DNA of 64,000 nt from positions 76,260,001 to 76,324,000 of the forward strand of contig OZ296656.1 in assembly GCA_965655095.1 (NCBI GenBank), read 5' to 3'. Positions 1 to 64,000 of this stretch are shown here, piece after piece; within the stretch, counting starts at the first letter, position 1, and the number at the start of each line of letters is the position of its first letter. The notes under the pieces are model-generated. The model worked only from the letters and a program-made list of their open reading frames with translations, did no database searches and had not been told where the DNA came from. The translations under genes and the position numbers were made by a program. Source of the DNA: Haplodiscus bocki. Lineage: Eukaryota.

Positions 1-296
1 GCTCAATAAAAGTCCCTGAGAACTTCCCTGTATGTTTAACACGGCAAGTGGAATACAGCAACTATTACAAGGCTACTAAACGTTTAACTGGTGTAGATAG
101 CCACAACTAGAAATATTATCGTTAAAGCTTTCCATAATTTTTTAATTTCTACAAACTCCACAAATTTTTCACTGTTTCGCTCCTTTTTTTGGTTTATCAT
201 ATCCCATAAATGGTCAAATATTTCACCAAAGAACCCTTGGAATGCTTGATTTCTGTAAACTATCGGTGCGTCCTTGTAGATGCCATATTTCGACAA
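1..296 (-). pseudogene. Decayed fragment resembling iGluR/IR S1 and M3 segments
   Basis: APIVYRNQAFQGFFGEIFDHL followed by LWKALTIIFLVVAIYTS*TFSSLVI...LPC*TYREV when two stops are read through. Confidence 0.3.
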
Positions 297-430
297 ACGG
301 CTTCACGGCATTTCAAACCACAGAAAATTCACTTCGAAATCATTTCACTCCGAAAGCATTTCCTCCCGAAGGCGTTTCACCCCGAAACAGTTTACTATCA
401 GACATATTACCCGGAAGACATTTCACCCCT
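290..430 (-). repeat. Left arm of an inverted 15-bp minisatellite pair
   Basis: Degenerate gacatttcacccc-like units, the reverse complement of the 1960-2378 array. Confidence 0.65.
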
Positions 431-661
431 CTTTTCCACGAATCTTATCATGTTAATTAGCACAGCAAAGATTTCTTTTCATAATTGTGTTTTGCTGTAC
501 TGAAGCTTATATTTCTTGCTTACTAGAATGAACTATCAGAGTTTTATTGGTATTAACATCTGAATTTGGAACATTCGTAAAAATATATTTCTGTTGACTC
601 CTCATGTTGGTTATGGTAAGTAGTATCTATCGTATCTAGTTGTTTAGAGTGCCTATTAATA

Positions 662-1760
662 TAAGACGGGCGGTTAGCACCGGCATATTTTCCGCCCACC
701 AATTATGTTAAAGATGCCTTTTAAAAAGACGACAGCATCTTTTTGAAAAAAATACTGCTTCGTTAAATTTTGTATATTTTCCAAATTAAAAAATTTCCTG
801 ATTTTTTGCAGAAATTGACAATTACGGTGGAAACGACATTTTCAATAAATAAAATCAATTGATAGGCATTCTACAGCAAACTGCCAGCTTAAACAATTTT
901 GAAAAAAAAAAACAATTTTTTTTTCAAAAAAACAAGTTTTTTTCAAAAAAAAACAACTTTTCAAAAAGAAGCCAAAAAAATTCGGAAGAGTTGTCAAAAC
1001 TGCATTCTACGTGTCCAGAGGAACTTTTTGAACTGAAATTTTGTTTTGGAAAAATTATATTTGTAAAATTATTTTCGGACTTTGAGCAAAGAATTTTCGG
1101 AGTTTTGGCGAAAAGTTTTCGGCAGGGTTTTCAAAATTGCAATCTACGCGTCCAGAGAAGCCGTTTAGGGTTGTCAATTTTCTTCCAAACGTGAACGAAA
1201 TTGACAAGCATCGGCTTAAGAAAAAGCACCATTTGAGTGGATTATCTTCCTTCCAAATTTTAAATATCGTCCGAAAATAACAAGACCGCTGGCTACCACC
1301 CGCATATTTTGCGCCCTCCAATTTTGTTGAACATTCCTTTTAAAAAGATAAACACGTGTTTTATTGCAAAAAATACTCTTTCTTCATATGTTTTCAAATT
1401 TTTCCAAGTTTCAAATTTTTCTGTATTTTTTTTGCAAGAAAAACGTTGCAATTAAGGTGGAAGAGACATTTAAAAATAATAATTTGATACGCATTTTAGA
1501 GCAATTTTACGACCTTTAGCGATTGAGAAAGAATTAAATTTTTTTTTCAAAAAAAAAACATATTTTTCCAAAAAGACCCAAATTTCGTACGCTTTGAGAA
1601 ATCTTTCTATTTCAGTCCAATTCTACGACAATTTTGCTATAATTTGGTGATTAAAAAAGTTTAGAATCGTCATTTTCGTCATCATTGTGTAGGACACTGA
1701 AGATTCGGACATTATCAATTGGCAAATTAGCGTGAAAAAAGCACCGCTTTGAGTTTTGAG
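662..1760 (+). repeat. Two copies of a dispersed AAGACG.C.GG.TA element (starts about 662 and 1279)
   Basis: Shared head aagac(g/c)g.cgg.ta.caccggcatattt..cgcc and collinear bodies. Further copies at 4850-5287(-), 15510-15940(-), 20839(+) and 21378(+). Confidence 0.7.
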
Positions 1761-1959
1761 TGGATGATTTTCCATCCATATTATAAATATGGGTGGAAAA
1801 TGATAAGGGCTGAGTAAAGCCAAAATTCAAGTTCAGGTGAAAGGAGTTGCAGTGGATGTGAGAAGCCTCTTCTGGGTCAATTGAATTGCGGGACTGACAG
1901 ACAGAGAACTCGACTTCAGGATGGGGATCATTCTGGGAACGATTTGCTGCGACAGTGGA

Positions 1960-2378
1960 ATGTCTTGAGGTTGAAATTTCATTTGGTGAAAAATCTTGTG
2001 TGTGAAATTTCTTGGGGATGAAGCGCCTTGGGTTTGAAATGTCTTGGGGTGAAGTGTCTCGGGTTTGATGTGCTTTGGGGTACAATGTCTTAGAGTGAAA
2101 TGTCTTGGGGGTGAAGTGTCTTGGGGGTGAAGTGTTTTGGGGTTGATGTGTCTTGGGGGTGCAATTTCTTGGGGGTGAAATTTCTTGGGGGTGAATTTGT
2201 TTGGGGGTGAAATTTCTTGGGGGTGAAATTTCTCAGGGGTGAAATTTCTTGGGGGTGAAATTTCTTAGGGGTGAAATTTCTTGGGGGTGAAATTTCTTGG
2301 GAGTGAAATTTCTTGGGGCTGAAATGTCTTGTGGTGAATTGTCTTGAGGTGAAATGTCCTTGGGTGAATTTGTCTGAC
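1960..2378 (+). repeat. 15-bp minisatellite (ggggtgaaat[g/t]tctt), right arm
   Basis: More than 25 tandem units. They generate the spurious repetitive ORFs 1651-2085 and 2090-2404. Confidence 0.95.
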
Positions 2379-4849
2379 ATTTTACCTATCAAAACTAGGT
2401 CCAATATTGCGAATCAAAACCGGGATTACAATATCTAAATTACTAAATCGAAGAAAATTGAGTTCAAATTCTATTCATGTCTATAACTTGCAGAGGATTC
2501 GAATTTCGACGAGGTTTCTTTATTCTCAATTCGACCGAAGGTTCCCGGCTGGTAGCTAAAATTACACTAATTCAACAAATTGTGTTTCGCGACCATTAAA
2601 TATTTACAAAACATTGCTGTAACATCTATATTTCTCCGCAGAATACGTACGGAAAATTTCAGTCATTTCAATGTTTACTTTCTTCATAAAAATAACGTTT
2701 GTCTGCATTTCTGAAACATAGGGAAGATTTGTTCAAATTTTGAAAACCAGCGAAGGATTTGATTAATTTTAAACGTCTCAGAGATTTTACGGCCGAAATC
2801 AAGTTTATCTAAACCAACAATTCCAAAATTCACTTCTCCTACATTCGATTGGTTCAACGAATCCCATTTACCGACCTTAATGATGTCATCATTGGATAAT
2901 AAGTTCGGGAACCAATGAGATTTCTTCATTTTTGAAACGCGGTTTCATCAAACTCTGTTTCAGCGCTATATGGCGACAACCACCCCACCAGAAACTAAGT
3001 GCTTCAGCCCTACCCAAATTTCTGTATAAAATTATTTAAAATAAATCCCATTATAAACAAATTATTTTACAAGCTGGTTTAAAGAGTTTTACGACTTCGA
3101 ATTATAAGATCAGACGCTAAAACCGACCCCCTCCTAGGAAACGTTTCCCTGTGAAAGTTATAGAACAGACTAAATATTGTTCCTTCTTCCCAATAGTGAG
3201 CTATTTTATTGGCACTGTAGGAAAAAGGGGCCGATAGTTGGTGTCCCGGTACTGAGGAAAAGGTCGCCCGGATCGAAGCTTGGATAATTCCTCAGAAACT
3301 GAAAATTATTTCCATAGTACGCAGACATTTGTGTAAATCATGAAATTTTGTTTGCTTAATACCTTTACTGAACTAAATATAGCGCAACCTGAGCCCAAGT
3401 GTAGCGCCACGCAATGAATACTTCTCCCAAAGGGCATTCGGGAGCTGTTTAGACAAAGAAGTCGTAGTATCCTTGTTTGTTATAACCTGTATTTATCACG
3501 TGGTAAACAAAGAATGCAAACTAGTTATCAACCAGTTCGTTGGATACAAATCTAATTATTCCCAGCTCAGCAGAGGTGAATTACTTGTTACTCTAAAGAC
3601 CTGAAATGGTTTGACATAAAGGGTTAAGTTATAAAGTTAGATTGTATTGCCGGTTTTTTGAAGCTCTTTAAACGAGAGTATTTTTTCCCTATACCGTCCC
3701 AAAAAAAGTGTTACAAAATTTAAATTTCTGCAGAACGTTTTGTCACACTTCTTTCTTTTGACAAAGTTTTGCTTAGTTTAGGATACACATCCTTGCAAAT
3801 CTTCATCTCCGTGTTGTACTGTATTGAATTTAATAAAGTGAACTTCTGAGCAAAAAGGAACAACCGTGTAACCGATTTTCTCAGAGCACAATGATTTTGA
3901 GAGGAAACAGTAAAAGCAAAAGTTTCTTAGATCTTTCATATGTTTTTTGTTTCGAATGCAGGGCAATAGTGAAAAAAATTATGACTGCCCCAATTTTGAT
4001 CATTTTTGACCAAATTTGATCAGGTTTTTTTCTTGGAAATCTCGTAAAGTATAAAAAGATAGCGGAAAACAACAAGGTATAATTTTGTAGCTTTGAATCT
4101 TTGCCAAGAACTTTGACTGTGACAATGTTCAGGGAAATCAAGTCCTTAAAAGTTTACTTTAGTTACCTGAGGTGAATTTTCTATACATGCAGTTATAAAA
4201 AGGTTTAATGTTTCTCGGAGTTCAGATCGCAGAAAATTGCTCAAATCAAAAGTTTTAGGGGAGATTCGAAGCTGCAAAATGCTGCATCTTGTGTTTTTGT
4301 GCCTGCTTTGAAGTTTGAGATATTAAAGTTTTCGTGCATGGATAACAAGATATTACAAATTTGGAACAACAAGCGTTTTCAAAAGAACATGAAAGTGCGG
4401 TCAAATTTGCTCAACATGGCTTCGGATGGATTCGAAAGTTTAATTTGAGCCCATCACACCTAGATTGCTTATCCATTTAGTCTATCAAAATCTGCAAAAA
4501 GTTCAAAAATGATGAAAAATTACAAAAATCGGGGTTTCAAACTCTTCAAAAATTACTCCAATTTTCACCAAACAAAAACATTTGTGATCTCATCAAAATA
4601 ATTGAAATAAACACGTTTTCTTTTCTAAAATTCTTACTTTTTCAAGTTTTGAGCCTCAAATGCGTCGATTTTTGGTAAGAAGTCCACTTACTTAAAATCA
4701 CTACTGCAGAGTAGAACAACCATAATGGGTGTTGCTTGTCATCCGACTTTGAAATTCAATGAACCGAAGGAATAACTCTCAAATTGAAACAAAACTACCA
4801 AATTTGTTATATTCTGCTAAATAATAGGGAAATAAAATCTTTTCCTCAC

Positions 4850-5287
4850 CGCTCGCGTTTTTTCAGGTTTACTTGCCAATTACACGAGTGGCAAAATTTG
4901 TCAAAATTGCACGATTCTGACTCGGAAGTTTTTTTAACTCGTAGGAGAAATGCCGTAGAATTCGACTGAAATAGTTGCATTCCTGAAATACGTTTGAAAT
5001 CGTCTTTTTGAAAAATTACAATTTTTTGGGGAAAAATCCGAATGTTTTCACAATCGAGGAAAAGTGGCAAATTTCTAGTAAAAAGCAAAGCATGTAAGTG
5101 AAATTTCCTTTGAATCTTTTTTTTTTCGAAAAGAGTTTGGGCTTTTTAAACAAATGAAAATTTTCAATTTTGGGAGAAATTGTGAAAGCTGTTGTAGAAA
5201 TCATATAAAATGGTAATTTTTCTGAAAAACATTTTTTTTCTACCAGTTGGAAGGCGGAAAAAATCCCACTGATAGCCGGGCGTCTTA
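4850..5287 (-). repeat. Dispersed AAGACG-family element copy
   Basis: Reverse complement begins aataagacgcccggctatcagtgggattttttccgcc. Collinear with 15510-15940. Confidence 0.7.
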
Positions 5288-5645
5288 TTTAATGGGTTTA
5301 AACTTGATTAAAGTTCCCGAATCCTTACATGTTTTTTAGCAATTTCCAGTTTAGCATTTACCGAAACCAACATTACAAATGATAACATTTCTCATTTATG
5401 ACTTGCATTTTTACCGTTCTTGAAACATTTTTGCTGATCTTTCAACCAATTACAACCTTTATTACGGCCCTTTAATGGAAATGTCAAGCAGAGGCTCCAG
5501 ACCCAAAGTTCAACGGTCTGCCAGTGCGGCCGGGAAAGATGCTACTGTTTCTTCTAGGTAACCCATACAAAACATATAAATAAAAAAATTTTCAATCCAT
5601 CTCAAAAAAACTTATAGTTATAATGGTGAGCATGACGTCAAAATA

Positions 5646-5939
5646 CCCTGTGCAACGGATCAAAGTAGGCCTGCCAAGAAACTTGGAAAAACTTGGACTT
5701 GCGTGCTGGCTTGAAAAGGCGCCTGGAAAAAAATTGGCAGGCTTTGCAACACGTGGAAAAATCTTGTTAGGCTCGGCAAGACACATGAAAAAAACTTGGC
5801 ACGCTTGGCAAGATGCTACGACGCTTGGCAGCCTTGCGATGATCCTGCATGATCATAATTGCTTAGATAAGATCTAACCAAGATCTTGGTAAGTATATCC
5901 ATGTATCTTCTTAGGCCTACCATGATCCGTAACACTGGG
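5646..5939. mobile_element. MITE with TA-flanked CCC...GGG termini and CTTGG/CCAAG internal repeats
   Basis: Left end TA-CCCTGTGCAACGGATC versus the reverse complement of the right end, TA-CCCAGTGTTACGGATC. Confidence 0.8.
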
Positions 5940-8169
5940 TAGCTATCGGATCATTCGGTGCTTTTTTTCTTAAAAAAAGCTATTATCCAGCGCTTAGTAT
6001 TTCGTCCGTCTTGCCAAGAAAAACAAAAATTATTTTTGCGATTTAGTTTTCCCATTTTCAATCTTCATGTAACTTACAAAATCCTCAAGTAGTAGCAGTA
6101 GCAGTAGAAAATTACAAACTCAAAAAAAACATTCGATTTGATGGCGGGTTGTATTGCTGAAGATGAAATGGTAGCAAATCAAATAGTGGATAGTCATTAT
6201 ACTTTCGAACAACCATTATATAGAGCATGCAATAGTTTCGTGAAAATCGTAAAAAAACATAAAATTGTTGTATTCCTTCAAGTTATAGATATTCAAAATT
6301 GATTCTTTCGAGACCAATAAATCAGCGGAATGAATAAATTATGAAAAGAAAATTGTAGATTTTATGCACGTAGAATCTTGTTCATCTTTCAACAAAATCC
6401 GAGATTTGTACTCGTTTGGTTAAGAAAATCATTGAAACATTTTGGATTTGTTGGCAAGGTATCTCGCCGGGATTTCCCCCATATGCTAAGAAGGCCAAGA
6501 TATTGGGAACGCAAATAAGATCCGGCAGCAATGTATATTAAGTTTCAAAAAATTGAGCAACGCTGCATCGATAAAACTACAATCGATCAAATAATTGTCT
6601 TTGGTGCTCGAGCAAAAAGCGCTGTTATCAACGGTTCAATTTTTTCTAAGATGTGCTTCCAAACGAAAAAAATTGAAAAGAAAACAAATTTTATTGAAGC
6701 GATATAACGTGGGAGGGTTTTGTAGCGGGGTTTTCAAGCTTAACTGAATTTTGTCAGGTGGTCATATCTCGCGTTAAAGTTAGAAAATATAGCTCAGGAG
6801 TAGTCACATCTCATAACTTTCGCCTCAGTCTTTTCTCACAGCCAAATTGGATTTTGTAAGAGAAAGTTTCAAACGAGGTCTTAAATCTTCGAATACAAAT
6901 TCTGACACATTCCATGACAAGCCAAATTCATTATTCCACGTACAAAGCGTGGACAGAGGAAGACAAGACCGATAAAAACCATGAAACGAGAATGTTTTGC
7001 AACAAAACCGTATCGGAACGTTGCGTGCAACCCAAAATCGTGCATGAATAGCCCTTGTTTTAACATTTGCATCTTTTTCACGAAAAAATCCAGAAGAATC
7101 GCTAGAAACTCAAAATCTGAGCGCTCTTCGAGCTGGAGAAGTGATATCAAAAAAGAAACTTTTATGGTGTGATGAAATACTGAGTTATCTACAATTCCTT
7201 AAAAGTACGTCTATATTCTATGTGTATGAAGCAATTACTGGAAATACACCCGTGTTGATGTTTTCACCTCACAATTCATTCTGCATTAAAAGAGCAGAAG
7301 AAGTCACAATAGAAGAGAAAAGACACATCTAGCTATAATGAGAACGCAAGCAGAATATTTTTGGGAGACTATAACACAAACATCGGTTTCCAACCGCTGA
7401 GAATGGAGAACGGTGGATAACGCACCAGTGCTCAACCTACCAACAAAAACACCTGAATACGAACACATTAGTATGACTGAGACATGACACATCGGTTTCG
7501 GTCAAACGCTGGACCAATCCGCAGGTTCAGACATTTTGCAGTGTCTGAACCAAATAAATAATTCATTGGTGCTGAACAGACATTTACCAATGTTTAGCTC
7601 TGTAATCTGATTTTAACTAAAATGAACAAACGTATTGCGGTGTTAAATCAAAAAATCACGGGTAGTAGTGCTCTTACAGACCTTTCCCGATGTCTGAAGC
7701 TAATTTATCTCCACACTCAAAATCCATGGCGCTCACTAGATACTTTTAGTACATCAGCTGCAAAAAAACGAACACGCTTAAAACAATTGCTAACGTATCC
7801 TAGTAAGGATAATAGCAGAATTAACAGTCCCTACTAAACCCGGTTGATAAATCAACCAACAGACATACTCTGATCTCTGTGCAATTTGTGCTTTTTGCGT
7901 ATTCCAGCGCATGGACATTTTCCAATGCAAACAATATTGTGTGCTAGAACCTATATTCTGCTCAAAATCAGCCGTAATTCAATAATTTGAGATTATTTGA
8001 AGCTGGATAATTAGATAATCTGCCAGATTTTTTTCATAGATTAGTACAAGAATTTGCATAAATTTCATGCGTTTGACGCTCTAGCGGCAAATTTGCATCT
8101 GAAACTTTATTTGTTTACTTATTACAAAAAGCATTGAGCTAATACGAAGACACTGATGGTATTAAATGC

Positions 8170-8715
8170 GTCTGCAACAGGCCAAAAGAACACACATTCC
8201 TTAGAACGCCGCGCAGCCACAGTAGTAACTTCGTAAATCTAGTACCATTAAATTACTTCTAATGGTAACTTCATCATCGCCAATTCAGTGACATACACCA
8301 ATATACATCAGTTCCCACCAGCACAAGCTATAATATAACTGTTGCTCCTTAAGTGACTCACTCCTATTTTCAAGTCTTCATAACTTGTATGAGTTTTTTC
8401 AAAACACTAGAACTCTAAGAAGCGGTAAAACACGCAAAGAAGCCATCCACCCGAAAATGTCTGTAAAAATGGAAACCTTAAAAAATGCATCCCAACAGTC
8501 AGACACCGACCAAAATAGCATAGGAAACGACCGAGTTACTTCTGAAGTGGTTGAAGAAAGAATAAGAGAATCAGGGCTAATCTCGAACCCTTGAACGAAC
8601 AAATTTCGAATGTGACAAAATGCTTCATCAATTGCTAAACGAAAACTCGGCAAAAACTCCCCAAACGGCAGGTTCTTGTCCTAACTGCCACACACGAGAT
8701 CCCCGCCCGACGGGT
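8170..8715 (+). mobile_element. Decayed LTR-element 5' fragment (gag N-terminus-like)
   Basis: TRTLRSGK at the start, then VTSEVVEERIR and a frameshifted LEPLNEQISN continuation. The RxLRSGK start is common in gag proteins. Confidence 0.35.
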
Positions 8716-10235
8716 AATAATTTCTTTTATAGTGTCATTTCGTTTATTAGCAATGTCAAAATTGTATATATGTCCGATTCAATCAGTTTTTCTCTCTAGG
8801 AGTCAAGTACTTTAGGTCGTATTTCGTCTAGGTCAGGCCGAGTTCTTACTGCCACTCAGCAGAAGCAAGAGTTCGGAGACCCGCTGTGTGCTAGTGAAAG
8901 AACCCTCTCGTTTGTAGTTTCCTGATGTAACTCAGGCCTTTACACGTAGCTTCGAGGACTTAAATTTCTTAAGTATGCTGGACAAGCGGCATCACATGCT
9001 TGAATGCCTCACTGCAAACGTTTTATGTTGAAAGCTTTCTTTTACATTTCTTACCAGAAAATTGGTAACTAATGTGAACAAAATAGCGTGCAGACAAGGT
9101 GAGTGGGAGCTAATTTAGAGTTCTCATTTAGAAAAAAATTTATCCTTTATAGGGGTGGATTATTGCTTGTTTCAATAAACGTACAAGTTTGAAAATAAGG
9201 AAGCTAAATGAATTTTCGAAAACAAGTAGCTTGGAACAAACTATAAATAGGTGACCAAAGTTTTGAGACGTACTTCAGATACCTGTTGACATCAGTACGA
9301 ATCGAGGTATTGGTCAGTGATCCGATCTTTCTCGATATTAATATTTTAATCGCTAATTATTCCATGAGAAATAACATAAACAATTCAAACGTGTGATAAT
9401 TGTGTTGCGTCGATTAATTTCACTCAATAATTGCGTCAAAATAGAGAGAGACGATAATTTGTCCAAACTGTCGCACTATAGCTATTTTGACAGCCCAAAA
9501 CTTGTCAAGATACCGTTTTTTGGGTGACCTAGTAGTCGAAGAGGATTCCAAACTTTCAAAATTCTTTCCAACAATTATAACCTTGAAGCGACAACAACCA
9601 CAGACGAAGGCAATGCGTCTTCTGGGGATAATATTTGTGAAGAAACAACCACCCTTTTACCGGCCCCAAGAAGTTCGAGGTCAAATCCAAGGACCCCGCC
9701 ACTATTTGACCCGTTAGTTTGCTTCACCTATTTTCGTTTATTTTGAAAACTTTTATTTGTCATTACGGTATTTCAATTGGAAGAGCAAATATTTTACAGA
9801 AGCATAACAAGTATACTGTGTTCTTGAAACCTTATGTGTTGTTTAACCTATCATTTTCTAGAACTGCAAGCGCTGTCGAAGTTCTTCAAAAATTCTTTTT
9901 CGTGACTTCCTAGAACTACCATTAACGATAAGGTAACCTTGGTATCTGCAATACCAATAAGTGTTTGAGATCCTCACGAATAAAATAAATCGCTATTTAT
10001 TCAAAAGTACTATATTATGTTTTGAAAAATGAATTTACAACTGAAGGCTTTATGCATACCAAATTTTCCGTATTTTTTTCTGCTGAGGAGTTTCAGTAAT
10101 TTTTTTTCGAATGTTTCATAATGTTCCAAAAAGTCAAATACAGAATAAAAAAAATGCTTCAAAGTATCAGTGTCTTCGAAGCCTGCATTCCATGACTCTC
10201 ATTTTACATGATAAACATACTTAAACTAAGCTCTA

Positions 10236-10455
10236 CCCGGGTTGTCAGCTATGGTCAAGCATGAAAATTATGCTATGACATGGTATGATCATTGTGATTC
10301 ATGCTCGCCATGGTATGATCATGGTAAGATAATGTAATGGTCATCATGGACTATAGCATGATCATGGCATTGCCGTCATGAAAAATAGCATGATCATGCC
10401 AATGTGACCATGGTCATTATTATTACGTAGTCAGGACGCTAATTATCCAGCCAAC
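10236..10455 (-). mobile_element. CATG-rich non-autonomous DNA element, truncated by the assembly gap
   Basis: Close reverse complement of 44093-44310; begins TA-CCCGGG. Confidence 0.8.
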
Positions 10456-10655
10456 NNNNNNNNNNNNNNNNNNNNNNNNNNNNNNNNNNNNNNNNNNNNN
10501 NNNNNNNNNNNNNNNNNNNNNNNNNNNNNNNNNNNNNNNNNNNNNNNNNNNNNNNNNNNNNNNNNNNNNNNNNNNNNNNNNNNNNNNNNNNNNNNNNNNN
10601 NNNNNNNNNNNNNNNNNNNNNNNNNNNNNNNNNNNNNNNNNNNNNNNNNNNNNNN
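10456..10655. other. Assembly gap (200 N)
   Basis: Run of N. Confidence 1.
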
Positions 10656-13600
10656 GCTCATCTGATTGAACAATTGCACTTTTCTTCAGAAATCTTTTCA
10701 CATTTTTTCCCTAGCAGTTTCAATTTTTCAGCAGCTGCTTTGTTTATGAACGTCCGTTGGGAGAAAGTATTCCAGAGTTTGTTTTACTAATAAGTTCAGT
10801 TTTATGGTTTTTTCACAAAGCGCATTTTTCACATTGCTGATAGTTTTTGTTTTCGTTAACGTCATTTCCAGTTCCAAACTATTTTTCTAGAGCTAATTTG
10901 ATTTTTTTCGCACTTTTTTGTCAGATATTTTATGTATGACCAATACACAGCACAGTGATTGTGATTTTCCCGGAAATTTTGGTATGAAGAAAACAATTTT
11001 TCCATTTTTCTTAGAGGCATTTTGGGTTGCAGTTTTTGGTTCATTGGCATCCAAAAAAAATCAAAATCATTTTCGTCTATGTTTCTAATCCAACGTGTTT
11101 GTTTCAAAGGGATAGGGATTTACAACTCCAGCTTCTGGTATAAAGTTACTACCCCTCCGAAAAATATTATTAAATAATCTTATCTGATTTATTACTTCTT
11201 CTTCAATATTTCTGATGTTGCTTTAATTGTTAATCTACCTCTTTTGACAATCGCCGTATTTCATATCAGTTAATTTTGAAAAGCAGTATCAGTTTCTGCT
11301 TCCCCTTTTGCTTTTTATTTTAAGTTACGACGTCTTTTGCTGCTTGATCTTCCTAATCATGGCTATCAACTGAACCTTCATCATGAAGTGTCTGACTTGT
11401 AGCTCCAACTCCAACAGATTTATATCAAAAATTATTAAAATCCAATTGCAAGTTATTCATATTCACTTCCAAATGTTTTTGAAACGTTCATCTTTGCGTT
11501 CGCAAAGCAAAAAGCTAGTTTCACTAACGTCATAAACAATTAATCCTTTAGCCTTTCTCAAAAATTTATGTTTGTTTTTGGTAGTTTCGGTTTTCAATTC
11601 ATTAAACTTGTTTCTTTTTTGAAATTCGTTTCAGCATTTCTTTCTTCTAAAATTCTGTTGATGTAGTTAGAGTATTTTTAGGTGACTAAGATTTTTTCGT
11701 GTGGTTTTTTCCAGATACTTCGTACTGAGGTTGAGTTCTAGCAAATTTTCCACAACTAAGATAACTCAATCTATCATTACTTTTGATTTTAGTAATGGTA
11801 ATTTCATTTTCTTCTTGCAAAAAGTCAGTTTTTTGTTTGTCATCTTACTTTTGCATTCGTTTTGTTCCAGGTTCTCCCAACAAGTTTGCAGTCTTTTCTC
11901 GTAACTTATTTTATAGCGACTCGTTTTTTGCAGTAGATTTTTCAATTTTGTTATCTTCCAATCATTTATATAATTTTTTTTTCAGTGGAGAGCCTCAATG
12001 CTACTAAATCTTCCCCCTTTTTTGGTTATGTTAAAACTGAGTGGGATTTGCATACTTTTAAATCTTCTTTTGTTTTTTCTCCTGAAAAATTGGTTTTTGA
12101 TACCAAAAGTTTTGCTGAGTCGCTTAGTTTTTACTATATTTCTCTTTTGATAATACTTTTATTGGAAAAGTTTTCTTTAAAACAATCTGAAATTCACTCT
12201 GTTTCAATGTCATTGGGTCAAGCAACTTCTTAGGGAGCACTCCAAAAAATATCAGTCGCTTTCCGAAGAATCGTTGTTCTGAAAATAGTTCTGTTACATG
12301 GGTTTTCATCGTTTCATCAGTGTCATAGCTTTTTAAAAGTTAAATCTTAGCATGCTATTTGTTCTGCTGTTTGTTTTTTGCGTTAATTTTTGAATATTTG
12401 CCTTTGTTTTTGAAGTTTTCGGTTTAATGTCCTGTTTATAAGGTTTTATCAATCTATTTTCGATTTTTATCGGAGTGATTTTTAAGCAAAAGTCTCTTAT
12501 TTTTAATATAAATAGACTATTTCATAAACAGAATTAAAGTATTGCTCCAATAACTATTCATTTCTTTTCATTTGTTTTATTGTCGCAAGTTTCATTTTAT
12601 TCGTCAAAAAACTAAATGAACTTTCCAAAACGTTTTCTATAATAATCACTAAAACTTGTGTATGTTTTATACTGTTTTAATAATTTTGCATTTCAAAGAG
12701 TTTAACAGGTTAACAAAATGAAAGCTTGATTTTTAAGTTATATAGCTTCCCTTTGTTTTTCCGTTATGCAATATCTCTTAATTGATCTGTTTTTTTTTGC
12801 TGTTATTCAATCGAGCCGTTATTTTGCTAAGTTTTACGTTTAATTTTGCTCCGAGAGCTTTTTCAGCTTTCATGACGGGTTATTTTTGCCTGAATGGTCC
12901 AGTCAAGTTATGCTTCGTCTCACATGCGGACAGCAATGGCGCATTAGCTCGGAAAATTTGGTGTTTTCCATGGGGATGGAGAAAGGTGGCACACCGTATA
13001 ATGTGGAAAAAACCTAATGATTAAGTTCTTCAATAGGGTTGCTCAAAAGAGTTGGCGAGTGATATTTTATTTTATATTTTTTGAAAGGTTAGAAAACTTG
13101 CCCTAATGTTTTGATCATCCAAAACCCTATTTTGCAACTGTTTTTGTCAGGTCAGATAATACTTCTTTTTTTGCTAGTTCTTTCAGGAGTAATGAGTTTA
13201 CAAAATCATTATCATCTCCAAAAAATTTTTTTTGACTTGAACTTGCGTTGTCTACTTCTCTCATTATTTTCACAAAAATGTGCTCAGCATTAGTATCATG
13301 CCCACCCAAATGAAGGATTGCTTCTTCGAAGCTAAAATAAAATTACTTAGTACCAAAACAGAAACATAAGCAGTGCCAGGCAATGAAAACTAATTATTTG
13401 CTTTATAACCTCCTTGAATATTAATATAGGGTCCATCGTTTCTGTTTGATTTTTTGTTTCTGCTGAGTACGCCACCATTTGTTAATGAAATTAAGAAAGA
13501 AATTAAAATCTTAAAAGTCACAGGTCAATTTTGTACTGGACGGCTGTGCCACATAAATTTTATTCAATACCAACCAGTGTCTAAAAGACAGTTTCAATAA

Positions 13601-15509
13601 GTTTTTTTCTAGTTTTTAAATTTCGTTTCTTTCACCTTTTTTTAGCAAATGTTGTTTAGCTTTGATCTGTTTTTGGTATTTTATTGATTCAAATTTTAGT
13701 CACAATTATCACTTGTTAGTATTTTTTTTGAACCCTAGGTATTGAACATGAGTTTGGTTGTCAGGGGAATCGTATAGAAGTTTGCAAATTCAACATTTTA
13801 CTATTTGTCTTTTTCTAATATTTTGGGTGTTATAATTTAAGTGCTTTCCAATTTTTTGTGTGTCTTGTAAGGAATCACTAAAAACATCATTTTTTTTCGT
13901 AGTGGTGGTTATTATTGATTCCATCATTTGTTAATGAAATTTGAAGTTATTTGAAAAGTTTGAGAAGCTAACTGTTTTCCAAGTGAACAAGTTTTTCATT
14001 CTCTCTGAACTTTCATAATTTTATGCAAAATTGCTGATTATTTATTTGAATTCATATGAATAAAAAAGGCAGTTCAAATAAGTTTTTTATTAAATTTATC
14101 ACAAAAATCAGTATTTGAGTTGTTTCAATTAAATTTTAAAAATCTTCTGAATAATATCTTACTGTCGGTTTTTTTTACTATGTATCATTTTCTTTGAAAA
14201 CAAGTGAATAGTTATGAAAAATAGAGACGTAATGAAGTAGGTTTTTCTGAAAAAAAAAACATTTTCCTTACTGGCATTGTAACCCTTATTTATAATTTTA
14301 CTTCTTTTTCAGAAACCATATCTGTTTTCACATGTTACTTTTTACTACAAACCTTCCAACTGGGGGCAATATGAAAAAACAATGAGATTTTGAACGAAAA
14401 ATTTGCAAGAACAGTCATGTATTTGTTTTTGAATATGCATGTGAGGTACAAGGATATTTAACTGCAATTGCTGATATTTTTCTTTTTGTTAAAAGGTAAA
14501 TGCAGTTTTACTGCCGAACATCTGATAATTTTTAAAATTGGCCCCATTTGGTAGGTGTGTATATAAAAACACTATGTAACAAAAATTATTGTTTTTGAAA
14601 ATATTTTTTTTTTGGTTTCTCAAAACGGAGCGCTAGGTGAGGAAGGCTTGTTTGCTGTGGTGTCGTGAAATTTTTGGATTTTAAATTGTATAGACGTTGT
14701 ATTTACAAGGCACGTTGTTGAAAAAAAATACCTCTCAAATCTGTAATAGAAACCAGTAGGCTAACCCGCTGCTTTTTTTCACAGAAATGACAATTTTACA
14801 TTAGATGAGATTTCTGAGGATGCCAGACTGTGAACATTTGCGTCAAACTGGGCAGCTAGTTGAGCGTTCTGAGATTATAAATAGGCAAAAATAGAAATCT
14901 CAAATCTTTCGACACGACGGAGCTCAAAAAGAGAATCAGTTACCGGAACAGATTAATAAAAAATGAAAAACGACGCAGCTAGATTTTGTTTTTGAGGACT
15001 TGATATCATTAGTTGACTTTCTTCGGGAAAATATTTTTCCCGCGTGTGAGTGATTTTTCACAAACCACCTGGATAATGCCAAACTCAGTTTGACTTGGTG
15101 ACTTTAGGTCTTTAGGAGTCATAGACTGAGCGTAAGAGTCACGTCATGCCCATAATTTACGCCATCGTTTCCCTGTTTTCTGTCGTATCCCACACTCTTA
15201 GTCGTATCTAAGAACAGCGAACAGTCCAGGCATGCGAATATTTTCCGTGGTCCGGAGCTCGATCGTTTGTTAGCGGTAGTAATTTTAACAGAACTTGTAG
15301 CAGGTTTTTGTTAAAATCATTTACTGATCTGTGACGCTGCAGAACCAGGCCTAAATAGCGTTTAGAACACTCTTAGTTCTTTTTTCAAAAAACGTAACTC
15401 AGTTAACAAAATGAAAACATGCCGCCCACAAAAAAAGCATCTTTCATCTTCTCTATCGTTTTCATTATTTTAAGCCTTCTTTATAACACGGAAGGAAAAT
15501 CATCCTCTC

Positions 15510-15940
15510 GCCACCGGGGTTTTTGAAGTTTACTTGCCAATTACGAAATTGCTTGAGATTCTGACTTCGCAATTTCTCATCACTAATATATGGTAAACTT
15601 GCCGTAGAATGCGAATGAAATAGCTAGATTTATTCAAAACGTAGAAGATAGGTTTTTAAAAATATCAAATTTTTTGAATCAAACTCGACTTTTTTTTTCA
15701 AAAGCAAGAAAAGGTGACGAATTTTCTGTAAATGTGCACAATTGTAAAATTTGGTAAAAAAGTGGTTTTATAAACAAAAATTTTGACTTTTTTTTTAAGT
15801 TTTAAGTAATCGAAAATTTTCAAAATTGGAAGAGAATGTAAAAAATGCTGTAGAAAGCATATAAAAGTGTATTTTTTCTCAAAAACGTTTTCCTTGATAA
15901 TTGGATGGCGGAAAGTATCCCGCCGGTAGCTTGGCATCTT
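15510..15940 (-). repeat. Dispersed AAGACG-family element copy
   Basis: Shares gtttacttgccaattac and gccgtagaat.cga.tgaaatag with 4850-5287. Confidence 0.7.
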
Positions 15941-16499
15941 TTATTGAATTGCATTCTAAAATTCTCTGGCACCACTTTTCCTGGCACAAAATTTCATCTA
16001 GAGAGGATGAATTATGGTACCCTCAAAAAACGAGAAGTTTCGAGATATCATTTCCAAAAATTCTATTAATATTTGATTGTTCTAGATGCCCATTTTGTCG
16101 CATAGAAAATGAATATTCAAGATATATTTTGTTCTCAAAAACCCTCGTGGTAAAATTGTCTGTTTCTTCAAAGCCCCGTCAATACACATCCAGAAGAATG
16201 AGACTGCACAAAAATTTTTACTACGAATAATGAATACTTGTAAGTTTTTTTGAAAATTGCTAAACAATGATATGTTTTTTCGTGCAGTTTTGAAGAGTGT
16301 GGAAGAGTTTGTTTCGAGTGATGCATTTTTCGCGTGAAACAAATCTTGTTAAGTTTTGAATTCTCTATAAAAAATCAATTTTTGTAAAAAAAAAATTAAA
16401 TGTGTCCGTCGTACTCTCTGCGGATGTTAGATTTTTTTTCATTCTATCATGTTACCCGGGTTGAAGTCTCAAAGCAAATCAACGCAGATCAGCTCTGAT

Positions 16500-17760
16500 T
16501 CAAAAATTATTCAGTTTTGACTCATTACTGTCGTGGCCATCTTCTGGGTCAGAGTTTCGCGTCGTCTGGTTGTGGAAGATGCTTGGTTCAAGATGAGGAT
16601 CGCTCTGGAAGTTGTCCCCATTCGTTCCCTGGTTCGTGCTATATGTGTTCCGGGACATCTCCGGAGCGGTTCCGGAGTGGCCCTGAATTAGCAGGTTCAT
16701 GAGAAAGTCGTCAAGACGTGATAACGCGCCTAATATGCGGTTTTCCGTCCTACTGAACTCTTGAGACAACTTCTTTGTGACTTTTCCCTCAAATTCCTCA
16801 GAAACTTGAGTTATGTAGTCTACTTGGGATCTGGGAATATTCGAGTTTTGTGCCAAATTGCTCCTAGGATGTTCCTCACAATTTTCTTTGTTTAACGCTG
16901 CTAATTTCGACTTGTTTCTAAGAGTTGCCACCTTCTACGGAAAAGAGATTGTCGGTGATTAATAACTGATTGTCTTTACTGAAGAGGAATCAAATTGTTG
17001 TTTAACAGTCTTTTCAATAATGGAAAAAACAATACTGGGTATTATCGTCAGTACTACAGGAAAGCAACAAAATTCTCTCCTACTGTAATTCCATTTCTCC
17101 TATTTATACCTTTTCCTTGGCGGGAAACATAATTGTTTACACGCCAAGTCAAGGTACAAATAGGGGAAAATACTTTGTAAATCACAACATCAAAGTCAAA
17201 ACTCCGACTCTGGCGGGAAACAAACAGCTTTTCCATTTATCTCTTTCCTCATAAGACGCGCCCTTTCTATCTTTCGACAGCAAATGGACGGACCTAATCT
17301 GTCAGAGATGGACATCAAAATTTTCATTCCCGCGCCGACATATTGTTTTCCAGTTTGAAAAAGTGTCTACGATAAATGGGAAAAAATTACATATTTCCTC
17401 TAGTCAGGAAAATAAAATAAAATACAAGATGCATGAGTTTAAGCATGAAAGTAATAATATTCTATAGGAAAACAATTTGAAAAATATAAATATTTATCAC
17501 CCTCGTGCTCACTTCATCGTCATTCATAGCAGTTCACCAGTCTTTACTCCTTAGAAATGAGGAGAAACTACTAGCACCACTAGTTTACTCCTCATTCGTA
17601 AGAGTAGCGACTGGTGGCTTCCGGATAATTCCGTATTCACTAGTAGTGGTAGAAGTCTGCGCTCAAATGAGGAGTGAATGCGGAATCACACCGTATTCAC
17701 CACAGCACTGCAGCACGGCATAGTAAGGGTAGTATGGGTGACGTCACCAGACTAGTAGGG
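16500..17760 (-). mobile_element. Truncated retroelement fragment with a gag/ORF1-like N-terminus (MATLRNKSKLAAL...)
   Basis: 143-aa ORF (16500-16931) with a helical segment (ITQVSEEFEGKVTKKLSQEFSRTENRILGALSRLDDFL), locally higher GC and an abrupt end. The upstream leader is rich in inverted repeats. Superfamily (LTR vs DIRS) not determined. Confidence 0.45.
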
Positions 17761-18244
17761 ACGGAAAACGCACAGAACAAATATTCACTCCGAAAATCAA
17801 TACCCTTAAAATCAATTACTGTGCTCATAGCATCGATTTAATTACAATTTCTAATTAAACTGCACTTATTGCAATCAATCAAACCGTCAGATTTTATTGA
17901 AAAAGGTGGATATATATTTAGTAATGAAATAATTATATTAATATAAAAACTGCACTTTTTAGGTTAATATTGCTCTATGAATACTTGTTTGTTCCGTAAC
18001 GGTTCTGTCCTAGTCCGGATCAGTTTGGTTCCGTATAAATGCGTACCATTATGTATGTACATTTGTTATGGATACGTATTAGATACGTATCCGTATATAT
18101 GCACAATACTTAAAAAATTTTCTGAGATTCCATAGTTAAGAGATTGATTAATAGTTTTAGTTTTTGAGTTTTTTCTGAGCATTAGTGTGTCTTTCTTACC
18201 GGTACGTGCTGGCCGCATGCCTCGCAGGTATTTTGCAACAATTA

Positions 18245-18936
18245 CCTGAAAATTTCTGAACAGTGCTGAAAGCCCAGAGTTTTAGAGCTCAAAAGCAGCG
18301 CTGAACAGCACTGATTCAGCGTTGATTTTCTATGAAACAGAGTTGAACAGCGCCGATTTTCTCTGCAACAGAGCTGAACTGCGCTGAGTTTCTCTGAAAT
18401 AGCGCTTAGACACCAAATTTTAGAGGAAAAAATCATCCCCGTTCAGTGCTGTTTCCTTGAGTTGTCATTCGCTGAATCAGAGCTGTTTTAGAGTTGTCCA
18501 GGGCTGCTCAAAAGTTGTCATATTCAGGCGTCAACTAGTAAAAAACCGTAATTTACACGACTTTTCCCCTTTATCAGCCCATTTTTTGCTCAAAACCTTA
18601 TATTTTAGTTGTTTATCTGTTATACAGGTCACGTGCGGTCATGGAGCATGAGGAAGACGACAGGTGTTCCCATTAAAATTTTTGAAGAAATTTTTCGGCG
18701 AAAATGATTTTTTCCATAGCTGGAACACTCCAAAACTACGTGTTTTCCGTGATCCTAATACCTTACCAAACTTTTTGAAATCATTTTCGTCGATTTTCCA
18801 ACTCAGTCTGATTCAGCGCTGAAAAGCGCTGATTCAGAGAAGAAAAGCGCTGAACAGTTCTGAAACAGCATTGATCAGTGCTGTTTTTCAGACCAGTCTG
18901 AAACAGCGCTGATGTGCTGTGGGAGTTCAATCCGGG
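18245..18936. mobile_element. Non-autonomous DNA element with CAGCGCTG subterminal repeats
   Basis: Both arms are built from aacagcgctga/tcagcgctg units. It ends CCGGG-TA and starts TA-CCTG. Confidence 0.6.
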
Positions 18937-21529
18937 TACCTATTGGTCGTCATCTGCAATTTTTGCTACTTCTTTCTTGTATAGTCGGCGTTCTTGAATA
19001 AAATTTCCCAAATAATACATTAGCTTTTGTTTTTTCAAGACCACGAAATTGATGAAATTCTACAGAAAGTCTACAGTATAGAATGTCTTCGGCCCGCCTG
19101 GAAAGGACAACTCTAAGCATGGAAACGTAATATATTTTGTACAAAAATGCAAAAATCCCAATTATTTTTGGAAACGAAGTACCAAAAATTCCTGATACAA
19201 CCCCTTACATATTTTGAGCTGTATGGGCAACACCAACTTCAGCCTTTCGTGCTTCTTAAAAGCAAACCTAGCTCATTGGCTCGTAATGAAAACTTGCTTT
19301 CTCAATTTTTTGTCGGAAGAACTGTTTCTGAAACATCTTAGTGGGCGTTAGGTTCCAAAGAGGCTGCGGATGAAACTATTTTTGAGACAGACTACTATAC
19401 TAGACGCATTATATGGCAAGTTTGGAGAAATCGGTGCAATAAATGTTTTAAGCGTGCAATTTTGGTCATCGAACAACTGACAGATTTTATGTAAAAACAT
19501 TGAATGTTGAATGAATTATTTTCCATACATGAAATATGGGCAGAAAATAAAAATTAAAATCGGAGCAAGAATCGATCACTTTTACAGTAGAAAAGCCGAC
19601 TCGAGACAGGTTTTGAAATCGAGTGGCGAAAAATTGAAGCTGCAAATCCATCATTTCTGCAGTTAGGAAAACTGAAAATAATTAGTGAACTGACAATAAA
19701 CCAATCATCTTTGATATTTTTGAGCAATTGCAAATGGATGATTGAGATAATCTGCATAGAATAAGAATGGGCAATTTTGATTCAATGGAAAAGCCACCCG
19801 CCAACTATATGGTTATGGAATAAAATCAAACGTTTCCCAAAACCACGCAACTCGCCTGAAATGTTTGTCAGAACGTGGTTGTTCGAGCTGGCCCCGTTTT
19901 TGCATGGACATCGGTTAAAAACTAACAAGGGCTTGCAATAACCCTGCTTCTTTATATTAACATATCTTTTGTTAATTTTGATGCTATTAGCTTTTTTTCA
20001 TTTGTGATGTGATTTACCGTAACTTCAGTTGGCTTTATTGAAGTTTCGATCTCTGTTACTAATCTGGGCCAGAAAGAAAGTATAAAAGTAATAATAAATG
20101 GGACAAACTTTTCAGCAAGCCCATACCTCAGCTCGAATCGTTAGTTAACTTGCGAGAAAAAAGAGAAAGCACTGGGAAATTTAAGAAAAATCATCTAATT
20201 TTGTTCAATTTTTCTCCAGTGCTTTCACTTTTTTCCTCTCCTCCAGTTCTCCATTTTTTGAGTAGAAGGATTGGGGCGTGCGTCCGGAGAAACAATTTTG
20301 CTTTATTCATGAACAACCCTTCACGTTTTGAAATTCCGTTTCTAAACAACTAAAGATTACGTGTTACCATTCACTTAAAGCTAAAAGCGGAAATTAAAAA
20401 CAAACTGAAGTTATTTTGTTTCAACCTACGCTTGTTTTACTTGGTCCACACCTGCTGGTAGAAACGTTTTCGGCACCTCAATGTTTCTTTGCCATCCAAA
20501 TAAGGTAATGTGAAGTTTTATTTCATTTCTTATCAACGCCTCACCTTTGTCATTGTGAATATACAAAAAGCTTCTGTTTGGGTCCAAGATTGAAAGGAGA
20601 GCCTTTACGTGTCATTGAAGTTCTTTCGAAAAACTCAACATCAAAATAATTTTTTCGCTAAAGATAAATGGGCAATGTCATTTTGTTTTAGCTAGACGAG
20701 AAATTTTGAGCAATTTTCCGTGTCACGTGAAAAAAACAGTTCTCCTACCTTCTACACATGGAACTGTGATCTGAATGACGCTTTTTTGCCGATTGATGCG
20801 TATTCGTGTATTCCTGATAACTCCTGACAAAATATTCAACAAGACGGCCGGCTAGCTTTGGCATAATTTTTGCCCGATCGCAGTGTTTTATGATCAACTT
20901 TCGCGATTTTTTGCAAAAACGAGGAGAGTGTTTTCCAAAGGTTTTCCATGAATATCATTTGTACTATTGCTTCCGCATTTGTTGGGATTATCAATCTATC
21001 GGGGGTCCAAAGCAAAGTACAAAAGCCAAATATTATTTTTGAATTACCTTCTGAAAATAGCAACACTCTCTAGTGAGACCTTGATACTAGAAATACAGCC
21101 AATAGTTTTAGACAAAAAAAGTGATTATGAAGAAAAGCCACTACAAGTCACACCTTTTGCCAATTTTAGCCTTTGAGGGCACTAATTCAGGCACCGTAAA
21201 TCGCAAAATCTTCAACGAAACTCTCTCCAAAAAAATGTCCGTTGAGACTCTGTTGGATGAAGTGAAGTCGGTAGATTTGGAAAAAACAGAGCTCGAACCC
21301 CAGAAAAATCCATTCGTGAATTAAACTTTTGTCAATTTTAGCCAATCAAAAATCCATTGAGCGGTATAAAATCACAACAAGACGGTCAGCTAGTACCGGC
21401 ATATTTTTTGCCCAACTACAAATATTTTGATCAACTTTTGAAACGGTTAAAAAATTACTGTTTTCATATTAGTTTTCAAAGAGTTTTTACAAATCAATCC
21501 CACCACTGATTTCTGTACTTTATGCAAAA

Positions 21530-21970
21530 GGGTATCACGATTTTCCCTTGAAAAATTTTTGTCTCACAGTGCCGAAAAATTTCGTCGAGGAATCTTTCTC
21601 TTTTCCACAAAATTTCTGTTATCGAAAAATTTAAGGATAAGAGAGAGGGGGGGAGTATCAAGATTTTCTGTCAAAATTTTTTTCTCTCACAGTGCCGAAA
21701 AATTTATTCGAGGAACCCTCCTGTGTTCCAGAAATTTTCTGTTATCGAAAAATGTTAGAGATAAGAGGGAGAGGGAAGGGTATCACCATTTTCCGTCGGA
21801 AATGTTTCGTTTTACAGGGCCGAAAATTTTCGTAGGGGAACCCTTTAGTGTTTCACTAATTTCGGGTATCGAAAAATGTTAGGGATAAATCGTAAAAATT
21901 TTTGGCAGGGCAGTGACTCGAGCCACGAACCTACTGCTTGAGAACATTGTTGTCCTAAGCCTACCGCTGT
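21530..21970 (-). mobile_element. tRNA-headed SINE-like element with three ~124-bp tandem units
   Basis: Units start at about 21530, 21654 and 21778 (gtatca..atttt...tcacagtgccgaaaa...ttatcgaaaaat). The minus-strand head at 21900-21970 has a B-box-like ggctcgagtc. Confidence 0.6.
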
Positions 21971-22149
21971 CATTTATTTTTGAATGAAAAGAGTTGGCAA
22001 ATTTGGTCTGAACAAGAAGGAAAAACGACCCTACTGAATGAATAATTTTTCTTGTATTTTACATATGCGGCGAAAAATAATAATTCAGCTTCGATAACCG
22101 TTTACAAATAAAAACTGGTCGATTGACTTCTTGAACAAGATTTGCAGTC

Positions 22150-24700
22150 AGCTGCTTGGGAAACATTCAGTTCTAATAAAACGAAGCATCATACATGAAC
22201 AAAAATTTTGGCAATTCCGACCAAACGGGTTTTCTTTGGAAGGATGAAAAAGCAAAAAATGCAAACTCAATTAACTTTCACGAAAACAAAGCCGTCGATT
22301 AACACCTCGGTGAAAGAAAAACAGACGGTTTGCGTGAAGGCAACTGAATTTGACTTTCAAGACGAAATGAACAAAAATGCCATTTTGGCAATTTCAGCCG
22401 ATTAGATGTCCGTGGCAAGGACTGAGAGAAATGCAAAATTTGAGAAAGGAGTAAGTGTTTACAAGTAGAATAGATCGACTCCAACTTCGATGGAAGAATT
22501 GCAGACAGTAGTTTTAGAGAAGTGCAAATGTTATTTCATTGTAAAAACTAAACGATTTGCTTTTCTTGACTTTTTGGGTTCCTAGATGTTCCAATGTTGG
22601 AGCCACTTTCGAAACTTTTGTAATCTGATGAACTTTTGCAGGCAGAAAACGGTCATTTGAGATCGTGATGGAAAAAATGCTGTCGGTAATTTTTGAGAAG
22701 AACAAGCTTAGGTCCTTGAGAAAACCAAAACCTTTTTCAGCCCCGGGTTCTTTTGATTCAAAACAAATTCTAATCAATGACTTCCTTAAATGATGTTACT
22801 TCTGAAAGATATACTACAATTAGCAGGATATTGATTCAAAACTTGTAGAAACGATGCAAGTAGTTTTAATAGAGAGCGTCAAATTTCATTATCAGTTTGT
22901 GCTAATCCAGTTTCCATTGTAGAACCATGTCCGGCAACTGAATAGGTTTTACAAATAAAAAAGGCATTTTTGACGTTGACGGATGAATTACAGCTGATAG
23001 TTTTTGATTGCAGCGGGTTTTATTTTCACGAAGCGTCAAACATTTTGCAGCATTCGGAAATTTCGGCCTCCAAAAAATGATGCTTGGAATTTTTTCCCAA
23101 GTGCTAATATTAAATGATAGCTTACCGAATGAAAACTGTACTTTATGAACCTATTGGAAGAAATTCGGACAGTTTGCTGTGAGAAAAATTTTTATTGTTT
23201 TGACGATCACTTCTACGAATACACTTTTTTTGGAGTTTTCTCACTATCAGTTTTTTGTTGCAATGATCCAAACGGAAAACTTGGGAAACGAGCAAATTCT
23301 CCAATTAGAACTTCTTCGAAAAAATTTTCGAATTGCTGCTGGTAGTTTTGCAGAGCAGCAGGTTTGTTTTTTACAAAAAATATAAATTTTTTGCACCTTC
23401 TGGCTATTCTACTCTCGGAAAAGTTTCCGAATTAAGGATTAAATCAAAAGTTTTCAGTTTTGAAAGATAATGTACATCTTCCTCAAAAGTGCATACAGTT
23501 TTTTCCAAAAAATTGAGCTTGACTACCGTTTTGCGCCCATCAGGTCTCCAAAGCTTGAACAAAATAGAATGTTTGGTAGCTCAGTAACGTTTTAAAAAAA
23601 CGGTCAATTGAATCCTTGACGGATTAAATGCAGCAAGTATTTTTTTGCAAAAAACAGTTTGCATTTTCAGGAATCATCAATTTCTCTCATTTTTTTTACC
23701 GTTTTCGGCCGATAAAAGAAAACAATGCAAGAAACTTATCCGCAAATATAAAAAACGAATGACGCTTTACGCTGGAAAATTTGCTCATTCAAAACTTGAT
23801 CGAAGGAACGCAGCTGGTAGCAGTGAATTAACTTTAATTTGATTTTGAAGGCGTCTCATACGAATCTTCATTTATTGGTAAATCCCTCCGATCAGTTTTG
23901 AGTTGCAAAGATCAGAAAATCCGATTTAAATTTAGATTAAAAGCGAATATCTGGAAAATGTCGATTTGAACATTCATGAGGAAAATGTAGCCAGTAGCTT
24001 TGGAGAAGGGCAGGTTTGATTTTGTAGTTTAACTCAGAGCTTTTTGCACTTCCTTTTTTTGTGTCCAGCAAACTCCCAATGCTAAAGCCGAACTTCAAAT
24101 CATTGTTAGCGAATGATTGTTTGTTTGCTGCCGAGAAAGTGTTCACTGATAATTTGATGGAAGAGATGCAGTCGGTTGTTTTGAAAGAAAATTAGGTTGT
24201 GTTGGACGTAAGCTCATACAATTTGGACATTCTATGACTTATCAATTATCAGCTGTCACGACGTTCCAATATTTATCAATTGCCAGGATTGAAATGATTG
24301 AACTGTTAATGAAAGAAGTGTTGTTAGTTGTGGAATTTTTAAACGACAAATTGATGGAACGATTGCTGCCCGTTCTTTTGAAGAACTGGAGGTTAGATTT
24401 TCGAGGAAATGGTTCCTTCTATACACTTTTTGACTAATTCAGTACATAAGTTGTCCGATGCAAGAAACTTTTCCGGTGAGTTTGTTTTTGAGTTGCAATC
24501 AAGCAGAAAAATGCTGCCGGTATCAATGTTGAGACAGAGGATTTCAAGTGACTTTTCACAAAAACATTCAATTTGGCTAACAAAGATGATCTTTCTTCCT
24601 TTCTTTGATGGTGTTTTCGAAAATTTCAACCAAATTGTTTGGTTTTCCAAAGTCGAAACTCCTGAATTCACTTAACATTTCTCTACTTGTTTTGTTCACA
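22150..24700 (-). pseudogene. Decayed coding region, possibly iGluR/ionotropic-receptor-like
   Basis: Chain of broken minus-strand frames with SITISNDRF, KSFSFY, ESIYSTCKHLL, LPRTSNR and MAFLFISS*KSNSVAF, in the order expected for S1, pre-M1, M2 and M3. Confidence 0.3.
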
Positions 24701-27700
24701 ATAGTCATTCAAAACGTTGATCGATCAAAAATTGCAGCTTGGATGAAAAATTGGTATGAATTTTGAGAAAGATATTTGCTTGTTTGACATTTAGCAGATT
24801 TTATCCTTCAAGTTTCAGAGGCTAGGTATTTACACCGTAGATATTAGAATAAAGAGTCATTTTCCAGATTTAAAAACCTGTCCTTCTAAACTTTGACGAA
24901 AAAAGTCCTACTGGTACTTTTGCATGTTAGTGACTGTGAATATGGAGTATCATAAAAAGTGGCGGAGATTTAAAAAATCTGATGGAAAGTAACCTTCATG
25001 ATTAGAGTTGAAAAAAAACAATGTTCAAAGTCAAAATTGTAACAAAAAAGAAATGAGTAAATGTTATTTTTTGTTTAAATGCTTCCGAGCTCGGTCTGAC
25101 GGCAGGAACTACACAACGTACACAATGAAGTTTTCCTTGCAAGAAACTGTCCAAAGTCCTTTTCTTGAAATTTCAATCGGGTCGCGTTGACCCTTTTACT
25201 CATCTGGGATGACAACGAAAAAATTATTAGAAATTTTGTCAAGCAACTACTTTTTATCGAATGAACGTTTCAAGTTTCCAGGGCAAGGGGCACCAAAAAA
25301 TGTAAACACATTTCGGGAAACATAAAAATAGTTTGTAAAAAGTACGGATTGCTCTAAGTTTGGGCTGTATATGGGGTGACACTGTGTGTTTGCATCATAT
25401 ATGGCGCTATGAAATCTGCAACCTGTAATCTATGTGGTTTCCATAAAATCTGGAAAAGGATAAAATGGATTAATTCAATGCATTTTTTCTCATTTTTGAC
25501 GGAGTATCAAAAAAACCGACATAAATTAAAAATTTTGATGAGAGTAGAAAGAAACAGTGTTCAAAATCGAAATAGTAACATAGAAAGAATTGAGGAAATA
25601 TAAGGGTTCGAACTTATACCGAGCGCTTCGGAACCATGTTGTCCTACCACTGCTCCAGCGGGATTTCTGACATATTCCAGATTTTTTTGAAAACATAAAT
25701 ATATGAAGGAAGTCAAAAAAAATCTCTTGTCCGACGCCGGTGTCTTTATTACAACTTTTCTTCAATAAATCGGCCCAAAATAAACTGAATTTCACGAACA
25801 ACGATCCTATTGAGTGAAAACTTCATCTTACATAATCAATTTTATGTGGCGAAAAAGAATAACCTCAAGATCTTGATGAAGTTCCCAAGATTTTGGCAAG
25901 CGAAAATAGCGATACAAGCACTGCGCGGAGTATTGTAAAGGACAATAGCTCCTTTAGTTTTGTTTTGTTGTAAGACCACTTTCGCTATTTTTGTAACCAT
26001 TTTTTGGCTCCATATTTTAATTATTGAAGAAAAATCATTCCAGAAGTTTTTTTCTTTTTTTTTCAGGTAAAGTTTTGTCAATTTACTTATATTGAGTTTT
26101 CTCACAAACGTTAGGATAAAGATGCCTCCAGCGCAACGTCCCCGTCCGAATCTCTTTCTCTTCATTGTTTTTTTTTGTTTTTGTTGAAAGCTTACAAATT
26201 TCCTCAGAGATTAAGTTTTTGATGCACAAAGTACTGGTTTGCATGTTTCCTTCTACCCATCACCTTTCCTTTTATTCTTACGATTTTGAAAAAAATTTTG
26301 ATCTAGTCCAATTAGAATTTTTTTCTTATCCTGTCAATTTTGGACGCACATTTGTTTGTTTACAGGCTTTATTCTAAAAGTATCGATCTTCTATTGTTTT
26401 TCGGTACCAAATCATTTTATCCTCAAAAAAACACATAATCACTTTTGTTATCCGAGTCCTTCAAAAACCGAATGAAAATAAATTGAATCCAAAAGTCCAG
26501 ATTCAAGCCTCAGCTTCTACGAAAATATTGTCGGAACATCAAGAAAAGCCTGAAAGTATAGACCGAGAGGTTTATCGTAGATTTTCGAAGCAAGTTTTCT
26601 CAATAGATAGTCTGTGCATTTTTGTTCCTTGAGCTCTGAGTCAAAAGGAATCATCTTTAGACTGACTCTGAGCGAACAAGGCATTAGTCGCCACTTTCAG
26701 TCCTTGAAAAAAATTGATGAAAAAACTTCAGAGCGCTAAATGTCTTCATTTTGTGGTTTTTGAGAATAGTTTTTCGGAATGTGCATTGAGCGTTATCTCG
26801 AAAATGTTCCACCTGAAATCAATCAACAACCAACCTAAAAAAACAGACTTTACGATACATTAGGATTTTCATTCATTTTTGTACTATTTCTTCTTCGATG
26901 TGTACTCGGGCAAGTGCGGCCATCGAGTCTCCAATTAATAGTTGCCAAAAGTAAACATGGATCTAAAAGATTCGGTCTCCAGATTTGAATTTCAACTCCT
27001 GCAACGATGATGCTCGAAAATCCGTAAATTGGAGGAAAAAAAGAATATCATCGACATTCTAAACAATTTTTGTCCGTTTTTAGTCGTGGAAAGTTTTTTA
27101 AACGTTGTGTCGTTCAAAAACTTTCCAGAAATAGATTCATTCTGAGCAAACAAATTCTTCGTTTTTATTTTTAGCTCCAATAAAATGCTTGTCCAAAACT
27201 CTTGTTGCTTTGTAAAATAACTTTCCTCAGTGTCTGCTCGACCATTTTTGTTCGTCGAGCCCTCAGTGGAATAATAGCTGTAAGTCGAAGGAATCTGGGA
27301 ATGCCAGCCCTAATTATCAATTTGGTGTTTCATGGAGGATTTTGAGAGTTTTTTGAATAATGTCAGAAATTTTTTTTCCGTTCTCAAGATCACTTACAAA
27401 ATCAAAACCGTTTCCTCAATGTCTATCAGATACAAATTATGGCTTCCACCTCGAACGTGGAGACTATACTTGAGGTAATTTTTTTCAAAATTATATTCAA
27501 AACCGTCATCTTTTGTTTAAACTTCGCGGCGAGAAGTTTGCCGGTGATTGATTGATTCACACTGCTCTTAATAACGTCTGGAAATGATTTTAAAAAAATT
27601 TTATCTAAGTAATTAAGAGTGTTTTCTACAGCATTGCTGATGTGTAACATGCACAATCAAATCATTTAGTGTTTATGAGTTAGCATTCGATATTCAGAAA

Positions 27701-27738
27701 AAAACAGAATCTTTCTTCAGGGTGCTCTGTGAAATCAT

Positions 27739-29087
27739 CCTGGGTCGAATTTTTTCGGGAATACGCTTCTATTTTTCCATGTAATGGCGCAAACGCCGCT
27801 AACTTTCTAGCAAAACGCCGTTAACGCCTTTATACCGACAAAGACCGCCGTTAACGCCGTTAGCGTTCTGGTTAAATGCCATTAACGCTGCTATACCACA
27901 AAAAAGTTTCTACTAAGAATCTAAATTTCTCAAGTCAAAAGCTCATGGTCATTTAAAACTTCATTCGACAGAGTTGAGAAGCTTTCAGAGCAATAAATCA
28001 TCGAAATTGTTGGGTAGTCGATGGGTTGGAATTTGGGCTTGAACGTGGTGGCCCTGCCAGTGCAGTGAACATGTCATGACCAAGCAAGACTACACAAAAG
28101 TTGAACTTGTAAAGGATCGGCTTCTTGGTTCGAGTCTTGCAAAAGTTCCGACAGTTTTAACCTGAATGCTTCTTGCAAATTTAAATTAATTTTTATCCTG
28201 GTTGCAAAGTCCGTATTTATAGGTGTTCTGTTTTTACTGTCTTGCGATGCTCTGGGTTGTTTTCCAGTACCAGGAGTAAAATTTTTGTTCTTTTAGTGTC
28301 TGAAATCTTGAAATGGTTTTTACCTGAAACGTAAGTTTTTTTGGGAAAGCTTTTTATTTCTTTGTACTTTTTTTCAGTATTGATGGGGCTTTAAATTTAA
28401 GTCTGCAAGTGGTAGATTTTGCACTTTGAGTGTCATGACCAGCCAAAATTACCCAAAATTTGAATTTGTAAAAACTCGATTCCTTAGTTCGAATCTTGCA
28501 AAAGTTCCGACAGTTTTCATCTGAATACTGTTTTCACGTTCTCCAGTTTTTCCTCACTGGTTACCAGCTCCTTGTTCATTCGCTATTTTGGAGGCCTTTG
28601 TGTTTCACTGGGTTGTTTTCAATAGCAGGAGTGAAGATTTTGTTCTTTTTTTCTGATCTGAAGTGTTCAAATTGTTTCTTGATGAAACTCATGTTTTCGG
28701 ATATGTTTCATTTGTGAACTTCTTCGTAATCCGCTAAAAAAATCCGTTGGTGTTTTGCTGGTATAACAGCGGAAAAAACGCTCGTATAGCAACTGGAATT
28801 ACCGCCGCTCTTTTTCCGGTAAACGCTGTCAACGCCGCTATTTTTCTGGTTCAACGCCGTTAACGTTGCTATTTTTCCGGTTAAACGCCGGTAACGCCGC
28901 TAATTTTCCGGTGAAACGCCGGTAACGCCGCTAATTGTCCGGTGAAACGCCGTTATCGCCGCTTTTTTTCCGGCTACATGCCGTTAACGCCGCTTCTTTC
29001 CCGGTTAATAACGGCTTCTGTGGCTAATTTTGACCGCCGTTAACGCCCTTATACCGGAAAGATTTCGGCCAATATTTCGACCCGGAG
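27739..29087. mobile_element. Non-autonomous DNA element with AACGCCG subterminal repeats
   Basis: TIR cctgggtcgaa.t / atttcgacccgga. aacgccgttaacgccg arrays at 27790-27895 and 28800-29050. Confidence 0.7.
28060..28710 (+). repeat. Tandem pair of SINE-like units with a B-box-like motif
   Basis: tgtcatgacc...gttcga(g/a)tcttgcaaaagttccgacagtttt occurs twice (about 28072-28330 and 28431-28710). Confidence 0.6.
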
Positions 29088-29514
29088 TTTTTTTCGTAGT
29101 TTCGTAGCAACCTTTCTCCAAGTTTTTTCGTACTACTGACGAATTGCAACCAGAGTCGCCCTCCCGCAGATCAAACGTAGCATTTTTTAATAGACAGATT
29201 TGAGTCCCGAAGTGGTCACCGAATTATCTTATACGGTTTCAGACTTAAAACCTTGGGGCATAAATTACTTACTAAAGTCCGTCTAGGGGTAACAGCTCCG
29301 GCCAAGCCAAAGAAGGTCTTTTTTCTGCTGTTAAGCACGTGAACTCTTTTTTCAGATCTTTCATTTCGAATCCAGCACATATTCTTTTTACCATAGCTTT
29401 TAAACAAAAATACTTGAATGAAAAACTTGAACAACTTTTCCAACAATGTAAAAGACGTTGCAACTGTTTTTTGCCACTTCAAAACTTGCGTCAGTACTAA
29501 TGGTTGTTCATGTA

Positions 29515-30378
29515 CACAATGCTTGGAATTTCGGTTTTCTTGCCGAGAAAATTCTTGGATTTTGAGATTTCTGGCCAAGATTTGGCAATAATTCTTGGCT
29601 AAACGACGCAATGTTTTTCAAGATCGTGGAAAGAATTCCGAGAAAATTTTTGGAGTTTGAAGAAAAAATTTAGCAAAGTTTTTTTGCATCAATGTAATAC
29701 AATACTGAAGCAATCATCCTCGAAGAATCAGAAAGGCGGTTACTCCTGCGTGTGCCTGAAACTCAACGTGGCACGATCAATGAAGAATGAAACAATAATT
29801 TGAAATAAATTGAAAAACAAAACATCAAACATCTTGGAATTTGTCTAAACTTTCTCCATCTAGTAGGAAACGAGACGCAACTAAAAAATGCATTCTACGA
29901 CTCTTGTTTCCGAAATATGAAATTGACGTCATTGCAGTCAAGTTGTCTTGCGTTCAAGAGCTGACTCAAAAATACTGAAACAGAAAAATAAACAGGTTGC
30001 TCATCGGAAAAGTTCACTATCTTCGCAGCAATCCAATGCAGGTGTTTTTCATTTCCATTGGAATATCCATAAGCCGCGGTTCCAAAATCCTCTTTTTTTT
30101 TGCTTGAGGATAAAAAGCATCCAAATTTTCTGGTTTGATGAAACATTACTTGACAACCAATTTTAAAATGGACAAAAGACTATGCTAATTTTCTCCGATA
30201 TCCAAGAGTATGATCTTGGATTTCTTGCCAAGATCTTGTTTGTTCATGGATTTCTTGGCCAGATTAATTACCAAGATCCTGGCCAGAAATCTAAAATAAT
30301 CAAGATCTTGTCAAGAAAATCGAGATTATCCCAATTATTCAACTTCTTGGTAACAAAACCGAAACTCTCAGCACTGGG
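29515..30378. mobile_element. Non-autonomous DNA element with CTTGG/CCAAG repeats in the neuropeptide intron
   Basis: Left end TA-CACAATGCTTGGAATTTCGGTTTT versus the reverse complement of the right end, TA-CCCAGTGCTGAGAGTTTCGGTTTT. Confidence 0.75.
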
Positions 30379-30490
30379 TAAAATCTAACAAGCTTCCCTA
30401 CGTTTTCATTTGAAAAAATTGTCTACTCAGACACATATATTGTACATTTTTCTCTTATCTTTCATAACTTTCATATTTATATTTTTTCAG

Positions 30491-30706
30491 GATCAGATAG
30501 TGTTCCAAGACGAGAACGGTGAAGATTTCGACGACAAGCGTTCTTCTGCGATGCACTTCTACAAAAGGGCAACTTTTCCCGCGGGAAACCTCAGAAGATC
30601 TTCTCCATGGCACTATGGAAAACGATCCTCGGCCATGCACTTCTACAAAAAGACCCCTCCGGCTTTCCTCAGACCCGCCGATGAGTCATCTTTAACCTTC
30701 TATTGA
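30491..30706 (+). CDS. Terminal coding exon of a multi-copy neuropeptide precursor (SSAMHFY x2, SSPWHY-amide)
   Basis: Polypyrimidine tract and acceptor (ttttttcag|GAT) at 30490/30491, phase 0. Translation is DQIVFQDENGEDFDD-KR-SSAMHFY-KR-ATFPAGNL-RR-SSPWHY-G-KR-SSAMHFY-KK-TPPAFLRPADESSLTFY*. It has an acidic spacer, dibasic sites and a G-KR amidation signal. The two SSAMHFY copies differ only at synonymous sites. The N-terminal part of the ORF-track call (30410-30490) is intronic. Confidence 0.88.
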   Translation, partial: DQIVFQDENGEDFDDKRSSAMHFYKRATFPAGNLRRSSPWHYGKRSSAMHFYKKTPPAFLRPADESSLTFY

Positions 30707-30897
30707 TTGACCTAAATCAGTTCTGCGACCTTAAGCTCGAATCAAAGGTCAATGACCGGGAACAGTTTCAGCCAATCAAAATTGAGAACCCAATTTCAAT
30801 TGATAATCGGACGCACCAAATTTCACTTTCTAGCCCATCTAAAGTTTGGAAGAAATTGTGTTCCAGTCAAGTATTAGCAATTTATGATTTATGTTGT

Positions 30898-30903
30898 AAT
30901 AAA
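30898..30903 (+). promoter_or_regulatory. Putative polyadenylation signal of the neuropeptide gene
   Basis: First AATAAA downstream of the stop codon, about 190 nt after it. Confidence 0.5.
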
Positions 30904-31439
30904 TCTACTGTTAGAAACCTGAAATGATGATATTGTCTTAAGTAGCAGAAGATTTCTGTGAGTTTGTTATTTTGATTGTAATCAAGCTCAAAATTATTAA
31001 ATGTTCATGTTAGTTGAATTAGTTTTTTAGAAAAAATTGCTGAACGCAGTTCATAAATACAAACAGAAATTCCCTGTAAAGAATTTTGAATAAACATATG
31101 GTAACTATAGTTTCAAACAGACACAGCAGTGCTGCAATATTTTCCGTCGACGGTGGGTCACAAATGGCTCAGAAGTAAAATTGCTGAAAACTTCTAGAAA
31201 AACATAGGCACTTTAAGGCGCGAGAAGGCTGGCTCGTAGCTCAATAAGTACCAATTTAGACAAAAACTGGTGTTCTCGAAACCGATATCTTCGTGTCCAT
31301 AGGAACCTTTTGTGCATTTTTTTGGAAAAAAATGTGAAAATGCAGAAATTTATTCGGGCTTCGACTGGAAAAATCTTGGCTGATGTTCCCAAAAATGATT
31401 TATAAGTGTCCAGAAGAACATTTCGATCGAAAAAAATTA

Positions 31440-33050
31440 TTTGTCATTGTCGCAGTTGACGCCGCCAGAATTGGCAAATTACCGGAGAAAAAACTTTACA
31501 AAATGAGTGGAGGACTTTTTTGCCTAATAAATTACGACAGCAAATGAGAAAGAAGCAAATGACTTGAAGTAACGCGTCTCTTAGCTTCGAAGAATTGACC
31601 GGAACAAACGCTGCTGTATTGACGAATCATTGTTGATATATTATTGAGGTAACGGCGTTACTGAAACGGTGTGAAATCTACAGAACATCGAAATTTTGTG
31701 GAAGAATTGCCAGTCACCATATTTGAAAACAAGAATTTATTTCATCTTCGAGAATAGCTAATTTAAAAAAAACTGCCGGAGATTAAACAAAGAACTCATC
31801 GTTCCAAATAAATTCAGTATGCAGAAAAGATAGATTGGGCAATTAGTTCATCATTGCTTTTTTCTAGTTTATCCTAAAGGAGTCTTTGCAAAAAAAAATC
31901 AAATATGGAAAGAACCCCACAAAAGAACAGACGAAAAGAAATTCCTTCACTGTTTCTTAATTCAGTAAAGTTAAAACTCGAGCGTTCGTACAAATGGGCA
32001 TGCGGGCAGAGCAATGCCCCTTTTATGCCAGATTGGGCAAATTCCAGAGATATGTCCATTGATTGACACAGCAAGAAAACCTTCAGCAGCTTTCTTACAC
32101 CACGACTTGAAAAGTTCGAAAGATATGCCTGACAGAAAGCAACCTTTGTTCAGCAAATTTAAAAGACTGTAAGATTGTGGCTATTAAAACCCAGTATGTC
32201 AACGACTCTCTGTCATAACTAATCAAAAACGCAATGCATTAAATCAGGAAAACTCAAATTATTAGTGTTTCTTTCTTGCTGAACATATTCTGATAATTGA
32301 TGTTCTGTCGTTTCTCCGAACATTTCAGTAAAAAATTACTTTCAGCAAAACTACTCAACAGTTTGACACGTCAGTGCTTGGTGGAGGAGCAGCTGAATTA
32401 GCATTTACCTGTTCATTGTCCCAAAGTAGATTTTGACAATTTTCTTGTGACACGATCAGACAAAAGCTTATGTCTGGTTGGCGATGTGATATCAGGAAAT
32501 CTTGCGGGTTGACGACAGTTGCTTTTTTCTCCAGGCTATTAAACTACTTTTTCGATAGTTTGATTATACGTTTCTGATGTTTTATTCCCGTCAATACTGC
32601 ATACAACATCTTCTGGCAGCCCAATGTTTTTCAGTTTTTCAGGCCGAATATATTATTCAGCCAACTGTGCTTCGGATAGCGTTTTCACATTGTTCATCCT
32701 GTCTGAATACTCAATTTCTTTTTTCAATTCTGTTTTAAACTCTTTCTTCAACTTTTTAAGCGATTGCTTCAGATGTTTTTAGGTAGAAACTTTCAATTGC
32801 AGCTCAACGGTCTTTATAATCTGCAGAAGAGCGCTTTGAATGTAATGATTGACAGCATCACTGATTGTCTTGAATAAATCTGCTTTGAACTCTTTGTATG
32901 GACTCAGGGATGAGAAAAGGCGCTCATCAACCGGGGTTCTCAGAGGGGTTTGATCGTGATACTGTAGATTGGGAATTTTTCTCCATATGTTTATGATTGA
33001 TTGTCACACATCGTTGATGACTTCCACCGTGTCTAAAACTTTTTTCTAAG
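31440..33050 (-). mobile_element. Decayed LINE 5' portion (ORF1 and start of endonuclease; CR1/L2-like)
   Basis: Minus translation gives a coiled-coil-like stretch followed by AE*YIRPEKLKNIGLPED...TIEKVV and ISHR, matching the E.Y.RR.NL.I.GLPE and AHRL motifs of LINE ORF1. Downstream ICTNARV resembles the start of an AP-endonuclease domain. Confidence 0.6.
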
Positions 33051-34324
33051 CTAATCTCAATATTTACTAAAGGAAAGCATATCTTTACCAAAGGAAACCA
33101 TACGAAATTCTTCCTTTTTCAGGGTCAAGGGGTTTCCTTGGCAAAAAAAAATATTCAATAGTTTTGCTCCGGTCCATTAATTGATGAACGAGATGCCTAT
33201 CCTCACATCAATATAGTAGATGTAATTTTTTTGCGGTTTGACTAGAAAATTTTCGAAGAAACTCACTTTTTTGCAAAAACCACTTCTTGTTCAAAATGAG
33301 ACGACCCAAAACTGTCGGTATCACTCCTCAAGCTAGTATATGATCACTAAACGCATTGGTTCCACTGAAAGTACTATAATTGGATCGTTAATTAGAAGTA
33401 CTTTCTCATTCCACTTGTTCCCACAAAGTTTTACAACATTTTCAACTGAATTCTCTCCAAAAATAAGTAAAAGGCTACTACTCTGCAGGATAAATAAAAA
33501 GTTCAATTTTCGAATGAATTCCAGAACAACGAGAAACACTGGTCCTGGTTTGTTTTTTTTTGATAAAAAAACCACTAAAAATTCTTCCCGGAAACTCAAA
33601 AAAAGTGAATGTTTTTCCCCATTTCCGGCAGGATTTCAGAAAAATGAACGTGTTTGAAATTAATCAAAATGTTAAGGAGCATATTTGGGTACATATACAA
33701 TAGTTCATTTAATAGAAATACATGATAGAAAAATACATTGAAATTTTTTCGAGAATTGTTAAAAAACGTTGAGAACTTTTTCTCTATCCACCATAGTACT
33801 GTTTGTGTTTTAATCGGTGCTGTAACTTTAAAGTGAAAAAGCGTGACTAATACAGAGGCTTTTTTAACCGTCTCTACGATGAAAAAGAAGAGTCGGTATT
33901 TTGTGTGCTCCCAAAACTAGGTTGCCATGACAAATGGCCATATATTACCAATAACCAGTGAAGAACATACAAATTTTTAAACACCAAAAGGTCATTCTAC
34001 AGAGATTTTTTGGCACTGCGAGATAAAATTTTCTGGGCAAAATTTTTGATACCTGCTTGCTATAAAAATATTTCAAAAAACACAATTTTTTTAGAACCGT
34101 CCAAAGCTCCTTCCCTCAAGTATAGCTTGCTTTTGCCAACAGAGAAGTTTCTCTATTTGTGACGGGGACGTTTGCTATTTTGGAAAGTTTCGGTTCCCGC
34201 AAAATGGGGGTTTCGAAGTTTCTAAACGGAAAAAGTTTTGTTTCTCAACAAGTTTTGAGCTCTGAAAAGTTTTATGAAAAAAATCCACTTTTTTTTTCTG
34301 TGAAATCAATAGCTAATATAAAAG

Positions 34325-34720
34325 TTAGTAATTTTTCATAAGAAACAAGTAAGATAACGCTCCCATTAGCAGCGTTGCTAAACAAGTTAGCGTTGATATA
34401 ATTGTTAAGATCATTAAACTTTCACAATTGAACGATTTTTTCGAAGTTGCCAACGAATCTTTGGATCCATAAATCTGGTAGAAATCAAGGAAACTCATCC
34501 CTATCCCTTGTCTTGCATTTGGGCATTCAGGGGGATATCGTCCGTCTTCGAACCCCCCGCAGTCCACACAAGTTCCCTCTGAAAGGCAGCTGACAAAATT
34601 GGCGCTGACTCCTTGGTTTTTGTACTTTCCATGCAGTTGGTGACTTAAAAGATGACTCGTAGGGGGATCTGTCAACTCAATTTTTCCAGACATTGATGAT
34701 ATCATTGTTCTGGGAGACAT
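34325..34720 (-). CDS. Probable terminal exon of a membrane- or GPI-anchored protein of unknown family
   Basis: 131-codon open frame that starts directly after a minus-strand acceptor (cttgtttacag|ATG). It contains a Cys cluster (SCLSEGTCVDCGGFEDGRYPPECP) and ends in a long hydrophobic stretch (LMILTIISTLTCLATLLMGALSYLFL). No repeat similarity seen. Intron phase and upstream exons were not established. Confidence 0.5.
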   Translation of the reverse strand: MSPRTMISSMSGKIELTDPPTSHLLSHQLHGKYKNQGVSANFVSCLSEGTCVDCGGFEDGRYPPECPNARQGIGMSFLDFYQIYGSKDSLATSKKSFNCESLMILTIISTLTCLATLLMGALSYLFLMKNY

Positions 34721-35099
34721 CTGTAAACAAGAACATGAGCAAAACTCGAACAGAACGGTATCTTTCCGTTATTTATTTTTAAATGCAATATTCTCTGTCA
34801 AAAAAGTTCACCATTGATCGCAACTCAAGACTGAAGTGATTTCGAAAATGATTCTTGGTTAAAGCGTGATCAAAGTTTGGCTAAACTTTATAACTCCAAA
34901 TGATCGATATTTTTTGAACAACATCAAATTTCAAGAAGTTCGCAAAAAAATGAAAGAAACAAATTTGAAAGTCTTCTTCTTCTCAGAAATAATCCTTTTG
35001 AGTGAGGGTTGTTAGTATTTATGACAAACGGAAAGTGCTTACTCTCATTGGAGATCGTGCTCGAACCAGCGTAATCGCTGAACCTCAATGAATTCCCGC

Positions 35100-35630
35100 C
35101 ACTTTTCTCAAAATGAAGCTTTCTGGAGGGTTTTGGAGCCTTTCCAGCGATATATCGCTGTTCGGGAATTCACTCCCCTTCATTTCCTGTTTAAACCGTT
35201 CTAGCCCTCATGTCCTCATGTTTCTCATGTTTGGTATTGGTTATGTAGCAGAAACAAATAAGAGTGTTTTTAGTTAATATTACCTCTCTCAGATAGACAG
35301 ATAGTGCTCACGAAAATGTAATTATTCACTACGGAAGTGTGACAACTTATACAAATCAAAGAGTATGTTCTTGAATCTTCAAATTCATGCATGAATATTT
35401 GCTTTTACAATGTTTATTCTAATACCCCATGTACCTGATATGTTGTAAAACCATATGAGAATGGAAAATTATCCTCCTAAAAGCAACTACGGGTTGTTTT
35501 CAGGAGAAAAAAATTCAGTTTTCACACGGCAAAGTAAAGTTTTCAAGGACTTTAAATTTTTGATTAAGTTAATTCTATGCCAGGGACAGGCCGACGGTTC
35601 GAAATCTTTAGCTAATAGTATAATCTTTGA
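35100..35630 (+). repeat. Left direct repeat (putative 5' LTR) of the BEL/Pao element
   Basis: Aligns by eye along its length with 42432-42930 (shared ttttggagccttt, cttcatttcctgtttaa, ctctcagatagacaga, aagtaaagttttc..ggactttaaattttt, cagggaca..ccg.cggttc) with heavy divergence. It ends just before the PBS. Confidence 0.55.
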
Positions 35631-35634
35631 ATTT

Positions 35635-35654
35635 TGGTGCCGCGACCCGGGATT
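35635..35654 (+). promoter_or_regulatory. Primer-binding site, tRNA-His-like
   Basis: TGGTGCCGCGACCCGGGATT resembles the complement of the tRNA-His 3' end (TGGTGCCGTGACTCGGATT). It lies immediately after the left direct repeat and before the gag region. Confidence 0.7.
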
Positions 35655-37606
35655 GGTTGTGTGATTATCCAATATCTTTGTTCAAATCTGCTCTTCAATA
35701 CTGAAATTGTTTTAGTAGAAGAAACCCAACTAGTTTGCTTCTATCTTGAAGAAGAGCAAAATTTGCAAAACAAACGGAAATTGGTTCGAAGTCAGGAAAA
35801 ATATCAACTGATTTGGTTGTCCATCGGGTTGACCAAATTAACAACGATTGGAAAGTGAAGCAGCAGTTCCATGGCAAAGATGGCGACATTTGTCCCATCT
35901 GGTCTTAGAGTTATGAGAGTGAAGAGAAGCGGAACAAAACAGTTGTTGTTTTCGGATGTCTCGAAGAAATCAGCCAGCTTGGCAGAGTGGAAAGAGCACG
36001 AAATTCGATTTGCAAAAAAGATTGAGGCAGTATCAAAGGTAAGTTCGAAGTTAGAGGAGCTGAAATCCAAAGGAAAAGAATATAAGCCCAATGTATACGA
36101 GTCGGTGAGTCTTTAACACGAATATTGTAAATCCAAGGAAAAATTAAAACGCGAATCCGAGTGTTGTAATTTTTTGCTAAAGAAAGTATGAGCCGGAACG
36201 TCGCAGTGCTAGTAAGCGACAAATGAGTGGCCTCGAACACGTTTGCAAACAATATGCTGCAATGTTTCCCACATTTTTTTGAAGGAATAGCATATATTCG
36301 GCGACATTTACATGACGAAGGCCAGCTTCTAGTTTTTTGTATCCTATCATACCATTTCTCGAAAGATAATTTTCGGCAAGAAAGAGAATCGATTCATTGG
36401 TAGCGCAAGGTGCAGGATCAACTAGGTTCAAAGCATCTCTGCTAAAAGCGAGAGAAGTGAAAAATGCAGTGAACAAAACGTTGAGTGAGCAACGCACCTT
36501 GATGCATCTCCATTTATTCAATCAAAACATTTTTCGCCAAAAGGAAGTTGTTCTAGCTCTGAAGTAGAAACAGAGCTTCAGAAGGCGACGATTGAAAGGA
36601 TTGGGTATTTAGATCCTGAAACTCCAGATATAGGTTCATAGCCGGAAACTCGTAATGCTGAAGGACGACGGAGACTGCAGGAGTTTCGGAAGCTGAAGGG
36701 CTCTCAACTAACACTGAAGCAGATCCAAACAAACAAAAAAACGCAGCTGCGAAGAAAATGGATTACAGCTTGACATTGTTGAAGAACTTGAGTGATGCCA
36801 TACCACATATGATTTTAGCGAAGATGGGCAAGGTTCTTCAGCGTATGGCGCTTCGTCAGTAGTGAGTCATGAACAGAAGCCATCCACTAGTGGCTTGTCA
36901 TGAGCAAAAAAATGGCATCCAGTGAGCCTTCGAAGTATCAAGTCTACTGCCGCGTCTCCATCTTCACGACTCAGCGAGCGTCCGCGACTCGAGAATCGGG
37001 CAAAACTTTTTGAACAGGAATCACAATTGGTGATCGGGAAAAAAAAGAACTTGAGCCTAAGCGCAGGCAGCGGAAAAGAAATGGAACTCGAAGCAATGCA
37101 AGTTGAAACGGAAGTAGCCAATTTATGGGATCAGACAATGTTAAGCAACCAAAAGAAGAAAAATCAATTTGAAGAAGTGGACGGCTCTTGCCCTGGGTCA
37201 ATCAATGGTCTCAGGTTGATGTGTTTGTCAGTAGAAGAAGACAAGGACAGTAAAGATAAAAGCTGGTTGGATCAAAGCAGTGATGTCATTAGTTTTCAGG
37301 AGGAACAGACTGCGTGTAACTCAGGGGAAAAAACTGCAGTCAAAAACAATTTAGTCGCCCCACAAACTAGAGGACATCTTCTGCATGCAGTTATGAAGCA
37401 GGTTTGATATAGAGAATGCAAAGACTCCAAATCAAGCAACCAACGTGACAGAAGTCACAGTCTATCAATAAAATGGAAGATATCACCAAAACAAAACTTT
37501 ACTGGAAAGTTAAAAGCACCGACCACAAGTTTATTTCTCAATACTTCACCGCATCAACCAATGAATCTACCAAAAGGGACAGCACCGAACATCCAGTCCA
37601 CCGAAA

Positions 37607-38979
37607 TTGAAAAAGACTGATTTTGCGGCTGATCCTCTGGAGTTGCCTGAATGGTCAAGTCTTTTTAATGCAGTAATTTTCAATGCGCTCTTGGATGACA
37701 ACGCAAAGATGAACCTTTCAAAGACATTGGTGAAAAGCGAAGCGAAAGCCACAAGAGGAGGGCTCGGTTTTTCTGGGGTTTTTTATCACACTGCCTGGGC
37801 GACCTTGATTCGCAGCTTTGGTCGACCCCAGACAGTAGTGAATGCTCGAAGGAAGCATATTCAAACGTGTCCCTTCATCAAGCCGCATGACTTAGCAGCT
37901 GTCATCAAATATTCCCAACCTATTACCACAAATGTCAACCTCTTGAATTAGTACGGCTTCACAGGTGACTTCAGTTTGGAATCTGTTTTGAGCATGGCCG
38001 TCCAAAAACTGCCGCCAGAATTGAAAACGAAATGGGTGTTCTATGCAGAAAGACAAACCCACCAGCGGGCAAATTTCAGTGAACTTTGTGAAAGGTTGAA
38101 AGACGTCAATTTTGTCCACGATGAATTATTGGCTCAATTCTGGCAGGTGAGTGACAAAAAGCAGTCAACGTGTAATGACACATTGAGAGCATCGGGGTCT
38201 TCAATGTCCGCGGCAGCTGACGAAACTTTGTTATCATCCTTGAATTTCAATGCAAAGGCTGCTAACAAGGGTGTGGTTTGCAGCAACACCCATGGATTGT
38301 GGACTTGTGACGCTTTCAAGAAGCTAACGCCAAGCGATCGGTACAATAAAAAAAAGAAAGTATTTTTTTCCTTTGTTTCAGTGGTGGACATGCTTTGAAT
38401 GATTGCAAGATTAACGAACGTGAAATTGACGTTTGCAAAGGACATCACAACAGGTTGTTACGCAGACCACAAAACACGAACTTTTTTCCACCAACGTCCA
38501 CAAAAATTGCTGGGACCTACGCAAGTGTCGGTATGCATTTTTTTGGTTTTTCACTTGTTTACGAAGTAGAAACAACAAACAATGGAAAAACAATGAAAGC
38601 TATTGCTTCAGTCGATAGTGGCTCTGGTCTCTCATGGATAGACAAGTCATCGACAAATCAATTGAATCTGCATGTTGTGAAACGAGGTCTGACAGTCGAT
38701 GGAATAACTGGTACTGAAACCGACGACAGTGTACCTGCTAAAGTCACCATCACTTTCGAAGAAAACGGGAATAATTGTTTCCATTTGGCTGTTCATGAAA
38801 ATCTAGTCATTGGTGACAATTTCTACAACAATCAACGAGCGCAGAGTCAATACACTCAGCTGGAGAGGTTTATTCAGAGAAAAATCAATTGTAAAATTGT
38901 TAAATTGGTCCCGGGAACGGATTGCTTTACTTTTATTCGACCATTAGGGTGTCGGCGTGGTCAACTAGGTGAGCCTTGA
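37607..38979 (+). pseudogene. BEL/Pao gag (DUF1759-like, Zn knuckle) and aspartic protease fragments
   Basis: ORFs 37607-37951, 37976-38398 and 38395-38979 carry DPLELPEWSSLF, VQKLPPELKTKW, C-x2-C/H knuckles and DSGS. Confidence 0.85.
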
Positions 38980-39186
38980 GACGTTTGATCTTCTCTGGGA
39001 TGGACGGTGTGTGGCCCACTGCCAAAACAGAATGCTTAAACACTACTTTTTTGCCATAGTTCGGTGAACCATCCTGCAGATATCGATTTGAACAAAAAGA
39101 TCAAGTTATGGTTGGACAATGAGAGTTATGGTTCACGAGTGAAAGTGGACCGACGATCCAGAGCAGAAGGCTAACAACTTCAAACT

Positions 39187-40760
39187 TTGGAGAAGGCAAT
39201 TCACTATGATAAAGGTAGACACACAGTGGGTATGCTGAGGAATTTGCCGCCATCAAGCATGCTGATCGATTATCGATGTGCGGTAAAGCAGTTTCTCTTT
39301 CAAAAAAACCGATTGGAGAAATATCCTGAACTCAAAAAGGTCCTATTCGGAAACTATAAAAGCGGATGGGGATTCAAGTTACAACCGGAAGCTGAATGCA
39401 ACAAAAATTCAGCAGACCAGAAAATCTCCTCAGTAGTATGGTCCTCACTCTTCAGTAATTAAGCTCTCAAACCCGGAAAAGTGAGACGTGTCTGTAAAGC
39501 AGCGAGTGGATTCGAAGCAAATTCTTTGAACAAAAGTCTCTTCATTTGTCCAGACTGCTTGCAAAAAATCATTGGGATTATATTGGGGTTCCGCGGAAAG
39601 TTTTTTTTGGGAAGAGCGCAGACGTTGAAGCTATGTTCTTCAATGTGAAAATTCCTGCAAAGGAAGCCAAGTTTCTTCATTTTATATGGAGAGAAAATCG
39701 AGCCTATAGTCGATCAACATATGAGTATAATCGTCATGTATTTGGGTCTAAAGATTCTCCGACAAGTGCCATTTTTGCATCACAACGTATAGTCACAAAC
39801 AGTGAAGTACAATTCCCGAAGGATTCGGAATTTGTTAAACGCAATTTTTGTATGGAAGACTTTTTGTACTCTGCAAAAAAACATCAAAGAAGCTGAGTCC
39901 CCCCAGCAAAGCCTCTTCTCTTCCAGCAAAGGAGTGGTTTCAAACTCTCCAAATGGCAATCAAATGTGAAGGAACTCTTTGAGAAAGACAGTGATGTGGA
40001 GATTTTCACCACTTTGGGGTTGGAATGGAATCTGAAGTCAAATGATGTAAAATCAAGCCGTGCTTTGGTGGGCAAGGATCGCACTAAAATCACGCATAGA
40101 GTGTTTCTCTCAGTGGCATTGTCTTTATTTGACACATTGGGATTGGTTTTTCTATTCATTCTCGGAAGTCGACTGATTTTACGACTTATCTTGCAAAAAG
40201 CTGTGAAACCTTCGGATGAAGAATTGCGCAAGTTATGTCAAAACAGTTCTTTGATTGGTTACAAAAATTTTGGGCATTAAAAGAGCTGTTAAAAGGCAGA
40301 CATTATGTTGGAAGCATCAAAAATTGGACTTTGTGTTGTTGCTTATCTTCGGATCGAGGTATCTTCGAGTATCTTTTGTATCGCGTAAAACACAAATAGC
40401 AGCCATCAAAACCACTACTATTCCAAAACCAGAGCTTTTCATGCCTCCGGAATCAAAGTTTTTATCTTTGAAAAAAAAGGCTTCAAAATCGTTCAAGTGT
40501 TCATGTGAAGTAGATCAGCCAATGTCATACGATTGTTGAACGCATTCGACAAGGAACATCAAATATCCGTTGCTAATCGCATTGGGAAAAATCTAGATAT
40601 CACAAAGCTGGGTGAAAGAAATGGTATCTGTGGTGTACAAAATCGAACTGATCTTGGAACGCATGACGTGATAGCCAAAGAGATGGCAACAAATGTTTGG
40701 CTACCTCGACCAGCTTGACTGCTGAGAAAAAGAAGACCTTTGGCCAAGAGCAAACCATTG
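39187..40760 (+). pseudogene. BEL/Pao reverse transcriptase and RNase H fragments
   Basis: KPGKVRRVC, ADVEAMF, HVFGSKDSP, decayed YxDD (CMED), TLGLEWN, SLFDTLG, TIPKPEL. Confidence 0.85.
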
Positions 40761-41379
40761 ACTTCACTTTTGTTGTAAACACTTCAGAATCGCCTCAAGT
40801 TACTAATCTGATGCTGATCAAGACACTTGAGATACAATGGGAACGATAAAATTTTTGGAGAAAACTTGTCAATACGCTGGCTCACATTGTACGCTGGAGA
40901 AACAGAAATCACACTAACAGATCGATTTGATTGAGGAGTACCAGAAAGTTGAACGAATCAGAATCAATCTGGTTCAAAAGCAAGCGTTTTCCATTGAGTA
41001 TTAAGCATTGAGTCGTGGAAAAGAGTTTTCGTCTAAATAAAATGTTCAACATTTTTGTCCTTTTGTTGACAGCTATGGTATTTATAGTGCACGTGGACGT
41101 TTATCCACGGGCGATTTTGAGTTTGACAAAAAGCATCCCATTCTTCTTCCAGCGAAGCATCCAGCAAGACAGTTGATGATGCTGAAATATCATTGGGACA
41201 GTTATCATCAAGCTGTTGAAAGTAAGCGGCATGAATTGCAGCAAAGTTTTTAAATTTTGGGCCTGAGAAATGAACTCCGAAGCCTAAAAAGTCACCGCAT
41301 TCTTTGCAGAAAATATACTGCAGTAGTCCAAGCTCCAATGCTGGTTCACCCAAAAAAAAATGGAGAAGGTACATTTTTC

Positions 41380-42260
41380 TATTAATTATGTTGGAGTTGA
41401 ATGTTTCGGACCATTACAAATGAAAGACATGAGGAAAACGTAAGAAAGCTTGGTTTGTGTTTTCACCTGTTTGACAACAAGAGCAGTTCATCTGGGGATG
41501 GTTCATTCACTAAACAAAGAGTTTTACCTGAGTGCAATTACCAAAATCATTTCCCAACGTGGTCATCCTCTGGCTACTCGGAGTGACAGTGGGACAAACT
41601 TCGTTGAAACAACGGATTGAAACAACTTGCATCATTGTGGAGGAATGAGGATTTCCAGGAGAAGGTTCATCAGGGGCAGATCGTTTCTAAGTTAAACCCT
41701 GCTGCAGCACCCCATTTCGGAGTTTCTTGGAAGCGAATGGTGAGGACTTGCAAACAGGCCATGTATCATGTTCTGAATGTTCAAAGGCTTACTGATGAGA
41801 TTCTAGCTACAATTCTCTGTCTGATCAGACAACTGTTGAATTCCCGCCCTATCAGCCCTAATTCCAATATTCCTAACACTTTAGAAGTTCTAGCACCTCA
41901 TCATTTTCTGCTGGGCTGGCCGAGTGTTGCTATTTCGTACTTGCCAGATGCGCGGAATTATCAAAATCACAGTAAAATGTACCGTGTGGGTAATATCTGG
42001 GCGCGATGGTCAAAAGAGTATCTTCCCGTGCTTAATCTCCGTCGAAAATTGTACAACGGTTGTTCCCCATTCTAGGAGAATGATCTGGTGTGGGTCTTTG
42101 ATCAACGTGAAAAGCGGGGTTTCACCGCCTTGAACGAGTGAAAAGGTTGCATTTTGGAGGCGATGGCATTATTCGCTGTTGTGATATCCTAACGCAAATC
42201 AGAGTGATTTTCCGACCGACAATCAAATTGCGCCATGTTTTTGACGACACTGGGTGTGTT
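41380..42260 (+). pseudogene. BEL/Pao integrase and C-terminal DUF5641-like fragments
   Basis: SDSGTNFV near 41580, APHFG.SW.RMV, LNSRP, PHHFLLG, WARWSKEYL. Confidence 0.85.
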
Positions 42261-42299
42261 CCTCTTCGGCGATGAAATTGCCTGAGAATGGACAGCTTA

Positions 42300-42930
42300 A
42301 AGAGGACCATTCTACAGTGTATCAAAGGACCACCAACAGCAAAGAAGTCAAACTTTGGTCATGAAATTTATAGAAAAATGATTTTTTTGCCCAAACGACG
42401 ATTTCAGCACGGAAAACCCGAAATCGGAACCAACTTTTCTCAAAATAATGCTTTTTGGGCGTTTTGGAGCCTTTCTAGCGATATATCGGTTTTTGGGGCA
42501 TTTACTCCGCTTCATTTCCTGTTTAACCCCTTTTAGCCGTCGCGTGTGGTATTGGTTGTGTTGCTGAAACGAATTTGAGTCTTTGTGGTTAATATTAGTT
42601 CTCTCAGATAGACAGAAATTGCTCACGAAAGTGTGTTCTTTTACTACGAAAGTTTAATAACTTACATAAATCAAGCAGGATGCTCTAAAATTTCATATTC
42701 GTTTATAAACTTTTGCTTCTCTAAAATTTAGTCTTTTTTTCCGTGCACCTAAGATGTTGAATAACGTTTTGAGAACGGAAATTTAACCTCTTAAAAGCAA
42801 GTACGTGTTGTTTTGAGGAAAAAAATATTCTTTTCACAGGGTAAAGTAAAGTTTTCGGGGACTTTAAATTTTTGTTCAAGGCAATTCTATACCAGGGACA
42901 AGCCGGCGGTTCAAAACTTTAGCTATCAGA
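42300..42930 (+). repeat. Right direct repeat (putative 3' LTR) of the BEL/Pao element
   Basis: Follows the end of the integrase/DUF5641-like coding region and matches 35100-35630. TG..CA termini and PPT are not clearly preserved. Confidence 0.55.
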
Positions 42931-43487
42931 ATCAGACTTTACAACAATCTTTAAAGGTCATTGGATGTTGTTACAAATGTTACGTAAGCCGACGAGAAAA
43001 TAACAACCGGCCTACCATCAAAAAGGCTGGTTTCCTCACGTAATTTTTGACTTCTAATGGCTACCAATAGAGGGTTCAATGATATCATAACTTTCAGATC
43101 AATGATTGTTCTCGATTAATACTGGGAAAACAAAAGAAAAATATTCAATTCAGATGCAGTCGGCGCGTTTTTTTGGTTTTGAGGTTTTTTCTGTTAGGTT
43201 CACCTAGACACCAACATTCATTTGCCCATTTCCAAGAACGGGAAAGCAGCATTTATCTTCTTTTGAGAAAATCTTCGTTGACAATTGTGTGCGTTTAACC
43301 TTAACTAAGGAGTTTTGGTTTTCTCATTTTCTTCTTTGGGTGTTTCTCAACAAATGAACGTGCCAAAATTCCAGAAAAACTGAAATCCAGAAAAACTTCA
43401 AGTGGTCTTCAGCAACTTTCTCGTGGCTACATTCACAGTTCCTTGCCACCTGTTGAAACATATCATTCGTTTCATGGCATTGATGTT

Positions 43488-44308
43488 CCCGGGTAGGAAA
43501 AACATGGCTGCCAGGCCATGATCTTGGCATGATCTTGCCATGATCTTGCCATGATCCTACAATGATATGGCGAAATATGATCATGATCATGCCATGCTGA
43601 CGGCATGTTGGCCATGTTTCTTGCCATGGTCGTCATGATTCGTGGCATGATCATGGTATGATTACCATGTTTTCCATGATTCATACCATGGTCATGGTAT
43701 GATCATCATGTTTTCCATGTTTTTTTTGAAATAAAAAATGGCTTGTTTGACAATGTCTTCTCAGATAGGTGCTACCATATACCATTATATGGCACACTTG
43801 ACTGACTTTAGAGGAACACAAGCCTCCAAAGTTGCTAGTCAGCAAAACTAAACGAAGTTTACTCCCGAAAGTTTAGTTTTTTTGTTAATAACCAAACAGC
43901 AAGTTCTTATTAAACAAGGGTTTCAATATAACAAACATATTACAGCTTTTTGTTATTTTTGGTAATTTCGAGACTTTGGGATAGAGATCCTTTTTATTAA
44001 ACGCCTTTCGGGTAGTTTCTGATGGGTTCGTCCAAACATATTCTATAATAAAAAGTAATGGACTACCACCTGGTTAATAATTAACAAAGTTCGCTGGATA
44101 ATCAGCGTCCTGACTACGTAATAATAATGACCATGGTCACATTGGCATGATCATGCTATTTTTCATGACGGCAATGCCATGATCATGCTATAGTCCATGA
44201 TGACTATGACATGATCTTACCATGATCACACCATGGCGAGTATGAATCACCAAGATCATACCATGTCATTCCATGATCATCATGTTTGATCATGGCTGTC
44301 AAACCGGG
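43488..44308 (+). mobile_element. CATG-rich non-autonomous DNA element (CCCGG...CCGGG-TA)
   Basis: Both arms are made of catgat/ccatg repeats around a unique core, with short inverted termini. A second copy lies at 10236-10455. Confidence 0.8.
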
Positions 44309-46119
44309 TAGAACGGATGAATGGTCTGTCTGACCAGAAAAGTTACGTTGTTGCAATTTTTTCAATAGCTCGTGATGTACAAAAGTACGTTCAAAATTTT
44401 GGTTTGATGTTTTGATTGGTTGGTTTCAAACCACCAATCATACCTGGGGACAGAGCAATCACCGAATAAATGGAATATGATGGCTTGCGATCGTTTCGGT
44501 AACATTCGTTGAAAGAGTTTTTCACCATTAAATTAAGGAAATGTTTTTTTTTGAAAAGTTGAGTTTTCGCGAATAACAGTTTTCTTTCAATTTTTTTACT
44601 GTTCAAATGGGTCATCGGACCCCAAAGTTGTCTGTTATCAATGGACTCTTTACTGCAGTTTAAATATGGTGGAATTTGCTCGTTGGCACTATTTATCAGT
44701 TGGATTTACGGAAAAATGTTGTCGAACGTACAGGTGGCGTAGGTAAACTACTTATCAATTAGAATTGCTCTTGTTCGATTTAGCTTATATTGTTACTCAG
44801 CGTGTGTTGCCATATATCTACGCTATCGTGTAAGAAAGTCTCAGAAGCTTAAAATGATTTTAGTTTTGTAAACTTGCCTTGCTAATCCGCGCCGACAAAG
44901 TTGCTTAAGTTCTACTAGCAAAGAGTTGGTGAGCAAAGAGGAGTACAAATTAAGAGATAAATTGTTTGACGAAAAAACAGGAAAGGCAGTCAGTTAAATA
45001 ATTGTAAATGTGCACAAGGTAAGATTCAACCTTGGAAGGGTGATATTATTGAAGGCGAAACTTGAGCAATCAAAATTCTTTAAATCCAGCGGCAACATTC
45101 ATACTTCAAAAAATTTGTATTACACAAGAAGCAAAGATTAAATTCATCCAAATTTTAACTTGATTACTTAATTGAAGGTAGTTATCGACATTTTTGAGTT
45201 ACAAATCTTTCCAAGTGAAATGGAGAAATTCACCAAGTCTAAGGACTAAGTAACGGTTTTTTTTATCGGTTTTTTGGCTGGGAGAAATGAATATATTCGT
45301 TCATCAGCTCAGGCTTTGCCTTTTGTTTTTTATTTAGGTTTTAGTTTTACTTGTCGTTTCCAGTTCAATTTTAAATAAAACTCTGGTGACATGCAGTAAA
45401 AACAGTAGACAAAGTCATGTCTTTCAGGTTCCAATTAGGTCCCAACCAAGAATTAAATGTCGTGGTATTACCAAACGGGATATCAGATTTTATCCAAAAC
45501 TCCGGTAACATGCCAAGAAAGCAGTCGACGAAGTCAAACTATTTAGGATTTTTTTGTCTAGCGTGAACTACTGACAAGGCAAAGAGTTTACATACATGTT
45601 TTTAGGAACCAATAGTTCTATTAGCCTTCTACTCAAAACTCGAGAAACCTGCCCTAGCATTGCACCTGGGCAAAAGATCTTAGATTCGCCGTTTTTCCAG
45701 CGCTGAATAAATCTTCTGGATTCATTGACGGGGTTTAATCATTTTGAGTTTTTTTTAACTGCTCAGGTATGGCTCGCTGTAGGAGGCAACTTGCTGATTT
45801 TCTCGCGGTCCCACTTCAACTCGGACGCAGCAGTTCCTTCGCAAATTATCGAGAGTTCACATATTCTTATTAGCTTTTACCTACTACTCATTTGAAGCTC
45901 GCAAAAAGCAGCACCTGGTGATGTTCTCTTAGTCCCTTTTTGACTCGAACGCGGCAGTTCCTCCGCCATTTATCGAGAGGGAGTTTTCAGAAGAAATAGA
46001 CTAGTGATATTGACTCTACTAGATCAGAGCAAATATACAACTTACGATTACCGAAGTTGGGTGAAGACACTTGTAGGTTGACTGCGGTGTGAAGCTCCGT
46101 TGAGGTGTCCGGCCGGGAT

Positions 46120-46570
46120 GATGCTGAAATTGAAATTCGACTCAGACACAATCTGCATGGTCTTAGAATGATTTTGATTGGATGCAATTGAATTTCGGCT
46201 AGGACACAATTTGTAATTGTCTTAGAATATTGTAGATGAGATGCAATTGAATTTCAGCTGAGAAGCGATTTGGATTTGTTTTAAAATAATATCCATCAGA
46301 TGCAATTGCATTTCGGCTAAGACACATTTTGAAAAATGCTTAGAATAAAATCCATGAGGTGCAACTGAATTTCGGCTGAGACACAATTTGGAAATGTCTT
46401 AGAATAATATCGATGAGGTTCAATTGAAATTCGGCTCAGACACAATTTGGAGTTCTCCTAGAAAAACTTCGACAAGATGCAAAAAAAGTTTGGGACACAA
46501 TTTGATAAATTGTTTGAATCAATCCGGGATAAAATTGATTTCCAGCTAAGACAGTCTTGCAGGCGAAAAA
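46120..46570. repeat. ~60-bp tandem repeats inside the left LTR
   Basis: About 7 units of gaatttcggctgagacacaatttggaaatgtcttagaataatatcgatgaggtgcaatt. Confidence 0.85.
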
Positions 46571-46755
46571 GTTTCTGAATTTTGTCTTTCGAGGAGAAGC
46601 AAGTTTGAGATAGGAGAATATAACTCGCTTGATGGAAAAGGCCAGAATATTTTGTCAGAAATTTAACAGAGGGCTGACTGTAAAAATTTTTCGCCTCGGG
46701 TTATTAAGCAAGTGAACGGGAGCGAGCTCGTCGAACCCATGGTTAAGCACTGGGG

Positions 46756-46819
46756 TTTTATACCTCGTTTGGCCACGTGACCATGTCACGTGATCGAGCA
46801 TGTTGGTCATGGAGCCAAT
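46756..46819 (-). promoter_or_regulatory. LTR promoter module: CCAAT, paired CACGTG E-boxes, TATAAAA
   Basis: Plus strand shows ttttata (46756-46762; TATAAAA on minus), cacgtg at 46774 and 46787, and ccaat at 46815. The module is conserved in the other LTR. Confidence 0.6.
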
Positions 46820-49800
46820 AGGAAAGTCCTGCTAAGCTAGGCGAATTAGAAAAATTTTTTCAGTGAAATTAAATCTCGAAATTGTGCAATTTCAACTGAA
46901 ATAAAATTGAGTTGCCCATCAATTTTATCTTGCCGCCCTTGTGACAGCCAAAATTTACCTTCTATTTGCTTGTATCCGTTCTGTCAAAAGTTTCCTACCT
47001 CATCGCTTGTCAGAATTAGTAGGTGTATTTGTTTTGCCCTGGGTTGTTGCAACGTCTATCCCAATAAATGCGATAAACAAATTCCACTCAATTCGTAATC
47101 TCGGAGGTATTGTAAGTCAAATTTGAATAGCAAATAAACGAACTGCACTAATCATTTTGGGTATTTATCTGAGATTTACAATTTCTCGAGCTCTTCACTT
47201 ATCACCGAAAATTCTCAATTTCAGTTTCACGTCAATTTTGGATTAAAAACTAGCGTTTTTTCTAAAGTTTGAGCGTTCTCTGTAACGCGATAACTTGTCT
47301 CGATGATGCAGAAGAAAAATTGTTGGGGTTTCTAGGGAAAGAGAAGAAAGGACTGGATCGAGATTTTAGAAGCAACAATGCTAGAGTCTTCAAGGAGGGT
47401 GAGCTGCATCGCCGGGATGGCAAGGGTGCATTCCGAATAGTCAGTTATCTTCAATGGTTGTCTCAAAAAATAGTTTCTCTTGAATCGAACTCTAGTTTTG
47501 AGCAGTAGCGAAGCCGGGAGTTGATCCGCTGTCGGATAATTGCTGTCGGTTTGGAAGCAAATTTTTCTTGGCGTCTATGGACTGAATTAGCGGTCTGAGC
47601 ATGGTTTTTAAACTGATTGGGCCGAAATCGGAAGGGGCTAGCTTCGGGTTGGAAAGAATCTGCGGGTTGAAGTTTTTGTTGATCCTCAAAGTTGTTGTCT
47701 GCGAGGAATTGTCGGTCTGTAGTTGTTGGAAGTTACACTGCTAGGTTGTTATCGCTGGCTACAATGGTGGAAATGGAACCAGGGTTAACTTCTTTGTCAG
47801 TTGAGGCCAGATCAGGAAGATACATCGCAGGATAATTTGGAGGTGGCTGAATTATTACTTTTGGGATTGTGGAGGCTGCCGAGCTAGAGGGAATGAAAGT
47901 TCGTGTGTCCGCATTTTGACTAGAAATTATAAAAGGATTGTCGTTGCTGAGGGAAGGCTCTTCGGTGCTTTCTGCCACGAAGTCAGGTAGATCTGAATTC
48001 AACTTCGGTTGGGCCTGGCCGAAAACAAAAAATCATCTAGCTGCAATTACCATGTGGACTTTAAATTTGGTGGAACCTAACCTAAATCTGGAACCAGTTT
48101 GTAAGTAAGAAGCAGCCTCATTGTTGGAGCTCTCAGCAGAATTTCCATCCCCAAAGTTTCTCGGAACGACTAGTTATCACAAGAAAAACAGCTTTCTTTA
48201 TCACCGGATTCATAATTGCCGTATTAAAGCAGGCGCTCTGTAAGCACTGACACATAAAGGGAGCTAATTTTATAGTAGAGTGCCGCTACTTGTTAAACGA
48301 CGTCGAGATTTTCATGAAATGACGATGGTCTTAGTCCAGAAGATTAAAAGCAGTTCGTCAAAAAAGTGCCAAATCAACCTAGCCTCTACTTTAGCCCAAT
48401 TTAAAAATTATAATCTGGTGAGCCCCGTCAGGCTGGTTATAATATGTCTGGTGGTGAGATTTTGACTGATGAAAGATGTTTGAGCCCTTTAATTGTTGTC
48501 TGGATAGAGGAAGAAAAAAGTTTTTGTTGAAAAAATGGTTAATGGATCCATGCATTGTAAGGGGGTTTGTCACTTCTTGAGTTTCTATAATTATTAGATT
48601 GTTGCAGGATTGTAGACTTGGGTCACGGACTTCCCCACATGGTTAGTGAAAGTGGGTGGGATGTTGATCAATGATACCTCGTGCAATGCCCCAAGGTCAG
48701 AGTCCATATATACAAGTACATCGTCCAAGCTTTTGTTTTCCCGTTTGTCCAGTAATCTGGAGATCTTTAGGGTGAAAAGAGGTTCGAAAATACTGCTGTT
48801 CGGGCTGTTATGGGGGTTGGTATTACGAGGGTAGATTCTCAACAGGCCCGGATTCTGACCTGAAGGGAGCTGCCGTCATGAATCCATAAGTTGGTAATGA
48901 CTATTTACTCTCATTGACCAGAGCATAATATTCGAAGAATTCGCTGTTCACGTTACAGATCTCAAATAAATTGGCTGGTTGTTGTTGCTGACAGGTTTTT
49001 CAATCAAGGTCTAATGAAGGTGGTTTACATGCGACGAATGGATGAAGTTTTAGGCGTGAGCACTCAGAGGAGCATTCAACTGTAGTTGAAAAATGAAAAA
49101 TTTGAAAGAATATAGAACAGAAATGCAAAAATGACTTCAGAAGCTTTAGAACTCCAATGGGAGTGGGTCTGGCATTTCACTGTCAGGATCGCCGATTAGG
49201 GCGTTTTCTGCCATATCAAAGCCGTTGCCATTGTTCCTTTACAGAAATTTTGTTTTTTTTTCGGAAAAAAACTAGTTAAATTCATCTTGCCAGGCTTCTC
49301 CTTCCGTAGTTAGGAGTTCAGTAGTTGGGCTGCTTCCATCATTCAGTTGACGAGAATGGCCCGTATCTTGATCATATTGGAATCGGCGGATGAATTTGAC
49401 AGTTCTGTAGTCCCATATGGGAGCAACATTCTTTTTGATGGACGCATCCTACCGCACCCTTCGTATTTCTTCGTCTCTCAATTTTTCCGACACCAACTTG
49501 GAGTGTGTCCGTTTTTTTGACGATAACTACAGAACCGGAATTTTTTTTTGTTTTCCCCTTTAGATGGGATTAAATTGCGAGAAAGTTGCTCCAACGGTAT
49601 TAATTCGCTGTCCTCGTAGTTCTGTTTGGAGGCTTCTCAACTCTTAGCTCAATGTAACCAATTCAGGTTTGCTTTGTTCCACATCATTTAGAAGTTTCTA
49701 TGATACTTGTAATATTACATCCTCTTGGATATTGTGATTTCATAAGTCTTTCCATGTAGCGTTCGGGTACTCCCTTAAGTGTTATCTGGCGTTTCGTTGT

Positions 49801-51689
49801 AAATACTTTAGTTTAGTTTCTAGTAGACTGTAGTCCATGTATCTTTGTTTTCTGTTGTCTTCCTTGTGTTGCTCGTTCTGCATTTCGTTGGGCATTCGAG
49901 ATACCTTTCAATCTCTATTTACCGTTTTCTTCTGAAAATTTTCTCCATCTTTTCTAATACAGTGTTCGACATCCAATCGAGGGCGGAATTTGTTTCGTCC
50001 ATGTGAAAATCTAGTAGTAGAGTTCGTTCTGATTTCAATGCACATGGTAACAGCCTCTATCAGTTGAATGAAAGATTGAGCATCTTGATCAGGTTCGGTG
50101 CTAGAGCACTTGTCTGAGGCTAGGTAAGGATAGGCAAGGTGAACTACAGCTACTGTGACAACTATCGAAAAAACACATCACCGATACAAATAAAGCTCCA
50201 GCAAAAGCACAAACTCAACAAATGTTTCCTAGTAAAATAAATGCTCACAGATCAGCCTCACTGGTCGCCTCAGTTTGTTGTGCGTACAAGGGGTGTAAGT
50301 AATCACATTATCAAATATTTTTACTATTGTTCGTTTTAGCTATAAATGCTATGAGGCGTGTGTTGCCGTACGTCTACGTTTTCGTCTAAGGAAGCCCCAA
50401 AAACTTACACTGATTTTAGGATTGTAAAATTGCCTTGCTAATCCGCGCAGACAAAGTTCCGTAAAATCTACTAGCAAAGACTTGGTGAGCAAAGGAAAAT
50501 TACAAAAAGACATGATATGTTTGACGAATATACAGAAAGGGCAGTCAGCTAGATAAAGGTAAATGTGCACAAGATAAGAGTAAACCTTGGAAAAATGAAA
50601 TTACTGGCGGCGAGATTTGAGCCATGCAAATTATTTAAATCCAGCAGCAATCTTCATACTTCGAAAACCACTCGTCTTACATACAACGTAAAGAATATAT
50701 TCTTCCAAAAATTAACATGATTACACAAATGGAGGTAGTCATCAACAAATTTAAGTTACAAATCCTTCCAATTGAAATGGAGATATTCACCAAGTCTATG
50801 GACTAAATAACGGAATTTTTTTAATGGCTTTTCGGCTAGGACGAATGATTATATTCGTTCGTTCTTCAGCTCAGGCTTTGCCTTTTTGTTTTTTGTTTAA
50901 ATTTTAGTTTTACTTGTCTTCTTCAGTTCAATTTGTTCTGAGACTCTGGTGACATGCTGTAAAAGCAGCCGATAAAGTCATGTCTCTCAAATTCGATTTA
51001 GGTCCGAACCGAGAGTTAAATGTGGTGGAATTACCGAACGGGATATCAGATTTTATCCAAGACTCCGGTAACATGCCATGAAGGCACTCGACGTAGTCAA
51101 GCTATTTAGGCCCTTTTTGTCTAGCGTGAACCACTGACAAGGCAAAGAGTTTACATACATGTTTTTAGGAACCTATAGTTCTATTAGCCTTCTACTCAAA
51201 ACTCGAGTAACCTGCCCTAGCACAGCAACTGGGCAAAAGACATTAGATTCGCTGTTTTTCCAACGGTGAATAAATCTTCTGGGTTCATTGGCGGGGTTGA
51301 ATTATTTTAGGTTTTATTTACTGCTCAGGTATGGTTTGCTGTAGGAGGCAACGTGGTGATTTGCTCGCGGTCCCTTTTCGACTCGAACGCAGCAGTTCCT
51401 TCGCAATTTATCGAGATCTCACATGTTCCTTTTACCTTTCATCTACTACTCAGGTGAAGCTCGCAAAAAGCAGCACCTGGTGATGTTCTAGTCCCCTTTT
51501 GTCTCGCACGCAGCAGGTCCTTCGCGGTTTATCGCGAAGGATTTTTCAAAAGACAACAACTAGTGAGATTAACTCTACTAGGTGAGAGCAAAGATACAAC
51601 TTACGATTACCGAAGTTGGGTGAGGATACTTGTAGGTTGAGTGCGGTGTGAGGCTCAGTTGAGTTGTTCAGCCCAGATGATGCGAATGA

Positions 51690-52075
51690 TGAAAATCGGC
51701 TAAGACTACAATTTGAAAAAGTCTTGGAAAACTTTCGATAAGAAGCAAAAGAATTGCGGCTAAGACACAGTTTGTAATATGCTTAGAATTTTATTCTTGA
51801 GGTGCAAATGAATTTCGGCTGAGACACACTTTGGAAATGTCTTAGAATAAAATCGATGAGGTGCAATTGAAATTCGGCTCAGACACAATTTGGAGTTCTC
51901 CTAGTTTAACTTCGATAAGATGCAAAAAATTTTTCGGACACATTTTGAAAAATTGTTTGAATCAATCCGGGATAAAAATGATTTCCAGCTAAGACAGTCT
52001 TGCAGGCAAAAAAGTCTATGAATAGTTCCAGAATATTGATGATTTGTGGCTAAGATACTTTTGCAGGTGAAAAAT
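51690..52075. repeat. ~60-bp tandem repeats inside the right LTR
   Basis: Recurring cggct(a/g/c)agacac...tcttagaa units, with a different unit composition from the left LTR. Confidence 0.8.
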
Positions 52076-52255
52076 GCGCTGATTATTTCCGAGGAGAAGC
52101 AAGTTTGAGGTAGAAGAATACAATTTGCTTTATGGATGAGGCCAGAAGATTTCGTCAGAAATTTAACAGAGGGCTGACTGTGAAAATTTTTCGCCTCGGT
52201 TTATTAAGCAAGTGAACGGGAGCGAGCTCGTCGAACCCATGGTTAAGCACTGGGG

Positions 52256-52319
52256 TTTTATACCTCGTTTGATCACGTGACCATGTCACGTGATCGGGCA
52301 TGTTGGTCATGGAACCAAT
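52256..52319 (-). promoter_or_regulatory. LTR promoter module with a perfect double E-box palindrome
   Basis: ttttata at 52256-52262; GATCACGTGAC-cat-GTCACGTGATC at 52271-52295; ccaat at about 52315. Confidence 0.6.
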
Positions 52320-53124
52320 AGGAAAATCCTGCTAAGCTAGGCGAATTAGAAAATTATTTTCAATAAAAATAAATCTCGAAATCGTGCAATTTCAACTGAG
52401 AAAATCGATTTGTCCATCAATTTTTTCTTGCCGCCGTGGTCACAGCCAAAATTTGCCTTCTTTTTGCTTGTATCCGTTCTGTCAGAACTTTCGTCCTTCA
52501 TCGCTGGTCACAGTTGGTAGGTGTCTTTGCTTTCGCCCCGGCTTGTTGCAACGTCTCTCCCAATTTTTGCGGTAAGTAAATTTCACTCCCTTCGTAGCCT
52601 TGGAGGTTTTGTAAGTCAAGTTTGAATAGTAAACAAACAAACTGCACTAATTATTTTGGGTATTTATCTGAGATTTACAATTTCTCGAGCTCTTCACTTA
52701 TCACCGAAAGTTCTCGAGGTTAATTTCAGCTTCACGTTCTTCTTGGATTATAAAATAGCGTCTTTTAAGATTTGACCGTTCTGTGTATCGCGGTTAAATG
52801 TTCCGAAAAATCGATGTTGTTTTCTCTTTTATTTCAAGTTTGCCTCTCTTTAAGTCATGCCCCAAGTATAATTGAGCATATTGGTTTAGTTTTTCCTTGA
52901 TCGGCCTTATAAGATCTCATATAACCACATTAGGAATCTCCAGTAATCATGAACTTTTGCGGTACTGAAATAGTGGCGAACTTGGTTGAGAAAGAAAAAT
53001 TGAATGTTTTTGTTTCCCGTCGAATTTTTTTTCGATAGGAAAAAATGAGTTCAGTTTTTTGAGTTTTTTTTCCATTTCATGATTTTGCCAATGGCGCGCA
53101 GAGTTCGTCTGCAGAACCGTTGGT

Positions 53125-53202
53125 GTCTGATATAATACATCGTTGGTTGTCACCGCGGCTGGGAATCCAAATGTGGCAGGTTCGAATCCCGCTGTCCACC
53201 AT
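53125..53202 (+). pseudogene. tRNA-derived relic (SINE head or tRNA pseudogene)
   Basis: T-arm gcagGTTCGAATcccgc followed by tgtccaCCA. The 5' half does not pair cleanly. Confidence 0.45.
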
Positions 53203-53479
53203 AGGTTTTACTCAGTTTTAAATACTTCTTAACACACTCCTATTTTCTAAAAACGAAAAACAGGTTTTTTGCACAAATTTAATGGTTTCTTGATAACTGG
53301 CTTTTTTCTTTAAAAGTATCCGTACTGCGCCGTTTTTGCTACAAGTCGTTTTTTCTTGAATATTTTTCGAATAACGTGGAGAGAACTGAGATTTTTTTGG
53401 AAACCGACAAATGTTCATAGATTGAATAAAGTTAGCTATGAAGTTAATTAATTGAACTTTTTTTGAAAAACGTTTGCTT

Positions 53480-56400
53480 TCTGTTTTTTTCCATTATCCT
53501 AGTTTCTGTGGAGCCAGACAACTTTGTGTTTAATTTGGAAATGTATCTGTTGGATAAATCGTTCTGGGATCTTCACATTGAAAAACTGCCAAAAGCAGCA
53601 AATAATTTGGAGAATTCTGAAAATCAGAACTCATTTTCCTCCAAAAAAACCACGTTCAAGTTTTTCTATTGGGTCTCTACCGAAAGCCTTATACTTGTAA
53701 AAGGGTAAACGGTTCTAATAAGTTGGCTTTTATTTCCTGAGTCAGAGCCCTATTAGACCGGTTATGCGAAAAAAGTGCCATGAACTTTTAGAAACCTCGA
53801 CGTTTCTCCTGGAAGACTGGCTGGAATTGTTCCATCAAGGGCTCAATCGAAAGCGTTCTACTTGTGGCAAACCATTTGCCCAAAATCTTTTTTGATATTG
53901 TTCCTTGCGTCGGAAACTTGATAGTGCTGGCTTTCCAAAAAAACGTTAATGTTGATAAATGTTGCTTTTCGAAATCAAGTTTCTCGGCAACTACAGGGTT
54001 GATCTCATCCATTAAGATCTCAGTCAATCCGATTACCTAAGTAGAAGAGGAGGTGAAAAAAATTATTGATCTTTGCATTAGTAAGTTAATGGTCCGAAAA
54101 TTCCATAAAGTATCATTAATAGTGATCAATATCGACATTCGAACTCATGTTCCTCCATAACTACAGGCTCAGCTTTTCTCTCAAGGTCTCAATCGAAAAC
54201 TTTGAACTTGTACAGAACGATTACATTCAGAAACAAGTTTTTGACGCGCCTTGGTTCACATTTCTCATAGTTCGAAGATTCCACAATGTGAATTGTTCTA
54301 TCAATATTGATTCAACCCTACATTCAAACTCTTTTTTCTCTCTATTTTATACACTCTATTTTTTCAATCAAGATCCCAGTCAAATGCTATGAACCTGTAT
54401 AGCAATGTTCTGATAAAAACAAGTCTTTTTGTTCCTGTGTTCTGAGTTTTGTCACTTCAAAATTCCAAAACTTGCCAGTAACAAGGGTTTGTTCATAAAA
54501 TCCTACTTATCTTTCAATGTTACCACGAGCTTGTTTTCTTCCATCAAGGTCTGTATCAAAACTTTCATTTATGTTACGGTGGATTTGATTGAAAAATCTT
54601 TCAGTTTGAACCTTGCATCAGAATATTGATAGTCTGAAAGTTGCAAAAACAGTTATTAGTTTTAACTTATCCCGTTATTCAAAATCATTTTTCTACGTAA
54701 CTAAAGGTGTCTTTTATTTCCATGAAGGTCTCAATGGAGCACTAAGAAGCTCCTAGGGATTATTGGATTGAAAAATCTTTTTTTTCAAACCTTGCGTCAT
54801 AAAACTTTTGCCCGAATTTTCCATAAAAGGCTATTATTTTTGACTTATCTTTTTATTAGACACCATGTTTATGTGTAATTTCAAATTTGGTCTCTTCCGT
54901 TAAAGTGTCAAACAGATTTTTTTTCAAATATAGATAACGATTTGATTAGAAAAGCATTTCTTTTGACATTGCAGTAGAATCTTAATAGTCCGAAAAGTGC
55001 CATTATTTTTGATTCATCCCGGGACTCGAACACTTTTTTCTCTGTATTTAGAGGCCTGATTTAACTAATCAAGATCTTATTTAAAAATTTTAACGTTTTG
55101 AAGGAGTACTCTTTGCAGGAGTCATTCATTTTATCCTTTTTCCAGAATGTTGATAGTCCAATGTTTCCAACAGGTGCTAAATGTTTGAATCAAATCGGTT
55201 TCCAACTCATTTTTCTCAGAAACTACAGTTCTGGTTTTTCTCTAAAATACCTCCATCGGAAATCTCCGACTTGTGGAGCACGATTAAAACTAGAAAAAAA
55301 AATTCTGAGCCTTAGATCAAACTTCTGATAATCTGAAGTTTCTAAAATGTGCTATTAATTTTGAGTCGTCCCGAAATTCAATTTTTTTCTCCGTGAGTAC
55401 AGGCTTAGTTTCTTTCATCAGGATCTCAATTGAAAGTTCTTGATTTGTATACGAATTTTTTTTCGAAAAATGATTCATTCATTCATTCAGTTCGAAACCC
55501 TATTAGTCCAAAAATTACCATAATTTTCGAATCGAACTTCCCTCGTTAATTTACCGCGTATTGCTCCGTGACTACAAGCTTGATTTCTCCTATTAAGTGT
55601 CAAGATCTCAATTGTTACTTTTTAGTGGTAAAAGAACTTTGTATTTAAAACTGATTGATTTCGTTCCTTGTGTTGGAATTTTGGTACCTAGAAAATTCCA
55701 AAGAGCTGCTTTTAATTTTAACTTTTTTACGTTGTTCCAACTCACAATTCTGTACAACTGCTGATTTGATTTCTAACTTCAAGGTTTCGTTCTAAACTTT
55801 TTTGTTTTTGGCGGAGTGATGGAGTTTCAAAAAGTTGACTTTGTTAGTTGCGTCACATTCATGATGATCTGAGAATGATAAAACATTTTTAATTTTGATA
55901 AAAATCTGTATTCAAACCCATGTTTGTTCAAAACTTCAGGCTTGATCTATACTGGAAATGTCGCAATCGAAAACTTCGTACTTTTGAAGTAGTTTCACGT
56001 TAGAGTTTCATCAATTCCATTTCTGCATTGGAATACTGACGAACCAGAAAAGCCGGAAGTTTTTGTAATTAGTGATCAAGCTTGACTTTGAGGCGCGTGT
56101 TTTTCAAAACATTCGCTTGATTTTTTCGTTCAAGGTCCGAATTTAAAGCTTACCACTTGTTTTGGTGAGTTGGAGTGTTCCGTCAGGAATTATGGGTTTT
56201 TTGTCCAGTGGAATACTGATGGACCAAAAATGCCAGGAAATGATATTAGTCTTGACTTGCCAAGATGTTCAGTTTCCTTTTTCTTCAGCTCTACTACCTT
56301 CGTTTTGCCTTGAAGGTGTCACTCGACAACTTTTTACTAGAGGTGGACTATTTGTTTGTAAACTCCATGAAGAGTTCTCTCTATGCCGGAATTGGAATCC

Positions 56401-56750
56401 TGATTGATCAAAAGTGGCAAAGTGCCATCGGTATCGAGATATCTCGATATTCTAACTCGTCCTCCTCAAAAACTACGGATTTGAATTCTTCTTTCACGGT
56501 CTGAATTGACAATCATATAATTTTAGGTATTTTTTAGATGGAACAATCTTTGTTTGTGTCGATTTGATTGAAATTTTGTTGGTTTGAAACTGCAAGAGGG
56601 TTCATTTGGTATTAAAGTTTCGTTGATCTTTAAATTCATAATTCTCAGAAGCTACGGGCTTGAATTTCGTCGACAAGGTCCCCGTCGAGGGACTTTCTTG
56701 TCTATAACGGGTTTTTTTTGAAAGTGATTTGGTGTGTTCGATCATTTTTT
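53480..56750. repeat. Degenerate ~177-bp tandem array (~17-18 units)
   Basis: A tcaaggtctcaatcgaaa-like motif recurs at about 53834, 54010, 54181, 54366, 54543, 54722, 54900, 55068, 55417, 55593, 55778, 55955, 56129, 56309, 56493 and 56672. Confidence 0.75.
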
Positions 56751-59419
56751 GCGCCCCTTTGACGGAAAGCATTGCAGTGCGACTGCGCTTTTTGGTTGTG
56801 TATTTTTTTCAGTATTTTTGCCGAATATGTTGAGTCTACCTATGCTGCCGTACTTGCTGACACACATTACTATAAACAATTCAAAGGGGAAAGAGCATAC
56901 TTGCACCCATGATTTTTTCTGTTTTTGAATACAAGTCCTTCATAAACGAGTTTTTTTTCAATTGAAATTTGGGTTGTGATGTGAACACTGCTCAAAAATG
57001 TTCACTCCATAGCATCATTTTCAAAACTCAACTGAGAAAACATGATTTTCAGCTGTTTTACATACTTTGAGTAATTTGGCAAAAATACCTTTTTGAAAAT
57101 TCTCAATAGAAACTTCTCGCTTTTATAAAAATACCGTAATGGAACACTTCAGGGATCTGCATTTTTCCAGGAAAAAGTAACACGAGCACATTGATAGCTC
57201 TCCAACTGAGTACGGTGGAAGGTGATTTTTCGAAAAACAATCACAAGTGGAAACAAATCCGGTTCTGAGTTGTTAGAATTTTCAGACATTCCTTCATTCT
57301 CTTTGTTTTTGTTTTTCAGTATAGACTTCAAATGTTCGCAAAGCCAGCGACCTGAACTACAATAGTTATATCTTCACCTTTTATTGACCGTTTAGTAACT
57401 TATGAAGTTTTTACATGAGTGAATTCACGGATCTTCATATTACGTTATTTTTTGACTGGACATTCAATCTCTTCTTTTCCAGAAAAAAAGTTGTCCCTAT
57501 CTTTTTGAATAGCTTCACTAAACAGTAATTTTGTACAAACACATAACAATGGAGTTTCAGAGTTTTAGTTTTTAATAATTGAGCTGTCATTTTTAGTTAA
57601 TGTATTGATGGTCTTAGGTTTCCTAGACAGTTTAGTTTGAGTCCAAAAGACGTCTCGTCCAAGTTTTCCAGTCCGATTTTGAGCAAAGCCCTCCATTTAC
57701 AACTGTTTTGTGAACGAAATTTTGGCCATATATCATCAAAATTACCGAAAATATGGTTTCCACAATTTTATTATTATTTGATTTTGAAAAATTTGTTATA
57801 ATTCCACTTTTTTCAATCTAGTTGGTTTGTTAATCAGTGGAATTATTTTTTTGAAATGTCTGGTTCGAGCCACTGTCGCACGTGGTAGGGGTATTGAAAG
57901 TCTATTATTTACTTAGTTGTGCTGGCGGTTGAATTAGTCAGCACTGCTGCGTGGTAGCGACGGCTAATATTTACAAGTCTCGATAGTGTGCCTTGATTAA
58001 CCGTGCGAACAAAGGGATTGCGTGAATTCAAGCAAGGACTTTTGAGCTATAGTGAAGAAAGGTACGAAGAAATGTTAAATTATTGGTAAGCGTATTCAGT
58101 TTGCCAAATTTCAAACTTCGAAAGACTGCACGTTCGTAAGGGGAAGTTACTAAGCTGTAACCGTGGGATAGCACAGGGAAATTCACCATATGGTCTTTAA
58201 CTTTCCCTTATATAGTTGCTTCACAAACTCAACTTACGTCTATCTATACCCGATTTATAGCATATCAATTTTGGCCCGTTACTCCAGCGAAGATTTCGAA
58301 ATTTATTCAACAAGAAGTTGGAAGAATAAAAGAGGGGTCAATTAGGGGATGCCACATTTTTTTGAATTGTAATCACGCTAAATTAATTCCACTTTAGGAG
58401 TCGAATTAAAATCAAAATCAAATAATCCAGACCACTTTTATTTAGTCTGAATTAAATATATAAAATGAAATCAACATCCACCAATTCAGACTACTTTAAT
58501 TTAATCTGAATTGAAATTTTGAAATTAAAATTAAGCGTTGAATTAATTTAATTTAGAATCTATAAAATCATGAAAAGAAATTGAACTTGTTCAATTCAGT
58601 CCAATTGAATTATAAAATAAATTGTTACAATAGATTCTTGGACTACTCAAATGTAGTCCCAATAAATTTCAAAATTATAAATTAAACTTATAAAACATCA
58701 GAATTAAAGCTAATCCACATCCACATCCACTGCCTGATAGTAGAACAAAACGTTTCACATACACCATTTTACTTTTTTGACCAGCGCGGGTGGCGAACAA
58801 GTCCCGTCATACCTCTGGTCGGCTTTTTAGCCCGCCATTTTACGTTTTATTTTGCGTTTAGCTAAACCACGTCACTCTCTAGAATTCTAAGGTTAACGGG
58901 TTAAAAAAGACTAGCCCCTGTTTTAGTCCCAAGCTGGATAAATCAGTCGGTAGGGAAAGGGGGTTCAAATTACATGCATTTTACATTACATGCATTTTAC
59001 ACTACTCTTAGTATAAAAAAAGACCTCACTATGGGGTTTTAAACTTAAGCTGGTGTTTTAGTCGCTGCCGATTAACAGTCCGGACCCACGGGAAACCAGC
59101 AATGAATAAATTTTATTCTCTTTTATCTGCGACCAATGCATGCGTCATAGGGACTGCCAATAGGTCGTGAATAATAGACATTTTACTTTTACCAATGAAT
59201 AGTTAAAACTAAGTCATAACAAAAAGAGGAAAAACTCACAAAAAGGGATTTTACAAAAATGGAACAGTCACAAAAATGGGCCACAGTGCAGTGGCTGCAC
59301 ACTGCTACCGGGCGATTAATCCTATATCAACTTCTAGCCGGTCAAGCCTCTGCTAGGAACCGTAGTTGAAACTAACGGAAGTCCTCGTGGATTGTGTAGG
59401 TGCTGCTGGTAGGATGAAA

Positions 59420-59617
59420 GCTGGTTGTTGCTGCTAATTGCTGCTGTTGATTGCTGATACTGGTTGCTGCTGTTGATTGCTGCTGCTGGTTGCTGCTGTT
59501 GATTGCTGCTGCTGGTTGCTGCTGTTGATTGCTGCTGCTGGTTGCTGCTGTTGATTGCTGCTGCTGGTTGCTGCTGTTGATTGCTGCTGCTGGTTGCTGC
59601 TGTTGATTGCTGCTGCC
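59420..59617. repeat. 26-bp CTG-rich minisatellite
   Basis: Unit ggttgctgctgttgattgctgctgct, about 6-7 copies. Confidence 0.95.
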
Positions 59618-59619
59618 CA

Positions 59620-60010
59620 AAAATCTTTGAATATTTCCGGGATGTAGTTGATGATTTGCGGCTAAGACAAGTTGCAGGCGAAAAAGTCTTTGAATATTTT
59701 CGGTTGTTGATGATTTGCGGCTAAGACAAATTTGCAGGCGAAAAAGTCTTTGGATATTTTCGGGTTGTTGATGATTTGCGGCTAAGACAAATTTGCAGGC
59801 GAAAAAGTGTTTGGATATTTTCGGGTTGTTGATGATTTCCGGCTAAGACAAATTTGCAGGCGAAAAAGTCTTTGAATATTTTCGGGTTGTTGATGATTTG
59901 CGCCTAAGACAAGTTGCAGGCGAAAATGTCTTTGAATATTTTCGGGTTGTTGATGATTTGCGGCTAAGACAAATTTGCAGGCGAAAAAGTCTTTGAATAT
60001 TTCCAGAATA
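59620..60010. repeat. ~60-bp near-perfect tandem array
   Basis: About 6 copies of ttgatgatttgcggctaagacaaatttgcaggcgaaaaagtctttgaatattttcgggttg. Confidence 0.92.
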
Positions 60011-60199
60011 TTGATGGGAGAGAAGTGGAAGAGAGGTTCGCCTCGGGGAACTAGGCTGGAAACCGAATGATTACTCTGGTTGCGCGCTGGTTATTTATAC
60101 TCGATGTTTCAAGATAGCCGCCGGTTGAGCGAGAGCCAATAGGATCATTTGGTGAGAAGTGGAGAGCGGGACGGCTGGCTCTGTAGAGCAGAATTTTTG

Positions 60200-60415
60200 G
60201 CAGAGACAAGTTTTGAAATAGTCTTAGAATAATTCCGTTGAGGCGATAAGGAAATTTGGCTAAGACGAGTTTTGAAGTTGTCTTAGAATAATTTCGTTGA
60301 GGCGGTAAGGAATATTGGCTAAGACAAGTTTTGAAGTTGTCTTAGAATAATTCCGTTGAGGCGATAAGGAAATTTGGCTCAGACAAGTTTTGAAGTTGTC
60401 TTAGAATAATTTCGG
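60200..60415. repeat. ~59-bp tandem array (second variant)
   Basis: About 4 copies of ggctaagacaagttttgaagttgtcttagaataattccgttgaggcgataaggaaattt. Confidence 0.9.
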
Positions 60416-61500
60416 AGTTAAGATTTAACTCCAAAATTATGATGAGAGCGAAGAGAAAGAGAGTTTCGCCCGGGGAAATAGGCTAGAAAGCGGAATTAAT
60501 GCTATGGCTATGCGCCGGTTATTTTTACTTGAATTTTCAAGATGGCCGCCGTTTGAGCGAGAGCCAATAGTATCATTTAGCAACAAGTGGAGAGCGAGTA
60601 AGTTGGGTCTGTAAGCGGCAAAATTTGTAGGCAAGACAAGCTGGAATTGTCTTAGAATATTTTCGTCCGCGGAAAGAAAGAAGAAAATTCCGGGTAATTT
60701 TAACCAAGCAAGAAGGAAGAGGAAATAAGGAAAGGGAGTTGAATGAAGGGGAATAAGTATGGCCGCCGTCCAGTAAGCAAGTAAGTCAAAAATGGCCAAG
60801 CCGCTTTCTCGTACCAGCTATGAAACGAAGTTATGACGGCACCTTCGTGACTAGTCGTTGAGCCAATGGCGTTGAACCACATTTCCACGCTTTTAGAAAT
60901 TTTGCTTTTCCTTCTCTTTGTGCAATTCCAATCCTTCAGCTTTCGTTTATACTGCATGCCATTTATCAGCAACAGCAACTCCCAGGTTAGTCAATACCAT
61001 CCGCAGTTCTCTTAATAAACATTATTCATTCCCTGTTTAATAGCTTACTGCACGTATTTAAGAAAAATAATATATCTGTTTAAGCGTTAGCTATAACGCG
61101 ACACCATACAACCGTGGGCATTCGCAAAGAGGCCAGAAAAAGTTTAACAAAATTGCCATTAAACCCATCTCAAGAAAATTATAATACTTGCTTTGTCAGG
61201 ATGAAACCTTTTTTTTCAAATTTAGAAGCGTCAAACATCTCTTAACTTCGAAAAGAATGCCAGTGAATTGTGGTTCCTTGGAACTTCAATTTTTGACGAA
61301 CTTCCTATTCGCTCCTCTTGGCATTTTCATTAATCTACGAGTTTGGATGTGGAGACATTCCCCGAGTTGGCAAAGCATACCACGGTAACCATGGTTTCAC
61401 AACGCCAAGGTCCGTTTTTAGCGTACTATGATCATATGTCAAGCAGTGGTGCATTTGTCGAGCAATGCACTGAAATTGTCAGTTAATAGTTTAAATCATC

Positions 61501-61700
61501 NNNNNNNNNNNNNNNNNNNNNNNNNNNNNNNNNNNNNNNNNNNNNNNNNNNNNNNNNNNNNNNNNNNNNNNNNNNNNNNNNNNNNNNNNNNNNNNNNNNN
61601 NNNNNNNNNNNNNNNNNNNNNNNNNNNNNNNNNNNNNNNNNNNNNNNNNNNNNNNNNNNNNNNNNNNNNNNNNNNNNNNNNNNNNNNNNNNNNNNNNNNN
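61501..61700. other. Assembly gap (200 N)
   Basis: Run of N. Confidence 1.
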
Positions 61701-64000
61701 CCAGAAAAAAACTTGCCGATCTTATGCTGCAATGAAAAGCTATTATTGAAAGTTTTTTAAAGATTAGTTATTTGATCACAACAAATATGCACTTTTGGCC
61801 AGTTTTTGCTTCTGAGTAAAATAGAAATTTGAAGATTCTACTATTTTCTTGATCTCTTGATTTCATTCTTATAAAGTTTTTCAAGTTACTAAAAAAATGT
61901 ACACCACTGTTACGAGAACTACGGAATACCACATTCTTGTCATTTCGAAGCATGATTAGCCATCCTATTTGTTATGCTCGCCAACCCAGGTAAAAAATAC
62001 CGAACATACTTTAAAAAGATGCTAAACCTAAACATTGGTACCCTACCTGTTCTCTCATATGGATTCTTCCATTCACAAGTAGAGGAGTGGCGAAGGGAGA
62101 GGGGGTGTTGCTTGCAGATGGATGCAGTTGTCGGTTTTCCAAAGGCGGGGTCGCACAGGTGTTCTCAGGGCATGAACAACTTTCATGGTCACATGTCACG
62201 TCTTCGCAATAAATGCCTCTTCGGTTTGAAAACTTAAAAAGTGAGGAGCAAATCATATTAAAAACGAAAAAATTTTCTGAACATTTATAAATAAACTTTT
62301 TCATACACGGTGAAACCAAAAATTGTAGTGAATAATCAAGGAAAGAGTATACTACTACACAAAAATTTGAAGCTTCAAAATGATATGAAAAGTTGATTCT
62401 TGACCTTTGAAAAAAAAAGTTCACGCGAGCTTCAGCAAGTCAAGTTTTGTACAATTTTTGCAAAGCTGCAAAACAACCAGTTTAACAAGGCTATTTATTG
62501 CCTATTCTTAGCAAAAAACGAGCAAGGGAAGCTGGATCGTTGAAATGAAGTTACCCAAAAGATACCCAGCGACACTGCAATTTTTCTGTCGACAGCAGCC
62601 CACAAGGCATGGATCGAAAAAACTTCACATCTGTTTGACATAGACGCGCTGCTTCCACGAGAATGAGATTTTGGGAGTCGAAAATTATAAAGAGCGATTG
62701 CAATTTTTGGTTTTCTCGGACTATCAGGTATCCGCGGCAATTCTTGTAATGGAACCAAAAACATAACAAGAGGCGCAGCCACACTACAATGTTTTCCGAA
62801 TAAATATATATTTATATGCATTATATTACTTTTCGAGCTCACAATGACTACCTCGAGGTATATATTTTATATTAGATGCAAATCCATGTGGATATCAACT
62901 GTAAAAGATACTTGAGCGCAAAAACGGCTATAAACTAGAATGCAGTAATATAATACTAATCTGCTCAAATCTTATTGGCTGACATACTTCGACCTAGTTT
63001 TCGCCGAATAAAATTTACTCGAGTGCTTTTAATCTTGTCACGTCAAAATAAAGTAATATTGACGTGCTTTTGACGTAGCTGATGGCTACCACACTTCTAC
63101 TTCCATCACTGCGCCGTCAATCTGAAGTCATGTGAAAATCACGTCAACAGCAAAAATATTGACGTGAATAAGAATTGTTGGATACAAGACGCAAGTGTTT
63201 CGGAAACTGGCACAACTAATGATAAATGACAAATTAATTACGAAGTACATGTAAATGTGTTTTCTTGATGATTCCAACTTTATGTCATGATTGTGTATTA
63301 GTACGAAAATCTGACAACCTATGTCAAAAAATAGTCAAGTTATTTGTTTTTGACCCGATATAAATAAACATCACCATGCAGAAGCAATTTGTTGTTACGA
63401 CATTATCGAGTCATATACACTAGTTTATGACACTTTCATGAAACGTGTAACATGAAAGATTTATTTTCATAATTTGACTTACGCATCTAAAATACATGAA
63501 GTTTAACCAATATAACCAAGAAACTCTATATTTACAAGGATGAGAATGTTGACAGAAAGAAACAAAAATACGTCATGTAGGAAGCGCTGTTTTTGTTTTG
63601 ATTTGTATTTGTGTTCGAGTTATAGTTACAGTTATAGATATAAGGTCAATTCCGGAAAGATGCTGCCTGTTGGGGGGAAGACGCAGTTGCCTAAAAGAAA
63701 CCACAACCCGAAGCTGACCAAGGAAAATCACAAGACTTCAAAATATTGCTGCGAAGCAGTTGCTTGTTACAAAACTCACAAACCATCTTCAAGCGATTAT
63801 TTTAGCTTTTTTATAATTTTTTGATGAACCGTTGATTTTTTGGTTGTTGGACAATTCAGTTTTTGATACAAATATGGTTTCCACTCTCAAAAGGAAACAT
63901 CTAAACAAAAGGCTTCCTAATCAGTCGAATGATTCTTGGAACGATTTTGCTTTTGGCAATAATATCCGAGTTGATGTAGCTGAAGATGAAATAGAAAACC

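Follow-up and report, generated by a model that had tools for sequence, protein, structure and literature searches.

A two-exon peptide precursor gene, very probably of the acoel SSxxxF family, with its exons on two assembly contigs

SSxxxF peptides of acoels and the precursor exon in the window

The SSxxxF family of peptides is not new; it was described in acoels in 2018, when precursors with SSxxxF repeats were reported from Isodiametra pulchra, Eumecynostomum macrobursalium, and Convolutriloba macropyga (Thiel, Franz-Wachtel, Aguilera, Hejnol 2018, MBE 35:2528; PMC6188537). Supplementary Table 2 of that study gives SSxxxF counts of one for I. pulchra (Ipul), one for E. macrobursalium (Emac), and three for C. 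macropyga (Cmac), and detection of SSxxxF peptides by mass spectrometry is marked for I. pulchra and C. macropyga only (PMC6188537). In C. macropyga, the 'SSAMHFF peptide' precursor Cmac_643.1 consists of a signal sequence, a stretch ending in PTEQ, an acidic spacer, SSAMHFF, a further spacer, three SSPWHY-Gly copies, a second SSAMHFF, and a tail ending in GFYA (PMC6188537).

In this current study, we analysed a 64-kb stretch of DNA (referred to here as the window) that contains a peptide-precursor coding exon at 30491-30706, read in frame 1. The coding part of this terminal exon (71 codons plus TGA, phase 0; plus strand, as are all window features of the gene given below) was delineated by its ORF, by its homologues, and by an intron position shared with locus L001 and the C. 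macropyga locus L019. Its order is DQIVFQDENGEDFDD-KR-SSAMHFY-KR-ATFPAGNL-RR-SSPWHYG-KR-SSAMHFY-KK-TPPAFLRPADESSLTFY-stop, in letter-for-letter agreement with a first-pass annotation of this DNA, whose acidic spacer, KR/RR/KR/KK sites, two SSAMHFY copies, SSPWHYG, and tail ending in SSLTFY were all confirmed. The exon opens with the acidic pro-region spacer (30491-30535), which aligns with the acidic spacers of homologues, and with a KR cleavage site (30536-30541) that forms an invariant column in the homologue alignment. The first SSAMHFY copy, a predicted free-acid heptapeptide (30542-30562), corresponds to the published acoel SSAMHF[F/Y] and is followed by KR, the spacer peptide ATFPAGNL, and RR (30563-30598); the spacer peptide reads AAFPAGDL in P0003, a close relative. 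SSPWHYG (30599-30619), the predicted source of SSPWHY-amide with Gly as the amide donor, is present three times in homologue P0001 and also in P0005. A KR cleavage site, recognized from the sequence and the homologue alignment (30620-30625), leads to the second SSAMHFY copy (30626-30646). The KK site and the 17-residue C-terminal tail occupy 30647-30703, ahead of the TGA stop codon (30704-30706), and a tail ending in FY or FYA was also found in P0003, P0005, and P0001 when the sequences were aligned.

The window gene passed all sequence-level tests for membership of the SSxxxF family. Several SSxxxF-type paracopies lie between dibasic sites on one small precursor; each SSAMHFY copy is directly followed by KR or KK, with no Gly; SSPWHY-G-KR is present and specifies the same peptide as in C. 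macropyga; and homology was detected to a published member (P0005, E 1.4e-14). A hydrophobic N-terminal sequence was also recognized by manual criteria, with an extension of 45 codons ahead of it. It is therefore very likely that the window gene is the orthologue, within this acoel-restricted family, of the C. macropyga 'SSAMHFF peptide' precursor, that is, a two-exon, multi-copy neuropeptide precursor gene of which 30491-31105 is exon 2. The first-pass annotation had pointed to a likeness to acoel SSxxxF peptides, and this likeness proved exact, given that the C. macropyga precursor carries both SSAMHFF and SSPWHY-Gly (Thiel et al. 2018). It had also proposed a candidate lineage-specific signalling system; the implied novelty was overstated, as SSAMHFF and SSPWHY-Gly were already in print, with mass-spectrometric detection in acoels.

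The peptide exon was found to be single-copy in the 1.5-Gb genome (G000:C9:76290491-76290703), and the SSAMHFY motif was not encountered elsewhere in the 64-kb window in any of the six frames. A second genomic match, L003 (E 3.97), was considered as a paralogue and rejected; its translation contains stops and lacks the peptide layout.

Transcript, intron, and division of the gene between contigs

Expression was assessed by comparing four sequencing runs (X1-X4) for contig coverage over 25001-31000 in 30 bins. Runs X1-X3 gave an even, DNA-like coverage of ~15-80x in every bin outside the repeat bins 27601-29200. By contrast, the small run X4 reached a depth of ~228-400 from 30487 onward and otherwise covered only a few repeats; X4 was taken as RNA from this coverage pattern and from an exon-exon contig, none of the runs being recorded as RNA. 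This 914-nt X4 contig aligned with 30487-31000, continued for 105 letters beyond 31000, and carried 295 upstream letters that depart from the genomic sequence preceding 30487. Of this upstream part, the final 30 letters were examined; they had a unique genome match at C1265:16484-16513 on the minus strand and were absent from the window. On C1265, the matched 30 letters are followed by TCAG and then GTTATT. Given that TCAG precedes 30491 as well as the exon 1 donor, the junction was placed as CCTGATCAG joined to GATCAGATA, with GT-AG borders and in phase 0. The point at which the contig departs from the genome coincides with a pyrimidine tract and AG splice acceptor, tcatatttatattttttcag (30471-30490), in which cag occupies 30488-30490. 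These data demonstrate that exon 30491-30706 is expressed and spliced, in one RNA-like run. The first-pass annotation had predicted a spliced terminal exon and had named the lack of a transcript using the 30490 acceptor as the outcome that would speak against it; instead, a contig of run X4 proved to be spliced at this acceptor, with an upstream exon on one side and sequence as far as ~31105 on the other.

The 3'UTR extends over 30707-31105 and contains AATAAA at 30898-30903 and at 31089-31094; the X4 contig ends, at ~31105, just past the second of these. A 21-nt block, CCGGGAACAGTTTCAGCCAAT (30756-30776), is identical in L017, a relative's transcript, although the remaining 3'UTR is poorly alignable, and it may be a candidate regulatory site.

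Exon 1, the signal-sequence exon (locus L004), is on the minus strand of the second contig (G000:C1265:16480-16698); base 16480 is its last, and TCAG stands at the donor, followed by GTTATT. It encodes LMMVWILFVALVAVKSVTSFAVDIPRPDQ, with a 13-residue hydrophobic core, then SFA/VD and eight residues to the intron; its signal sequence reads MMVWILFVALVAV up to SFA/VD and is followed by a stretch ending in IPRPDQ. A putative cleavage site within SFA/VD, judged by hand, has Ser at -3 and Ala at -1; a comparable arrangement, with a small residue at -3 and again Ala at -1, is seen in P0003, P0004, P0005, and L001. The secreted-precursor reading of the first-pass annotation is supported, by manual criteria, through the hydrophobic sequence of the exon on C1265. 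Counted from the first ATG, the product would comprise 144 aa; counted from the ATG-ATG that precedes the hydrophobic core, it would be 99 aa long. Upstream of 30490, the window held no convincing candidate for exon 1 when it was scanned for an ATG, a hydrophobic core, and a phase-0 GT donor, the real exon being on C1265. When the exon-1 locus was compared with the window by blastn, only two matches of ~69% identity were returned, which were taken for repeats.

With exon 1 on C1265 and exon 2 on C9 (both of assembly G000), the gene is divided between two assembly contigs; C1265, which is small and high-numbered, is taken to be an unplaced contig. If C1265 is contiguous downstream, the intron measures at least 16 kb. 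The C. macropyga gene also has two exons (aa 1-61 and 62-154), meeting at PETEQ/DALLYSED across an 11-kb GT-AG intron in phase 0. In L001, a signal exon ending in ALPPTDQ followed by GT (6371-6457) lies 3.5 kb upstream of a peptide exon that starts with ETALIYED, and in the window gene the junction is PRPDQ/DQIVFQDE. All three genomes therefore agree in intron position and phase, and in the two where both exons can be observed, these lie in cis. Because the exons are in cis at the same intron position in C. macropyga and L001, the C9/C1265 split was read as an assembly fault, and linkage of exon 1 and exon 2 in cis in the window genome would be expected by analogy with these two other genomes.

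As to the surroundings of the exon, two 200-N stretches are present in the window (10456-10655 and 61501-61700), the first being the sole gap that the window has ahead of the peptide exon. Within the intron, 27600-29200 holds very high-copy repeats, with a summed contig depth of 1e5-1e6 in the DNA runs, compared with ~15-70 in the flanks, and with many internal joints (skips of ~980-1030 nt); their appearance is that of a tandem or satellite-like array or of an abundant mobile element. A DNA pattern for WDF-WDF-WDF, representing a second acoelomorph peptide family and used to probe acoel identity, matched satellite repeats only and was uninformative. Pfam searches of ten neighbouring ORFs returned nothing but one sub-threshold match, to DUF1759, in ORF 37607-37951 on the plus strand (E 1.8e-4; its 21.9 bits fall short of the cut-off, 25.4). 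DUF1759 is a domain of retroelement gag-like proteins. The stretch of 36-42 kb around this ORF is slightly GC-richer and holds several ORFs; the region of ORF 37607-37951 is probably a decayed retroelement.

Homologues and selective constraint

Homologues were sought by phmmer, using the exon translation against 1.84 billion proteins with a cut-off of E 1e-3. Only P0001, P0003, P0004, P0005, and two spurious repeat proteins passed this threshold; the finding of just four true matches is consistent with a narrowly distributed family. The closest was P0003 (167 aa; 79% identity, E 7.6e-27), which has a window-like layout and comes from a Logan contig of SRR19327882 that lacks the intron and hence represents a transcript. 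P0004 (186 aa, JGI 3300030951, E 1.5e-15) contains three SSAMHFF and four S[NS]PWH[IV]G copies, whereas two SSAMHFF and three SSPWHYG copies are found both in P0001 (90 aa, from the ENA metagenome contig L001, E 4e-13) and in P0005 (154 aa). P0005, the one homologue with a named source, is derived from OZ077302.1 of GCA_964194025.3, the published genome of C. macropyga, an acoel (PMC13650328), and is 56% identical to the window exon. It confirms SSPWHYG-KR in C. macropyga, where the machine-read text of the published supplement shows the Gly as 'C'. A weak match, P0002 (82 aa, MGnify, E 5.2), carries SSAMHFY and STAFHF-Gly. The precursor layout with dibasic sites and Gly amidation is kept in all five homologues. 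Two proteins were discarded, namely P0006, a 950-aa repeat protein with a spurious low-complexity or dibasic-repeat match, and P0007, an unrelated protein matched through dibasic-repeat similarity only. P0007, from another animal, is itself a 460-aa precursor with ~20 copies of [AP]PMFVG-KR, i.e., PxFV-amide-type peptides.

Selection was measured by the Nei-Gojobori method, comparing the window gene with the relative's transcript L017. In the peptide block, from the first KR to KK (37 codons), dN/dS was 0.04 (pN 0.02, dS 0.64). Values elsewhere in the precursor were 0.43 for the signal region (20 codons), 0.26 for the acidic spacer (22 codons), and 0.42 for the tail (19 codons); the N-terminal extension (45 codons) gave 0.25, with dS there saturated (2.75). 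These results demonstrate that the peptide block is under strong purifying selection. The first-pass annotation had deduced such selection from the codons of the two SSAMHFY copies, which begin with TCT TCT GCG (30542-30562) and TCC TCG GCC (30626-30646) and show three synonymous differences and no replacement, and the peptide block value bears this out. Moreover, when the window gene was compared with the more distant L001, synonymous sites were near saturation (pS 0.69) and the peptides were unchanged save for Y/F, which makes the argument for constraint from synonymous differences solid.

The 45-codon extension ahead of the hydrophobic core of exon 1 is open, in frame, and starts with MKSYNV. 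If translation starts at this first ATG, the hydrophobic core would be placed 45 residues into the protein, which would make for a long n-region or a signal anchor. An in-frame extension before the core is present in every orthologue; it is stop-free, rich in S/T and basic residues, has its own ATG, and spans 13-65 codons (L004 1715-1581, minus strand; L017 334-489; L001 6281-6370; L019 10001-10096). Its length is 13-31 aa in C. macropyga, 30 in L001, 45 in the window gene, and roughly 45-65 in P0003 and P0004. The 20 nt around the first ATG are identical between the window species and its relative, with the 5'UTR before it diverged, and all alignment gaps within the extension are multiples of three. 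Identity at the first ATG and gaps in threes suggest, from sequence comparison, that the extension is a long n-region or signal anchor rather than 5'UTR.

Alternative readings, processing, and relation to known peptide families

Could the exon be a chance open frame, a dead exon, or a repeat-derived segment without function? Its surroundings are rich in repeats (DNA-run depths climb to 1e5-1e6 in bins 27600-29200) and the neighbouring ORFs have no firm Pfam match, but the exon is single-copy, is transcribed and spliced, has homologues down to E 7.6e-27, and encodes a peptide block with dN/dS 0.04; this reading is already refuted, and we assign it next to no probability. It also seems very improbable that the exons on C1265 and C9 are truly unlinked loci whose transcripts are trans-spliced, with the split not being an assembly fault. 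The sole genomic copy of the upstream exon does sit on another contig. Against this, C1265 is small, high-numbered, and presumably unplaced; the donor of exon 1 is an ordinary GT; the exons of C. macropyga and L001 are in cis, separated at the same codon by an intron of 11 kb in the former and of 3.5 kb in the latter; and a 200-N scaffold gap lies in the window upstream of the peptide exon.

The remaining alternative concerns where the product acts, since a real and processed gene might supply peptides of gland or other secretory cells (with exocrine, pheromonal, or defensive roles) rather than of neurons. According to a 2026 review, neuropeptides are expressed in the acoel I. pulchra by neurons or by secretory cells, and some of the peptides occur more broadly, at a lower level, in non-neuronal cells. 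The X4 contig is also deep (~400) relative to other X4 pieces, contig depth being a poor measure. On the other hand, short, dibasic-flanked, partly amidated, multi-copy peptides that are extremely conserved across acoels are the classical signature of neuropeptides, and the SSxxxF family was placed among neuropeptides by Thiel et al. 2018 (PMC6188537). We therefore regard a non-neuronal source as unlikely and retain the reading of the gene as a neuropeptide precursor.

Because prohormone processing is well established, the following steps can be proposed for this neuropeptide precursor. The precursor would enter the ER by means of its signal sequence, proprotein convertases would cut at KR, RR, and KK, a carboxypeptidase would remove the basic residues, and PAM would turn the C-terminal Gly of SSPWHY-Gly into an amide. 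The predicted products are two SSAMHFY peptides (free acid), one SSPWHY-amide, the ATFPAGNL spacer peptide, and a C-terminal peptide ending in SSLTFY, and they would be released from neurons as signals onto receptors. Processing, amidation, neuronal release, and receptor action are all put forward here by analogy with known prohormones. Both Cu2_monooxygen (PHM-type) domains and the P domains of proprotein convertases score above their Pfam cut-offs in the genome, which is compatible with such a processing pathway but not proof of it. The Cu2_monooxygen domain (PF01082) is also found in dopamine beta-hydroxylase-like enzymes, and hence its presence is no proof of PAM. As the first-pass annotation had supposed for acoel SSxxxF peptides, no receptor was found in the literature up to the 2026 review for any acoel-specific multi-copy peptide. 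The biological question raised by this gene is thus which receptors respond to SSAMHFY and SSPWHY-amide, and why amidated and free-acid peptides are mixed on one precursor.

Beyond acoels, possible SALMFamide homology has been raised, with SALMFamide antibody staining in acoels cited and convergence of short motifs deemed likely (Thiel et al. 2018, PMC6188537). Window peptides share with the echinoderm L-type SALMFamides (S1, S2, and relatives) only a superficial S-x-[LM]-x-F motif. Unlike SALMFamides, which are amidated at Phe, the main window peptide has an extra C-terminal Tyr and no amide, and neither of the protein database searches returned an echinoderm protein among its matches. It is doubtful, with little probability in our judgment, that SSxxxF peptides, together with the xenacoelomorph LxFamides, would be true homologues of echinoderm L-type SALMFamides, with SSAMHFY and SSPWHY-amide acting on distinct receptors. 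If true, SALMFamide homology together with such receptor pairing would be a peptidergic character bearing on a Xenacoelomorpha-Ambulacraria alliance.

Within xenacoelomorphs, LxFamides have been proposed as possible SSxxxF paralogues, and residues in common with ASALHFamide-type peptides have been pointed out (Thiel et al. 2018, PMC6188537). Like the LxFamides, the window peptides are short and S-rich, have an x-H/L-x-F type C-terminus, and are arranged in a multi-copy precursor with dibasic processing. Unlike the LxFamides, which end in Leu-x-Phe-amide, they end in M-H-F-Y as a free acid or in W-H-Y-amide. The C-terminal Leu-x-Phe-amide of LxFamides and SALMFamides is absent from the exon, whose peptides have MHFY or WHY-Gly ends and in which there is no LxFG, and our sequence searches found no link between the window family and LxFamides.

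Relative to the literature, what is new here is the two-exon structure with its conserved intron, the region-specific constraint, the N-terminal extension in all orthologues, and the exon split in the assembly. Of the four neuropeptide families known exclusively from acoels, one is thereby correctly anchored in a genome; its exon-intron structure is common to three genomes, and the free-acid and amidated peptides alike show evidence of being very strongly constrained. With the signal-peptide exon on a contig taken as unplaced, automated annotation of the assembly will either overlook the gene or yield a shortened version of it. The closest described system is Cmac_643.1, with several differences in detail. 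The window gene has two SSAMHFY and one SSPWHYG in alternation, whereas in C. macropyga two SSAMHFF copies surround three SSPWHYG; the last residue of SSAMHF- is Y in the former and F in the latter; the spacer is ATFPAGNL as opposed to a PLTEEEL-type sequence; and the N-terminal extension is longer (45 aa) than in C. macropyga. The mature peptides are nonetheless alike (SSAMHF[F/Y] as a free acid, plus SSPWHY-Gly), and both precursors share the order of signal sequence, acidic spacer, peptides, and a tail ending in FY(A), as well as a common two-exon structure and intron position.
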